Shown here piece by piece: positions 1 through 64,000 of a stretch of DNA of 64,000 nucleotides (position 1 is its first letter; each line of letters starts with the position of its first letter). Source of the DNA: an uncultured virus (IMG/VR IMGVR_UViG_3300037067_011443) (Duplodnaviria; Heunggongvirae; Uroviricota; Caudoviricetes); the IMG/VR virus record IMGVR_UViG_3300037067_011443; one strand, given 5' to 3'. The position numbers were made by a program, and so were the translations under genes. The notes beneath the pieces are model-generated. The model saw only the letters and a list, made by a program, of their open reading frames with translations, was not told where the DNA came from and ran no database searches.

Positions 1-19
1 AAATGTTACATTTATATTG

Positions 20-586
20 TTATTTTAATGCTTTAAATTTACTGCAATTTAAATCTTGAATATCTTCTTGTATACGTCCTTCTTTAGCTTTAATAAGTAC
101 ACTACAATTTCGATTATATTTAGCACAACCGATGCAATTAGATTCAAACTCTTCTAATTGAGATATATTTTTAAATATACCTATATAGTCAACAGGTTTT
201 ATTTCAAGTTCTACTCTTGGATTTTCAGTATCATACCAAATTCCTTGAACTCTTTCACATAATTGATTATCATCTACCCATATTTTTGCTGCTTCAGTTA
301 TTGCATCTGCCATACATTTAAAATAATTATTTGCATCCATATCTGTTCTTGGAAAATAAAAAAATGTATCCATATAATAATGTTGAAATTTATTTTCTGA
401 TTTTTTCCAATTTTGTAATCCTGCTTGTTCTATACAATATTTAGTAAAATCTTTCTGATATTTTGTTGCTTCAGGTGTTTTGTAACTCATTGCCATAGGT
501 TTACCATTTTTCATAATAGCTCTATAAGCGAGATAATGATTTACTGAAACGGGAATAGGGGATACTAACTTTAATATTTGAGAGAT
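20..586 (-). CDS. rusA: RusA-like Holliday junction resolvase
   Basis: P-x-S-V-N-x-Y N-terminus, DxxNxxKxxxDA catalytic motif (DANNYFKCMADA), WVDDNQ and PRVELEI. The track ATG at 640 lies inside an inserted mini-element; RBS AAAGGAGG points to an ATC start at 586. Confidence 0.8.
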   Translation of the reverse strand: MSQILKLVSPIPVSVNHYLAYRAIMKNGKPMAMSYKTPEATKYQKDFTKYCIEQAGLQNWKKSENKFQHYYMDTFFYFPRTDMDANNYFKCMADAITEAAKIWVDDNQLCERVQGIWYDTENPRVELEIKPVDYIGIFKNISQLEEFESNCIGCAKYNRNCSVLIKAKEGRIQEDIQDLNCSKFKALK

Positions 587-630
587 AAAATCTCCTCCTT
601 TATTTTGAAATTTTGAGAATAGGGAATAGA

Positions 631-925
631 AAACACCCATCCACGCTATCTGTCAAGTGACTGTAAGGAACTTGTGCAGTATAGTGGCGAATATAAGTAT
701 TGACAATTTATATTAATAATGATAAAATAAACATAGGTTAAGAAACGAGCCTTATTACTATCGTTAATGTAAACATTGGTTTACTTGATAGTGAGAGTCT
801 ATGGATAATTAATTCAATAGCTTGGATGTTGTAATCTATAAGTGATTATATGATGAGAGCCGAGAAACGAATTGATTGATATAGAACCTGCCATACGAAC
901 ATAATGAGTGTGTGCAGAGTTTTAG
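631..925 (+). mobile_element. Non-autonomous IS200/IS605 mini-element (left end + promoter + omegaRNA/right end), no ORF
   Basis: 631-690 is nearly identical to the left end of the element at 51730-51672. ~733-925 aligns along its length with the region 3' of tnpB (48830-48642). Both left ends follow ATAGA. Confidence 0.85.
700..728 (+). promoter_or_regulatory. sigmaA promoter driving the stand-alone omegaRNA
   Basis: TTGACA-N17-TAAAAT with extended -10 TG; predicted start ~735 coincides with the 5' end of the scaffold homology. Confidence 0.8.
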
Positions 926-945
926 GTGAAGGGTGAAATTGAACC
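733..945 (+). ncRNA. Putative TnpB omegaRNA (scaffold 733-925 + ~16-20 nt guide GTGAAGGGTGAAATTG...)
   Basis: Blocks shared with the tnpB-linked copy: GGTT.AGAA.CGAGCC, CGTTAAT, TAGTGA.A.TCT.TGGATA, GGATGTTGTAAT.TATA, ATGAGAGCC, AGAACCTGCC...GTGCAGAG. Confidence 0.7.
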
Positions 946-1110
946 ACCGAAACTTCCCATGTTTAAAATTGCTAAAAAGTCAGCATTGTGATATAAGAAT
1001 TACAGTTAAATTGATAGGAAATCGACTATAGAATCATCTGAAATGAATTTTAGATATAATTAGAAGGGTAGGGGAGTTTGACACAAAACTACCCACTAAT
1101 TATATTAATA

Positions 1111-1674
1111 TTACTTAGGTATTGCATTTATAGCTTCTGAAAATTTATTATATAATAAAAAAGCACTAATTAATACAGAACCAATAAAGACACATCCACC
1201 AATCATCCACATTTTTGATTGTATTCCTGTTAATCCTTTTGTATTTACATCCTTATTAATATCACGTAAATCAATTTTGTTTTTTTCATTATCTATTTTT
1301 ACCTGTTCACTTACTTTATCAACTTTAAAATTAATCTCATCAACTTTTTCATCAACTAATTTTATATTTTGCCTATTATTTTTGTTTTCATTGTGTACAT
1401 CTTTTAAAGTCATCTGAATATCTATCATACTAGAATTTACAAGATTCATTGTATTAGATAATTCTTTATAGTTTTCAGCTTCTCTTATAGTTCCACGTTC
1501 AATAGATTCTGCACAACGTTCAATTATTCCATCTGACTTTATACCTCTTTCTTCAACCATTCTTAGCCTAGTTTCTTGAGAATCTATTATTTCATATATT
1601 CTATTAATATCATTATATGTAACCATAGCTCCTTCACTCATTTTGCTCACCACTCTTTTTCTTTCTTTTTCCAT
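1111..1674 (-). CDS. Coiled-coil protein with C-terminal TM helix (XhlA/holin-like accessory protein)
   Basis: Heptad-rich body and one hydrophobic C-terminal segment; probable start at MSEGA after AGTGGTGAG. Confidence 0.4.
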   Translation of the reverse strand: MEKERKRVVSKMSEGAMVTYNDINRIYEIIDSQETRLRMVEERGIKSDGIIERCAESIERGTIREAENYKELSNTMNLVNSSMIDIQMTLKDVHNENKNNRQNIKLVDEKVDEINFKVDKVSEQVKIDNEKNKIDLRDINKDVNTKGLTGIQSKMWMIGGCVFIGSVLISAFLLYNKFSEAINAIPK

Positions 1675-1689
1675 ATGGCATAAACAATA

Positions 1690-2241
1690 TCACCCTTTCT
1701 TTAAATTAGTAAGCATAAGTAAAACTGAAATAATTCCAAAATTTATTGCATTTAAAATTTGTAAATAATTTAAATATGCACAAGTTATTTGAATTAAATA
1801 AATACTAACATAAATATAAATAAATCCATTACGATAATATTTATCTGTATGTTCTTTGTCTTCTTGTGACAATTTTGGAATAATAGTAATAGATAATATT
1901 GTTATTGCGACTATTATTAAGAATATATTAAATGAATATTGATATGTATTTTTACTTATCCAAGATAAAAAAATTATATAAATTATACTAAATATAGTAC
2001 AAAAATTAATATTAAAATGAATTCCTCCAGAAAACCATCTCATAATATTTAATACTATTATGATAATAATAACTTCTAATAAATAATTATAAAATATACC
2101 AAAACAAATTGTAAATAAAAGAATACATATAATAGATATTATTTGTTGTATTATCATATCTATATAAGAATATTTTTTATCAGACACTATATTTTTTTTA
2201 TTTAAAATATCTGTAATTTTTTCTGAAATTTTATTAACCAT
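1690..2241 (-). CDS. agrB: AgrB-family membrane peptidase
   Basis: Multi-TM protein of ~183 aa with the R-x-F-S-G-G-x-H...C motif (MRWFSGGIHFNINFC), i.e. the catalytic His/Cys. Confidence 0.85.
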   Translation of the reverse strand: MVNKISEKITDILNKKNIVSDKKYSYIDMIIQQIISIICILLFTICFGIFYNYLLEVIIIIIVLNIMRWFSGGIHFNINFCTIFSIIYIIFLSWISKNTYQYSFNIFLIIVAITILSITIIPKLSQEDKEHTDKYYRNGFIYIYVSIYLIQITCAYLNYLQILNAINFGIISVLLMLTNLKKG

Positions 2242-2258
2242 ATTTACCACCAAATTAA

Positions 2259-2299
2259 ATTATAACATAAAAAAGACAGGCAATCAACACCTGTCTTTT
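2259..2299 (-). terminator. Intrinsic terminator after the peptide gene, overlapping a sigmaA promoter for agrB
   Basis: Stem AAAAGACAGG/CCTGTCTTTT with U-run; TTGATT-N17-TATAAT with extended -10 TG at 2287-2259. Confidence 0.7.
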
Positions 2300-2318
2300 C
2301 TTTAATATTATGATATTA

Positions 2319-2387
2319 TTATTTTTTTTCTTTCTTAACTTTCTTAACTTTTTTTATAGACTTACCAAAAAACCACCATAAACCCAT
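2319..2387 (-). CDS. 22-aa AgrD-like peptide MGLWWFFGKSIKKVKKVKKEKK (not in ORF track)
   Basis: RBS GAGGTG 7 nt before ATG, terminator after the stop, adjacent to agrB, aromatic core similar to clostridial AIP cores. Confidence 0.7.
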   Translation of the reverse strand: MGLWWFFGKSIKKVKKVKKEKK

Positions 2388-2393
2388 TTTATA

Positions 2394-2834
2394 TCACCTC
2401 TTTTTAAATAAAATTACTACAAATGTTTCTATAATTTTAGCTGGTAAACTTATTATGATATTATAAAAATTTAATTCCATATTTGTTACATCTATAAAAA
2501 ATATATTATCATATATAAAGACACATATAGCATCTACAACAAGAAGTATAAAAACTAATTTTATTATTAATATAATACAACTTTTAATACTTATATTAAA
2601 TTTAACAGTAAATATAGTTATAATTAATAAAAAACAAACTATAGGTATAAGAAACTGTGGAATAAATTGAATTAATATTGCATGTATAAATGAAACTAAA
2701 CAAACAAGATTTAAAAAATTTTTATTAGAAATAACTATATTACTATTGTTTTTTATAAAAATAACAGTTTGAAATCCTAAAAATATACTACTTAAAAAAA
2801 ACACTATCAATATATTCCATAATATCTCACACAT
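2394..2834 (-). CDS. Multi-TM protein resembling the AgrC membrane sensor domain, without a kinase domain
   Basis: 146 aa, 4-5 hydrophobic helices, no H-box or GHKL motifs; lies directly upstream of the peptide gene and agrB. Confidence 0.5.
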   Translation of the reverse strand: MCEILWNILIVFFLSSIFLGFQTVIFIKNNSNIVISNKNFLNLVCLVSFIHAILIQFIPQFLIPIVCFLLIITIFTVKFNISIKSCIILIIKLVFILLVVDAICVFIYDNIFFIDVTNMELNFYNIIISLPAKIIETFVVILFKKR

Positions 2835-3153
2835 TATTCATACCTCGTATCCAATTTATTAATTCAAACCAAGCATCATCACTTTCAAAAGTTACCATCT
2901 TATTGTGATAACTTTCTAAATTTATTGGATTTTTAGCTTTATTTCTTTGCCATAATTCCAAACGATTTTTAAATTTATTTACATTTACTAAATATGTATT
3001 TAATTTACAAGTTATTAACAAACTATCATTACCATTATTAATTATTTCTTTACAGCTTATCATATTATAATGACTAAGAAGAAGAGTAATAGTTGGTAAA
3101 TTATCAGTTGTTAACCCATTACAGGTATACCATGATTGATTATTTTCCTTCAT
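2827..3153 (-). CDS. Hypothetical protein
   Basis: ORF overlaps both neighbours; RBS GAGGAG upstream. Confidence 0.6.
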   Translation of the reverse strand: MKENNQSWYTCNGLTTDNLPTITLLLSHYNMISCKEIINNGNDSLLITCKLNTYLVNVNKFKNRLELWQRNKAKNPINLESYHNKMVTFESDDAWFELINWIRGMNNV

Positions 3154-3542
3154 ATTCCTCTACTCCTCTCTTGATATCATTTTTATTAAAATACTCTAAA
3201 AATAACTGTCTTGTATTATTACTCATTTTAACTAAATTATAATGGTTATTTTGTATATCATCTCTTGTGTTTTTATCATTAGTCATTATAACTTCTAATA
3301 AGTCTTTTATAATTATATTGTTATCTTGTATATCTGTAACTTGAGCTTTTAACTGCAAATTTTGCCAAATTACATATCCAAATATCCAAAATATAATAAG
3401 AGCAAAAACAATAAAAATAACAAATTGATTTTGAACAAAAAATAGTTGCCCTTGCTGATAATATTTAAAACAGTAATAAATTAAAGATAATGATACAATT
3501 GCCATACCTATAAAAGTTTCAAATTTTAGAAAACTTTTCATA
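3140..3542 (-). CDS. Membrane protein (2 TM + coiled coil)
   Basis: RBS GGAGGTG before MKSFLK; two hydrophobic segments. Confidence 0.6.
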
Positions 3543-3631
3543 TTCTCACCTCCCATAATTATATTAACATGAAAGGGAAAATATGTCAAGATTAATTTAA
3601 TGAAAATTTATATTAATAACACTTATTACTT

Positions 3632-6600
3632 TTATCCCCAATATGGAATAGTACCATCACTCTTTAATGTTTGTCCGATTGTTCCTATTCCAAGAGAAAC
3701 AAGATTACCTAAAGCATTTTTGTAAAATAAACTGCCTGTTGTTGCTCCAGTAGTTGAAGCTACTCCAGCTTGCACTTGTGCATCAGATACTCTAATTAAA
3801 GTTCCTCCAGTATTATTTAGCGTATTATTAAGATTAGCTAATGCTGTAATATCAGCATATAATGTCGCATCAGTTTTAAGATTAATTGTGTTTCTTACAG
3901 CATACATACTTAAAAATTCACTTTCAGAATCAGTTTCTAAATTAACTACGTTACTATCCACACAAGAACATCCTGGGCAAAAATAACTATCAGTAATTGT
4001 TACTGTATTACCAATATATGCACCACCAGTCATTCCTGCAAAGCCCCTAATTCCCGTTATATTAATTATCATATCCATCCAAAGATTATCATCTCCTGTA
4101 ACCTGTATATAGGAATCATTTTTTTCTGCATCTGTTCCTATTGCTGTTACGTTCAATGTACCTCCCATGTGACAATCTTTTATTTCAAGCAAAAAATGAC
4201 CAGCACCAGATTGATTAACAACCGAACCCGAGGTAATATTAACTGATTTTAATGTGAGATGTTTAGAAGTCGATGTTACTGTTCCATGATATCCAGCACC
4301 AGTAATACCTCCATCACCTAAAATAGTAATAAAATCTTTTGTAATATTTAAATCACCAGTATATGGCAATCCTAATTTTACACTAATTATGTATATATTT
4401 GATGAACTAGTACCAGATGGTACTGCATCATGGGCACTTTGTACATCTTTATATGGCTTAGATATACTACCATCTGGAGTATATGTATCAATACGAGAAT
4501 TATCTACATATAAAGTATGTGAAGTGTAAACTTCAGGATAAATAGATATTTTATATCTATTAGTATTAATAGTATGATATAAATCACTTCCTGTAAATTC
4601 AAGTGCTCCTGTATTATATCCAAGTAATATTTGATTAGCAGGAACTAATGAAGATGCTCTTAACTTAATACTTCCCATTGGTAATCCAATTGGCCCCAAA
4701 CCACCATTAATTGTTCCGCTTCCACCAACACCAGTTCCTCCATACATAATAGCAACATGTGCAAAAGCTCCTATTCCTGTTATAACTGGACTTGCTGTAG
4801 TTGTCACAACTATGCTTGATGCAACACTAGGAGTAATATTTGTTGAATTATGAACGAGTATTGGAACAGTATTTGTAGTCATATTAATCAACGATACTAT
4901 AAATCTTGATGTATCAGCTGTAACAAATTGTCCTTTAATAGCATCTAAAGTGTGAGCAAATGTAAGAGATCCAGCAAGATAAAAACATATATTATCTAAA
5001 TCATCCAATATTTGAAATGTGGTATTACTTGCAATTAAACTTCCTGCTGCACTTGATGAACTTGTAAATGCTCTTGCTCCAGAAACAGAACTATAAGCTG
5101 TTGCTACTCCATCACTAAGTGATATTTTGCTACTTGAATTAGTATTAGTCCAATTAATTGCACTATTAACATTAGTACCTATAGATTCAAAATTACACAT
5201 TTCACATTGAAAATTTTGAACCCCTATTCCTTTAAAATCAAGAACTATACCAGTAGCACTTTTAAATATAATTTTTTCCGCAAAAATTGTACCTATAAAA
5301 TCTGCTGTGACTGTACCAACAATATAAGTATTATACTTAGCCGAGGTAGTTAAATTTACTCCTGCTTTTAATGTTATATCTTCTGTATATGTAGCTGGAA
5401 AAATAAAAACAGTTGTACCTGCCGTAGCAATATTAATAGATTTTTGAATAGTTAAATATGGTTTGTTAGCTGAGCCATCTCCTGTAATATCATTACCATT
5501 TTTACTAACATATAAATAGTTATCTGGTTTAACTTCGAGAACACCGCTAATATTAGTGGCTGTTAAAGTTCCAGTTACATTAACACTTGGAGTTGATGTA
5601 TCAATTTCTAATACTGAAGTTACTTTATCAGCTTTTGTAAAATTGAAAGCGTCTACTGCATCTGTAGCAGGATAATGTATTTTTGAAGTGTGTTTAATTT
5701 CACCTGAAGCATCATATTTAATTCTTTCAGTATTATTAGTATATATAGTCAATGGTAAATTTTCTCTTTGTCTTATATCAGCATTACCACTTGTATCAAT
5801 ACCTATATCAAATCCATCTGTAGCAGTTATGCCAGTTGTAGTACCATTAGTTATTTTAATATTAGTTGCGGTAGCATTTCCACCGTCTACATGAACTTTA
5901 CTTGCGGCTTCAACGCCAACACCAAGAGAATTTTTATAAAAACTATTGCCATAAGTTCTAAAATTATGAGTTAAATCACCAGACTGATTATAACCTTGTA
6001 ATGCTACACCAGAAGCACCAATTTCTATAAATTTCATATTTGATGAACCAGAAGATGTAATTTTTACCTCTGCATTATCAACACTATCTAAATTAAATGT
6101 AGTTTTTGTATTTGTGGTATCCACTTTCAATATTGATGTTGTCTTATCTGCTTTTGTAAAATTAAAAGCATCCGTAGTATCAGTAGCAGGATAGTGAACT
6201 TTGTTAGTCCATTTTGTTGTTGCTGTAGTCCCATCAAATTTAACTGCTTCTGTACCATTATTACTTTGAATAATAACTGATTTATCCGTAGCAGAATCTA
6301 AAGTTAAATCATCATCTGACTGAACAAGTCTAGTAAATATACTTAAAAATATTTTTAGTAATGAACCCAATTTACTTACAAGTGTTGTCTTAGGAAGAAT
6401 ATCTGTAGTTATAGTAATATTATTAAATTCAACATCATTATTTTTATTTATTTGTTGGTCACTATGATAATGATGTGTTTCATCACCTCCCATAATTCCT
6501 GTTAAATTCTCATGGTCTGTAATAGTACTTGGAGCAAATTGAGTAGTAAATGCACTATCAATTTGTGTTGCTGTACTTGCTCCTTTTAATACAATTATTC

Positions 6601-7426
6601 TACCAACAAGCATAGCATTTGTTACTAATGAATTAGGGATTGATGGAGGTTGTGATGTATTTGCTTGATTAAAATCATAGTCACCGTTTCCCAAAACAAA
6701 ATGTATTTTTTTACTTGTTGACATTGAACGATACACCCATATAACTGCATAATTGCCATCAGTAAGTGTCTGTAATGTTCCACTTGCATTATCCCATTGA
6801 GTATTTGGATATTGAGTTATAGCATCTCTAGTCCATGTACCATCACCATTATTTATTCTTAAATATGCTTCATCCGTAGCAGAATTTGTAACTAATAAAT
6901 AATTACCATAAGAACCTTCCCATACCTTTCCAGCTAAAACTGTTATATTTCTTGTTCCTGTTTCTCCTAAATCTAAACCACTAACTCTTTCAAAACGTCT
7001 TGTTTCAATTAAACGTCTATGTAACTTATTTGCTAAACCAAGTGCAGGGTCATCCCATAAAATTACTGATGGACTATCCCCATATCTATATACAGTATAA
7101 ACTATAGCATTTAAAGAATCATTTACACTTGTAATATCTGTAATAGCTACTAATCGTGGACTTCCATTATTATATTGTGCAATTATATAAGATGTTGTAT
7201 CATCAGTAATAGTAATTGTTGTTTCTGGTATAACATGTTCTGATATTACTCCAGAAAAATCTGTTGTATGATAAAATCTATATGTACCTTCTCCTATTGT
7301 TATAGTTCCACCATTATTATATTGCCATGTAGGTTCTACTACTATTCCTGAATATAACATTAAACTTGAATCAGACGGACTAATATATTTAGATGCTATC
7401 ATTCTTCCTATGATATCTATACTCAT
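3632..7426 (-). CDS. Tail fibre/tailspike-like protein with two beta-helix-type modules
   Basis: 1264 aa, T/S/G-rich; two YV...DGS..KPY..[IV]Q motifs; internal duplication. Confidence 0.65.
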   Translation of the reverse strand: MSIDIIGRMIASKYISPSDSSLMLYSGIVVEPTWQYNNGGTITIGEGTYRFYHTTDFSGVISEHVIPETTITITDDTTSYIIAQYNNGSPRLVAITDITSVNDSLNAIVYTVYRYGDSPSVILWDDPALGLANKLHRRLIETRRFERVSGLDLGETGTRNITVLAGKVWEGSYGNYLLVTNSATDEAYLRINNGDGTWTRDAITQYPNTQWDNASGTLQTLTDGNYAVIWVYRSMSTSKKIHFVLGNGDYDFNQANTSQPPSIPNSLVTNAMLVGRIIVLKGASTATQIDSAFTTQFAPSTITDHENLTGIMGGDETHHYHSDQQINKNNDVEFNNITITTDILPKTTLVSKLGSLLKIFLSIFTRLVQSDDDLTLDSATDKSVIIQSNNGTEAVKFDGTTATTKWTNKVHYPATDTTDAFNFTKADKTTSILKVDTTNTKTTFNLDSVDNAEVKITSSGSSNMKFIEIGASGVALQGYNQSGDLTHNFRTYGNSFYKNSLGVGVEAASKVHVDGGNATATNIKITNGTTTGITATDGFDIGIDTSGNADIRQRENLPLTIYTNNTERIKYDASGEIKHTSKIHYPATDAVDAFNFTKADKVTSVLEIDTSTPSVNVTGTLTATNISGVLEVKPDNYLYVSKNGNDITGDGSANKPYLTIQKSINIATAGTTVFIFPATYTEDITLKAGVNLTTSAKYNTYIVGTVTADFIGTIFAEKIIFKSATGIVLDFKGIGVQNFQCEMCNFESIGTNVNSAINWTNTNSSSKISLSDGVATAYSSVSGARAFTSSSSAAGSLIASNTTFQILDDLDNICFYLAGSLTFAHTLDAIKGQFVTADTSRFIVSLINMTTNTVPILVHNSTNITPSVASSIVVTTTASPVITGIGAFAHVAIMYGGTGVGGSGTINGGLGPIGLPMGSIKLRASSLVPANQILLGYNTGALEFTGSDLYHTINTNRYKISIYPEVYTSHTLYVDNSRIDTYTPDGSISKPYKDVQSAHDAVPSGTSSSNIYIISVKLGLPYTGDLNITKDFITILGDGGITGAGYHGTVTSTSKHLTLKSVNITSGSVVNQSGAGHFLLEIKDCHMGGTLNVTAIGTDAEKNDSYIQVTGDDNLWMDMIINITGIRGFAGMTGGAYIGNTVTITDSYFCPGCSCVDSNVVNLETDSESEFLSMYAVRNTINLKTDATLYADITALANLNNTLNNTGGTLIRVSDAQVQAGVASTTGATTGSLFYKNALGNLVSLGIGTIGQTLKSDGTIPYWG

Positions 7427-7451
7427 TTTACCACTACCTTTCTATAAAAAT

Positions 7452-7784
7452 TTATGCTACAGCATATCCATAAACTGAAATAGTTCCATTTATAGCAGTT
7501 AAATTAACTCTTATTTTTTGCCATCCTTCTAATGGAACTTGATAAGTTGCTGTAGCATCTGATGTTTGTATATTACTAGCAAGAGTTGATAAGTTCCAAG
7601 AAATAATAGGATACCACTTAGTTTTGTTATATACTTGTCCCTCAAATTGAGCCGTAAATGTTCCTAATGCTGATATATTAAATTCAATATTAGCAATACT
7701 ACCTCTGTTTACTGTCATTTCACTTCCTACCCCAATAGCAGATACACCACTATGAAATGGAAAAATACCTAATGGTTCGCTCAT
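7452..7784 (-). CDS. Small beta-rich virion accessory protein
   Basis: 110 aa, precedes the fibre gene, RBS AAAGGA. Confidence 0.45.
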   Translation of the reverse strand: MSEPLGIFPFHSGVSAIGVGSEMTVNRGSIANIEFNISALGTFTAQFEGQVYNKTKWYPIISWNLSTLASNIQTSDATATYQVPLEGWQKIRVNLTAINGTISVYGYAVA

Positions 7785-8264
7785 ATCAATATCATCCTTT
7801 CTTTATATTTATTATATTTAAATTACCACCATCTTAGAGGTGGGAGAATTCTTGACAGTTTCATTAAATTTATTAATTTATTTGAATTTAAAATTATTTT
7901 CGAGTTGAGTTAAGATTATTTTTAATTTAAGTAAAAATCAAAGTGTTAATATTACTGTGTCTTCGGATTTATGAAATCAATAAAAATTTTCAATAAATCA
8001 TCATTTGTAAAATTTAAGATTTGTTATTTAAATTTATTATAATTTTGTTATTATAATTACATTTTTATGTTAGATAAAGTGTGATTTAATTACACTTTTT
8101 GGTTCGAATAATATGAGTTTATTTATATTTATTAAAATTAAATAGGGTGGTAGGTGAAAGCAAAAGCAAAAATAAAAAAATACCAAAGATGGCTGAAACT
8201 TAGACAGCAAAATCTTTGGTATGTGGGAGGGCAAATAATTGATAATTATTTAATAATTAATATT

Positions 8265-9926
8265 TTACATTGCAATATTATATTCTTTTATTAATTCTTT
8301 TGCTAATTCTTTTTGTTCATTATTTGCTCTTGAATAATCTCCATATTGATTAGATATTTGAGAAATAATATTAATCTCAAAAAATGGTAATATAATATTA
8401 TTTTCATAGCAATATTTATAAAATTTTAAACGTGCTTCAATCATAAATATTCCACGAGCCATCATTTGTTTTTGTAAAGTTTTTAAATTCTTATCTTGTT
8501 TCATTTTAATCATCAAATTATTTTGACTTAAAATTTTACCATAAGTTTTTATCATATACTCATATTGTTGAAATATTAATTCCCATATATTATATTCTTT
8601 TTTCTTCTTCTTCTCATATATTACATTAAGTTTGTTTAATATATTTTTAGCCTCCATAATATATTCTGATTTTATTCTATTTTCATTAATTTTATAATAT
8701 CTATTTTTACAAAGTGTAGTTAAATATTTAATTTCATTAATAGGTATAATAGTGTTGTTATTAATACATCTATTATAATATTCCAACTTACATTCGATTG
8801 AATCATTAAAAAACTTACTAATCATAGATATATAACCTTTATATTTTATGTTGAATACTTCATTATAAATTTTATATTCAGTTTGAGATAATATTTTACC
8901 AAATTCTTTACACATATAATCAAAAGTTTCAAATATCATATCCTTATTCCACAACCCTATTTTAATATTCGAACATTCTCCGAAATGGATTAAAAAATTT
9001 GTATACGTATTAAATCTTTTTAAAATCTCTCTATATAATTGTTTATTTAAACTTTTTACATCAGGGAAATTACCATTACTTTTTAATGTAAGAATTTTTT
9101 CAAATAATTCTTCATCTGAATATGTATTATATGGAATAAAAGATATTTTAACGTCATCAAAATTTTTAAAATCTAAATTAAAATAAGAATAAAATATTTT
9201 AGATAATTTTTTGTATATTTTATCATAACTATTATCAAATATTTCTGCATCTATTTCTATTAATTCTAATTTATATTTTTTATACAAATTTGTTTTAATT
9301 AATCTTTGTTTATTATATTCTATATCCCTGTTTGAACTATTTTTATTTTTTGGTTTCCCCCAAACTTCGCAATAAATCATTTTATCATTAGTTTTAAAAA
9401 CAAAATCAGAACGATAATTTCCTTCTTGTGGAAAAGGCATTACTTCTCGATTATAAATAATATTATTCTCAATTAAAAAATTTGCTACAATTAATTCAAA
9501 ACTACTCTTATTGTAAAAATTATTTTTATCAATCAAATCATTTTTATCTATGTAATTCATATATTTTCTTAATTCAGACATAGATTTAAAATGTTTATAT
9601 ATATGTTGATGTAAAATTTTTAAGTCTTTATAAATTTCTGTTATAGATGGAAACCTATTATGCTGATTTATAAATTTTTCTATTTGATAAATAATTTTAT
9701 TTTTATCATCAAAGTATTTTTTAGGAAATACTCCTCGTACCTCTTCATAATTATAACCTAAATTTTCTACAATCTTTTCGATATTAAAATTATTTCTTTT
9801 TATAGAATTATATGCAGAACCATAATTAGTTTTAAAATTTTTTAATGTTGAATTTTCTTTTATATATTTATTAATTTCAATCTTTATATTATCAATGTTA
9901 TCCCAATAACCAATTGCTTTTCTCAT
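8265..9926 (-). CDS. Free-standing homing-endonuclease-like protein (PD-(D/E)XK core plus repeated DNA-binding modules)
   Basis: SSFE-x-IVANFL...YNRE...RSDF...YCEVWG core; repeated GYW/GLW modules; very K/N-rich insert within the structural operon. Confidence 0.6.
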   Translation of the reverse strand: MRKAIGYWDNIDNIKIEINKYIKENSTLKNFKTNYGSAYNSIKRNNFNIEKIVENLGYNYEEVRGVFPKKYFDDKNKIIYQIEKFINQHNRFPSITEIYKDLKILHQHIYKHFKSMSELRKYMNYIDKNDLIDKNNFYNKSSFELIVANFLIENNIIYNREVMPFPQEGNYRSDFVFKTNDKMIYCEVWGKPKNKNSSNRDIEYNKQRLIKTNLYKKYKLELIEIDAEIFDNSYDKIYKKLSKIFYSYFNLDFKNFDDVKISFIPYNTYSDEELFEKILTLKSNGNFPDVKSLNKQLYREILKRFNTYTNFLIHFGECSNIKIGLWNKDMIFETFDYMCKEFGKILSQTEYKIYNEVFNIKYKGYISMISKFFNDSIECKLEYYNRCINNNTIIPINEIKYLTTLCKNRYYKINENRIKSEYIMEAKNILNKLNVIYEKKKKKEYNIWELIFQQYEYMIKTYGKILSQNNLMIKMKQDKNLKTLQKQMMARGIFMIEARLKFYKYCYENNIILPFFEINIISQISNQYGDYSRANNEQKELAKELIKEYNIAM

Positions 9927-10071
9927 AATATGTCCTCACTTTTTCTCCCCACAAACAAATAAAAAAAATAAATAGGGAAGAGTGTGAGGACTCATTTGGT
10001 TGGATTATAAGCCCAACCTATCCCTATTTAATAGAGCCAATCATAATAATATTATTGTTTAGATAATTACA

Positions 10072-10374
10072 TTACTCATATACTGCATAAAATTTAAAAT
10101 CATCTTCATATATATCTGAAATGTATTTTATTTTAATAAAATCCTTAATTAGTGATTTATCTAATAAATGTTCTGTTTTAGGGATTGTTAATCCAAATCC
10201 TTTAAAATCAAAAGCAAAATTTCTATCACCAATCCATAAAATTTTACAATATTCTTCTTTGTATTTTTCGATGATTTCTGGTTGAATATCAATAGTCTCC
10301 ACATCTTTATTTTTAATAATATTAGTAACTTCAATATTATTTTTATTTTCTAATGTTGAATTTTTCTTTGCCAT
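10072..10374 (-). CDS. Hypothetical protein
   Basis: ORF with RBS GAGGTG. Confidence 0.6.
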   Translation of the reverse strand: MAKKNSTLENKNNIEVTNIIKNKDVETIDIQPEIIEKYKEEYCKILWIGDRNFAFDFKGFGLTIPKTEHLLDKSLIKDFIKIKYISDIYEDDFKFYAVYE

Positions 10375-10402
10375 ACTATCACCTCAATCCTTTATTTTAT
10401 TA

Positions 10403-10573
10403 TTATTTATTTATATTTTTACAATTTAAATATCTATCTATCATTTTAATACACATATCGTTCTGACACCATCTAATAAAAGCACATGGTTTATTATCTA
10501 TATTACAATTCACATTAATTTTTCTACCATTGACTATAAGATTTCCATTTTTACATAAAAATTTATTATCCAT
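10403..10573 (-). CDS. 56-aa Cys-rich small protein (not in ORF track)
   Basis: GGAG RBS; MDNKFLCK...C...C...WC...C...C with 6 Cys. Confidence 0.55.
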   Translation of the reverse strand: MDNKFLCKNGNLIVNGRKINVNCNIDNKPCAFIRWCQNDMCIKMIDRYLNCKNINK

Positions 10574-10643
10574 AAAATTTCTCCACGAAACAAATTTTTA
10601 TAAGGGATATTTTTATACCCCTTATAAAATTATATTTTAATTA

Positions 10644-11681
10644 TTAAGCTGTTACAGTAACAAGACAAATATCAGTAAAATTAGTTGTACCATCATTATA
10701 TGTAGCTTGAATAGTTGCAACTTCTGCTTCTACTGCACCAGTTGCAACAGTTATTAATCCTGTACTTGCTCCAACACTTATATGAGTACCTCCACCTGCT
10801 AATTTAGCATATGTACATAAAGATGTTAATGAAATATTTGTATAATTACCACCTCTAATACCTAAAACTGATAATTGCTGAGTAGTAGGTAATGTTCCTG
10901 CAGCTGAAACATCAAAAGTTGATGGAGTTACAGCAATTTCTGATACTGCTGTTGCAGCATTTGTATTAGGAATCCATGATACATAAGCATAAACATCTCC
11001 ACTTGCACAAGTTGTCCCAGCTACTGCTAATGCACTTCCTTGTAATGCTTCTTTACTAACCCCTCCAGCGGATAAATCTAAAGTATAATTACCAGAAACT
11101 TGAAAAGATGGTATTTCTACTTCGAAATACTCGACAATAGCTCCAGTATTATCACGAACTTCTGCTATTAATATTAATGTAATTACTGAAGGTGGAACTG
11201 TTGTAGATACAGTAACCCTATCAACTACATCCGCATATCTATAAACGACATTAACCGATGAAACTCCTCCTGATGGTACAGTGAAGTTTTTCCCTGATGG
11301 AGTTATAACTGCAATAGTTCCATCTGATTTAAATACACTAACATCTCCAATTGGTGTTTCTATTAATGTTCCTACATCTGAAACCAAAGTAATACATTCA
11401 GTTTTTACAACAGTAACACTAGCATTCACAATTGAACTACCAGTATTTAGAGATAAAAATTCTTTTGTGAAAATAGCTTGTTCAATATTTACATCTAAAT
11501 CTCTAGTATGCATATATTTGTAAAGTAAGGGATTATTTATGCCTCCTCTGACATCAGTATTTGACATTTTTAAAGTAAATGCTGAAGTTAAATTTGCTTT
11601 ACCATAAAATAAAGCTTGATTTGTATTTGGAATCATACCTATTGCATTTGCAACAGAAACCAAAAATGTGTTATTTGCCAT
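10644..11681 (-). CDS. Major tail tube protein with C-terminal Ig-like domain
   Basis: RGGxxN motif typical of SPbeta-like tail tubes; strong RBS; position after head-tail genes. Confidence 0.75.
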   Translation of the reverse strand: MANNTFLVSVANAIGMIPNTNQALFYGKANLTSAFTLKMSNTDVRGGINNPLLYKYMHTRDLDVNIEQAIFTKEFLSLNTGSSIVNASVTVVKTECITLVSDVGTLIETPIGDVSVFKSDGTIAVITPSGKNFTVPSGGVSSVNVVYRYADVVDRVTVSTTVPPSVITLILIAEVRDNTGAIVEYFEVEIPSFQVSGNYTLDLSAGGVSKEALQGSALAVAGTTCASGDVYAYVSWIPNTNAATAVSEIAVTPSTFDVSAAGTLPTTQQLSVLGIRGGNYTNISLTSLCTYAKLAGGGTHISVGASTGLITVATGAVEAEVATIQATYNDGTTNFTDICLVTVTA

Positions 11682-11707
11682 ATTAAAATTCCTCCTTTTA
11701 ATTTATA

Positions 11708-12523
11708 TTATATTTGTTTAGAAACTTGAAAAATTTCATTATCTTTCTCAAATTTACCTTTCTCAATTAATATATCTGAATACCTACTTTTATTAGGTAT
11801 ATGTGATATCCAACTTTCTAATTTACCTGTCTTAAATGAAATTTGCCCACTTGAAACTAATGGATGTAATAATTCATAATTTAATAACAAATGAATTCTT
11901 TCCATATGTTTTTTAAATTGATAAAATGTTAAAGATTTAAATTCTACACTAGTAATTAATATCTTCATGTATGCACAAAATGAAAACTGTTGTTCTTCAA
12001 ATGTTGCAGATTCAAAAGATTTATAAAATATTATCAAACTTTCTTCTAAAGTAGGGTCAAATTCATTTACATAATCAATTGAAATGTCATTTTGTTCAAG
12101 TATAATTTCACGAATATTATTAAAATCATTTTCATCAAATTGTTTATCTTTTATTTTTATGATAATACGAAAATCATTCATATTTTTTATATCATTCCAT
12201 GTATCAAAATGACTCATATATAATATTTCTAAACAATTACATCTTGTAATATATTTTAACAATTCTTTTAATTTATCAAGTATTTGTACATCCTTGTTAT
12301 ATTCTTGAGATTGCATTACATGAAGCATAAATTTCAAATATGACATTTTCAAAATTTCTTTATTTGCAATGCTCATTTGATTATAAGTTAAAAGACTTGA
12401 CATAATTTCATATAATTGTTCATCATCTATTCTTATTGGATAAAAAAGAACTCCTTTATATTCTTGAGGTAATCCTTTTTTATCATTTTCTTTTTTATAA
12501 TATTGCTTAACTGTATTATTCAT
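11708..12523 (-). CDS. Tail assembly/hypothetical protein
   Basis: Synteny within the SPbeta-like structural operon. Confidence 0.45.
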   Translation of the reverse strand: MNNTVKQYYKKENDKKGLPQEYKGVLFYPIRIDDEQLYEIMSSLLTYNQMSIANKEILKMSYLKFMLHVMQSQEYNKDVQILDKLKELLKYITRCNCLEILYMSHFDTWNDIKNMNDFRIIIKIKDKQFDENDFNNIREIILEQNDISIDYVNEFDPTLEESLIIFYKSFESATFEEQQFSFCAYMKILITSVEFKSLTFYQFKKHMERIHLLLNYELLHPLVSSGQISFKTGKLESWISHIPNKSRYSDILIEKGKFEKDNEIFQVSKQI

Positions 12524-12526
12524 AAA

Positions 12527-13081
12527 TTACCCCAAACTTTGAACAGTCATATTAAATGAGTTACCTATATAATTTTTGTTATTAGTTATATTTGATACTG
12601 CTCTATCATATCTACTTTTACTCATATCAAAAAACAATTGTCCTAAATCTATAATAGAAATTCCGTTGAGAGCTTCTAATATTTGTTGTTGCATTGTTTC
12701 AATTCTTGTTTGATAATTATTAAGTTGGTTGATTTTAGAAAAACAAATAATTTCAAACATAAAACACGCTGTTGCAGTTGTTCTATTTGTTGGGGATAAA
12801 AAAGAATTATACAAATGTAGTTTACAGTTTTGTGTTGTAAAACTATCATCTGTAGACCTTTGAAAAAAAATATTATAATTCTCCGAATCAATCTGACCAT
12901 TCCAAATTAATTGTCCTTTTTCAGCCATAGTTAAATCTGGTTGGTCAAGAGCATCTGCAACAGGATATTTTAATAATTTAAAAATTGTTTGATTATTCTC
13001 CATGAGATAAGAAATTATATTATATTGAGCTAATGGTAATGTTTTAAATTTATTATAAGCACTAGTATCAATTACACTCAT
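12527..13081 (-). CDS. Putative tail terminator/head-tail joining protein
   Basis: Size and position upstream of the tail tube. Confidence 0.5.
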   Translation of the reverse strand: MSVIDTSAYNKFKTLPLAQYNIISYLMENNQTIFKLLKYPVADALDQPDLTMAEKGQLIWNGQIDSENYNIFFQRSTDDSFTTQNCKLHLYNSFLSPTNRTTATACFMFEIICFSKINQLNNYQTRIETMQQQILEALNGISIIDLGQLFFDMSKSRYDRAVSNITNNKNYIGNSFNMTVQSLG

Positions 13082-14403
13082 TAATATACTCCTTTCAAAT
13101 TTATATCTATACTAACTGATGTACTATCAACCGCATTGGTACAAACAACATGAAGTTTATTAGTTGTATATTTTAATATATTTTTAATTTTAAAACTATT
13201 TCCACTTAATATAGTCAAAGTATAATAAGTATTCACCGTCACACCACTTGCTACAACAGTAAATGTATCTGCGTTAAGAACTCCATTTGTATAAGACCCT
13301 ACTGTATACGTCACTTCCGCAGTTTGCAAAATATCCGTCTGTGTAGGAGATATCACATTAGTTTTAACCACTGGAACAATCGCACTTACAGTAATAACCA
13401 TATTACTAAATTTAAGTAAATTATCTGTCATTGCACAAGTTATTGTACAACTACCTATCGCTAATAAATGTATATTTCCACTATTATCAACAGTACAAAT
13501 TAAAGGATTGCTTGAAGTCCATGTCAACGGAACTGTTACTATTTCATTATTTAATTTTACAGTTGCAGATAATGTTTCCATAAATCCAACACTTTGAGTT
13601 AAAGTATTCCCTTGATTTATTGCTATAGTATATAAATAGCTACTAATATTTGGTATATTATTCACAATATCATCATCAGGAGAAATATTATCTTTCATTA
13701 ATATCATTCTAATTATATTTACAGAAGTAGAATCTAAAGTATTTATCCTTTGGAAATTATTGACAAAAGTGCATTTCCAACTTTGTCCACCAAACATAAA
13801 TCTTTGATTAATTTTACATATCTCTTTTGTCCAATCATTTCCTTGTAAAATAATAGTAGTATGACCGAAAGGTATTATAATATTTGAATTGAAATCAAAA
13901 TCTGGTCTTCTTATTTGTGAATCAATTATACAAGGTTCAGTATGTAAAACTCCATTTGAATCATAATTGTTTAAGACATTATTACAACGTCTTATAACTG
14001 CCGAGGCAGTCGGAAATTTATAGGTGTCTGTATTTGTAGTAATCCAATAATTACTATTAAATGAATATCTTTTACCTAAAGCATAAGCATAATTTACATT
14101 TTGAAATATAACATTACGAAAATCATCATTTAATTTTCCTTCTCCAGTGTTTTTATCACCAAGTACGTGGCAAATTCTTACTGTAAAATTACTAGACCAA
14201 TCTAATTGTCCAAAAGTTTGCTCTTCTTGAATCAAAAAAACATCAGTAGCAAATAAAAATTCATTATCTATTTTAGATTGTAGTATGTTAGCTCCATAAG
14301 TTTGATAAGTATTACCATTATAATTAACACTTGTGCTTAGTGCAGTATTGAAACCACTAAGCCGAGGGTCTAAAACTGTTCCCACTAAAGCACCTTCCTT
14401 CAA
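13081..14403 (-). CDS. Head closure-like protein with Ig-like (Big_2) domain
   Basis: W...RRCN motif plus LTWTSSNP..TVD..G Big_2 motif; likely GTG start a few codons in. Confidence 0.55.
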   Translation of the reverse strand: MKEGALVGTVLDPRLSGFNTALSTSVNYNGNTYQTYGANILQSKIDNEFLFATDVFLIQEEQTFGQLDWSSNFTVRICHVLGDKNTGEGKLNDDFRNVIFQNVNYAYALGKRYSFNSNYWITTNTDTYKFPTASAVIRRCNNVLNNYDSNGVLHTEPCIIDSQIRRPDFDFNSNIIIPFGHTTIILQGNDWTKEICKINQRFMFGGQSWKCTFVNNFQRINTLDSTSVNIIRMILMKDNISPDDDIVNNIPNISSYLYTIAINQGNTLTQSVGFMETLSATVKLNNEIVTVPLTWTSSNPLICTVDNSGNIHLLAIGSCTITCAMTDNLLKFSNMVITVSAIVPVVKTNVISPTQTDILQTAEVTYTVGSYTNGVLNADTFTVVASGVTVNTYYTLTILSGNSFKIKNILKYTTNKLHVVCTNAVDSTSVSIDINLKGVY

Positions 14404-14474
14404 ATTTAAAATAATTTTTCATAATAAAATAGGGTAGAGGACTTAAATAAAATTCTCTACCCTTATATTATTAA

Positions 14475-15011
14475 TTAATAAACTGAACCCTTCGCAATCC
14501 TCAACCAGTTCTTTCCAGCTGTTGAATTAACAGCATTAGTAAGATAATAATATGAACTATCTTCAAATTGCAATCCTATACTAGTTGTAACAGTACCATC
14601 AACTCCTGTTTTTAGAGTTGTATCACCCCATGAACCATTAGTACATGTTTCTGTAGTAACAATAGAATTACCTATTACTCCTGCTATTTTAGCAGTTGCA
14701 ACAACTGTATCTCCTGTACCATCTACAGCAGTTACTACACTACTAGTGTTTGCTGTAATTGCTGCTACTAATGCTGTTACTGCTTCTGGGGCGGTTACCC
14801 CACCACTAACATCTACTGCTATATGCCCTGATGTAATTGTACTATTTGTATCAAATTCATATATATCTGAACCAATAGTTACTAATTGAGTATCAGCCAC
14901 CACACCTGTAAAAGTAAGTGTACCTACTGCATTAACGGCATTTACGGGTGTAAGTGTTGGAAATGTTAAATAATTTAATTCACTTATACCATTATCAATA
15001 TAATGTGTCAT
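14475..15011 (-). CDS. Virion accessory protein (T/A/V-rich)
   Basis: Composition and location; followed by a terminator hairpin. Confidence 0.45.
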   Translation of the reverse strand: MTHYIDNGISELNYLTFPTLTPVNAVNAVGTLTFTGVVADTQLVTIGSDIYEFDTNSTITSGHIAVDVSGGVTAPEAVTALVAAITANTSSVVTAVDGTGDTVVATAKIAGVIGNSIVTTETCTNGSWGDTTLKTGVDGTVTTSIGLQFEDSSYYYLTNAVNSTAGKNWLRIAKGSVY

Positions 15012-15072
15012 TGTTTATATCCTCCTTTATATTATTATTGTTTAATTTATTTATTTATATTAAATTTTTGAT

Positions 15073-15429
15073 TTAATATTTTTCTGATGCTGTGAATTCG
15101 CTTTCCTTTTGTTTTCTAAGATTATTAATAATATCAATACATTCTAAAATTCTTTTTTGGAATTTACTTTTAGTAAAAGGTTTATGTGGCAAATCAGATA
15201 AACCTTCTAATTTATTTAATAGTTCAATATAAAAACCACCATTTAAAAATAATCTATCTCCACAAATCAATTCATGCATTAATTTTTCATACTCATTAAG
15301 AAAATCATTTTCATTAGATTCTTTTATTGGAAGTAAACGAAATACTTTTCCAATTAATCTATCATAATAAGATAAAATATCTTCTTCTTGCATAAATCCA
15401 TTATGTTTTGTTTTTATCACATATTTCAC
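15073..15429 (-). CDS. Hypothetical structural-operon protein
   Basis: ORF with RBS; synteny. Confidence 0.5.
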   Translation of the reverse strand: MKYVIKTKHNGFMQEEDILSYYDRLIGKVFRLLPIKESNENDFLNEYEKLMHELICGDRLFLNGGFYIELLNKLEGLSDLPHKPFTKSKFQKRILECIDIINNLRKQKESEFTASEKY

Positions 15430-15438
15430 CTCATTAAG

Positions 15439-16107
15439 TTATGTTAATCCATATTTTTGATTTAATACATCTGTATATACATTCCATGAATAATTTTTCA
15501 TTTCTTGCATCGCATTTTCACGAATAGAAGTATACCAATTTTCCTTTGCTCTAATTGAATTAGCTTCACTTCCTAAGTGAAAATCAGAATCTGAGAGCAG
15601 ACGGCGTATATCTAAGAGAAAATTTTGCTCTTTGAATGCCCAACATTGCACTAATAATAAAGATAAAATATTTTCCTCTCTATCTGAAAGAGTTAAATTA
15701 AATTTTCCCGTATCATACCATTCAATATTTATATTATCTGTACCAATAGGAGGAATACTTGATAAAGTAACACTATTTGTAATACTATCATATGTACCAG
15801 TTACAATTGCTCCACCAACTTGATAACAAAAAAATGCATCTAAAGTTGGTATAGTTGATAGAACAAAATTATTATGAATACCGTCTCCATTAAATAATTC
15901 TATAAAGCCTACTGGATTAGTTTTATCTAATAATTTTACTTGTATTATTTTTGGCATTAAAAAGAGTGGTATACTTATATTTAAAAAATTATACATTATT
16001 TTAAAAAAATTAATTGGTGAAGTATTATATGCGTTTGTAATTGAGGGGTCATCAAATTGTGAAATTGACCTATTATAAATATTTGAATTTAATGTTGACA
16101 AAATCAA
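15439..16107 (-). CDS. Head-tail adaptor-like protein
   Basis: F..TL...E..IL...W...DF...S.AN pattern seen in SPbeta-like adaptors. Confidence 0.5.
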   Translation of the reverse strand: MILSTLNSNIYNRSISQFDDPSITNAYNTSPINFFKIMYNFLNISIPLFLMPKIIQVKLLDKTNPVGFIELFNGDGIHNNFVLSTIPTLDAFFCYQVGGAIVTGTYDSITNSVTLSSIPPIGTDNINIEWYDTGKFNLTLSDREENILSLLLVQCWAFKEQNFLLDIRRLLSDSDFHLGSEANSIRAKENWYTSIRENAMQEMKNYSWNVYTDVLNQKYGLT

Positions 16108-16185
16108 ATCAACTCCTTCCTTATTATATTAATTTTGTTCTGAACCACTGCACAAGCAGAGCTTGGCGGTTAGCTGGCAAACCTT

Positions 16186-16974
16186 TTATCTATTAATCAT
16201 AGCTTTACTTAAATTATCGTCACCCTCTGTTCCATTTATCATGGACATAATATCTAAATCAGATAATTTACTAAGTAAATTAATTTTATTTGGGTCTCTA
16301 AAACTAATATCTTCACCTCTAACCCATTCAGAAACAAACTTATCTATTATCATTTTTTGATATTTTAAATTTGATTTGTTAAACATATCTTCAAGTTGTT
16401 TAATGTCTAAATTTTGTATTTTGTTTATTGTTTTATAATCAATAAATTTTTCGTGACATTCTACTAAATCAGGGAATACATTTTCAATGATATCCCAATC
16501 TTCTATTATAAAATATCCTTTTTCTGCAAACTTTTGATTTAATCTTACTATATTTTCTACATCAATTACTCTCTTTTTAAATGTACTTCCATATTTTCTT
16601 ATAGTTATTAAATTACCATTATCATCTATTTTTAAATTTAATTCTAAACCATCATACATATTCCTAAGAGATATTAGTTTATTAGGGTCATATTCAAATT
16701 TGGATTTAGTTTCATTTTTAATTCCAATATTATTTTTTACTTCAGATTCTATTGATGATTTATCTTTTAAAGATTCATTTTCTTTTTTTAATGTTTCATT
16801 TTGTTCTTTCATACCATTTAATTGTTCTTGAAATGATAACATCATTTTCATTAGTTCACTATTATCATTAGCTGAGTTTAAAGTAGAAGTAGAAGTATCT
16901 AATTTTACCTCAATCTCTTTTGTTTCAATTTTATTATCTAATTTTTCAATTTCAGTTTTTTTTATATAAGCCAT
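16186..16974 (-). CDS. Hypothetical protein downstream of the capsid gene
   Basis: Coiled-coil N-terminus; synteny. Confidence 0.5.
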   Translation of the reverse strand: MAYIKKTEIEKLDNKIETKEIEVKLDTSTSTLNSANDNSELMKMMLSFQEQLNGMKEQNETLKKENESLKDKSSIESEVKNNIGIKNETKSKFEYDPNKLISLRNMYDGLELNLKIDDNGNLITIRKYGSTFKKRVIDVENIVRLNQKFAEKGYFIIEDWDIIENVFPDLVECHEKFIDYKTINKIQNLDIKQLEDMFNKSNLKYQKMIIDKFVSEWVRGEDISFRDPNKINLLSKLSDLDIMSMINGTEGDDNLSKAMINR

Positions 16975-17230
16975 TTTTCATTACCTTCCTTTTTTCATTA
17001 TATTATTTTAGTTACTAGTAAATCTTTTTCTTTTATATTCCTTAATTCTCCAAAATCATAATCAAATTTACCTTGATTATTTATAACTTTTAAATTATCA
17101 ATATCGAATTTTTCTTCGTTTTTTCTCTTTAAAGGTATAAATGGAATAAGAGACTATATATCAGAAATATAGTCTCTTATATTAAAATATTTAAGCTTGC
17201 AATTCTAAATATTAACCATTATTTAACTAA

Positions 17231-18400
17231 TTAGGCATTCAAATCTAAGATTCCATAGATTGCTGCCGAAGCCACTTTAGCGTCATACATATTCTGAACA
17301 CTAACTACCATCTGTCCATCAGCAGTACTTAATGCATCCTCTTCTCTTGTAATTGCTTCACCTTCGAAAATTAATTTTACAGGGTTATCAGTATCAAGAC
17401 TAAAGAAGTATATTCTAGTATCATCAATACCAAAAGTTAATGTAGTATTAACTGTACCAGGAACAAGAATCTGAGGAACTTCTAATAGATTAACCTGTTT
17501 GTATCTTCCAAGGTAACCCATTGCAGCATACTCTCCACCAAGTTCCATTTTCAGGAAGTCGTTAGAAGGAAGTACACTAGAAAGTGCTAACATTGTCCCC
17601 ATTGCATAAACAGGAATATTACCATTAGCTGCTTTAACTCTCTGAGCAATACTTATAAATGCTGAATCCGAAAATCCTGCTATTTGTAAAGGAGTAGGCA
17701 ATGAAGCATATGAACTATCAATCTGGTCATATACTAACTTAGTTATATCAGTAGTAAATGACAAACCTACTCTATATAACCATTCACCTAAATCATATCT
17801 TCCTGATACTAACTGATACCAATCTAATCCAATTGTAATATCATGATTTACTGGATTTACAGCAATATCTTCAGAATACAATCTTTGAATTGCTCCTCTT
17901 TTTATACCTTTACCAATTTTATTAACAGTAAAGATATCTTTAGATGCAACTTTAAAATGTTGAGTATCACCCCAACCTATATTCCTAACATCTGCTATTT
18001 GCATAAACATATAGTTAACAGTAGCTGTAATAATAGGTGGTAAAGCTTGTGAAATTACTCCAAAGAATTTAGAAGAAAATATTGGATTCTGTCTATTTCT
18101 TGGAGATTTTAAAGTTTCTACATCATTAGATATATTAGCTTCTTTTGATGCATAAGCTAATAACTTTTCTATAACAAGTTTGTTATCATCCATATAATCT
18201 TTATTTTCTGTAAAACCAGAAAACATTCTATTTCTTCCTTCTACTATATGACTTCCTATTGTTGAACCCACTGGTAAATTAGCTTTATGTACAGAATATA
18301 TTTTTTGCTGACCAAGTTCAATTAAAGATTCAACTAAATCTTTTTCTGTTTCATTTGCATACTTTGTCTTATCTGGTGCTGTGAAAAATTTGAAACTCAT
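17231..18400 (-). CDS. Major capsid protein
   Basis: 389 aa, strong RBS, position after protease and decoration genes; ADVRNIGWGD motif of SPbeta-like capsids. Confidence 0.8.
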   Translation of the reverse strand: MSFKFFTAPDKTKYANETEKDLVESLIELGQQKIYSVHKANLPVGSTIGSHIVEGRNRMFSGFTENKDYMDDNKLVIEKLLAYASKEANISNDVETLKSPRNRQNPIFSSKFFGVISQALPPIITATVNYMFMQIADVRNIGWGDTQHFKVASKDIFTVNKIGKGIKRGAIQRLYSEDIAVNPVNHDITIGLDWYQLVSGRYDLGEWLYRVGLSFTTDITKLVYDQIDSSYASLPTPLQIAGFSDSAFISIAQRVKAANGNIPVYAMGTMLALSSVLPSNDFLKMELGGEYAAMGYLGRYKQVNLLEVPQILVPGTVNTTLTFGIDDTRIYFFSLDTDNPVKLIFEGEAITREEDALSTADGQMVVSVQNMYDAKVASAAIYGILDLNA

Positions 18401-18427
18401 GTGTTCTTCCTCCTTATTATTTTAATA

Positions 18428-18979
18428 TTAAGCAGCGACTACTTTTAATCTATATCCTGCTACGTTTGTTTTACCTACTGAAAATACCCAAGTACTTACT
18501 ACATAACAAACTAATCTACTTGCTGCAGCTATAGTAGCTCTTGTTGCATTAGATGCTGTAAAAAGAGCAGTACCATTAGTTGCTCCAACAAACTGAGTTA
18601 CTGTAGGTAAAGATGTGAATGCTGTAGCAGAAACTGCAAATTCATCACCTACTACAAGCTGTCTTGCTTTTGCAGGAACTGTGGCAGGAACATAATTATT
18701 TCTTGGGTCAACAGTATCAACCCTAAATTCTCCACCTATTCTTGCAACTTCTCCTGAATCAACTACCAAAATAATATCGGTAGCCACTGCTGCACCAGGT
18801 ACAGTACCTACATAATTAATTAAATCATTAACTCCATATGTAGTAGTTGCAGGTACAGTTTCTATAACCAAATTACCATTATCTAAATCTGTTGCTGAAG
18901 TTATAGTTCTGTCATAACTTACTGTATCCTGTGATGCCATTCTTAGTGGCTGAAATATGATATGTGTATTAATTGCCAT
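18428..18979 (-). CDS. Head decoration/cement-like protein
   Basis: LDNG motif; lies between protease and capsid genes. Confidence 0.55.
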   Translation of the reverse strand: MAINTHIIFQPLRMASQDTVSYDRTITSATDLDNGNLVIETVPATTTYGVNDLINYVGTVPGAAVATDIILVVDSGEVARIGGEFRVDTVDPRNNYVPATVPAKARQLVVGDEFAVSATAFTSLPTVTQFVGATNGTALFTASNATRATIAAASRLVCYVVSTWVFSVGKTNVAGYRLKVVAA

Positions 18980-19042
18980 TTTTATTTCCTCCTATTAATT
19001 TATATTATTATTGTTGTTACTTACTTTTATTAATTTATATTA

Positions 19043-21310
19043 TTACTTACTTTCTCTCAATCTTTCGATTGCACTTTTTGACTTTTTGATTTCAGGTTTA
19101 TTTACAAAACCAACTTGAATATGAGAATTATCTTTATTAAATTGTTTTTCTTTAAAAGCAAACATCAATTCTTTTTCAAAAACTACTACATCTTCAAACG
19201 TTTTTGATTTTGTTGACCAATCTTGGATTTCTTCAGTAGACATTGAATATAATTTAGAATACTTTGATACAATTTCATCAAATTGAACAGCTTTATATTT
19301 CTTCAATTCTTCCATTGTTTTAAGTTTTTCATCTTCCATAGTCTTAATTTTTTCTTCCAAGCTTTTCTTTTCTTCATCAAAAGCCTTTTTAGTTTCATCC
19401 ATTTCAAGTTTCTTGGCTTCACATTCTAATTTTTCAGTTTCCATAACCTGTTTCTCTTCATCAAATGCTTTTTTATCCTCGTCAAAAGCTTTTTTGGTAT
19501 CATTAAATTTTTTTTCTTCATCCAAGGTTTTTTCTTCCATTCCTATTAGAGATTCAAATACTTTACCCATTTCTTCATGACATCCAAACTCTTTCTTTTT
19601 AATATCATCTTCGTTTCCATCATTTTCATCGTTATCATATTGACATAAAAGTTTAGCATCTTTAGCTTTACCTTCATCCATAACAACTCTGTCATCAGTA
19701 ATAGAATAAGGAACAGTTACTATCTTTTTACCTTTTATATCATAAGCACAAAGATTTTTTTCATCATATCCCATTACTTTATATTTCTTTTCGTTTTCTA
19801 GGGTTTTAACTTTATCTTTCAAAACATCGTCCTCCTTTTTAGTGTATTTAATATGTTCATCAAAAAGATATTCAAAATCTTTTTGAGATAATCCAAAATC
19901 TTTGAAGTTTTTCATATCTAGACCTAATGCTTTATAATGTTTCTTTAAATGATTAATTGGTGCTCCTTTTATTCCTTGTGCTCTTGCTCTAGATAAAGCA
20001 GCTTGACAACCTCTAATATGTACTACTAATGTATCACCAACTACATGATGATGAGGATAATGTACATCATTTATAGATAAATCGCTTGAATTATCTTCAT
20101 CAATCATTAAATATGCTTCTTTAACTAAACTTGCATGATTACTAGCTTTAAGAAGTTTATTTAACATAGTTGCACCTGGGTCAGACCATGCTCCATTAAC
20201 AGCAGATTCTTTACTATTTTTTATTGTTATAGAAGATGATTTACCTAAATCCTCACCTACAGAAAACTCTTTTTTCACAACCTTATCTTCCTCCTTTATT
20301 TCTTCAACATGAATGTCAGATATATCAGATGTATTTTTTAATATTAAAGTTTTATCTTGAAATTTATAATCAAAAGTTTTTTGTAAAAAATCTTTCATTG
20401 CTTTACCACCCAACAACATCACTAAAGCTTGTTTTGCGTTATTTTCAATATCACTTTCAAATTCATCTATTTTCTTTAATATTTCTTCACCTTGTTCTAT
20501 TGAAATTTGATGGTTAACTAATAAATCCCTTGCAGTAATTGCTGTTGTAATTTGTTCTGTAGTATTCATTGGATAATCTTTCATAATCTCCATTTGATTT
20601 TTAATTATTTCTTTTATATCATTAGGTATCATTATTAATTGATTATTTTTAATTTTCAGTTCATCTTCAATTTTATTATCAGTTTTATTTAATGCAAACG
20701 ATAATGATTTACTAAAATTATTGAGATTCTTTTGTGAAAATTGCATTAAATCTAAATGAGCACCAGGAATTCCTTCTGAAATTTTTTCACCTAAAAGTGT
20801 AGTACCTAATAAAGTAAAATCTTCAATTATCTCAATATTTCCATCCATATAACTACTATTAACTTTAATTTCAACTGATATTTTTTTAGTTTTAATATTT
20901 TCAAGCATCTTTTTTATTTGATGATTATAATTAGTAAAAATATATCCAGTATAAGTTAACCATTTCTTACCATTTAATTCTTCTATTTCAATTTTTGAAT
21001 CTAATGGAATAATTCCAATAATTCTCTCACCTTTTTGAAAATCATAATAATATTCATTTGTTTCAGTATCATATTTCAATTCAAGTTCATGTCCAAGAAC
21101 ATCATTTTTCTTTTCATCAAATTGTGCAAGTATAGGAGTATTAATTACTCCACCTAATGCTTTTATAATTGATTCAATAGTAAAAGAAGAATCATTTCTA
21201 TTAAGTCCTTCAGCAACTGCATATAATTTTACAGACATTAATCTTTCATCTTTGTTTATATTTTGGATGTTAAAAAAATGTATTGGTAAAGATATAATTT
21301 TATCTGCCAA
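19043..21310 (-). CDS. Prohead protease/scaffold (YonD-like)
   Basis: N-x-N-x-S-x-F, GH, SVEI and LLG motifs; acidic C-terminal heptad repeats (KKAFDEE). Confidence 0.7.
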   Translation of the reverse strand: MADKIISLPIHFFNIQNINKDERLMSVKLYAVAEGLNRNDSSFTIESIIKALGGVINTPILAQFDEKKNDVLGHELELKYDTETNEYYYDFQKGERIIGIIPLDSKIEIEELNGKKWLTYTGYIFTNYNHQIKKMLENIKTKKISVEIKVNSSYMDGNIEIIEDFTLLGTTLLGEKISEGIPGAHLDLMQFSQKNLNNFSKSLSFALNKTDNKIEDELKIKNNQLIMIPNDIKEIIKNQMEIMKDYPMNTTEQITTAITARDLLVNHQISIEQGEEILKKIDEFESDIENNAKQALVMLLGGKAMKDFLQKTFDYKFQDKTLILKNTSDISDIHVEEIKEEDKVVKKEFSVGEDLGKSSSITIKNSKESAVNGAWSDPGATMLNKLLKASNHASLVKEAYLMIDEDNSSDLSINDVHYPHHHVVGDTLVVHIRGCQAALSRARAQGIKGAPINHLKKHYKALGLDMKNFKDFGLSQKDFEYLFDEHIKYTKKEDDVLKDKVKTLENEKKYKVMGYDEKNLCAYDIKGKKIVTVPYSITDDRVVMDEGKAKDAKLLCQYDNDENDGNEDDIKKKEFGCHEEMGKVFESLIGMEEKTLDEEKKFNDTKKAFDEDKKAFDEEKQVMETEKLECEAKKLEMDETKKAFDEEKKSLEEKIKTMEDEKLKTMEELKKYKAVQFDEIVSKYSKLYSMSTEEIQDWSTKSKTFEDVVVFEKELMFAFKEKQFNKDNSHIQVGFVNKPEIKKSKSAIERLRESK

Positions 21311-21353
21311 AATATCGCCTCCTTTCTTTAATATTTATAAATATTTTATAAAT

Positions 21354-21842
21354 TTAAAATTCGTATGTATTGTCCCATAACTTTTGATACAATGCATCAT
21401 TACCAATTAAAGCTAATTCATCATTAATTGCCATAAATTCAGTTTCTTCTGATTCCTGAATTTTTAAAAATTTTTCTGCTAATAATAAAGTAATCCCATC
21501 ACTAGTATCTTTAGCTTTATCATACACTTCTTGCCAAATTTCAGTTGTTTGATATTCTAAATTTAAAGCACTTCTAAATGCAAATACTAAATCACTATAA
21601 TCTCCAATAACTTCAGGTATTGGACTTAATATTGCATGAGCATTTCTTTTTTGTATGTAATCCCATACTTTTTTAAAATGACTTTGCTCTTCTTCTATTT
21701 GTTTAGCACAAAAATTAGCTGAGTTTTTAAACCCTTTTACACTTAAATGATTATTTAACGTAGCATAAAATAAGCTATTTCTAGTTTCATGAACTGCATT
21801 TCTAATCAATAATGCTAATATTTCATCAGACAATCTACTCAA
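21354..21842 (-). CDS. Ferritin-like protein
   Basis: Ferroxidase-centre pattern HE...Y...EEEQSH...LE...QESEE; TTG start after GGGAGTG gives 162 aa. Confidence 0.85.
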   Translation of the reverse strand: MSRLSDEILALLIRNAVHETRNSLFYATLNNHLSVKGFKNSANFCAKQIEEEQSHFKKVWDYIQKRNAHAILSPIPEVIGDYSDLVFAFRSALNLEYQTTEIWQEVYDKAKDTSDGITLLLAEKFLKIQESEETEFMAINDELALIGNDALYQKLWDNTYEF

Positions 21843-21873
21843 ATTATCACTCCCTTTACTATTCCTATTAATT

Positions 21874-23646
21874 TTAATTTTCAACCTCATATCCCATGTC
21901 TTCTAATTGCTCAATTAATTCTTCAATTTTTTCTTCATCTAAATTCTCAACAAAAGAATATAATTTTGCCTCAGACGTATTACTACCTGACTCTGCACTT
22001 GAAGCTGAACCTTCACTAGTCATATCATCTGGACTTTTAGAAGGTCTTCCATTAGGTTTTTCATCTTTTTTACTCATTTGAAAAGCAGAAAGGGTTGGTT
22101 GTAATCTATCATATATTCCATAAGAATCAATCAAATCCATATTCCCGATAGCAGTATTTACATCTTGATTAAAAAATGATAAATATTGAGGATACAAATT
22201 TTTATTACCTGATGCTAATGCTTTTTCTAATGAAGCAAGCAAATCCTTATCTCCAAATCTATCTCCTTCTACTATTATTGTAAAATCATTTTTGTATTTT
22301 TTATTTTTTACACAAACTCTTAAAAAACAATTAATTTGACTATAAATTTTATCTATAAATCCTGTTTCTAAAATTTGTGTCGTTTTGACCATAGAAATAT
22401 TAGGTTTGTTTGTCGTACTAAGTAATCCAGTTACTGCTGATTGACTATAGAAATTTTGAATACTATCACCAACGATTGAATTTTTTGATGCTACACTATC
22501 AAATGTATGTACATTAAAATTATCAAAAGGAGCAGCAATAAAATCAACACTTTGAGGTAATATTTGTTGAATAATATTTTGATATAATTGTATTAAATCA
22601 GGACTTACCGCAGTATCATTTACATATGACCCTGATTTATTTTCTTTAGTCAAAGGAACAGTTGCTGTCATTATCTGTTTTAAAGGTATTGCCATTAATT
22701 CTTGTTCAAGTAACTTATAAGAATTTAATTCATTTGCATCTAAAAACATAGAAGATAGGGGAGGAATGACTTCAGCAATAGAATCATCTATACTAAAAAT
22801 CCATCCGTATTCAGGAGGTATCTGTTTCCAAAAATACCAATTTTTATCTTCATAATAAGCCATTACATCTGGTGGTAATTCTTTTGATACATCTAATTTT
22901 TTAGTATCTTGATTACAATATCCATAAAATTCTGCTAAATATTCTTTAAATATTGGAGCAAACCAATCAGGACTTACTCCTGGTTGTAAAAAATAAAACA
23001 TATTAAAACTATATTGCCATCCTATATCTGTTCTATGTACAACTTTTACCCAATCTGAAGGCATAGGTTGAAGAAAATTTATATTATCTTCTTCTCTTAA
23101 ATACCAAAATGTTTTTCCTTCAATCATAGATTGTAATACTATATTCCTAAAAGTTCTTTCTATATCTAGACTTTTTTTCCATTTTACTAATTGCTCATAT
23201 TCTTTTTGTAACCCTTTTTTATTATTAACTTTGTCCGTATCAATATAATTCCTATATGTTAATATATCAGGATACATATTATTCATTTTCATTATAGGAG
23301 CAACTGTATTATGGAAATATCGAGATGCTTTTCTTAATCCTAATTCATTAGTTGATAATGCTCTAAGCATTTCTTCTAATTGTTCTCTTGTATATCTTTG
23401 ACCAATAGTTTTTATTTGTTTAAGTCTTTGATTTTGAACATAAGGATTTGTAGCAAAAGCTTTTCCCCAAGCATTAATCCAATCCATATTGCCTTTTAAA
23501 GAATAATTAACTAAACTATCCCATTTCTGAGATACTTCAGAAATAGAAGTATTATTAATTGGTGTTGATATAGCTTCTTGATTTTTATTTTCTATTGCAT
23601 TAACGTTTGTTATTATTTTATTTTTTTTAGTTGCCAATAAATACAC
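21874..23646 (-). CDS. Portal protein
   Basis: Follows terminase; EG..F.Y...LQPMP motif; GRP in the C-terminal tail. Confidence 0.75.
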   Translation of the reverse strand: MYLLATKKNKIITNVNAIENKNQEAISTPINNTSISEVSQKWDSLVNYSLKGNMDWINAWGKAFATNPYVQNQRLKQIKTIGQRYTREQLEEMLRALSTNELGLRKASRYFHNTVAPIMKMNNMYPDILTYRNYIDTDKVNNKKGLQKEYEQLVKWKKSLDIERTFRNIVLQSMIEGKTFWYLREEDNINFLQPMPSDWVKVVHRTDIGWQYSFNMFYFLQPGVSPDWFAPIFKEYLAEFYGYCNQDTKKLDVSKELPPDVMAYYEDKNWYFWKQIPPEYGWIFSIDDSIAEVIPPLSSMFLDANELNSYKLLEQELMAIPLKQIMTATVPLTKENKSGSYVNDTAVSPDLIQLYQNIIQQILPQSVDFIAAPFDNFNVHTFDSVASKNSIVGDSIQNFYSQSAVTGLLSTTNKPNISMVKTTQILETGFIDKIYSQINCFLRVCVKNKKYKNDFTIIVEGDRFGDKDLLASLEKALASGNKNLYPQYLSFFNQDVNTAIGNMDLIDSYGIYDRLQPTLSAFQMSKKDEKPNGRPSKSPDDMTSEGSASSAESGSNTSEAKLYSFVENLDEEKIEELIEQLEDMGYEVEN

Positions 23647-23660
23647 ATCCTTTCTGAAAT

Positions 23661-24098
23661 TTAGTTGTTTTTATTCAATTCAGCTTTTACACTATCTAAA
23701 ATAGTATTTAATCTATTCAAAGCTTCTTGTTTTATATCTTCATAACTTTCTTTTATAAAATTGTTAGATTTAGATTTAATTTGATTCTCATTATTTAATT
23801 CATTCAACTCAGAACAAAGTAAATCTTTTTTAAACCAATCTTTAATTATAAAAGGTAAGTTATCAAAATTCTTAAAATTATTTTCTGATATCTCTTTTAT
23901 GAAAATTTGTTCATCATTAAATATTATCTTCTTTAATTTGTTTGTAATTTGTTTTTTATTTAATTGAGTGTGAAGATAATATTGATTCTTATCAATACAA
24001 AAACTACCCAACTCACAGATTTTATCTATGAGTTGAGATGATTTATTTTTATTATCCTTATTATCTTCAATTAAATCAAATTGTATTAAATATACCAT
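23661..24098 (-). CDS. Hypothetical protein, possible ferredoxin-like (Cas2/VapD-like) fold
   Basis: YLIQFDL...LIDKI..LG pattern. Confidence 0.4.
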   Translation of the reverse strand: MVYLIQFDLIEDNKDNKNKSSQLIDKICELGSFCIDKNQYYLHTQLNKKQITNKLKKIIFNDEQIFIKEISENNFKNFDNLPFIIKDWFKKDLLCSELNELNNENQIKSKSNNFIKESYEDIKQEALNRLNTILDSVKAELNKNN

Positions 24099-24109
24099 TT
24101 AATTTATAC

Positions 24110-26011
24110 CTACCTTCTAAATGGATTTGTACCACCTGTTCCGAATCCTTGGAATCTATTGTTGGAGTTAAATCTAGTTGTGTTGGTTGAATTGCCTGAA
24201 CCTACAGCTATTAATTTAGAGTAGTCAGTTGCATTATTTTTATTTTGTAATTGTGATTCTAACATTCTTACATAATATAAACCGTATAATAAACTATATA
24301 TTCTATCTTTTCTTTTCCCAACCATTTCATTAAGTTTAATAAATCCACCTTTATATTCTTTTTCAAGATTGATAGATTCTGTTATCAATCTTGTACAATT
24401 ACCATATAGTGCCATTAATCTCGCTTGGTCAAAGGATTCTAATTTCATATAATTATGTTGTTCTACTAAATATTCTTTTGCTTTAATTTCACCAACTGGC
24501 AATTTAATTTTTTTCTTTTCAAATTGTGCTTTTGCATATACATACATTTGATGCATAGTTTCAGTAGCACTTCCTCCAGCGACTTTAACTGAATAAATAA
24601 TTGGAAGAGCTTTTTTATCTATTGCTCTAATTTGCATTGATTCATCATTCATACTCATCCAAGCAGGATATTCTACTCCTCTTTCAGCATCAATTATTAT
24701 CCTTGTGCAATCATCATACACACCTAACCCATTACCTGCACAATCCATTACACAATAATCACACTCAAAATCATAAAATAATTGCTTTAATCTTAAAGAT
24801 TGAAGAGAAGTATTTTCACCATTTGCAACTTCCAAATATCCAACAATTTTTACATACTCATTTCCATTTGGCAATAATCTTATAAGAGTAAAAGAAGTAT
24901 TATCATTTTTTTTCCCCATCATAAGAGCAATATCCATAGATAATATTCTAATTTCATTTTCTTTTTTTGCTTGATAAAACTTACTTTTTCTTCTATCTCC
25001 TTTAAATTGTATAAATTCTTCAGTAGTTAATGGCATCATTGGTTTTAAAATTTCTCTACATTTATTCATTTCATCAAATTTAAAATATGCTTTATCAGAT
25101 TCTCCGAAAGGTAAACAGCCCATTTCCATAGAGAATGAAATTTCGTCAAAATCTTCTTCTTCCATTTCATCCATCATACGTTGTCTATCTATAATTCCAT
25201 GTTTAATACCTAATTGATATGGAAATCCACAAGTAAAATATTTTTTACAATTTACCATTGCATCTTTAAATGCTAAAAACTTTTCATATGCCCATTCTGC
25301 TTTTAAACCAATAGAAGATAAATATATTTCCGTATTTGGTTCTTGCATTCCTTTATATTTTTCATATTTTAAATATCCAGGTGCTCTTCTTGATGTTAAA
25401 AATTTACGAAGTACTTTTTTTATAATGTTATCATCAACTAGCCTAAATTCATCTACAACAAGCACATTTGCTCTGGCACTTCTAGCTGAGTCCTTTGCTG
25501 TCACAATTTTTATCCAACTTGAATTATGAAATTTGACAATTGGATTATTTGCTCCTGTTTTTAAATCAGAAATTTCTCTTGCTACATTTGGACAATTATC
25601 ATAAAATCCTTGTATTTTTTCACTAATAATATTTAAACTAGCACTTCTATTTTGTGCAGCAATACATACTTTTGTGCCTGGAAATAATATACACCTAACA
25701 ACACAATAAAGAGCAGTAAGGTGTGATTTACCTAATCCTCTCGATGCCCACCATAGAAAATAATCATTATTAAACATTAAAAATAATAATATTTTTTGAA
25801 ATAATGAAAAAGGAGTTATTTGTAAATATTCAGATACAAATCTATGTGGATTTGACCTCCAATATGCAATCCATTTTTTAAATCCATTTAGAAATTTTTC
25901 TTGTTTCATCATTAAATCTGTCTGTTTATTATTATTTTTACGTTGTTCAAAAACATTATCTTTAACACTATTTTTCTTTTCAGAAGATTCAAAATTTGCA
26001 TGTGAAGTCAT
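24110..26011 (-). CDS. Terminase large subunit
   Basis: Walker A SRGLGKS, Walker B VVDE, nuclease motifs MDIA...DNT and KDR. Confidence 0.9.
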   Translation of the reverse strand: MTSHANFESSEKKNSVKDNVFEQRKNNNKQTDLMMKQEKFLNGFKKWIAYWRSNPHRFVSEYLQITPFSLFQKILLFLMFNNDYFLWWASRGLGKSHLTALYCVVRCILFPGTKVCIAAQNRSASLNIISEKIQGFYDNCPNVAREISDLKTGANNPIVKFHNSSWIKIVTAKDSARSARANVLVVDEFRLVDDNIIKKVLRKFLTSRRAPGYLKYEKYKGMQEPNTEIYLSSIGLKAEWAYEKFLAFKDAMVNCKKYFTCGFPYQLGIKHGIIDRQRMMDEMEEEDFDEISFSMEMGCLPFGESDKAYFKFDEMNKCREILKPMMPLTTEEFIQFKGDRRKSKFYQAKKENEIRILSMDIALMMGKKNDNTSFTLIRLLPNGNEYVKIVGYLEVANGENTSLQSLRLKQLFYDFECDYCVMDCAGNGLGVYDDCTRIIIDAERGVEYPAWMSMNDESMQIRAIDKKALPIIYSVKVAGGSATETMHQMYVYAKAQFEKKKIKLPVGEIKAKEYLVEQHNYMKLESFDQARLMALYGNCTRLITESINLEKEYKGGFIKLNEMVGKRKDRIYSLLYGLYYVRMLESQLQNKNNATDYSKLIAVGSGNSTNTTRFNSNNRFQGFGTGGTNPFRR

Positions 26012-26982
26012 TAATCATCACCATCTTCTTCTTCTTCTGATTCATCATTTTCGTTATATTCAAAATCATCTTCAGATTCATCAAAATTAATAGTATGAGT
26101 TAATAGTTCTTCATCATACTCTTGACTATACTCATTATCTAATCCAAGTATTTTACACATATGACCCAAAAACCAAACTCTAATATATTTTTTAAAGCCA
26201 TCAACATCTTTTAACTCTTCATCTGGTTCGGGAAATGGTTCTTCATTTTCAAATTTTTTTATCCATGTACCAAGAGTATTAAATTCTGCACTCATAGCTG
26301 CTGATTCTTGAATAGGCTTTAACGCACTATTTCCCATTAAATCACCTAAAGTTTTTAATTCTTTGTCTACTGGCTGACCAGACTCTTGTTTTTTATTAAT
26401 TGTTAATTGTTGATGACAAATATATTTAATATTAACTTCCATAGCTTTACTTGATACATCATATCTTCTACACCAATCTATATATTCATTTTCTAAAAAT
26501 TGAATATCTTGAGATAATAAATTACCCCATTTAAGAATTAAATCAGTAGTTGTTTCTATATCATTATTTATATTATTAATTTTAAAAACTTTATTTTGAT
26601 TTATACTATCAAAATCTTCTGAATCATCAAAATCTGTTCCATAATTGTTTTTTTCTGAAAAAGAATTAATTTGTTTTAAGTATGCTTGCTGAATAGACCA
26701 ACCTTTAATACTTGATTCCTTTACAGCACCATCATAAACACTATTTTTAAATGGAATATCTAATTTTCTACATAATAAATAAATCGCTTTTTTATAATCA
26801 CTATGTAGTTTAACTAATTCATTATAAATTTCTTCTATACATTTTTTACAAAAAGGTATCTTTCCATAAAATTTATATAAATTACTTTTTCCAACATAGA
26901 AGTCACTACTACTTCCACAACGGGTGCAATATAATATTTTATCCACACCTGTTTTAATTTGATTATTTTTTGTACCCGTAAT
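26011..26982 (-). CDS. Zn-finger protein, probable terminase small subunit (YonG-like)
   Basis: CxxC...CKKC; coupled to terminase; RBS AGGAG suggests an ATT start at 26982. Confidence 0.55.
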   Translation of the reverse strand: MTGTKNNQIKTGVDKILYCTRCGSSSDFYVGKSNLYKFYGKIPFCKKCIEEIYNELVKLHSDYKKAIYLLCRKLDIPFKNSVYDGAVKESSIKGWSIQQAYLKQINSFSEKNNYGTDFDDSEDFDSINQNKVFKINNINNDIETTTDLILKWGNLLSQDIQFLENEYIDWCRRYDVSSKAMEVNIKYICHQQLTINKKQESGQPVDKELKTLGDLMGNSALKPIQESAAMSAEFNTLGTWIKKFENEEPFPEPDEELKDVDGFKKYIRVWFLGHMCKILGLDNEYSQEYDEELLTHTINFDESEDDFEYNENDESEEEEDGDD

Positions 26983-26995
26983 ATTTCACTCCTTT

Positions 26996-27163
26996 TTACT
27001 TAGTTTTAAGTTCGAAACCATTGTCAGTTTTTATAAATTTGAAAACATTTTGACATTCTGAACAATATCCATAATAAAATGGGGGATAGGTCATACACTT
27101 TTTATTTATATCAATTTTCACAGTTCCATTTTCAAAAGTATGCTTACATTTTGTTTTATCCAT
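26996..27163 (-). CDS. 55-aa Zn-ribbon small protein (not in ORF track)
   Basis: MDKTKCKH...GYCSEC. Confidence 0.5.
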   Translation of the reverse strand: MDKTKCKHTFENGTVKIDINKKCMTYPPFYYGYCSECQNVFKFIKTDNGFELKTK

Positions 27164-27290
27164 ATTCCATTCACCCTAACCTTTCACAACTTAATAATAT
27201 TCACACAAAAATAAAAATAGAGAAGTGAGGTTCGTGAAGAAAGGGAGCTACCCTTAGATTCCTCAAAACTTTTATATTATAATTGTTAAA

Positions 27291-27605
27291 TTATATTTTC
27301 ATTTTATTGTATACTCTAACTAAACCATTATCCATTTCACAATATGTATTTGTAATTGTATTTTGATTTATAAAATCTATTAAACTATTATCAATATTTA
27401 TCCATTCTAAATTTTCTCTAAGACTGTAAAATTGATTCCTTACACTTCTTTCAGTATTCATATCTCCCCTTATATATCCAAGCAAAGATAAAATAGAGGA
27501 GTTACCTGTATTAAGTTGTTTTAATCTTTTCATAGGAGGATTCTTAGTAAATCCTATTTTGCATTTATTATCATTTTTAGAATATATAAAATACACGTAA
27601 CCCAA
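27291..27605 (-). CDS. GIY-YIG (T5orf172/MUG113-like) domain protein
   Basis: GYVYFI...KIGFT...RLKQL.TG...E...EW. Confidence 0.8.
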   Translation of the reverse strand: MGYVYFIYSKNDNKCKIGFTKNPPMKRLKQLNTGNSSILSLLGYIRGDMNTERSVRNQFYSLRENLEWINIDNSLIDFINQNTITNTYCEMDNGLVRVYNKMKI

Positions 27606-27807
27606 ATTTTCATCTCCTTAGTTAAAATAGGTAAGGGAAGAGTGCAATTAAAAATATGATAAAATTGCACATTCATGTTGTTATGCCTACGTAGTGCTTG
27701 CTTGCAACGTAACTTCTACTGCTATCAGCGAAGCAAAATTGTACACATAAGTAAAGCCCTATCTAGAAAGATAGAGCCTTCATTTACATTTACAATTATT
27801 TTATTGT

Positions 27808-28389
27808 TTAATCTTCATCAGGGAATAAATGGTCTACAATATTACATACAAAATCTTTTAATATTTCCTCAATACAATTAGGGCAACCTAAAGTTTTAAG
27901 AATCATATTTTTATATCTCTCAACTGTACAATCTAAACAATCACACTCAAATTCTTCGTCATCATCTTCACAACCACAACAACTATCACAATCATCGTAT
28001 AATTCATCTAAATCATATTCATTATACTCCAGAAGAACGATTGAATTAGAATTTCCATATGCTGATATTACTTCATTAATATCCTCAATGGTATCTTCTA
28101 CTATAAAAATACTACTAGATTCATTAGATAATAATTTTCCATTATACTCACCATAATCACTTCTAGCAGGATTTATAAATAAAGTATCAAAGCACTTATT
28201 AACATAATACTCTTCAATATTATTGTCTAACTTTATACTGGTTTCTTTAAAATCATCTTCATCAATTAATTCTAATATTAAAGAAGCTAACTCATAATCA
28301 CAAAATATAGAAACTTCATTTTTTAACTCTAGTAAATCCAAAACTTCATCAACTAACTCCGAATATTTATCCAACTTTATTGTTTTCAT
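27808..28389 (-). CDS. Acidic hypothetical protein with Cys-rich C-terminus
   Basis: ORF with RBS; CxC-xx-C and CPNC motifs. Confidence 0.55.
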   Translation of the reverse strand: MKTIKLDKYSELVDEVLDLLELKNEVSIFCDYELASLILELIDEDDFKETSIKLDNNIEEYYVNKCFDTLFINPARSDYGEYNGKLLSNESSSIFIVEDTIEDINEVISAYGNSNSIVLLEYNEYDLDELYDDCDSCCGCEDDDEEFECDCLDCTVERYKNMILKTLGCPNCIEEILKDFVCNIVDHLFPDED

Positions 28390-28409
28390 TTAATTCTCCT
28401 TAAATTTAA

Positions 28410-28691
28410 TTATATTTTAAATCCAATTTTATTTTTACAATCCTCTAAATCATCATCTTCATAAATTTCTTCAGGTTGTTCATATTGAAAACCAACAACA
28501 TTAGTGGCTGATTCTTCTATACTTGGATATTTTAATTCATACTTCTTAACCATTGACTCTGCTCTAATTTTACTAGAAGTAGCTATCTCTGACATTTTAT
28601 ATGTATAAATTTCTAAGAGAGTATCAAATATAGGTAAGAGATAGGTATTTATAATTATTCCAATCAATATTCCGATAAACAAGTATTGCAT
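28410..28691 (-). CDS. Small membrane-anchored hypothetical protein
   Basis: N-terminal TM helix; IGF C-terminus. Confidence 0.5.
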   Translation of the reverse strand: MQYLFIGILIGIIINTYLLPIFDTLLEIYTYKMSEIATSSKIRAESMVKKYELKYPSIEESATNVVGFQYEQPEEIYEDDDLEDCKNKIGFKI

Positions 28692-28763
28692 AAGGTTACA
28701 CTATTAACCTTTCAATTTTATTTTTTAACATAAAATTTGAGATTTATCATATAATTTATTTTA

Positions 28764-30011
28764 TTAATCTAAAACAATTTTTCTAGTATATGTAATTCCT
28801 TTTCCTTCTTCAATAACTATATAAGTCTGAGAAGGTTTATTATCTGATTGTAATCTTTGTACAGATAAATGATTAGAGCCAACAATATTACCATTAACTA
28901 TAATACTTCCTGCTGTACTCATTACATCAAGTGTCATAGGTACATGAAAATGACCACACAACATACCATATAACTGTATCCCTTTACTTGCATACATATA
29001 TGAATATTTATAAAAAGCATTTTCAAGAGACTGCTTATTCATACCATCACCATGTATAATTAAGAAGTGGTATCCTAAAATATTAATTACTTCCATAAAC
29101 GTATCACTATATTGATAATTAATATTTTTAACATCTTTATCACTATTTAAAAGTAATTGGGTTCTGTCATAAGCAAGTGTATCAAAGTTGGCTTGAGCAT
29201 GATTATCTTGACCACTACGACCATGATTACCACAAACAGCCATAGTATTTATAGTTTTTAGTCCTCCTGCTTGTAATCCTTTTAAAAACCAAGCATTAGA
29301 TTCTGAAACTGAAAATATTTGTTTTACAAAATGAGATTCTAAGTAAAATTTTTGACTTTTGTAAATGTTTCCATCACCCTCAACACTATCACCTAAGAAT
29401 GGTACAAAAGCTTCATCAATACCTAAATCAATAGCATCATTAATAATTTCATTCATATATAGTTGTTGTCTATTCTTAAATATTTCTAAATTGTATTTAT
29501 TAAATCCTGCTGCATCCTCAAGTCTAACCATTTCACCAACTTGTCCGTCTGAGTGAAGTGGTACAATAACTTTTCTTCTTTTTGAAGGTTTAATAAAAAT
29601 ATATGGAGTTTGTGTTGGAAGTGGAGAAGTAACTTCTCTTAAAACTTCACACATAGCTTCAGTTCTACTTAATGGTCTTTTATTTTTATTTAAATATGTA
29701 AGTTCATCTCTTCTTTGTTGTTTCATAAAATCTAATTGTATTTTTTGTTCTAATAATTCTTTGTTTTTTTGGTCAAGTATTTCTGATTTTACAGTTTCTA
29801 CTTTTGGTAAAATATTTTCTTTAGATTGTCTTTTCTTTACATATCCTCGAAAAGATTCACCATTTGCAAATACTTTTCCATTATTATCATTAAGAGAATC
29901 CCATGATTCATTTTTAAATCTTTTTATATCTTCATCTGTTAATTCTGATTTAATTTTCTTATTATAATTTTTAAAATCTAATCCAAGCTGATAAAGTATT
30001 TCTTTATCCAT
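28764..30011 (-). CDS. Calcineurin-like metallophosphoesterase (YonJ-like)
   Basis: SD, LGD, GNHGR, HGD and GHFH motifs. Confidence 0.85.
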   Translation of the reverse strand: MDKEILYQLGLDFKNYNKKIKSELTDEDIKRFKNESWDSLNDNNGKVFANGESFRGYVKKRQSKENILPKVETVKSEILDQKNKELLEQKIQLDFMKQQRRDELTYLNKNKRPLSRTEAMCEVLREVTSPLPTQTPYIFIKPSKRRKVIVPLHSDGQVGEMVRLEDAAGFNKYNLEIFKNRQQLYMNEIINDAIDLGIDEAFVPFLGDSVEGDGNIYKSQKFYLESHFVKQIFSVSESNAWFLKGLQAGGLKTINTMAVCGNHGRSGQDNHAQANFDTLAYDRTQLLLNSDKDVKNINYQYSDTFMEVINILGYHFLIIHGDGMNKQSLENAFYKYSYMYASKGIQLYGMLCGHFHVPMTLDVMSTAGSIIVNGNIVGSNHLSVQRLQSDNKPSQTYIVIEEGKGITYTRKIVLD

Positions 30012-30170
30012 TATATCCTCGCTTTATTTTAATAATAAATTTGTCCCTTATCGACTAAGGTGGAGTAGGAAATAGGAATGACTACCTAAATCCGAACATA
30101 ATAAAAGACACGTTTAAGGTACGTGTCAAACCTTTTGTATCATCTCTTTTAAGGTAAGTTAACCTTTATA

Positions 30171-30575
30171 TTAAATTTGCTCAATTTTAATTTTCTTTTT
30201 CTCTGGTCTATTTAATTTCAATGTAATAAAAGTAAGACCATTTTTACTTGTAACTTGAATTTTTTCAATTTCACTCATTATGCTTTCAACAATAGGCAAT
30301 TCAAAAGAAGTATCATAATTAAAACCTTCAATTTCACTTGCACCGCTTACTTTAATACCATAATCAGTTTCTTCAACTTTTACATCCTCTGGATTTATTC
30401 CAAGAGTTTTTACAGTACAAAGATATGTATTGTCATCTTTCTTTATCCATCGACTAGGTAACATATCCTTGACGTTTGAATTAAATATTAATCTTCTTGG
30501 TTTCCCAAAACCTAAAAATACGTCATTAAAAATTTCATCAAAATCCTTTTGTACTTGATTAAAAAATTCTGTCAT
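30171..30575 (-). CDS. Hsp20/alpha-crystallin family protein
   Basis: G..PEDVKVE...V.G...F.LP...KNGL..I.L pattern. Confidence 0.75.
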   Translation of the reverse strand: MTEFFNQVQKDFDEIFNDVFLGFGKPRRLIFNSNVKDMLPSRWIKKDDNTYLCTVKTLGINPEDVKVEETDYGIKVSGASEIEGFNYDTSFELPIVESIMSEIEKIQVTSKNGLTFITLKLNRPEKKKIKIEQI

Positions 30576-30640
30576 AAAAATACCTCCTAAAATTTAAAAA
30601 TTATATTAATATTATATGTTTATAGGTACATGTTAACCTA

Positions 30641-30717
30641 TGGTTGCGAAATGATGGAGTTGAACCATCTATTTTTTGGTTATGAGCCAAATGAGATAAC
30701 CGTTTCTCTAATCCGCA
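30641..30717 (-). tRNA. tRNA with CAT anticodon (Met/fMet-like), CCA encoded
   Basis: Cloverleaf: acceptor TGCGGAT/TTTCGCA, anticodon arm TTTGG-CTCATAA-CCAAA, T arm GATGG-TTCAACT-CCATC, ACCA end. Confidence 0.85.
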
Positions 30718-30844
30718 ATATGTAAAGCACTTTAACGTTAGTGCTATACGGTGTATACTATGACCGACACACTTGGTCTAATTAATTTCAACATGGTACA
30801 CATTTTTAATAGGTGTGTGTTGAAATGTACTCTTAAATCTATAA

Positions 30845-31156
30845 TTACTTATCAGAAATTTCTAACTTTTCATTACAATCCAAACATTGAAGATTTATAT
30901 TATCATCAGATGACTTTACAATTTTTCCACACTTAGAACATACAAATTTATATGTAGGCTTTCTGTCAGAAGATTTTCTATCTTTCTTCTGAACTAATTT
31001 AAACTCTAAATTATCCATATCTACAAAATTTTTAAGTTCATCATTTAGATTAATTGTTACATTAGCTTCTTTCTTTGTATTACCAATAATAGTAAACATA
31101 CCATTATTTTCAGTAATAGTAGCTTCTGTTAGTGATATTTTATTTGCTTTTGACAT
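30845..31156 (-). CDS. YonK-like protein with C-terminal Zn ribbon
   Basis: Resembles SPbeta YonK and matches its synteny; CxxC...CxxC. Confidence 0.5.
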   Translation of the reverse strand: MSKANKISLTEATITENNGMFTIIGNTKKEANVTINLNDELKNFVDMDNLEFKLVQKKDRKSSDRKPTYKFVCSKCGKIVKSSDDNINLQCLDCNEKLEISDK

Positions 31157-31205
31157 TTATTTAATTACTCCTTTACTTTAAAATAACTTAAAATTATCAT
31201 TTGGT

Positions 31206-31529
31206 TCACTTGTTTTTATTATTAATTGTAGCTTCAGTAGCTTTATTCTTTATTTTAATAGAACCATCTGCTAATCCATTTGCAGTAAGTGATATTAAAA
31301 TACTAGATATTAAATATAAAACTATGTCAAATCCTTTAAAAGTACTAGCTTGTATATTCATAAGAATTTGTAAAGTAAATGCTACAATTATACTAACTAA
31401 TCTAGTAGGTACATTTTTTATTTTCGGCAATTCTTTTATAATTTGCACAATTGAAAAAACTATTATAACGAATGAAACATAATTTGACAACATATCCCAA
31501 CTTACAAAACCATTAATATCCATATACAT
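31206..31529 (-). CDS. Putative holin
   Basis: 3 TM helices; VQIIKELP...PTR...ANG pattern. Confidence 0.6.
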   Translation of the reverse strand: MYMDINGFVSWDMLSNYVSFVIIVFSIVQIIKELPKIKNVPTRLVSIIVAFTLQILMNIQASTFKGFDIVLYLISSILISLTANGLADGSIKIKNKATEATINNKNK

Positions 31530-31815
31530 CCTTCTTTCTTTTTAATACAATTGTTTATATTTACTTAATACTATTTTTTAATGTCTTACCAACCTTAACT
31601 GAAATTTTCTTGCTTGCCTTAATTGTCATTGGCTCATTTGTAGCAGAATTACGTCCCTGTCTCTCGGCAGTATCCTTGACGTGAACCTCACACCACTGAA
31701 GTGGCGTGCTTCTATTATCACTAATAGATTTTCCTGCATCATCGTCCTCGTTACCTACTAACTCTACAGGCGTTAATTTTCGGATAGTTCCTACCCTAAT
31801 TTTATATTTGATTCA

Positions 31816-32946
31816 TTAACTTGCTTTATTTAATCCTAAATCTCTTAATCCTTGTGCTAATATATTTTTAGATGCATTTTCATCTCTATCATGAATAGCT
31901 CCACATTCTTCACATACCCATTCTCGTATTGATAATAATTTTACTTTCTTGTTTATTGCTCCACAGTCACTACAAGTTTGACTACTAGCATACCAAGTGT
32001 TGATTTTATGATATGTACGCCCATACCATTTTGCTTTATATTCTAACTTTCTCATAAAATCTGACCAACCTACATCTGCTATTGATTTTGCTAGACAATG
32101 ATTCTTTATCATATTAGAAATTTGTAAATCTTCACTTATTATTACTTGGTTATCATTAATAATTTGTGCTGATAATTTATTTGAAAAATCATTTCTAATA
32201 TTTGATATTTTCTCATGTAATTTAGCTATCTTCTTCGTTTGTTTCTTATAATTATTACTATGTTTTAGCATTTTACATAATTGTCTTTGTAATTTCTTTA
32301 ATTTCTCTTCATACTGATATAATGCTTTAGGTCTTTCTATATGATTACCATTAGTATCTATAAGAAAATCCTTTAAGCCTAAATCAAAGCCAATCATATT
32401 ATTATTTGCATGTAATTGGTTTATTTCAGTATCTACTAATATAGATACAAAATATTTACCACTGGGTACTTGAGATATAGTAGCTGATTTAATTGTACCA
32501 TCAAACTCTCTATGAACTTTACATTTAATCCATTTGAGTTTAGGTAATTTAACTTTATTATTCTCGTAATCAACTTCTATATTATTATTTGTATAATTAG
32601 TAGTGTAAGAATAATTATGGTCATGCTTAGATTTAAACTTAGGGAATCCTGCATGTTCTCTAAAGAATTTCTGATAAGCAGAATCTAAATCATAAATAGA
32701 GTTAGTTAAAGCAAATTTATCTATCTCTTTAAGCCATATAAATTCTGTTTTTAATTCTCTATTACAAAAATTATTACAATCATATTTTGATATAGATTTA
32801 TTTTCTGACTTATATAAATCTATTTTCTTACCAAGATAATGATTATAAACAAATCTGCATGAGCCGAAAGTCTTAGCTATTTGTATTTTCTGTTCATCAT
32901 TTGGATAAAGTCTATATTTAAAAGCTTTTAACATAAATAAATTCAC
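31816..32946 (-). CDS. tnpB: TnpB RNA-guided endonuclease
   Basis: HTH_OrfB N-terminus; RuvC GFDLG, EDL and DRD; Zn finger. Confidence 0.95.
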
Positions 32947-32955
32947 CTCACTTTC

Positions 32956-33357
32956 TTATTTTTCTTTTTGACCTGCAATATATTTTCTAATTTGTTCTTC
33001 TGTATTTTCACTTACAGTAGCTACAAAGTATGAAGGATTCCACATATGACCACCCCATAATTTCTTTTTAAGAATAGGAAATTGCTTCATTAATAGTCTA
33101 GCTGAAACTCCTTTTAATGCTTTTATCATATCTGGTATATAATGTTGTGGAGTACATTCTATAAGTAAATGTATATGGTCTAAATCTCCATTAAGCATTA
33201 CAATTGTAAACTCATTATCTTCTGCAATTTTATATAATAATTCTTTTAAATAATTTTCTACATTTATTGTTAATATTTTATGTCTATATTTCACACACCA
33301 AACTATATGATATTGAATTGAATAAACATAACCACGTCCATGATATACATTTGCCAA
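32956..33357 (-). CDS. tnpA: IS200 Y1 transposase TnpA
   Basis: YHIVWCVKYR, DHIH and YI..Q motifs. Confidence 0.95.
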   Translation of the reverse strand: MANVYHGRGYVYSIQYHIVWCVKYRHKILTINVENYLKELLYKIAEDNEFTIVMLNGDLDHIHLLIECTPQHYIPDMIKALKGVSARLLMKQFPILKKKLWGGHMWNPSYFVATVSENTEEQIRKYIAGQKEK

Positions 33358-33674
33358 TATTTCTCACCTCTAAGATAAATATTAACATATGTAATCTTAG
33401 AAGTCAAGCAAATAAAGGGATATAAGTTATAAATGCTTAACATATGTATTTCTCGCCCTAACTCATGGCTGAAGCCACGAGAGTGCGGTCGAGGTCTTCA
33501 AATTTCAAAAATCCAGTAATATTAATTTCCTTACCTGCTACAAGTCCATCTGTTACTGTCTTAATAAATCCATTTAAAAATGTTTCTGAATCCTTTACGG
33601 TAAATCCTGTTACTGTACTTAACTTTGCAATTGTCTCTGTCTTATTCATATTAATTACCATCCTTTTATTTTTA

Positions 33675-34895
33675 TTATTTATCATTCCAGTTCATTTCTC
33701 CAACTAACTTTGAAATATCACTTCTAAAATCAGTTATCATATTTACTTGTGCAGCTATTTCTTTATCTTTAAAATTTTCACTTACTGCTGTTAAACCTGA
33801 ACGTCTAATACAATATTTGTTGTCAGTTTGTTTATTTGAGCCATCAATTAAAGCAACTGAGTTTTCATCTAATCTTGAAAGTAATATCTCCATTTCTGAA
33901 GGTGTAAAATTCTGTGCTTCATTAATAATAACTATACTATCTTTTAAACTTCTACCCCTTGCAAATTGAATAGGTAAAACTTCAAGTGAATGATTTCTTA
34001 ATAGTATATCTGTAAAATTATTTTCACCAGTTGAGTCACATAAAACTCCCATCAGTGGATTACACTTTTCATTTACATCTCCTGGAATTGCAGGAAATTC
34101 TTTTCTACCTTTAGGTGGCGAATCACTTTTTATAAATATCATTTTTGAATATTTACCTTTATCAATCATTTGTAGTGCCCAATGAATCATAAGAAAAGAT
34201 TTACCACATCCAAAGTTAGAATCTGTAATTTTAACTTTTATATTATCATTTTGAAGCATATGTATAAATGCTCTTTGATATATATCCAATGGATTAATTT
34301 TATTTATATATTTATTACTAATAGGTTTAGCTTTAGCTTCTTCAAAGAATTTACCATTCCACATTAAAAGATATTGGTCTTTTGTTGTAGTATTATTCAC
34401 AATTAGATATTCATTTAAATATAAATTATATGGATTTTTATCTAAACCTTCTAATAAATCAACATATTTTTGTTCTGTAATAGAAGTTTCTCTAATACCA
34501 GTATATATATCATCTTTACAAACTTTAAATTCAAACATTTCACAAGGTAAATTAATAGCATCTGCCTTAATTTTCAGATTATAATCATCAGTTAAAAATA
34601 AAATTTCATTATCTATATCATAAGATTCTTTTGCCATTTTTAAAATAGTATTATCATTTTTATGTTCTAAAAATTTTAATTCACTATTATTACTATAAAA
34701 CAATTTTACTTCTTTATTTACTGCATTTATAATATTTTTTATAGCCATTCTTGCAAGATGTCCAATTTCTTCACTCTTTTTTAATCCATCAAGTTCTTCT
34801 GTTGTCGTAATACTCATTATAACCTTATCATAATCAGAAAAATCAAAACTAGGGTTAAGTAAAATATTAGTATCTACAAAAACTTTTTTTGCCAT
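33675..34895 (-). CDS. phoH: PIN-PhoH fusion protein
   Basis: N-terminal PIN (VDTN...EELD...ND...TDD); GCGKS, RGRS and EAQN motifs. Confidence 0.85.
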   Translation of the reverse strand: MAKKVFVDTNILLNPSFDFSDYDKVIMSITTTEELDGLKKSEEIGHLARMAIKNIINAVNKEVKLFYSNNSELKFLEHKNDNTILKMAKESYDIDNEILFLTDDYNLKIKADAINLPCEMFEFKVCKDDIYTGIRETSITEQKYVDLLEGLDKNPYNLYLNEYLIVNNTTTKDQYLLMWNGKFFEEAKAKPISNKYINKINPLDIYQRAFIHMLQNDNIKVKITDSNFGCGKSFLMIHWALQMIDKGKYSKMIFIKSDSPPKGRKEFPAIPGDVNEKCNPLMGVLCDSTGENNFTDILLRNHSLEVLPIQFARGRSLKDSIVIINEAQNFTPSEMEILLSRLDENSVALIDGSNKQTDNKYCIRRSGLTAVSENFKDKEIAAQVNMITDFRSDISKLVGEMNWNDK

Positions 34896-34928
34896 AATAT
34901 CAATACCCTTCGGTAAAATAATTACTAA

Positions 34929-35126
34929 TTACTTGCTGTTCGACTCCAGCATCTTTTTTTTCATTTTGTAATATTGTTCAATTTTTGGCTCTTCAACTAT
35001 CCTGTCTTTAGCATTAGAATTTTGTTTGTTTGTTACTGAAAAACCTTCTTGTTTTCCATTAGATAAAATTCCTAATTTAAACATTTCAAGAAATATTTCT
35101 TTTGACACTTGTTTAATTATAATCAT
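34929..35126 (-). CDS. Small hypothetical protein
   Basis: ORF at the head of the putative late operon. Confidence 0.45.
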   Translation of the reverse strand: MIIIKQVSKEIFLEMFKLGILSNGKQEGFSVTNKQNSNAKDRIVEEPKIEQYYKMKKKMLESNSK

Positions 35127-35720
35127 TCCTTTTTAGTTTATTTTGATCTATCCCTGTTTTTAATGAGGACTTTAGACACTCCAATGGTCAGGTTAAGCAA
35201 AAGGGTACTAAATTTAATTAGTCCCATTTATAGAAAAGAATATATGAAAAATAAAAAATATAATAATATCAATCACAATCAGATTGACAGTCTTGTCAAA
35301 ATTAAGTCTGCCACTAGAGTTAACTAAGAGCACTCAATTTCTCTAGGTTGCAACTTGGCAGACTATATTGTACAATGATAAATTCTCATTGTATATGTTG
35401 TTTTGAATAGGGAATGGGATATACAAAAACTTCCTGCTACCCTATTTACAATGTTAAGATTTTCATCTCGATTTATACATAAATTTAAATCGAGTAATAT
35501 TATTCTTTAATGTCTCCGTTATCTCTCGGAAGACTAATATATTTGAACTCGACTTTATTTCAGTTGCATATAGAGTAGCAACAAACATTTGAATCTAATT
35601 ACAGTTTTATTATATTATATACAACAATATATGGTATAGTAAACACACAAATTATATTAATACTATACCATATATAAGAAAACTATGCTAAATCCTTTAA
35701 TACTTACACACACAAGGGTT

Positions 35721-36575
35721 TTAAGGATTTTCTATTTTCGACTTATTTCTTAAATTTTTCATTCTTAATCTGTCCAATTCCATTTTTACTTCTTTAGCAC
35801 ATTCCTTACAATATTTATTTTTGTTATTAGTAGGGGAAATAGGTTTATTACACTTTTCGCAAGATTTATAAAGTCCTATATATTTTAAGTATTCATAGAT
35901 AAAATTATCTGACAAATCAATTGAAAATATTATATTATTATTAGAAACTTCAACAAATAAAACTTCAATAGAACCAACCATTGTTAATTTTATTAACTTT
36001 TTATCTGATAATATTTTAATATAATCAGACTGAATTGACTTCTTAATACTTACTTTAGCATATTTTAAAGATTCACTTATACTATTTATGTAATATTTTT
36101 CATTTATCTTACTTAATTCTCTATTAATTTTTATACCTGTTTTTTTCTCTTTATTAATATCTTTTTTATTTTGAATATCCTCCTTAATTTTAATATAAAA
36201 ATTTCTTCTATATCTATTTACTTTACTCAAAACTAAAAATGAAAAAGCTAATCTTTCTAATTTTATATCTTGAAGACTTTTTATATGGTCTAACTCAGAT
36301 TGATAAATATTAATTTTTTCAGCAGTAAATAATTGATTACTGTTATTAATTCCATAATTTGTAGCCTTTTGTACTATTGACAAACATTTAACTTCATTAT
36401 ACTTAGTCCAATTTTCCTTACAAAATTCCTTGAGCCTAATTTTAATTTTGTTTTTAGTAAGTCCTTCTACTTTATTTAGATACTTAGCTAATAACTTTAA
36501 TTCCAATAAATATTTAGTTTGTAAAAATCCATTTTTCAGCATTTCTTCTACATATTTTAATTCGTTAAATATCAT
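35721..36575 (-). CDS. Hypothetical protein coupled to the RNAP gene, C-terminal Zn finger
   Basis: Overlaps the RNAP stop codon; CEKC...YCKEC. Confidence 0.6.
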   Translation of the reverse strand: MIFNELKYVEEMLKNGFLQTKYLLELKLLAKYLNKVEGLTKNKIKIRLKEFCKENWTKYNEVKCLSIVQKATNYGINNSNQLFTAEKINIYQSELDHIKSLQDIKLERLAFSFLVLSKVNRYRRNFYIKIKEDIQNKKDINKEKKTGIKINRELSKINEKYYINSISESLKYAKVSIKKSIQSDYIKILSDKKLIKLTMVGSIEVLFVEVSNNNIIFSIDLSDNFIYEYLKYIGLYKSCEKCNKPISPTNNKNKYCKECAKEVKMELDRLRMKNLRNKSKIENP

Positions 36576-39312
36576 ATGTTACCTCCGTATTTTTATATTT
36601 AGTACCTAAATACTCTATGTCACCATTTAAATCTAAGAGTGGAACATATAACTCTGATGGTTTATTTTTAATTAAATTACTTAGCAAATCATCTCCAAAA
36701 ACATCCCATAAAAAATCTTTGTTTTTAGAAGGATTTAGTTTATATGTTATTTCAACAACATAATTTACTAGCTCATCTGAATTTGAACATATACTATATG
36801 CCTTTTCTTTAAATGAATTATTAAATATTGTTAAATCCTCGAAATCATCTTCATCATGCTTATCTTTATAATTTTTAGAATATCCTATTTTTGCGTGAAG
36901 TTTTTTTTGATTAATATAATCTGAATATAACTCCAATATTTGATTAAATATTTCTTCATTCTTTACAATAGAACTATCTGTAAGTAAATTAATAATTTCA
37001 TCAATATTATCATTTTTTAAGTCTTTTTTAATATCAAAGCCAACTGACTCCATGTACCAAGATAATTTATTCATGACACAATTAGATAGATTTAATGGCA
37101 TATATTTATTATGTAGTTTGAAAAAAATCTTTTCTTCTTTAGTTTTTGGTCTTTTTTTCTTTAAGTCTTCAAGTGATAATCCAAATATAGTCTTACAATA
37201 TAAATCAGCTTTACCTATATAATCTTTATACTGATTTCTTAATTTAGGATATACCCAACTCATAAAATACGGTTTCTTATTAATAACTATTTTATTTAAT
37301 AGTCTTTTTGCATTTTTAGTTTTTTGTGAATCGGTTGGAAGTATTTCTTGATATTTTAACCATTCACTAGGAACATCTTTAACTTCAATTCCTTTAGCTT
37401 TATCAATAGAATTTCCTTGAAGCATACGAGTAATTTTCAGTCTATCTAAAAGAAGATTATGCTTTTTAGAACCTTCTCTGAAATAGGGTAGCATTGAATA
37501 CATTGATGTTGAATAGTTAGTTATTACACCTATATCATTATCAAAACTCATTAAATCAGCATTGAATAATGCTACATCAGTAACTATTGTGACAGGTGTA
37601 GGCTTTTTCTTATAAGTAATAGGTAAAGTATCTTTCATTACACATTTCAAAAAAGTAGGATTGCTTGTTGTACATACTAAATCTAGGTCAAAATCTGAAT
37701 CTGCATGAGTTATTGTATCACAACCCCACATAGAATATATTATTCCACTGTTCTGATACTTAAACCATTTGTTTATTTTTTCATTATCTTGTAAATTTAA
37801 AATATTATGCTCAGAATAATGGGTAAGAGGACTTCTACATGCATCTACTTTAGTAATCTTTTTACTATTCCAATAAGCAGAATAATGCTCTCCATCATTT
37901 AATAAGCCTTTTACTGGCAACTTAAATATATGTTCTGCTAATCCATAAATGTCAGATACCATAGTTTGATAGTTACCCTCAATCAAAATTTTCCCCGAAT
38001 AAGAACCTTTAATTTTTTTTCTTATACTATTATAAATTTTATTTTTAATATAAGGGTCTTTTATCATATTTTGATTCAATATTAAAGCTTTTATATATGT
38101 ATTTTGAATTTCATCAATACTCTTTAAATTATTTATTCCTTTTCCCAATAGATATAATAATGTGTGTGAAATATCAGCTCCAATAACTCCTTTTATCCAA
38201 TCAATATGAGTTTTACATACTTCTTTAATATCAGAATCATTCATTTTTAAACTTTGTAAATACTGATAATTTGCAAAGCAATAATGATTGTCATTTTTAG
38301 GAGATACTCTAGATACCCCCCATGTTAGCTTATTTTTTTCACAATTATTAACAAAGTCATCCCACGACTTATAATTTTTCCAAAGCTTAAACTGACTAGT
38401 AGTAAGAAAAAGGTCAATATTTCTAGCATCAACTTTATTATTCCAAGCATCAGTAATCCAAAAATTATCTCCTTTAACATTCAATGATATAAATTCCTTC
38501 ATATCAAAAGTAGCAGCCATTCCTTTAATATACGAATTCCTTATACCAAATTGTGCAGGAACATAATCTATAATTCCAATTTCTTTTGCCCACTTTTTTG
38601 CACCTTCCACTGTAATCGTACCCATACCATCATGAGGTTTAAATTGAATTGGTAGTTCAATAGGTTTAACCCAATTTTTTTCTTTTCCTTGAAATATGTA
38701 ATCAATTTTTTTTGTAAGTTTAACTTCGAAGTCCTTTACAACACATACATTTAAATTGCTTACAGTAATAGCATTACTACTATATAAACCAAAATATGCA
38801 TTTATCTTACTTATATTCATTTCTATTGATTTATCATAACCATTTTCTAAAACTGGTTTTATTCTTTTAACTGTTTCTTCATCTACAAATAAAACTTTAT
38901 TTTTTCTTCCTTGCCCACTACCACACATAAAACGCCTAAAAATCTTATCGTTTAATTTTAAGCCATTCTCAAAGATATAAGAATAGTGAGCATCACAATT
39001 CATAGTAATTGATATTATCTCTGGAATAAACAATAATTTTTCTTTTTCTTTATAAAGTTCTAGTAATTTTTTACTATTTCCTTTTGAGTGTTTTTCTTTC
39101 TTTAGTACTTTAATTTGTGACTTTATTCCTCTAATTTTAGTTAAATCTAATTCTAGATTTTCTTTAACTGTTTTAATAAGTTGACTATCACTAAGGGAAA
39201 TAATTTCTCCATTTAGTTTAGCTTCTTCAATACTTAAATTTAATTTAAAGTTTCTATCTTTTAATCTATCTGATGTAAATTTAAATATGTGAAATTGATT
39301 TTGTTTTTTCAA
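36565..39312 (-). CDS. yonO: Single-subunit YonO-like (RdRP-related) DNA-dependent RNA polymerase
   Basis: DGMG, R...KGM, RSP, DFDLD, IG.ITN and IDKAK motifs; 915 aa; SPbeta-like synteny. Confidence 0.85.
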   Translation of the reverse strand: MKKQNQFHIFKFTSDRLKDRNFKLNLSIEEAKLNGEIISLSDSQLIKTVKENLELDLTKIRGIKSQIKVLKKEKHSKGNSKKLLELYKEKEKLLFIPEIISITMNCDAHYSYIFENGLKLNDKIFRRFMCGSGQGRKNKVLFVDEETVKRIKPVLENGYDKSIEMNISKINAYFGLYSSNAITVSNLNVCVVKDFEVKLTKKIDYIFQGKEKNWVKPIELPIQFKPHDGMGTITVEGAKKWAKEIGIIDYVPAQFGIRNSYIKGMAATFDMKEFISLNVKGDNFWITDAWNNKVDARNIDLFLTTSQFKLWKNYKSWDDFVNNCEKNKLTWGVSRVSPKNDNHYCFANYQYLQSLKMNDSDIKEVCKTHIDWIKGVIGADISHTLLYLLGKGINNLKSIDEIQNTYIKALILNQNMIKDPYIKNKIYNSIRKKIKGSYSGKILIEGNYQTMVSDIYGLAEHIFKLPVKGLLNDGEHYSAYWNSKKITKVDACRSPLTHYSEHNILNLQDNEKINKWFKYQNSGIIYSMWGCDTITHADSDFDLDLVCTTSNPTFLKCVMKDTLPITYKKKPTPVTIVTDVALFNADLMSFDNDIGVITNYSTSMYSMLPYFREGSKKHNLLLDRLKITRMLQGNSIDKAKGIEVKDVPSEWLKYQEILPTDSQKTKNAKRLLNKIVINKKPYFMSWVYPKLRNQYKDYIGKADLYCKTIFGLSLEDLKKKRPKTKEEKIFFKLHNKYMPLNLSNCVMNKLSWYMESVGFDIKKDLKNDNIDEIINLLTDSSIVKNEEIFNQILELYSDYINQKKLHAKIGYSKNYKDKHDEDDFEDLTIFNNSFKEKAYSICSNSDELVNYVVEITYKLNPSKNKDFLWDVFGDDLLSNLIKNKPSELYVPLLDLNGDIEYLGTKYKNTEVTYDI

Positions 39313-39324
39313 ATTTATTCCTCC

Positions 39325-41565
39325 TTAAATTATATTATTTATGTTGTGTATACCTATTTGATTAAGTGTAGATATAAAGTCTTTTATTAACCAAAGTTGC
39401 TTTTTGCCATCTTCTATTGTAAAATCTGGATTAAATCTAAAAGTAAAATATTCTCTATCTTCTTTGATTTCACATAAAATACAATACAACAGTTGCCTTA
39501 CTTTATCATTTATTTCTTGTAGAGATATATTAATGTATTTGTCTAACATTTGTGATTTATTGTTATGTATATATTCATTAATAATTCTATTAGATTCTTT
39601 ACTTGTAAATATTTTACTGTCACTTATTATATTCTGTAACTGATTATTTATATTTGTAAAATCATATCTTAACTTATTAATTGAATTAGGTAAGCTTTTA
39701 TACGTTAAATTTATTTTCGAATTTATAATATTATCAAATTTAAATTTACAATATATATTAGTTTGTATAGCATCTTCATTATAAAAATCATAGATATTGT
39801 TGTCATAAGTAATGTAATCTACACAAATATCATAGTCGTATACTGAAATCTTTTTATACTCATTAGGCAAGCATATGTTAAAATATGATGAATACAAGCT
39901 AGTATTATTTGCAACATGTAAATAATCATGTCCTCCACAAATTACATATTCATGTCCATTATAATCTTTAAAATAAAGTAAATTATCATATTTATCAACT
40001 TGGAAATTTATATTATATTCAATTATTTTATCTTTATTTTTATCAAAAATTTTAGTTACTTGCCATAAGAAGTAGCTAAAACTATTTCTATTAGTCTTAT
40101 ATTGTAATAATATTTCCTCATTCTTTTTATTATTTTTAATCATATCAACAAAACTATTTAAATCTTTAGCTTTTTTATTATTCTCGTAGATACTAATACC
40201 TTCGTCTATTTTATTATAAAAGTGTTGTAATATATTAGAATAATTATAACTATTGTTATCTAGTAGATTAAAACTTACATCATCAATTTTATCTTTATAA
40301 ATATTTATGTTTAGAATATCACTTGAATAATATGAATACGAGTATGTATAAAGTTTAATTGTCCCTATTCTAACATTATCAAAATTTAAATCTTTTTCAA
40401 CTTTTAGTGTTAATCCAGTGGATAAATCAGAAAACATTTCTAAAATATCTTTCTTTAATTTATCAAATTTACGAAAATACTTAGCAAAGCTTTCATATTC
40501 CTCAATCTTAGCCTTAATTAATAATATAGAACTATCTTTTGTTTCATTAATAATATTGATATTAAAAACAAAATTTTTATTTATTTTTCCGTCAATTTTA
40601 ATGCTATTATAGAGTACGTTCTTATATTTTCTACCAACCTTCGTTTTGTAAGTTCTTATACTTTTTAAATATTTACCATCCATAAAACTACTTAAAAAAG
40701 ATTTTACATTATTATAAATACTATTAAATTTATAATTAATATAATCTTCATACATAGGTACACAACTCTTCCTCGATAGAATATCAAATATAATTTCCTT
40801 TTCTTCATTTTCATTACAATCAATTAAAGTAGTTAAGAGTTCTATATCTGATTCTTCTTTTTTATATTTTATAACTTCTCTCCAAAACCAATCTAATTTT
40901 GCTAATCTTTCTCTTATTTCCTCATTAGAATACTTATCACTGATATTAGTTATATATTTACCTATAGTATTTTCATATATATTATTTATAGCTTTATCAA
41001 AACATTTACCATTATAATATAAAGCAACAAAACTACAATCCTTAAATTTACTTACATTAATTAAGGTTTTTACATCTATTTCTATAACAATATTTCCTAT
41101 TTCAGTCCATATATCTAAATAATCTTTAACCTTTTTCTTATTAGTATAATTCATCTCAAAAAATATAGTATGTCCACAATCAGTAATTATTGTTATATCA
41201 GGGATATACTTTTTATCACCAACAGTAAAAGGTTCTTCTATTAAAATTTCCTTACATATGTAATCTTGAACCACAGCAGCTTTAACTGTAAATTTATCTC
41301 CTACAGATAGGAATTTATTTTTAGTCCAAAAATGGATTCTAGTTTCTGGTGTACATTTTGTTGAGTCAAAGTGTGAAAAATGAGATGATATTTTTGACCA
41401 ATCTCCTTTTACGGTCTTACCACCAATACAAACAGGATTTACTTCTGAATCACAAACAGGACAAGTAAATGTTCTATTTCTATCTTCATCATTTAAATCA
41501 TAAATAATTACAATATTACCTTCTTCATCATTTGCAAAAAATAATTGCACGTCATTATTAATCAA
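39325..41565 (-). CDS. CoiA-like nuclease domain protein
   Basis: CPVC...HFSH...H..K...PDI...FE N-terminal domain. Confidence 0.55.
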   Translation of the reverse strand: MINNDVQLFFANDEEGNIVIIYDLNDEDRNRTFTCPVCDSEVNPVCIGGKTVKGDWSKISSHFSHFDSTKCTPETRIHFWTKNKFLSVGDKFTVKAAVVQDYICKEILIEEPFTVGDKKYIPDITIITDCGHTIFFEMNYTNKKKVKDYLDIWTEIGNIVIEIDVKTLINVSKFKDCSFVALYYNGKCFDKAINNIYENTIGKYITNISDKYSNEEIRERLAKLDWFWREVIKYKKEESDIELLTTLIDCNENEEKEIIFDILSRKSCVPMYEDYINYKFNSIYNNVKSFLSSFMDGKYLKSIRTYKTKVGRKYKNVLYNSIKIDGKINKNFVFNINIINETKDSSILLIKAKIEEYESFAKYFRKFDKLKKDILEMFSDLSTGLTLKVEKDLNFDNVRIGTIKLYTYSYSYYSSDILNINIYKDKIDDVSFNLLDNNSYNYSNILQHFYNKIDEGISIYENNKKAKDLNSFVDMIKNNKKNEEILLQYKTNRNSFSYFLWQVTKIFDKNKDKIIEYNINFQVDKYDNLLYFKDYNGHEYVICGGHDYLHVANNTSLYSSYFNICLPNEYKKISVYDYDICVDYITYDNNIYDFYNEDAIQTNIYCKFKFDNIINSKINLTYKSLPNSINKLRYDFTNINNQLQNIISDSKIFTSKESNRIINEYIHNNKSQMLDKYINISLQEINDKVRQLLYCILCEIKEDREYFTFRFNPDFTIEDGKKQLWLIKDFISTLNQIGIHNINNII

Positions 41566-41691
41566 TGTATCTTCTCCTTTTTAATTTAATAAATAGTATG
41601 GGAGTAGTAGTTATTATACTTTCTAACTCCCATTTAAGTCTTCCTTCTAAAATTCTGAATAAAATATGCTTTCTATAGCTTATTTAATCAA

Positions 41692-42138
41692 TTAATCCTC
41701 TATAATATGTAAGTTATCTTCAAATAAATAATCTAATTCTTTTTCTAAATATCCATTATCAGTTTGATAATTTTCTTGACATCTCATATCTATACTGTCT
41801 GTAAATAACCAACAATCTTTGTTAAAACAATCATAAATACTTATATTAGAAATAGAACATATATCACAATTATTTTTATAATAACACTTAAAACAAAGAT
41901 TTATTCCTTTTATTTCGTTTTTCTCGTTATCTATAGATATATCTATTTCACTCGGTTTAATATCAAATTTTCTTTTACCAATTAATATATTGCTATTTAT
42001 TTGTGTTTCAGTAAAATTCTTCGGAATATATTTAGTTGTTCTTCTTGACCTTATTATGTAATTTCTATTATCCTCACCAATAATTTTCCATAAATTTTTA
42101 TTACCCATATTATCTTCAATTTGTATATATTGTACCAT
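41692..42138 (-). CDS. Hypothetical protein, Cys-rich C-terminus
   Basis: ORF; likely start at MVQYIQ. Confidence 0.5.
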   Translation of the reverse strand: MVQYIQIEDNMGNKNLWKIIGEDNRNYIIRSRRTTKYIPKNFTETQINSNILIGKRKFDIKPSEIDISIDNEKNEIKGINLCFKCYYKNNCDICSISNISIYDCFNKDCWLFTDSIDMRCQENYQTDNGYLEKELDYLFEDNLHIIED

Positions 42139-42143
42139 GTAAA

Positions 42144-42449
42144 TTATGCCCCCGTAGTAACTGTAAATTCTATATGTTTTCCACATGAATTAAACAATTT
42201 TTCTCCTATTTTTAGATTTTCTGCACAATAATCGTAAATATCTTTTGATTCTGTTACATTTTTTAATTGTAAAACACATTCCTCACTTGTATATATCTTT
42301 CTTCCAACCGATAGAGAATAGATAGCTGGAATTTCATATTTCCAATTATGTTTTAATAATCTACTAATATTTTGTTCGTTATCATTTCCCATATTTATTA
42401 CATATTCAGCTTTATCATTATAATCTAATAAACCACTTATTGTTTTCAT
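42144..42449 (-). CDS. Hypothetical protein
   Basis: RBS GAGGAG. Confidence 0.55.
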   Translation of the reverse strand: MKTISGLLDYNDKAEYVINMGNDNEQNISRLLKHNWKYEIPAIYSLSVGRKIYTSEECVLQLKNVTESKDIYDYCAENLKIGEKLFNSCGKHIEFTVTTGA

Positions 42450-42558
42450 TATGTATTATCTCCTCTTGTTATGTTTTTTGTTGTTAAATTTGATATATTT
42501 TGATACTAAAATCAATTTATATAAATTTTAGGTATAAACACTAGGGTATAAATTATAT

Positions 42559-42951
42559 TTATAATAAACCCTTATTTCTATTCATTTTATCACGCATATT
42601 TTGCATACGTAATTTTAATGTCTCTTTTTGTTCATCAGATAAATCTCTCTTAATTCTTTTTTTAGCTTTGACAACTTCAGCAACAGTAGAGAAGTCAGAT
42701 TCGGAAAAGGTATATGTTATCTCATTATCACCGATTTGAAACGGTGTTAATTGTATCCCTATAGCAGATAATTCTTTAATTCTATTCTTTGCAAACTGTT
42801 TAGTATAAAATTGAATAGCTAGCGTATCATCATCAAATCTATAAATTTGGACTTTATTTTTTCTTTGAATATAATTATCATCTTTATTTGTAAAAATACC
42901 TTCAGTATCTTTATTCTTTAATATGTAATAGTCTTCTTTATATTTGTTCAT
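42559..42951 (-). CDS. Hypothetical protein
   Basis: RBS GAGGTG; C-terminal LSDEQK motif common in phage proteins. Confidence 0.55.
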   Translation of the reverse strand: MNKYKEDYYILKNKDTEGIFTNKDDNYIQRKNKVQIYRFDDDTLAIQFYTKQFAKNRIKELSAIGIQLTPFQIGDNEITYTFSESDFSTVAEVVKAKKRIKRDLSDEQKETLKLRMQNMRDKMNRNKGLL

Positions 42952-43204
42952 TTTGTATTTTTCACCTCTTTTCTTTTATATCAATAGGGGATAAACAAGA
43001 GTAGGGAAGGGTACTATACTTCAAATTACTCTCTGAGCAAGTGATTGTTGTATTATTATATTATTGTATTTTATAAATTACTTGCATTTATTTTATTAAT
43101 AGTATGTTATGTAATTCGTAGTAATATCTTGCTCTATCTATATATTATCATAGGTTAGAATGTTTGTCAAGCATTATGTAATAGAATTTATTTTAATAAC
43201 GCCA

Positions 43205-44971
43205 TCATATATTATCTTTAAAATATTCATCAACAAATCTATTACCTTCTCCAATTTGACTTAGATATAAATTCTCTTTTGCTCTAGTAATAGCTACATA
43301 AAAGAGTCTAGCTTCTTCTAATACATCTGATTTTTCATGAGGGAATTTGCCATCTTCTATACTAATCACAAAAACATGTTTAAATTCTAATCCTTTACTT
43401 TTATGTACGGACATTAATTTTATAGTGCCATCTTTTTTCTTTTTAGTATTAACTTTATATATGTATTCTATAAATGTTTCAAGATTATCGCCTTTAATAA
43501 ATGTTTTTAATGTATCAATCGCCTTCAATCTATCTTCTACTTCATTTTCCTCATATCTCTTCTCAAGATATTCTTCTATTTTAAATAACTGCACAATATT
43601 ATCGATTAATGTTTTTATGCTAACTTTTTTAGCTTGATGTAGTCGTAATTGTTGTATGTATTTTACAAATATCTCTGCGTTTTCTGTCTGCCAGTCTTTT
43701 TGATATCTTATAGAAGTTAAGGATTCAAAAAATGATGTATGTTTAAGTGCGGAAAATTCTTTTATTTTATCAAATATATCTTCTGAGAAAAATTTAAGTA
43801 CATGTGGTTTTTCTTTAAAAATAATATTCATTGCACCATCATCATGAGGATTGACTATTAATCTTAAAAATGACATTATCATCTCAATTTCTCTTCTTTT
43901 AAAGAAAGAACCATTATTAGCTATTTCATAATTTATATCCATATCTCTCAAACACGCTTCAAGCTTAATTGAATGAGAATTTAATCTAAATAATACTGCA
44001 ATTTCTTCTGGATTTTCTCCGTTTTTAAGCAATTCACTTATTCTATTAGATACTTTTTCAGCTTCATCATCTTTGTCTATATGTGAAAAGAATTCAATAT
44101 TACTTATATCTTTAGAATTTGATTTTGAACTAGAGTATAGCTCATAATCAGAGTAGTATGACTTAATAAATTTATCTGCATTTTCTACTAAGTTAAACGT
44201 GGAGCGATAATTAGTATCTAAATTTATAATTTTTGTATTATCCCATTCTTTATGAAAATACATAAACTGAGAAGGTTGACTTCCTGTAAAGCCATATATA
44301 CACTGTCTATAATCTCCAACAACAAATATATTTCCACTAGGACAAAACTGTTTGATTAATATGTTCTTTATTATATTGCAATCTTGGTGCTCATCTACTA
44401 AAAGATATTTAAACGTATATTTACTACCCTTATTGACTTTACTACACTCAACGAGTAAATCATCGTATTCTAATACATTTTTCTTTATTCTCATTTTTTC
44501 ATATGCTTTGTAAAATGATATTAATTCTTTGCGAGTATGTTTATTTGTAGTTACAATTACGTCATCATCATAAGTTAAATTAGAATTTTTCTGATACGAT
44601 ATAAAAGCAAGGATATCTTTTGTTTTAGGTTTTTTATGAATCTTTTTAAATTCATTTTCATATTCCCATTCCTTAATGGAGTTAGAAGACATTAAACATT
44701 CTTTACCTAATACTTGACTGCAAATTCTATGAAAAGTACCAACATTAACTTTTGGATATCCCATTGTTTTTAATTTTTCTTCTAATTGAGTGGCGGTTTG
44801 ATTTGTAAAACTTATAGCTGCTATATCTGATTGTTTTATTCCATATGTATCAATTAGGTTTTTAATTCTATTTGTGAGGACGGTAGTTTTTCCACTACCA
44901 GCCCCAGCTATTACAACACATGCCCCGTCTTTATGATTTATCGCTTCTAATTGCTCTTTATTAAACTGCAT
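43205..44971 (-). CDS. UvrD/PcrA-like SF1 helicase
   Basis: AGAGSGKT, DEHQD, GDYRQCIY, NYRS, HKSKGLEF and YVAITRA motifs. Confidence 0.95.
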   Translation of the reverse strand: MQFNKEQLEAINHKDGACVVIAGAGSGKTTVLTNRIKNLIDTYGIKQSDIAAISFTNQTATQLEEKLKTMGYPKVNVGTFHRICSQVLGKECLMSSNSIKEWEYENEFKKIHKKPKTKDILAFISYQKNSNLTYDDDVIVTTNKHTRKELISFYKAYEKMRIKKNVLEYDDLLVECSKVNKGSKYTFKYLLVDEHQDCNIIKNILIKQFCPSGNIFVVGDYRQCIYGFTGSQPSQFMYFHKEWDNTKIINLDTNYRSTFNLVENADKFIKSYYSDYELYSSSKSNSKDISNIEFFSHIDKDDEAEKVSNRISELLKNGENPEEIAVLFRLNSHSIKLEACLRDMDINYEIANNGSFFKRREIEMIMSFLRLIVNPHDDGAMNIIFKEKPHVLKFFSEDIFDKIKEFSALKHTSFFESLTSIRYQKDWQTENAEIFVKYIQQLRLHQAKKVSIKTLIDNIVQLFKIEEYLEKRYEENEVEDRLKAIDTLKTFIKGDNLETFIEYIYKVNTKKKKDGTIKLMSVHKSKGLEFKHVFVISIEDGKFPHEKSDVLEEARLFYVAITRAKENLYLSQIGEGNRFVDEYFKDNI

Positions 44972-45623
44972 ACTTTTTAGTTCCTCCTTGTGTTTTTTCA
45001 ATATATTCTTCTAATGCCATTTGTAATTTAGCACCTGCGGGTGATTTATTCAATTTATCTGCTTCATTAAGTTTTATAAGGTCGCAAATTCTTTTATCCT
45101 TAATAGATTCTGTAGGTCTCCATGCATTAATTAAAGATAATACTGACTGTAATTTGTCTATATGTATAAATAAATAAGAATTAGCATCATATACTTTATT
45201 TATTTCACCATGAATAACTCCTGAATAAGTCTTATAAAACAATGGATATAATATTGATTCTTTGTTTCTTACAAATTTAAAACATCTGTCTTTAACTGCT
45301 TTTTGAACTAAACTTCCTTTACCATTTAATCCAATGGTATTAAACCTATAATCCATATTAATTATTTTAATATCATGTGCATTAAGTATTATTTCAGATT
45401 CTTTCTGTTTGTTTTCTATTCTTTTTATAGTTAACAAAGCAGAATCAAGTTGCTCTTTTAATTCATCTATATTTTGAATAGCAATTTCAGATGCAATCTT
45501 ATTTGATTTATCTGTAATCTTCTTTAACCATTCTCTTTGAATACTAACTGCCTTTACAAGTGAATTTATTGTTTCATCATTGCTTTTCATATACTCTTCA
45601 AACATATCTCTCTCATTTTCCAT
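44961..45623 (-). CDS. ORF6C-like domain protein
   Basis: Coiled coil plus C-terminal SY..I......L..I..W.P pattern. Confidence 0.5.
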   Translation of the reverse strand: MENERDMFEEYMKSNDETINSLVKAVSIQREWLKKITDKSNKIASEIAIQNIDELKEQLDSALLTIKRIENKQKESEIILNAHDIKIINMDYRFNTIGLNGKGSLVQKAVKDRCFKFVRNKESILYPLFYKTYSGVIHGEINKVYDANSYLFIHIDKLQSVLSLINAWRPTESIKDKRICDLIKLNEADKLNKSPAGAKLQMALEEYIEKTQGGTKKYAV

Positions 45624-45624
45624 A

Positions 45625-46581
45625 TTAGTTTTCCTCTCTCTCAATTATTATATAATTATTTTCTTTTGGTAAATATGTTCTAATTTCAGCACACCATAAC
45701 TCAACACATTCAACTATATTACTTACATTTTTAATTACTGTAGGACTATGACTCATATCCATTAAGGCTCTTGAGTATTGAATAGGAGCTAATTTAGTTT
45801 TCAAAAAATCCTCAATTTCAACAATATAACCAGATAGGGAAGTGGCTGATGCAATTTGTCTACCTATGTCATCTTTTTCTTTTGTGAGGTTATCTATTTG
45901 TTCTTTTAGTTTTAAATAACTTTCTGATTTTTCTTCATATTGTTTCAATTGTTCTTCTAATATAGCTTCTCTTTCTTTTATTAAGTCATATTGAGTTTGT
46001 TTACTTTGTAAATCTAATTTAATTTTTTCAATTTCTTTATTCTTAGACTCTACAATAATATTCTTAGCTTTTTCTATTTCAGTGGTTTTTGTGTCAATTT
46101 CATCATTAAGTTGTTGTTCTAATTCTTTATTTTTAGATTCAATTTCAGTTTTTTGTTTTATATATTCCTGTTCTTTTTGACCAAGTAATATATCTGATTC
46201 CTTTTTTAATTCCTCTTTAGCCTTTTTTATTTCTTCTTGTAATTGACGAGTGGTTAAAGATTCTACATCATGGTCAGATATAAAATCATCTCTTTGGTCA
46301 GAAGGGATATCAAGTAATAACCATAATTTTTCAGAACCTAAATTTAAAGGCGACTTTAAATTTGAAAATTCATCTGCAATTCTCATAAATTTATTTGCTG
46401 TAACTTGACTAAAATCAACTTTATCTTCTAACCATTTACCCCATCCACCATGACCAACAATTTCTTTTGCCTCATTTAATCTCTTACCAATCTCTATAAT
46501 ACCTGTAGCTGTTTGTTGCTTATAGAAGTTAATTTCAGTTTCTATAACCTCTAATGGTCTTGTAATTTTGTTTTCTTCCAT
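45625..46581 (-). CDS. DUF3102 domain protein
   Basis: IIEIGKRL.EAK...HG.W..WL...FS..TA..FMR. Confidence 0.85.
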   Translation of the reverse strand: MEENKITRPLEVIETEINFYKQQTATGIIEIGKRLNEAKEIVGHGGWGKWLEDKVDFSQVTANKFMRIADEFSNLKSPLNLGSEKLWLLLDIPSDQRDDFISDHDVESLTTRQLQEEIKKAKEELKKESDILLGQKEQEYIKQKTEIESKNKELEQQLNDEIDTKTTEIEKAKNIIVESKNKEIEKIKLDLQSKQTQYDLIKEREAILEEQLKQYEEKSESYLKLKEQIDNLTKEKDDIGRQIASATSLSGYIVEIEDFLKTKLAPIQYSRALMDMSHSPTVIKNVSNIVECVELWCAEIRTYLPKENNYIIIEREEN

Positions 46582-46610
46582 TATGTAATCTTCTCCTTTT
46601 ATAATATAAT

Positions 46611-46763
46611 TTATTTTAATAATAACTGTTCTAAATATTTATCTAATTCTTCCTTTGATAGATAATAACTTATACATTTACTATTATATTCAAACTTCTT
46701 ACTTGCTAACTCTAATTCTCTATGTAATCTTAATATATCAGGTCTATTCATAAACGAACTCAA
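46611..46763 (-). CDS. 50-aa hypothetical protein (not in ORF track)
   Basis: Open frame downstream of a TTGACA-N17-TATAAT promoter (~46828-46800). Confidence 0.4.
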   Translation of the reverse strand: MSSFMNRPDILRLHRELELASKKFEYNSKCISYYLSKEELDKYLEQLLLK

Positions 46764-46853
46764 TTTTTATATCACATTCTTTCTGTTTGGTTTTAATTTA
46801 TTATAATACAAACCACAAATAATGTCAACAAAATTATATTAATAAAATATAAA

Positions 46854-48008
46854 TCATATTTCTTTAGTTATAACTCTACCATTTAGTTTCTTTACTACAG
46901 TAATATTGAAATCAGAATCCATTTTGTTTATTGCATCATTTTGACTATTTCTATTAAACTTAAGTTTCTCTTGTTGATTGTCAATTGTTAATTCTGATAA
47001 CGTCTTAAAACTAGCTATATAATTATCCTCTAATCTATATTTATGTACTTCATTTTCTATTTCTTCGGCTTTATATTGTCTAGATTCAGCATTACTAACT
47101 ATATAACTTATAAACTGTTCATTAAACTCTTTTATTAGTTGCTTTTCATTATCATAAAATTTAAATTCTTTTAGAAGATTATTACATCTATTTAAATTAG
47201 TATAATATATTTCATAGCTATCATAAAAATAGGATATATTTTGTTCACTAAGTCTATCAGATACCATCCTACAAAATTCAGATGCTTTTCTACCATAAAA
47301 ACATTCAGACTTAGATTTAATTCCTAAACATTCTCTAATTGATTCAGTAATATCATTAAAGTATTTAACTTCTTCTGATGTAGCTCTTACATTCTCATAT
47401 TCACATTCAAAAGTAGGTTTATTATTCTCCATAGATATATTTACTTTCTTTTTCTTAATCATAGGAACTTTATACCATTTTAAAACATCTGCACTTTGCA
47501 AATATTCCAAACACCTTTGTATGTAATATTTTATATTATCATCAACCTTCTCATAGAATTCTCTAATAATTACATTATCAATCTCTATTTTTTGACTAGC
47601 TTGTTCTTGATTATACTTAATTGGCATATAATTTTGATTAACCATTTCAATATATCTAGCGTATTCCATTAAGGGTAATACTATTTTATTATTTTCATCA
47701 TGTTCTGTTAATAATTTACTCAAAATAATAGGGGATAGGTACTTATATAATCCTGAATTAAGTTTGTTAAATGATGCAGGTTTAGGATATTTATATATTT
47801 CTTTAATTTTATATTGACCCTTACCAATATCTTCTATTAAACAAAATCTACTGGCTTTATTAAGTAATATTTGTTTAATACTATTATTAACCTTATTTGT
47901 TTTTTCATATGTATCTATATTTTTTTTAGTTCCAAAAAAACAAATTAAATCCTTATTTATTATTATTTGTTGGGTTAATATTTTTTTATAATTTGATTCA
48001 TTAATCAT
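46854..48008 (-). CDS. Hypothetical protein, possible replication initiator
   Basis: Heads the DUF3102/helicase cluster; preceded by an origin-like non-coding region; no firm motif. Confidence 0.35.
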   Translation of the reverse strand: MINESNYKKILTQQIIINKDLICFFGTKKNIDTYEKTNKVNNSIKQILLNKASRFCLIEDIGKGQYKIKEIYKYPKPASFNKLNSGLYKYLSPIILSKLLTEHDENNKIVLPLMEYARYIEMVNQNYMPIKYNQEQASQKIEIDNVIIREFYEKVDDNIKYYIQRCLEYLQSADVLKWYKVPMIKKKKVNISMENNKPTFECEYENVRATSEEVKYFNDITESIRECLGIKSKSECFYGRKASEFCRMVSDRLSEQNISYFYDSYEIYYTNLNRCNNLLKEFKFYDNEKQLIKEFNEQFISYIVSNAESRQYKAEEIENEVHKYRLEDNYIASFKTLSELTIDNQQEKLKFNRNSQNDAINKMDSDFNITVVKKLNGRVITKEI

Positions 48009-48641
48009 TTAATCTCTCCTTTTTTTATAAAAACATAGTAATATCAATAGTTTGAACCTGTTTTTTGGTAACATATTTCTCTCCTATCTTTTATATATAC
48101 TATAGGATAATAATATGTTACTTTTTATTTTATTAAAACCCTTGTAAATCAATACTTTTAACCATATTTCTATATTAAATCATTAATCTTTCGTATTTAT
48201 TTATAAAAGTATCTATTTTTATTATACTCTTCATAATAAATATTGTCAAGTATTAATTATAATTTATTTTAATAAATAGAATCTTAAAAATAAAAAATAT
48301 AATAGCAATAGGGGTTTGGGGGAAATGCAAAGGAATTTGTGACGTTAGGAACAAATGACTTCCCCCAAGAACTTATCTTGGTATTTTATTTATAATCATA
48401 TAATTTTTCAATATACTATCTTTTTTAAAACTTCCATGCAATTATCTAAATTATCTAATATATATTTAATTATAAACATTATTCCATCCTTATTAACTTC
48501 ATTTATTTTTCTAGTCCCAATTATAATGATACCATCTATATTTATAAAATTTTTACGTAATGAAACTATTTTGCTATAACTTATATGTGGTATAGTTTGA
48601 AATATTGAAAAGAAGTTATAGTATTTATTATTATCAAGTTT

Positions 48642-48830
48642 CTGAACCTCTGCACGAACTATGTTCGGCAGGTTCTGTTTTACTAATATCGTCTTTAGGC
48701 TCTCATTTATTAATATTCACATATTATAAATTACAACATCCTAACCATTGATAATAGTATCCACAGATTTTCACTAACTATATCACTATTGCAATATTAA
48801 CGTTAGCATCTGGCTCGATTCTCAACCAGT
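48642..48830 (-). ncRNA. omegaRNA scaffold 3' of tnpB
   Basis: Non-coding stretch between the tnpB stop and the right end; conserved in the second copy at 733-925. Confidence 0.7.
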
Positions 48831-48846
48831 ATTTTATTTGTTTTTA

Positions 48847-50310
48847 CTACATTCCCATACTACTTACTAATTTATTTTCACTGTTTCTTAATATATCTAT
48901 CTCAATATCATGCAATTCTTTAAATCTATCAAATCTCTCAAAACATAATTCTTTATTAATACTACTTAAATCACCATCTACATTCATAATAAGGAAACTA
49001 CTATATAAATCTCTTTGAATACTAAAACCATCAAACACATTCCATCTTTCAGATAATTCTTTTTTAATAAACATATCTTCAATATGATTATATTGACTGG
49101 CTTTTACATTCCATGTATCAATTTTCTTTAATTCTTTATCAATCCATTTAAGCTTATTATTTAATATAGTCAAAAACATACTTGGTGCTTTATTTGCTAA
49201 ACTCTTACCGAATCTTTTCTTTTTATTAATTCTGCCAGTTTTTTTATTTATAGTAGTATTTTTAGCACGTTTCTGTAACCCTTTATAGTTCATCGTTTCA
49301 ACTTTTATATTATTGCCTAAACTCAATATATGATTAGCTAATTTAATATGAGATTGCTTTCGTATTTCTTTTTGTTTCCTTTGTAATTCCAATAATTCAT
49401 TTTGAGTTTTAATATAATGATTACTCTTAATCCATTTACTTTTATCCTTAGTATTAATAGTACCATTATCATTAAATTTATTAGAATTAGTGGAACGTCT
49501 ACTTCTATCTAATTTCCTTTGTAATACTCTTTTTTCTTTCTCAATATTATTAATCTCTGGTGCTAATTCAAGTAGTTTAACTTCATTTTGTGAACTATAA
49601 GCTATAGTTTGTGTACCTATATCAATACCTACAGTACCTTCATTAATATAATGTTTAATTTCACCAGTTTGTCTATCAATCTTAATAGGTGGTATACCTT
49701 CCATAACTAATTGAACATAATATTTAGTTTTACCTTTAATAATTTCACGTTTGATTCTGCAATATTTAACTCTATTCTGTAAAGCCATTTGAGCATATAT
49801 ATCACTGTTTTTTATAATTAAAGGTATTTTAAGTTTATTGAAGATAACTATATTATCTCTAAATCTAATACCTTGTTTATTATCTGAACTTTCAAATGAG
49901 TACATTTCACCTTTGCGAATAAAATTAACTTTATCAGCTTGACCAAACTTTAATTTATCAATAACTTGCATAGCCCTTAGTTCAAGTTTAATAGTTATAT
50001 GACTACCTAAATCTTTAAATTCATTCACACGAAGGGAAGTGATTAATTTATTTATAGCCGTACCTTTTAATCCAAACTCTTCAGATATTTGTTCAAATAA
50101 TTTGTTACGTTCTTTACCTTTAGGCATTTTACATATTTGAATATATTTTTTACTTTGAATCATAAGATAATATCTTTTAAGCAATTTACCAAGAATAGCA
50201 TTATAATATCTACGAGATAATTCAAAATATTTATCTAAAGCTGAACTATCAGATATTGTAGTTTGTAACGGTAATGTTAAAACAAAACTTGATGTAGTTT
50301 CTCTAGTCAT
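48847..50310 (-). CDS. tnpB: Large TnpB-family nuclease (487 aa, no Zn finger)
   Basis: RuvC GIDIG, VE.M and QRD catalytic triad intact. Confidence 0.85.
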   Translation of the reverse strand: MTRETTSSFVLTLPLQTTISDSSALDKYFELSRRYYNAILGKLLKRYYLMIQSKKYIQICKMPKGKERNKLFEQISEEFGLKGTAINKLITSLRVNEFKDLGSHITIKLELRAMQVIDKLKFGQADKVNFIRKGEMYSFESSDNKQGIRFRDNIVIFNKLKIPLIIKNSDIYAQMALQNRVKYCRIKREIIKGKTKYYVQLVMEGIPPIKIDRQTGEIKHYINEGTVGIDIGTQTIAYSSQNEVKLLELAPEINNIEKEKRVLQRKLDRSRRSTNSNKFNDNGTINTKDKSKWIKSNHYIKTQNELLELQRKQKEIRKQSHIKLANHILSLGNNIKVETMNYKGLQKRAKNTTINKKTGRINKKKRFGKSLANKAPSMFLTILNNKLKWIDKELKKIDTWNVKASQYNHIEDMFIKKELSERWNVFDGFSIQRDLYSSFLIMNVDGDLSSINKELCFERFDRFKELHDIEIDILRNSENKLVSSMGM

Positions 50311-50344
50311 AAATTAATCACCTCTCTTTCTTTATGTAATATTT

Positions 50345-50773
50345 TCAAACCTTCATTTCAACTATCTTGTTAAAGCAATCTTGACATATCCTAATATCAT
50401 CTTCTTCATTCGTTTCACCAATAGCTCTTATGTAAAATACAGGTTGTTTTTCTCTACAGTGAAAACATAGTGAATAATCGGTATCTAATATAATAGAAAT
50501 TATTCCATTTTCCATTTCTAACTCAATCAAATCATTGTTAATCTCAGTTATATCAATAATATTATCAATATCTATACTCATTAAATCTTCACTAACTGAA
50601 TCATCGTCACCTAAAATTAGATACCCTGCGTCATCATCCCATACAAAATTCATATAAGTTTGAGTTAAACATGAACCATCAAAACTTAATTCAATTCTTA
50701 CTTTACCATTATTGAACTTGTCTAAAGCTTGTAATTTGTCTAATAATTCATCATACATATGTAATTCCTCCAC
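50345..50773 (-). CDS. Highly acidic cargo protein with C-terminal CxxC...CxxC
   Basis: Lies inside the IS ends, directly upstream of tnpB in the same orientation. Confidence 0.6.
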   Translation of the reverse strand: MEELHMYDELLDKLQALDKFNNGKVRIELSFDGSCLTQTYMNFVWDDDAGYLILGDDDSVSEDLMSIDIDNIIDITEINNDLIELEMENGIISIILDTDYSLCFHCREKQPVFYIRAIGETNEEDDIRICQDCFNKIVEMKV

Positions 50774-50806
50774 AAAATTTATTAGTAAGTTTTAACTTAC
50801 AATATT

Positions 50807-50835
50807 ATTATAGAGGATAGCTTTACAAAAGTCAA
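50807..50835 (-). promoter_or_regulatory. sigmaA promoter for the cargo gene and tnpB
   Basis: TTGACT-N17-TATAAT. Confidence 0.7.
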
Positions 50836-50864
50836 GATATATTTTTACGAAAGTAACAACATGT

Positions 50865-51107
50865 TTAATAGTTAGTAGTTTTTATATCAATATTGTATAA
50901 TTCTTTTACATCACATTTTAATACATAAGCAACTTTTTCCAATAGTACGATAGTAGGATTACTAGAATTCTCTAATGAAGATAAACTTTGCTTACTCATA
51001 CCAATTTGTTCAGCTATCCATGTTTTAGTAGCTCCTGTCTTTTTACGGTAATCTTCTATTTTTATAGATATGTTGTTTTTAAAATCAATTTCAATTTTTG
51101 TAATCAT
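50865..51107 (-). CDS. Xre/Cro-type HTH regulator
   Basis: IAEQIGMSKQSLSSLE...NPT...L.KVA..L; own promoter TTGACT-N17-TATACT at 51210-51182. Confidence 0.85.
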   Translation of the reverse strand: MITKIEIDFKNNISIKIEDYRKKTGATKTWIAEQIGMSKQSLSSLENSSNPTIVLLEKVAYVLKCDVKELYNIDIKTTNY

Positions 51108-51237
51108 ATATATTTCACTCTCCTCATACCATTATAAACAAAATATATGTAATAGGGAAGATATAAGGTATTACAAAAATTAGTATATCAAATCAATAAC
51201 AAAAAGTCAAATAAAATTATATTAATAACTCATTAAT

Positions 51238-51657
51238 CTATTTACCTTGATTTTCAATATACTTTTTAACAACCTCAAGACTGACTGAGCCAACAGTAGC
51301 AACAAAACAACTTCTGCTCCAAAACTTACTACCCCATAATTTAGTTCTTCTTATATAAGGAAATTCGTCAAATAATCTTATAGCTGTAGTTGATTTAATA
51401 ACTCTAATACATTTCATAATTCCATATCTAGGATTACAATTAATAATCATATGAACATGGTTTTTATCTGTTTCAATTTCTTCAATAATAAAATCATGTG
51501 CTTTAGCTATTTCAAAACATATTTCTTTTAATCTATCTGAAACTTTACCAGTTAATATTTTATGTCTATATTTAGGACAAAATATAACATGATAGCACCA
51601 TCTATAAACCAAATGTTCACTAGAATGAAAATTATCTAATTTATTATATGATTTCAT
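51238..51657 (-). CDS. tnpA: IS200 Y1 transposase TnpA
   Basis: YHVIFCPKYR, HVH and YIENQ motifs. Confidence 0.95.
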   Translation of the reverse strand: MKSYNKLDNFHSSEHLVYRWCYHVIFCPKYRHKILTGKVSDRLKEICFEIAKAHDFIIEEIETDKNHVHMIINCNPRYGIMKCIRVIKSTTAIRLFDEFPYIRRTKLWGSKFWSRSCFVATVGSVSLEVVKKYIENQGK

Positions 51658-52034
51658 AATTACCTCACTAAATCGCCACTATACTGCACAAGTTCCTGCG
51701 TCACTTGGCAGATAGCGTGGCTGGGTGTTTTCTATTTTCATTCTTTGGCATTTTTATTTTCTCCTTATAATATTTGTTATTGTGCAAAATAGATAAATTT
51801 ATATTAATAATTGTATAACTAATATTTGGTACATTTCATAGTTATCACCTCCAATCTAAAGTATAACATAAGTGAAATATGTTGTCAAGTATATTTATAT
51901 TGATAATAGTATATGGTAAAATTATATAATATAGAAAATATTATTCTATATATTTATATACATAGTACCCTATATACAGTTTTTATACTCTTTATTGTAA
52001 ATGTACGCCCCCCGTAACCATATAATCTCTATGC

Positions 52035-52688
52035 TTAATAAGCTAATGAACAAATAAGTTCATCTTCGTCTTCCTGCATAATCCCAATATATCTTAATGT
52101 TACTTCTGGTGAACTGTGTCCTAATAATTTCTGTACCATTATAATATCTTTATAACCATTTTTATCAGCACTATTCATATAAAGATGATATCCAAAAGTT
52201 TTTCTCATTGTATGTGTTCCTATTTCTTCAGTTATTCCTATTTGTCTTGCTGCATTATTTAATATTCTATATGCTTGACATCTTCCAATTGGAGAATTAG
52301 GAGCATCATTAGCTATATCTATATATTTAGTATTCATATTATTTGTATCCTCATTTATAACCCTAGTTTTAAATTTAACCATATTAGTGTATTTTTTGCT
52401 AGAGAATATATATTCATTATCTTTTTTATTTAATAAATAAGCATCTAACTCTAACTTAAATTCTGGATGTATTTTAATTTTACGAGTTTTACCTGTTTTG
52501 TTTTCTTCTACTTGAAAATATTCTTTATTGCGTAAGTCTATAACTCTAAGTTTTACTATGTCTGATATACGATATCCTGAGTAGATTCCTAGACGAAACA
52601 TTATATAATCTCTATAATTTGATTCTTTAAGTACAGATTCCATTTCCCTTATTTTTGATATATCTCTTATTGGTTGTACTGTTTCCAT
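52035..52688 (-). CDS. Small tyrosine recombinase (resolvase/XerC-like)
   Basis: RISD, KTGK, HTMRK and LGH...T.RY motifs. Confidence 0.9.
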   Translation of the reverse strand: METVQPIRDISKIREMESVLKESNYRDYIMFRLGIYSGYRISDIVKLRVIDLRNKEYFQVEENKTGKTRKIKIHPEFKLELDAYLLNKKDNEYIFSSKKYTNMVKFKTRVINEDTNNMNTKYIDIANDAPNSPIGRCQAYRILNNAARQIGITEEIGTHTMRKTFGYHLYMNSADKNGYKDIIMVQKLLGHSSPEVTLRYIGIMQEDEDELICSLAY

Positions 52689-53129
52689 AATTTAATTCTC
52701 TCCTTTAATCACTTATATTTATTTTATTATGAGTTATTTTTATGTGTTTTATTAGTAATTTAATTGGTATTGCTGTGTTCTAACTCTAATGTAACATATA
52801 TTGAGAGTTGTGTCAAGAGTTATTTTTTAAATAAATTATATTATTAGTTGTATAATTGTATAATAGATTATTATAGTTAGTAAAAATCATAGATAAATTG
52901 ATAAAATATTGAGATAGAATTGATTTATTATATAAATGGTTGATGTTTACTTTATTGGATTAATTAATATGCTTATAATTTTGTATAGTGTTGTTTTTAT
53001 TATATATATTAGAATTCAAAGTATCTATATAAAATATTATTAACCAATTGTGCAAGTTTTCTTAATATTTATTATTAGAATAGAAATCATCTGTCGTAAA
53101 TTTTATAAAAAAATAGTGTATATATATTG

Positions 53130-53229
53130 NNNNNNNNNNNNNNNNNNNNNNNNNNNNNNNNNNNNNNNNNNNNNNNNNNNNNNNNNNNNNNNNNNNNNNN
53201 NNNNNNNNNNNNNNNNNNNNNNNNNNNNN
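53130..53229. other. Scaffold gap (100 N) at the coding-strand switch
   Basis: Run of N; linkage across it is unverified. Confidence 0.99.
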
Positions 53230-53233
53230 AAGG

Positions 53234-53268
53234 TCTAATGATACACAATGTAATTATGTTACATTAGA
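53234..53268. other. lox/dif-like tyrosine recombinase crossover site
   Basis: TCTAATGATACACA-7 bp-TATGTTACATTAGA; arm repeated at 52785-52798. Confidence 0.65.
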
Positions 53269-53653
53269 ATTATTTGACTAATTTATATTAATATTATTGA
53301 TAGAATAGGGAATAATAATACTATACTGAATAGCTGTGATAGACTATATAAGCACGTTTGACGGTATTGTCTATATAGTAGCTACTAATGTATAGTATCT
53401 CTTAGCTATGCTACAAAATATTGATTTTATGTTGATTAGAGATAGTGAACTATAATTGGGTAACTAGTTAGTTATTATACTAACTAAGTAATACAATAAA
53501 TGTATCTGAGGATACAAATTTATAAAAATGTAGCTATAGATACAAATCGTTATATAACATGGGCGAATTTGAGTAAGTGTTATAACTGTATATGTATAGA
53601 CAAGTACAGTTGAATTATTAACTAACTAATCCTGTGAAACAAATATCTTAAAA

Positions 53654-53669
53654 TGTTTCACGTGAAACA
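53654..53669. promoter_or_regulatory. parS centromere site (ParB/Spo0J binding)
   Basis: Perfect palindrome TGTTTCACGTGAAACA. Confidence 0.85.
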
Positions 53670-54441
53670 ATCTAAATTTATATTAATAATAGCATCTATA
53701 TCATAGCACATTAAACATTATATATAATACATATTAAAGTAATATACATAAATCTAATTACAATACTAATAACTATATAAACTAATATAATAATCATAGC
53801 ATATAGTTATTAAAACTATATGTAATGATTATCAATACAAGATACAATATTATCTACAATAATTAATCATTACTGTTTAACTATGAATTAATATTATTTA
53901 AAGTATACTAAACGAATAGGAATTAAATACAATTAAACATATTATATTACTATGATATAAACTTAATCATTACATACTATAATACCATGAATTAACTATC
54001 AATATACCATACAAAGTTACTATACTATAAAACCTTATTAAACATATAATTATACTATGTATTATTATAATCCACAAATCTATAAATATACACTCAAATG
54101 AATATCTATACACAATCAATCACAACACTAATATAAATATAAATTATACCACAATCACATAGCTTTATAACGTCCAAAATTACCCTTTAAATCAATTATA
54201 TTTATAACTCATATAATCATCAAGGTATACATCAAATAGAAGGAAATCGCTACAACATAGTAGTATTAATGCATTGCAGACTTGACACAGTATACAACGA
54301 TATACACAAACATTATAATACATATCAATTAAGTATGTTATATAATAATGTATAGATATTAATACAATATTGTACAATATAACTACAATTATTTTTTACA
54401 TATAATAAGGTAGTAATATAAAAATAAATTTGCAAAAAGTA

Positions 54442-54470
54442 TTGCACTATCTATTATAATATGGTATATT
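54442..54470 (+). promoter_or_regulatory. sigmaA early promoter
   Basis: TTGCAC-N17-TATATT with extended -10 TG and an A-rich UP element. Confidence 0.55.
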
Positions 54471-54764
54471 TATATAGTAAGTTGATAGTCTTTAATAAGT
54501 TAGATACACAGTCAGTCTTGACTGTCTCGGCACTCTATGTGCGACAATTATATACAAGGTTACAAGATTTTACTACACACATTATATTATGTTGTAAGTT
54601 AACAAATACAACATTGAGATAGTAGTAAACGGATGAATCAAAAGTATATATACATAAGTTTAATACATTAACAATATAGCTTTTTTAATGCTTTAAATAG
54701 CTAATTTTAAATCATTAAAAAGGATATAAAAATCTTAAACAATATTAAAACAGGAGGTAATAAA

Positions 54765-54917
54765 ATGTTAAAATTAAATGATTTACATTACAGTGCTTGC
54801 GACAAATACAGTTTATACTTACAAACAGGAAATATAAGTTTTAAAATGGATGCTGACAAAATGATGGTAGAATACAAAAATAGAGGTGGAAAGAAGGAAT
54901 TAAAATATCATGGATAA
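54765..54917 (+). CDS. 50-aa early protein (not in ORF track)
   Basis: RBS AGGAGG; MLKLND...YHG. Confidence 0.65.
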   Translation: MLKLNDLHYSACDKYSLYLQTGNISFKMDADKMMVEYKNRGGKKELKYHG

Positions 54918-55071
54918 ACAAAATCAAGATGCATTTAAAAAAGGAATGACAGAACTTGGAGTAACAAACATTAAACTTTTTGAGTTAGGTATGGAGTTTG
55001 ATTTTAAAGGAATACATAGACAAGAAACATATCAACAATGTATGATTTATATTTTAAATGGTTTGAATTAA
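54910..55071 (+). CDS. 53-aa early protein (not in ORF track)
   Basis: RBS AAGGA; overlaps the previous stop. Confidence 0.55.
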   Translation: MDKQNQDAFKKGMTELGVTNIKLFELGMEFDFKGIHRQETYQQCMIYILNGLN

Positions 55072-55164
55072 TTTATTATTGTTTTAGCGTATAACAGGCA
55101 TAACACAGACAACTAGCACGTTATACGTTAGATAGAGTAATAAAAAATAAAATATAAAGGAGTC

Positions 55165-55461
55165 TTGAAAATGAGTAAATTTTATAATGATGTTGAGTTA
55201 AAAGAAATAGGATTATTTTTAAAAAATCTTTTAGAGGTTAAAAATTCAGAAATTGAAAACAAAAAATTGAATGACTTAATATTTAAATTTGGTTATGATA
55301 ATGAAGGGTTTTATAGTTTCAGAGGATATACCGAAAGTAATTTTATTAATACTTTTTTTGATAATAAAGTCAATTATGATATAGATGCAGAGATACCACT
55401 AGACAAAAGTTTTGTACGTTTTTACTTTAAAGGTGGTGCAACGAAAGAAATAAACTTTTAA
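55165..55461 (+). CDS. Hypothetical early protein
   Basis: RBS AAGGAG. Confidence 0.6.
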   Translation: MKMSKFYNDVELKEIGLFLKNLLEVKNSEIENKKLNDLIFKFGYDNEGFYSFRGYTESNFINTFFDNKVNYDIDAEIPLDKSFVRFYFKGGATKEINF

Positions 55462-55569
55462 TTTATTACTGTAAATACCCACAAACGACATAACAGCATA
55501 ACAGCACTACTTGTGGGTATCATAGAGTAATAACAAATAACAAAATAAATTATAAAGGGGTTTGATATT

Positions 55570-56058
55570 ATGAAATATTTTATCAATTGCAAAACTTTAG
55601 AGGAATTAAAAAAAGAATACAAAAAATTAGCAATGTTTCATCATCCAGATAGGCAAGGTGGAGACCTTGAAACAATGAAATTAATTAACGTTGAATATGA
55701 TATCATGTATCCTAAATTACAAAATATACATAACACGAACACTAAAAACGTTAACAATCAAGAAACAAATACAAGCGAACAAAGTCGAGAAATAATTGAT
55801 ACTCTAATAAATATGTACGGTATTCTTGAAATTGAAATATGTGGTACTTGGATTTATGTAAAAAGTATACCACAAGTTTGTAATGATAAACTAAAAGAAA
55901 TAGGTTTCACATGGTGCGGTAAAAAATTTGTATGGGCTTTAAAACCTATAGGATATATTAAAAAATCTAAAAAAGTATGGGATATGGATAAAATTAGAGA
56001 TAGTTTTGGTAGTGAAAAAATAATAGGTAACAACAACTTTAGACCATGTTTAGCATAA
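55570..56058 (+). CDS. J-domain (DnaJ-like) protein
   Basis: LKKEYKKLAMFHHPDRQGGD...MK.IN.EY. Confidence 0.85.
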   Translation: MKYFINCKTLEELKKEYKKLAMFHHPDRQGGDLETMKLINVEYDIMYPKLQNIHNTNTKNVNNQETNTSEQSREIIDTLINMYGILEIEICGTWIYVKSIPQVCNDKLKEIGFTWCGKKFVWALKPIGYIKKSKKVWDMDKIRDSFGSEKIIGNNNFRPCLA

Positions 56059-56188
56059 TTTATTTATTGTTTATGCATACAAATATTAATATAAATTGTG
56101 TGCATGATAGAGTAAATAAGCAATAACAAAAACTCTAATTTTTACATAACAGAACTAAAAATAAGTATCACGAAAGGATATAAAAATT

Positions 56189-56890
56189 ATGAACGGTAAT
56201 AAAAAGACTTTTAGTAAAGGAAATATGTTTTATAAAGAATATTCAAAAAATGAATTTATGTTTTTAAAAATGTTGCATGGTGTAGACGGTCTGCATTTAG
56301 ACACCATAACATTTGATAACACAGAGTATATTGAGATGCCAAAAGGACACGTTATAAGTATTGATACAATCCAAAAAAATCAAAGAAATAGTATAAGGCA
56401 TATAATAATTGAAAATATCCCTTTTATGCTACAACAAGTTAGTTTATTAAATGAGTTAGGTATCTATTACAGTGATGCAATGCAATGGTTATATGTTAAC
56501 GATAAAATGTATTTAATTGACATGGATATTTCATATTTTACTACTATAGATTATAGTTATAATAACTATGATTTATTCATAAATTATTTATCAACGTTTG
56601 ATATAGACTCATCTTATATAACAGAGTCATTACACTACTTGGACTTATTTCAAACTGATAAAAACGATATTAATGATACTTTTTACTCTGCATCTTATAA
56701 AGAGTTATACAACAAATTGCATGACGATACTATACAAGTCAAACATATTTATTTTTGCAGAAATCAAAGATATATACAAGCTAACATTAAGAATACACAA
56801 GTAACAGACGATAATGGAACATATTACATAACTGAACACATATTGAATCCAGAAATAGTAAATGAATGGGAACTAATAAATATTGCATAA
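56189..56890 (+). CDS. Divergent protein-kinase-like fold protein
   Basis: K...E...L...EMP.G...LNELGIYYSD...MYLIDMD. Confidence 0.5.
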   Translation: MNGNKKTFSKGNMFYKEYSKNEFMFLKMLHGVDGLHLDTITFDNTEYIEMPKGHVISIDTIQKNQRNSIRHIIIENIPFMLQQVSLLNELGIYYSDAMQWLYVNDKMYLIDMDISYFTTIDYSYNNYDLFINYLSTFDIDSSYITESLHYLDLFQTDKNDINDTFYSASYKELYNKLHDDTIQVKHIYFCRNQRYIQANIKNTQVTDDNGTYYITEHILNPEIVNEWELINIA

Positions 56891-57004
56891 AGCAACATAA
56901 CAGCCATTAAAAATTATATCAATGAACTACTACAACTGTACTAACAGTATTGCAATTATAAATATAAAATGTTAAAATAAGATATAATCAATTTTAAGGA
57001 GGTC

Positions 57005-57475
57005 TTGACCATGACAACAGCTAAAAATATTATTTGTGGAAGAGAAGTAGAAGTTACAATATTAGGTAAGTATAGCGATACACAAACTGAGGTAAGACAT
57101 AACAACAAAAATTTTGTAGTTAGTAATACTGATTTAACAATAAATAATAAATCTAAAGACAAATTTACATCTAAAATAGCGTATACTGTATCTCTTGATA
57201 AAGACGATTATACAAATGAAGTAACAGATAGATACCGATATTTTGATTTAACTATAACAGCAATAGATGAAGACACCGCAAGTAAAATTTGTGATAATTG
57301 TATTGAGTATATAGTAAAAAACGCTAATTTTGAAATTAGGTATGTTGGGTGTCCTGCTATAGATGAGTTAAACAATAATAAAGTACAATTTTGTGATAGT
57401 ATAGCAGTATATGATAAAGAAGAATATAAAGAGATAAAAGAGTTATATACGGAATGGAAGAAATTGTATAAATAA
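57005..57475 (+). CDS. Hypothetical early protein
   Basis: RBS AAGGAGG. Confidence 0.6.
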   Translation: MTMTTAKNIICGREVEVTILGKYSDTQTEVRHNNKNFVVSNTDLTINNKSKDKFTSKIAYTVSLDKDDYTNEVTDRYRYFDLTITAIDEDTASKICDNCIEYIVKNANFEIRYVGCPAIDELNNNKVQFCDSIAVYDKEEYKEIKELYTEWKKLYK

Positions 57476-57558
57476 GCTATAACAGAGGCTGATTGTTAAG
57501 CGTAACAGAATCACTATAACAGACCTAGTATAATGTTACTAGGTCAAAGGAGGTAAAA

Positions 57559-57795
57559 TTGTTTAATAGAGAAGATTTTAAAAAATCTGGTGGAGATGTA
57601 TTAAAAGTTAGAATAGGTAAACGAATAATATATTTGTATCCAGAATTTATAGATGAAGATACTCAAACTATAAAAGGATATCAAGTCAATAAACAAGGTG
57701 AAATTGTATATACTAAATGGTCACATAGAATTGAATTTACGGTACATTTTAGACAAGTTGCAGACTATTTATCCATATGGGCTGAAGAAATTTAA
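57559..57795 (+). CDS. Hypothetical early protein
   Basis: RBS AGGAGG, TTG start. Confidence 0.6.
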   Translation: MFNREDFKKSGGDVLKVRIGKRIIYLYPEFIDEDTQTIKGYQVNKQGEIVYTKWSHRIEFTVHFRQVADYLSIWAEEI

Positions 57796-57831
57796 CAGCA
57801 CTTAAAATTTATAACAGGAGGTAATAAGAAT

Positions 57832-58047
57832 ATGTTGACTAATACAATTATTAAAAATATCAACGGAAAAGAATACAAAGTACTTAGTGTAAAAGGAAGT
57901 TATACTTTACTTGAAAAAGTAAAAGGAGGATATCAACCATTTATAATAGTGTATGACATAAAAGAATTTAAAGATGGCTATTCATGGGGAAATGGTTATT
58001 ATTATAGTACTTTAGAAGATGCAATGAAAATTTTTAATAATAAATAA
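57832..58047 (+). CDS. Hypothetical early protein (WGNGYY motif)
   Basis: RBS AGGAGG. Confidence 0.6.
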   Translation: MLTNTIIKNINGKEYKVLSVKGSYTLLEKVKGGYQPFIIVYDIKEFKDGYSWGNGYYYSTLEDAMKIFNNK

Positions 58048-58083
58048 CAGCACTTAAAATTTATATCAAAGGAGGTTAAAACT

Positions 58084-58233
58084 ATGCAAGATTTAAAAAA
58101 TATTATTAACAGATTGGATTTATTATATAAAGATTTAAAAGACATTACATTAATTATTAAAAATGAAGAATACACTGAACAGCATAAATTAAATGTAATT
58201 GAAAAAAGAATTGAAAATATTTTAGGTGAATAA
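58084..58233 (+). CDS. 49-aa early protein (not in ORF track)
   Basis: RBS AGGAGG. Confidence 0.6.
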   Translation: MQDLKNIINRLDLLYKDLKDITLIIKNEEYTEQHKLNVIEKRIENILGE

Positions 58234-58246
58234 TAGGAGGTAAAAT

Positions 58247-58498
58247 ATGTTAGATAAAAAAATATTTGAATTAAGAGAACAAAACGACATTTATATTAAA
58301 TGTCAAGAAATTGAAAAGGAAAGATTGATTAAAATTTCAGAAATTAATGAAGAATTTCAAAACAAAATAAGAAAGCTTCAAAATGAATGTAAACACGAAA
58401 TTGATGGAATATCTGCTTTAAAATTTAATGGGCATCCAAACGAGTATAATTCAAAAAAAAGATTTTGTGTAATATGTTGTAAAAGTCTAACATTGTAA
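58247..58498 (+). CDS. Hypothetical early protein
   Basis: RBS AGGAGG; CxH...CxxC. Confidence 0.6.
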   Translation: MLDKKIFELREQNDIYIKCQEIEKERLIKISEINEEFQNKIRKLQNECKHEIDGISALKFNGHPNEYNSKKRFCVICCKSLTL

Positions 58499-58520
58499 CA
58501 ATAGGAGGTAACAAAAAATT

Positions 58521-58679
58521 ATGAAAATTAATAGAGTAGTTGAAGAATTAGAAGAAGCTAGAAAAAATCTTTACAATGCAACAAAGTATTTAAATCAAGA
58601 AGAAATGTTTATAAAAGTAGATATTGATAGACTAACAGAAAAAATTACAGAAATGATTAATAAAGTAGAGAATATTTAA
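58521..58679 (+). CDS. 52-aa early protein (not in ORF track)
   Basis: RBS AGGAGG; followed by the hairpin ATGCCTTGA/TCAAGGCAT. Confidence 0.6.
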   Translation: MKINRVVEELEEARKNLYNATKYLNQEEMFIKVDIDRLTEKITEMINKVENI

Positions 58680-59068
58680 TATTATTTATAACAGCATGCC
58701 TTGAAGTTATCAAGGCATTATTTTTGAAATTTTAACATACAGCACGTAACAGAAGTATCAACGACTTTTCACAATTTTACTATAACAGTGAGCTAATAAT
58801 AACTCTACGAATTATACACCATTTGACAATTAACTAAACCTATGATAATATAAATAAGTAATATAATTTATATTAATAACCAACAGGAATAATACAATCA
58901 AGGTTACTGGATAAAGGTATAGTAATAGATACAACAAACTTAGATAACTATATAGTAGATACTAATACCTTTACAGATAATAACTCAATGTATGACTTTA
59001 TAGTAAGCAATTACGGCACATTGGTAATAGGGTAATAATAATATAAATAGAAAAGGAATATAAACAAT

Positions 59069-59434
59069 ATGAAAACAATACAACTAAACCTTGAATTAGA
59101 TATTAATCAAGATAGGGAATACAATTACATAAAAGATGTATACAAGAAAACTAAACAAGATATTAATGCACATATAAGTAATATATTTGCATTTGGTAAA
59201 CATGCTGAAAGAAATTATAGTATACGACACGATACTGAATGTACCAATAAAGAGAATGAATATATTAATAGTTTAGCTGAAATTGAAACAATACAATACG
59301 AAAATATGTACAATGAACTATTAAAGATTAAAAAAGAAAATGTTATATTGCGTCAAGCATTAAAGCAAACTGATATAAAATTAGAACTAACTCACATAAA
59401 ATATTATGGAGATACCGAACAATTTATTATTTAA
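59069..59434 (+). CDS. Hypothetical protein
   Basis: RBS AAAGGA. Confidence 0.55.
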   Translation: MKTIQLNLELDINQDREYNYIKDVYKKTKQDINAHISNIFAFGKHAERNYSIRHDTECTNKENEYINSLAEIETIQYENMYNELLKIKKENVILRQALKQTDIKLELTHIKYYGDTEQFII

Positions 59435-59455
59435 TATTAAAGGAGACTAAACCAA

Positions 59456-59785
59456 ATGAGAATAAATAAATTAATTAAGTTATTAGTAATAACTATTATC
59501 TGTATTACATTATTATCAATACATGGAATAATCCAAGGTAACGGAACACAATCCACTATATACTTAAAAGTAGCCAACAATTGGGAACTATACACAATAT
59601 CATCTAACTATAAAGGTTACACATGTAAGCTAATAGTAATAGACTCTATATTGACCGTTGATAACTATAAAGACATAAGTATTATTAATATAAAGGATAT
59701 AAACTCTAAGCACTCACAGCAAGCAAATGAGACTATACAAAACTGGAATAGTCATATAAGTAATACTAATAAGGAGGACAAATAA
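59456..59785 (+). CDS. Secreted/membrane-anchored hypothetical protein
   Basis: Signal-like N-terminus. Confidence 0.5.
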   Translation: MRINKLIKLLVITIICITLLSIHGIIQGNGTQSTIYLKVANNWELYTISSNYKGYTCKLIVIDSILTVDNYKDISIINIKDINSKHSQQANETIQNWNSHISNTNKEDK

Positions 59786-59789
59786 ACAA

Positions 59790-60983
59790 ATGTGTAAAAT
59801 TAAAATTATTGATGCAATAATGGGAGCAGGAAAAACTTCATATGCAATACAACTAATGAATGAGGATAAACAAAGTAATTACATTTATATTACACCATTT
59901 TTAAAAGAAGTAAGCAGAGTTAAACAATCATGTATAGATAGATATTTTGTTGAACCACTTAATAATGGAAATGGTAAACTTGATGCATTACATAAGTTAT
60001 TAAAAGATAATAGAAATATAGTAAGCACTCATGCATTATTTAGAATGAGTAATGATACAACCAGAGAACTAATACAAAGTAATAATTATACTTTAATACT
60101 AGATGAAGTATGCGATGTAATAGAACAAATACCATTAAAGAAGAATGATTTATCAGTAATATTGGAATACTCACATATTGATAATGATTTTCTTGTATGG
60201 GATGATTTAGAATATGATGGTAGATATAACGATATCAAATTAATGGCAATGAATAAAACTTTAATGGTAGTAAATAATACTTTGTTAATGTGGAATTTTC
60301 CAGTAGAAGTTTTCAAAGCATTTAAGTCTGCTTATGTAATGACATATATATTTCAATGTCAAATACAGAAGTATTATTATGACTTACATAAAATAGATTA
60401 TGAATATTACACAGTAGAAAAACATAATAATATTTACAAGTTGATACCATATGAACAAAGAAAGCTAATAGATAAAACAGGCATAAAAGAAAATATACAC
60501 ATATTAGAAAATGATATAATTAATGATGTAGGCGAAGCAGACTATAGTTTGTCTGCATCATGGTTTGATAGAGATAAAAACAAATATTTAGTAGCTACTT
60601 TAAAAAAGAATCTCTATAATTATTTTAGACTTAAAATTAAGGCTAAAAGTGATTTTATTATTTGGACAACTTTTAAAGATTATAAAATTAAACTATCTGG
60701 AAGTGGATATACAAAAAGTTTTTTATCCTGCAATAGTAGGGCGACAAATGAATATAAAGAAAGAGATACTTTAGCATATTGTATAAATGTATTTTTAAAT
60801 CCTATGGTTAAACAATTCTTTAATAGTAAAAATGTATCTGTAATGGAAGATAGATATGCTTTATCTGAAATGATTCAATGGGTATGGAGGTCAGCAATTA
60901 GGGAAAACAAACCTATTAATATTTACATACCAAGTAAAAGAATGAGAGAACTTTTAAAAGATTGGTTAAACAGTGATTATTAA
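59790..60983 (+). CDS. SF2-like helicase/ATPase (YonV-like)
   Basis: DAIMGAGKT, LILDE and QWVWRSAIR motifs. Confidence 0.75.
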   Translation: MCKIKIIDAIMGAGKTSYAIQLMNEDKQSNYIYITPFLKEVSRVKQSCIDRYFVEPLNNGNGKLDALHKLLKDNRNIVSTHALFRMSNDTTRELIQSNNYTLILDEVCDVIEQIPLKKNDLSVILEYSHIDNDFLVWDDLEYDGRYNDIKLMAMNKTLMVVNNTLLMWNFPVEVFKAFKSAYVMTYIFQCQIQKYYYDLHKIDYEYYTVEKHNNIYKLIPYEQRKLIDKTGIKENIHILENDIINDVGEADYSLSASWFDRDKNKYLVATLKKNLYNYFRLKIKAKSDFIIWTTFKDYKIKLSGSGYTKSFLSCNSRATNEYKERDTLAYCINVFLNPMVKQFFNSKNVSVMEDRYALSEMIQWVWRSAIRENKPINIYIPSKRMRELLKDWLNSDY

Positions 60984-61380
60984 AATAATAGTAATTACTA
61001 AATGGATTAGTAATTTTAAAAATGAAACATAGGCACAGCAAGGGTTTAAAGGGTGTAGGTCTTAAAGATAGAGAGGGTAAATTATATTACTCTTTTTATC
61101 TTTATTTTTTTATATAAAAGTACAATCAAAGTCAAACCCAAAACCTTTTTGGTATTGCGAAAGGACCTCAATACCATTAGTATGATTATATTTTTGTTAA
61201 TTTTAACTCTAATCAACTATTAACCTCTACCATCAATTTTAAGCCATAATTAACTCACAACTACAAACTATATTATTAATACTGAAATAATCCATTAAAC
61301 GGCCAAATAGAGGGTACAATTTTAGATATAGGTATAAAAATACATACTAATAATAAAATAAATATTAATAGAAATAATTA

Positions 61381-61409
61381 TTGACATATAATCAATATAC
61401 CTTTATAAT
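61381..61409 (+). promoter_or_regulatory. Consensus sigmaA promoter
   Basis: TTGACA-N17-TATAAT; related promoters at 58823, 61851, 62698 and 63519. Confidence 0.8.
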
Positions 61410-61459
61410 AATAAATATAGTAGTTAGATACTAATACATATTAATGGAGGTAAATTATT

Positions 61460-61663
61460 ATGACAACATTATATCAAGCAAGGGAACAGGAATCAGCAGA
61501 ACGGTATAATATACAAAATGTAATAAATAAAGCATTAAGTAATAAAAATACAATACACTTTAATACTCCATCATTAAACAATTGGTATAAAGGATTGCAT
61601 CCAAGTACACAAAAGTTATTTATGACAGTATGTCTTGAGCATGATATTAGCATAGTACGCTAA
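61460..61663 (+). CDS. Hypothetical protein
   Basis: Promoter plus GGAGG RBS. Confidence 0.6.
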   Translation: MTTLYQAREQESAERYNIQNVINKALSNKNTIHFNTPSLNNWYKGLHPSTQKLFMTVCLEHDISIVR

Positions 61664-61930
61664 ATCAATAATAAAATAATGGGAATGAATATATTGCAAA
61701 CTTTAGGAGTGGGAGAACATGACAATAAACAATCAGCGATATAAATTAAATAATACTAAACTTATTAATTTATTAGAATCTATAATAGTTGGTATAGTTT
61801 TAGTATCTGCAATAATACTATCAATGATAATAAAATAATATTAAATAGTATTGACAATAACCAAAATAGCGTATAATATAGATTATGTAATAGTAAATAA
61901 ATTACATATCTAAAATAGGAGGGATTAATT

Positions 61931-62176
61931 ATGAAAGCAACAGCAACTAATTTTTATGTTAGAGATGTTTTTGGTCAATTATCTGAAATTGTAAATGCAA
62001 GACAGGAAATTGCTAGAGGTACAGCAGATTATGGAATAAACTGGAAATTTACAGAAGTTAGTAAGGATGAATTCTTAAAAATAGTTGATGCTGATAATAT
62101 GATAACTTGTATTAAAACTAAATCAAACAAATTTATAGAAGTTGACAAAAACGATATATCAAATTTTATAATCTAA
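61931..62176 (+). CDS. Hypothetical protein
   Basis: Promoter plus AGGAGG RBS. Confidence 0.6.
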   Translation: MKATATNFYVRDVFGQLSEIVNARQEIARGTADYGINWKFTEVSKDEFLKIVDADNMITCIKTKSNKFIEVDKNDISNFII

Positions 62177-62240
62177 AAAATCAAATTTAATCTATCCATA
62201 TTGGAATATTTTATAGGCTAGTAAAACTAGCAGAGATGGA

Positions 62241-62453
62241 GTGTATAAAATGTTATCAGATAATGAAAAACGTGACAGAGGTTTAGTTAAATTTAATGAA
62301 CTATCAGAAAAGGCACAAAAAGAAGCTTATGAACGGTTTGCATGGGATTTCGTCAATAATTGTTGGTCAAATAGAACTAAAGAAGAAAATATGTTGTTAA
62401 TAGAAAAACACTGGTTTACCTTAAATGGTGGATTATTTTGCGGAACTAATTAA
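62241..62453 (+). CDS. Hypothetical protein
   Basis: KFNELSE.AQ..A motif common in phage proteins. Confidence 0.55.
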   Translation: MYKMLSDNEKRDRGLVKFNELSEKAQKEAYERFAWDFVNNCWSNRTKEENMLLIEKHWFTLNGGLFCGTN

Positions 62454-62497
62454 AATTTTATGGTTATGCTTAAACTATAAAAGCATGGAGGTATAAT

Positions 62498-62695
62498 ATG
62501 GCTAGAGGATTTACAACATTTAAAAAATATGCAATTACGCAAGGTGTCCATAATGGACAAAATACGTTAGAGGCTTTACGATTGGTATATGAGCAAAACA
62601 AAGGCAGCAAATGGGATACAATAATTAAACTATTTAAAATGCAAGGACAACTTAATTTTTTAGAGCAATATAATAAAGAGATGGGATACAAATAA
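62498..62695 (+). CDS. Hypothetical protein
   Basis: RBS GGAGG. Confidence 0.55.
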   Translation: MARGFTTFKKYAITQGVHNGQNTLEALRLVYEQNKGSKWDTIIKLFKMQGQLNFLEQYNKEMGYK

Positions 62696-62732
62696 ATTTG
62701 ACAATTATTACAAGATAGTATATATTTATAAT

Positions 62733-62833
62733 GTAAGTTGTCGCTGATATTATTTATCAGTGTTGGATTGAAATATTAATCTATTGTATAGTAATTATAC
62801 AAGTGAGAGAGCTACTTTAATTAGTAGCTTTTT
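62733..62833 (+). ncRNA. Candidate small RNA (four hairpins, the last a terminator)
   Basis: Promoter TTGACA-N17-TATATT at 62698-62726; no ORF. Confidence 0.4.
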
Positions 62834-63596
62834 TATTGTCTTAAAACATAATAATAAGTACATGACATACTATAAATATTAGTTTATCTAGTAATTATAA
62901 CTATATTATATAAATTATAATATATTAACTAAGATTTATAATAAACAATAATAAATATATGATCTAGTAAATAAATAAGTATATATAATTACTAATACTA
63001 GATAAAACATAGTAACTTAATATGATTTAATACATACTATATAACCATGTATTAATACATATCAAACATAGTAAATTAATATATTTTATTAAACTAAAGT
63101 ATATTCAATATTTACGATATAATTTTAAATTGGTATTTAAAAATAATCAAATTGTACATAAATATAAACAATGAATATTTATTCACACAAATGTATAAAT
63201 ATAATCCTAAATCATCACACTATTATAAAAATAAATGCAATTATAATTGTAACGCTCTAAAATCAATTTTAAGCCATTTAATTGATATTAATATAATATG
63301 TAGGGTATCGAAGATAAATCAATCCTAATCAATTCGACATTATTCAACATGACTATCGCCTCCACTTTATGCATAAAAGCAGGGTAATTTTAGGGTTTAC
63401 TCACCACTTATATTATAGTAAACGGCTATAATATTGTTATATCAATGGTTATAAGGTATTTAGATTTATAGATTAATGTTTATACATTAATAATAAAATA
63501 AATTGAGCAATAAATGTATTGACATATTGGTTAATAGGGTATAATATTAATATTGTAAACAGATAAAAATTGTATTAAAAAGGAAAGCGTGATATT

Positions 63597-63926
63597 ATGA
63601 AAGTAAATATATACTATAAAGGGAGTAGACAATTGAATACATTCACAATAAATAATGTAACTTATTGTATTAAAATTTCTGAACATGCTGAATTAAGATT
63701 GAGCCAAAGAAAGCTAGATTTATTTAAAATTGTGGGAGCAATATTAAGCCTTGGAGAAAACAAAATTAAGAATTATAGCAACACTAATAAGGATATATTT
63801 ATAATGGATAATACAAATAATTTTAGTGTTGTATGTTACATAAAAAATTACACTATTATGATTGTAACTGTATTAAATAAAGCAGATTGTTACGTTCGTG
63901 AGGGAACAGACGTTATTAATTTATAA
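63597..63926 (+). CDS. DUF4258/RelE-like fold protein
   Basis: SEHA..RL.QR...IVTV pattern. Confidence 0.45.
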   Translation: MKVNIYYKGSRQLNTFTINNVTYCIKISEHAELRLSQRKLDLFKIVGAILSLGENKIKNYSNTNKDIFIMDNTNNFSVVCYIKNYTIMIVTVLNKADCYVREGTDVINL

Positions 63927-64000
63927 TATTGACAGGGAGGTCTTGAGCATGAAAAAATATATAATTGCTGAAATTGAAAATAGTTGTACTAATAGAATTG

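Follow-up and report, generated by a model that had tools for sequence, protein, structure and literature searches.

How a stretch of phage DNA with no gene of its own can hold a whole guide-RNA unit, and which nuclease, if any, would use that RNA, are the questions raised by positions 631–925 of the window, the complete 64,000-nucleotide stretch analysed here (IMG/VR record IMGVR_UViG_3300037067_011443, an uncultured virus of the Caudoviricetes), which is large-phage DNA of 25.6% GC. The original prediction described this segment as a gene-less mini-element of 295 bp, and our analysis agrees: of the ORFs with at least 30 aa, just two touch 631–925, one of 33 aa and that of rusA, whose N-terminal end overruns into the segment by 10 nt, and none of at least 60 aa lies inside it. 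In a BLAST search against the window, the mini-element region has exactly two significant partners, both located within the element at 48642–51730. Positions 625–690 match 51736–51673 with 90.9% identity over 66 bp (E = 2e-20), a match that takes in the common upstream AATAGA and bears out the proposal that 631–690 copies the left end of that element; positions 725–925 match 48839–48642 with 70.4% identity over 213 columns (E = 6e-15). The left end (LE) and the right end (RE) of the mini-element are in the correct order and orientation for IS200/IS605, both fold as subterminal DNA hairpins, each weaker than that of the full copy, and the flanks contain no direct repeat, which indicates insertion without target duplication. 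Judged from its sequence, window 631–925 is a non-autonomous, ORF-less deletion derivative, of the PATE or MITE type, of an ISCbt2-like IS200/IS605 element.

Read on the plus strand, the mini-element starts immediately after the target or transposon-adjacent motif (TAM) ATAGA (626–630; core TAGA, 627–630). Its LE (631–692) forms a long imperfect hairpin at about 644–686 and is separated by a 35-nt linker, which holds a predicted promoter, from a complete omegaRNA scaffold (733–925). The predicted guide segment, GTGAAGGGTGAAATTG (926–941), is the flanking DNA 3' of the scaffold; its length of 16 nt is taken by analogy with TnpB omegaRNAs (PMC10097598). Alignment and DNA folding place the RE subterminal hairpin, CTGCC ATAC..GTGT G-T-GCAG, at 888–917, and the transposon end motif TTTAG occupies 921–925. 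All of this anatomy (LE, promoter, omegaRNA, RE, the TAM ATAGA and a guide starting GTGAAGG) had been read correctly beforehand, as had the RE hairpins of the two copies, CTGC-CATAC..GTGTG-T-GCAG in the mini-element versus CTGC-CGAAC..GTTCG-T-GCAG in the full copy. TAGA directly precedes the LE in nine of the ten family copies read (the mini-element, the full copy, ISCbt2-b of c-st, L003, L006, L008, L009, L010 and L011), the exception being L007, which has TATA in its place.

The full-length related element (48642–51730, minus strand) was recognised by profile matches and by its homology to ISCbt2. It encodes, all on the minus strand, tnpA (51238–51657; Y1_Tnp, 6.8e-40; IS200 transposase, 1.1e-43), an HTH_3 gene (50865–51107), a 142-aa ORF (50345–50773) and a tnpB of 487 aa (48847–50310; guided_TnpB, NF040570), and it carries its own omegaRNA (48642–48830), which is recognised by the covariance model R1 described below. 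No relatives of the 142-aa cargo ORF were found among viral contigs. ISCbt2 of Clostridium phage c-st has about 71% DNA identity to the full copy, and the same applies to the copies in phage D-1873, Geobacillus virus E3 and phiCD211. These ISCbt2-group copies resemble the full copy of the window in tnpA and tnpB (~70–71% DNA identity), in the TAGA target, in the CTGCC..GTGCAG end hairpins and in the TTCAG end. In contrast to the mini-element, they are full-length and protein-coding; the window's full copy, in turn, differs from them by the HTH_3 gene and the 142-aa ORF, two extra genes between tnpA and tnpB.

The second homology block of the mini-element begins past the tnpB stop codon (48847–49) of the full copy and hence represents a 3'-UTR rather than coding sequence; the homology of about 190 nt to the tnpB 3' region noted earlier is confirmed in this form. 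In this family no part of the scaffold overlaps tnpB, whose stop codon precedes it, so a deletion that removes the ORF spares the entire RNA gene. The scaffold consists of two hairpins, P1 with an 8-nt loop and the long P2, then a nested stalk made of three helices with a variable hairpin at its tip, and finally the RE hairpin. Single-sequence folding gives this same architecture for the mini-element (MFE −47.7 kcal/mol, z = −3.41, 0 of 200 shuffles as good), for L362 (−53.0 kcal/mol, z = −4.64) and for the full copy (−47.6 kcal/mol, z = −3.97). L362, a tnpB-linked omegaRNA on another viral contig, is the nearest relative of the mini omegaRNA, with 80.6% identity. The view of the scaffold as a diverged copy therefore holds as to family homology, with 70% identity to the resident omegaRNA, but not as to its source: it was not copied from the resident element, since L362 is closer. 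RNAalifold run on the raw alignment was rejected as the source of the structure, as it yielded the first two hairpins only; the remainder comes from single-sequence folds mapped on the alignment.

For a covariation test, the centroid structure of the mini-element was laid onto an alignment of 20 family members. Under this structure 82.2% of the cells pair, versus 37–45% with slid partners; 34 of the 58 pairs vary on both sides, and the covariation score is 0.355 versus 0.153 in shuffles (0 of 500 as high). A structure taken from one of the aligned sequences is at an advantage in such a test, and the covariance model R1 was therefore built without the mini-element, from 14 sequences and with the structure of the full copy; nearly all of these sequences are tnpB-linked, L001 having only a tnpB remnant. 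R1 matches the mini-element over its full length (model positions 1–193) with 133.7 bits (E = 6e-25). Other held-out members score 121–146 bits, the distant E3 copy 65 bits, and the omegaRNA of the full copy, which is among the training sequences, 168.2 bits. The match ends at 925, the position of the RE end, as it does in all 20 aligned members; the scaffold adjoins the RE, so that flanking DNA supplies the guide. A 5-bp pseudoknot joins the P1 loop (GAAnC) with scaffold positions −7 to −3; its pairing is complete (100 of 100 cells), and one position displays four pair types (A-U in 9 members, C-G in 4, U-G in 4 and U-A in 3). All 63 pairs of the mini-element's own fold are standard pairs. 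Taken together, the common fold, the covariation, the R1 score and the pseudoknot support the earlier claim that the stems are kept despite divergence, and the aligned scaffolds and the covariance model show pairings that the substitutions do not break. Within the 64-kb window, R1 finds only the full copy and one mini-copy and no third match, and BLAST likewise reveals no second mini-copy, so the idea of several dispersed guides was not borne out there. Searched against Rfam 15, the whole window contains only a tRNA that reaches the gathering score, and a search of 500–1100 at E values up to 10 returned nothing relevant; this omegaRNA scaffold class is absent from Rfam 15.

The promoter predicted in the linker (700–728, plus strand) is of the sigma-70 type, with the −35 box TTGACA (700–705), a 17-nt spacer, TG at 720–721 and the −10 box TAAAAT (723–728), and matches 11 of 12 consensus positions, in agreement with the TTGACA-N17-TAAAAT promoter with extended −10 that had been proposed. 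Across both strands of the window (128 kb of strand), no more than 14 sites reach 11/12, and just two of these combine TG with a 17-nt spacer: this promoter and a site just outside the LE of the full copy. The predicted transcription start, near 735, is at the foot of omegaRNA stem P1. The linker aligns gap-free with the tnpA–tnpB intergenic region of the full-length relatives L011 and L008, so that the −35 and −10 boxes coincide. The local score reaches 18 with L011, versus 10.2 ± 1.8 for shuffles (0 of 1000 as high); with L008, 37 of 1000 shuffles score as high. The alignment stops at ATAGG/TTAGG, beyond which the relatives continue into the tnpB ribosome-binding site and the mini-element into the first omegaRNA stem. 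Most likely, the mini promoter is the tnpB promoter of the family itself, joined to the RNA by deletion of the tnpB ORF. We infer, with moderate strength, that the mini-element comes from a copy already without tnpA, from which the tnpB ORF was then lost between two short ATAGG-like repeats. In one sequencing run, a 151-nt contig has an LE-like hairpin followed directly by sequence like 703–742 (with a loose end at 698), which is thin evidence in agreement with this proposed deletion history. A recent preprint (10.64898/2026.09.24.754181) describes IS605 intergenic sequences as strong promoters. A second promoter-like site, TTGTCA-17-TATACT, lies on the minus strand at 706..678 and is directed through the LE toward rusA; it is a consensus match only (10/12), with its −10 within the conserved LE arm and its −35 formed by the reverse of the palindromic TTGACAA.

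The anatomy of the mini-element means that its RNA would have to serve, in trans, a TnpB whose gene lies elsewhere, which agrees with what Meers et al. (PMC10055086) state about PATEs. Within the window, this role could fall only to the 487-aa protein of the full copy (48847–50310), which is recorded on a 121-kb contig. It matches NCBIfam guided_TnpB (NF040570) with E = 3.7e-24 and 85.7 bits (below the curated cut-off of 100) over profile positions 10–387 of 389, matches Pfam OrfB_IS605 only at 0.0038 and has no sequence match in PDB. Residues D230 (GIDIGT), E338 (VETMN) and D434 (QRDLYS) are invariant across 19 aligned relatives, and we take these motifs, by comparison with those of TnpB and Cas12, to be RuvC I–III. 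The zinc-finger pattern CxxC..CxxC is absent between RuvC II and III and there is no OrfB_Zn_ribbon match; in this clade, which includes at least 4094 relatives of very uniform length (~485 aa), the zinc-finger segment is cysteine-free and contains an invariant ASQYNH. The window also contains a second, canonical IS605 element (31816–33357) with a 376-aa TnpB that has CxxC..CxxC and a 133-aa TnpA; this element is from a different family, and no R1 match was found beside it. Given that the mini scaffold is 70% identical to the 487-aa TnpB's own omegaRNA and that its nearest relative is on another contig, compatibility with this TnpB, and with it cross-loading of the mini omegaRNA, is plausible but predicted only.

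We consider it probable, with moderate confidence, that the mini-element is a PATE-type derivative with its own tnpB promoter, whose omegaRNA is loaded in trans, whose empty site is cut and which is then copied back. Transcription from about 735 would yield the scaffold followed by the guide, from 926 onward, and a TnpB of the family made elsewhere, such as the 487-aa protein with its intact RuvC D-E-D, would load this RNA. The cleavage target of the complex would be TAGA plus GTGAAGGGTGAAATTG, the sequence of the empty site, which could arise when TnpA excises the element or could be carried by a co-infecting relative that lacks the insertion. The element would then be copied back by recombinational repair, which is the published homing or retention mechanism of TnpB applied in trans. 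Several observations weigh against this reading: the 70% scaffold identity just mentioned, the sub-cut-off profile score and missing zinc-finger cysteines of the 487-aa TnpB, the filled allele as the sole form in three sequencing runs, and the departures from conserved columns and weakened ends described below.

The mini-element is located between a minus-strand rusA-like resolvase gene and its neighbour in the same row of leftward genes. The listed rusA ORF (20–640, minus strand; Pfam RusA, 1.6e-10; PHROG 34, 5.5e-24, residues 22–204) runs over into the LE; its homology to RusA begins at about residue 22, and the matches of relatives begin at residues 14–23 in most loci. The ribosome-binding site of rusA, GGAGGAG (~592–598), is some 32 nt from the insertion point. 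No second target for the guide GTGAAGGGTGAAATTG exists in the window with up to 3 mismatches. The exact 20-nt right flank gave 0 matches to an empty site among viral contigs, and 58 viral and 76 metagenome loci identified through RusA relatives included no empty rusA-leader allele; L072 among them is an identical filled allele, and the leaders of the others are unrelated. The filled allele is present in three DNA sequencing runs, two from landfill metagenomes and one from a groundwater metagenome, which come from three studies, two of which may be the source. No contig from these three runs contains a joint across the mini-element; contigs drop rare variants, so rare excision could escape notice. 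The empty rusA-leader alleles that had been proposed as targets were, in short, found in none of these sets. No RNA run containing the stretch is listed, and there are no near-identical phage or plasmid records; a 17-kb IMG/VR fragment (G001) is 100% identical to the window from 9347 onward, with the mini-element outside it. Removal of the element had also been said to restore a leader hairpin resembling others in this genome, which did not hold up: 74 and 122 of 300 shuffles fold as well as the reconstructed empty site, 12 of 300 do so for its 42-nt core, and the leader motif does not recur elsewhere in the window.

Gene-less omegaRNA loci recur in this family. We gathered omegaRNA loci by three routes (BLAST to phage records, the LE motif and the omegaRNA motif), leaving out L381, which has too little flank. 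When genome contigs were searched with an omegaRNA motif of 14 specified bases, the matches listed were mostly chance ones in unrelated high-GC genomes. Among the 22 distinct loci judged, all from phage or viral records, 16 have tnpB upstream, including the frameshifted tnpB of L282, and 6 do not, a fraction that is indicative only because the sampling was non-random. The six are the window's mini-element, L003 (Enterocloster phage CB457P1), the IMG/VR contig L007, two loci in the IMG/VR contig L009 and the CD1801 type (L001, Clostridioides phage), so that five tnpB-less loci besides the mini-element are now known from viral or phage records; the tnpB-type promoter is kept in three of the six. 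The other gene-less members have the LE and/or the promoter joined to a complete scaffold and RE, all end in TTCAG and, L001 apart (it is in the training set), score 118–146 bits with R1. The joints in these members are of different types (tnpA start to tnpB tail, tnpB start to its own tail, and LE straight onto the RNA), which indicates independent origins of the tnpB-less loci. L010 contains a stub of about 130 bp, consisting of LE and RE, which has only 27.8 bits with R1.

The strongest competing explanation, which we regard as rather unlikely, is that the mini-element is an inert relic, a decaying remnant that is neither mobilised nor used by TnpB and whose fold and promoter survive only because the deletion was recent. 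The series of truncated relatives of every size, down to the stub in L010, would fit continuous decay, and the mini-element is a single copy in the window and was seen as one allele only in three runs. Its ends also carry signs of decay. The mini-element departs from 3 of 51 near-invariant columns, whereas most members depart from none, and these three include the C>T at 923 (position −3) in the otherwise invariant end motif: 19 of the 20 aligned members have TTCAG and only the mini-element has TTTAG, a difference that had been pointed out before. Both DNA hairpins are weakened, to −5.9 versus −10.9 kcal/mol in the full copy for the LE, where a C>T gives a T.G mismatch in the outer stem, and to −4.7 versus −9.3 kcal/mol for the RE. 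Relative to L362, which has CAAAC/GTTTG and the same long loop, the RE stem has changed from A-T to T.G at one paired position. Single-stranded DNA is the form on which TnpA acts, as established in IS608 biochemistry. With weak end hairpins and a mutated end motif, TnpA may rarely or never excise the mini-element, and homing would be left with little to do. Against a relic stand the 63 standard pairs of the fold, an independent model that scores the mini-element like tnpB-linked members, changes at paired sites that keep RNA pairing as A-U or G-U, and a near-consensus promoter exactly at the 5' edge of the scaffold.

The same substitutions can be read differently. The C>T at −3 turns the pseudoknot pair, G-C in 19 members, into G-U in the mini-element only; G-U is tolerated by the RNA in the pseudoknot, while the DNA cleavage motif is altered, and the A-T to T.G change in the RE stem would similarly be tolerated in RNA and not in DNA. 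The RNA of the mini-element is thus better preserved than its transposition signals, as would be predicted for an immobilised guide, a pattern that is suggestive only and consists of very few substitutions. The immobilisation or domestication raised in the original prediction is likewise only suggested by one end substitution and the weaker DNA hairpins. Carried further, the element would be a transposition-disabled, promoter-equipped omegaRNA cassette with degraded ends and every RNA pair kept (A-U or G-U), retained by the phage as a fixed trans guide that lets TnpB destroy or convert co-infecting relatives without the insertion. The strong dedicated promoter, as judged by sequence match, the intact family TnpB encoded by the phage and the presence of the same allele in landfill and groundwater samples of three studies (two of which may be the source) would be in line with such a role. 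However, its whole basis is two substitutions, only one such cassette exists in 64 kb, and the searches turned up neither an empty allele nor a competing relative whose leader is homologous. G-U enrichment as a mark of RNA-only selection was considered and rejected, as the 10 G-U pairs of the mini-element are within the family range of 4–11 and the structure was derived from the mini-element, which is a source of bias. We judge a fixed guide serving the phage to be improbable. Among the papers listed by our literature search, none deals with phage TnpB used in co-infection. If it were true, the insertion would mark 'self', co-infecting relatives with an empty rusA leader would be cut or converted, and the system would stand midway between the homing of a transposon and a CRISPR-like arrangement in which one nuclease works with detached guides that serve their carrier.

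Least probable of all, and very doubtful in our view, is that the insertion mainly brings promoters to rusA, with 706..678 driving rusA and the plus-strand promoter giving RNA antisense to the upstream operon: a 10/12 site inside the element does face rusA, the insertion is about 32 nt from the rusA ribosome-binding site and no terminator-like site was found downstream of the mini omegaRNA, but sites of 9–10/12 are common at 25.6% GC (11 found in 400–1300 versus 6.0 ± 2.0 expected) and rusA is part of a long same-strand gene row in which read-through is possible.

The preferred reading, a PATE-type derivative whose omegaRNA would be used in trans, has clear precedents. According to the 2023 preprint of Meers et al. 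(PMC10055086), PATEs encode omegaRNAs that need TnpB in trans, and Halobacterium expresses an RNA derived from a PATE (Gomes-Filho et al. 2015, PMC4615843); a gene-less omegaRNA element that borrows TnpB from a full copy is therefore an already described kind. Like the PATEs, the mini-element has an LE fused to an RE, lacks protein genes, keeps the TnpB guide-RNA region and would need both TnpA and TnpB in trans. Unlike the PATEs, it resides in a phage, has a probable internal tnpB promoter straight before the scaffold, is present as a single copy in 64 kb and has a mutated end motif. Three features set this case apart without making it a different kind: a promoter is fused to the scaffold, the scaffold class is unannotated and has a pseudoknot, and the carrier is a phage that also has an autonomous sister copy bearing cargo. 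The locus contributes a clean and well-resolved example from a phage to a class so far only briefly described; in this example the deletion joint sets what is probably the element's own promoter exactly at the first guide-RNA stem, and, with the five other loci, documents the recurrence of gene-less guide cassettes in the ISCbt2-like family. At present the locus matches what was expected and raises no further question; should the use in trans prove true, the family would provide a convenient natural system for learning how far TnpB tolerates diverged scaffolds and whether phages turn such elements on each other.

Comparison with the ISDra2 TnpB–omegaRNA complex (Nakagawa et al. 2023, PMC10097598) reveals the same general plan, in which the scaffold is at the RE, the guide comes from the flank and the TAM is the transposon target. 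The differences are in dimensions and details. The omegaRNA overlaps the tnpB 3' end in ISDra2 and lies wholly past the stop codon in the family of the mini-element, and the scaffold is 116 nt long in the former versus about 190 nt in the latter. The TAM is TTGAT in ISDra2 and TAGA here, where the partner is a 487-aa protein without the zinc-finger cysteines. In both systems the last scaffold bases form a pseudoknot, which involves positions −5 to −3 in ISDra2 and −7 to −3 in the family described here.

The rusA leaders of four relatives of the window's rusA-like gene (loci L074, L077, L081, and L082) share the motif GATTTTCGAGA(A/G)TAGAAA. In these leaders it precedes a GC-rich hairpin with a run of T residues behind it, an arrangement that resembles a terminator. 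The foot of this hairpin includes TAGA, the target of the IS family to which the mini-element (window 631–925), a gene-less IS200/IS605 derivative, belongs. In the window, the similar ATTTTGAGAATAG is found on the other strand, adjoining the mini-element insertion. The neighboring rusA-like gene (minus strand, start at window ~585–600) and its relatives in loci L073, L074, and L076 seem to use ATC/ATA/ATT as the start codon, located 7–9 nt past a GGAGG site. No ATG, GTG or TTG codon was detected near this position, and in all four genes the codon marks the beginning of a conserved N-terminus, I-S/N-(E)-Q-I/V-L-K-L.

Two gene-less omegaRNA cassettes of the same family as the mini-element, separated by ~170 bp, were identified in another IMG/VR contig (L009, positions 1–970). 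The first of these (444–622) retains the tnpB promoter, the ribosome-binding site and a stub ORF, and the second (790–968) retains the left end and a fusion of the tnpA start to the tnpB tail; the TAGA target of the second element lies ~40 nt past the end of the first. The tnpB-linked relative with the omegaRNA nearest to that of the mini-element (L362, 489–616) itself sits inside another IS200-type tnpA gene, and its flank beyond the TTCAG right end reads as a fragment of Y1 transposase with the HxH motif.

The full-length IS copy of the same family (here called the parent element) carries two passenger genes in the interval between tnpA and tnpB (window 50345–51237), whereas in its relatives this interval consists only of a promoter spacer of ~70 nt. 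One passenger gene encodes an 80-aa Cro/C1-type HTH protein, which may fill the role ascribed to the Arc repressors of IS605 elements in a 2026 preprint. The other encodes an acidic 142-aa protein with a CxxC..CxxC pattern, for which neither a family match nor relatives among viral contigs were found. Approximately 130 nt beyond the left end of the parent and directed into it is a promoter match, TTGACA-17-TATACT with TG (51860–51888, minus strand); apart from the promoter of the mini-element, no other match in the window combines TG with a spacer of 17 nt. The tnpA gene of the parent could be driven from the flank by this predicted promoter.

The window also contains a second IS200/IS605 element, unrelated to the full IS copy (31816–33357, minus strand), with genes for a 376-aa TnpB of the canonical zinc-finger type (PHROG 506, 2.6e-132) and for a TnpA of 133 aa, which shares 40% identity with the TnpA of the full copy. 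Two genes away from the mini-element, a minus-strand gene (1690–2253) encodes a 187-aa AgrB-like membrane protein (Pfam AgrB, 2.7e-18); AgrB is a processing enzyme of quorum-sensing peptides. The sole Rfam family that reached the gathering score in the window was tRNA (30645–30716, minus strand, 51.3 bits).
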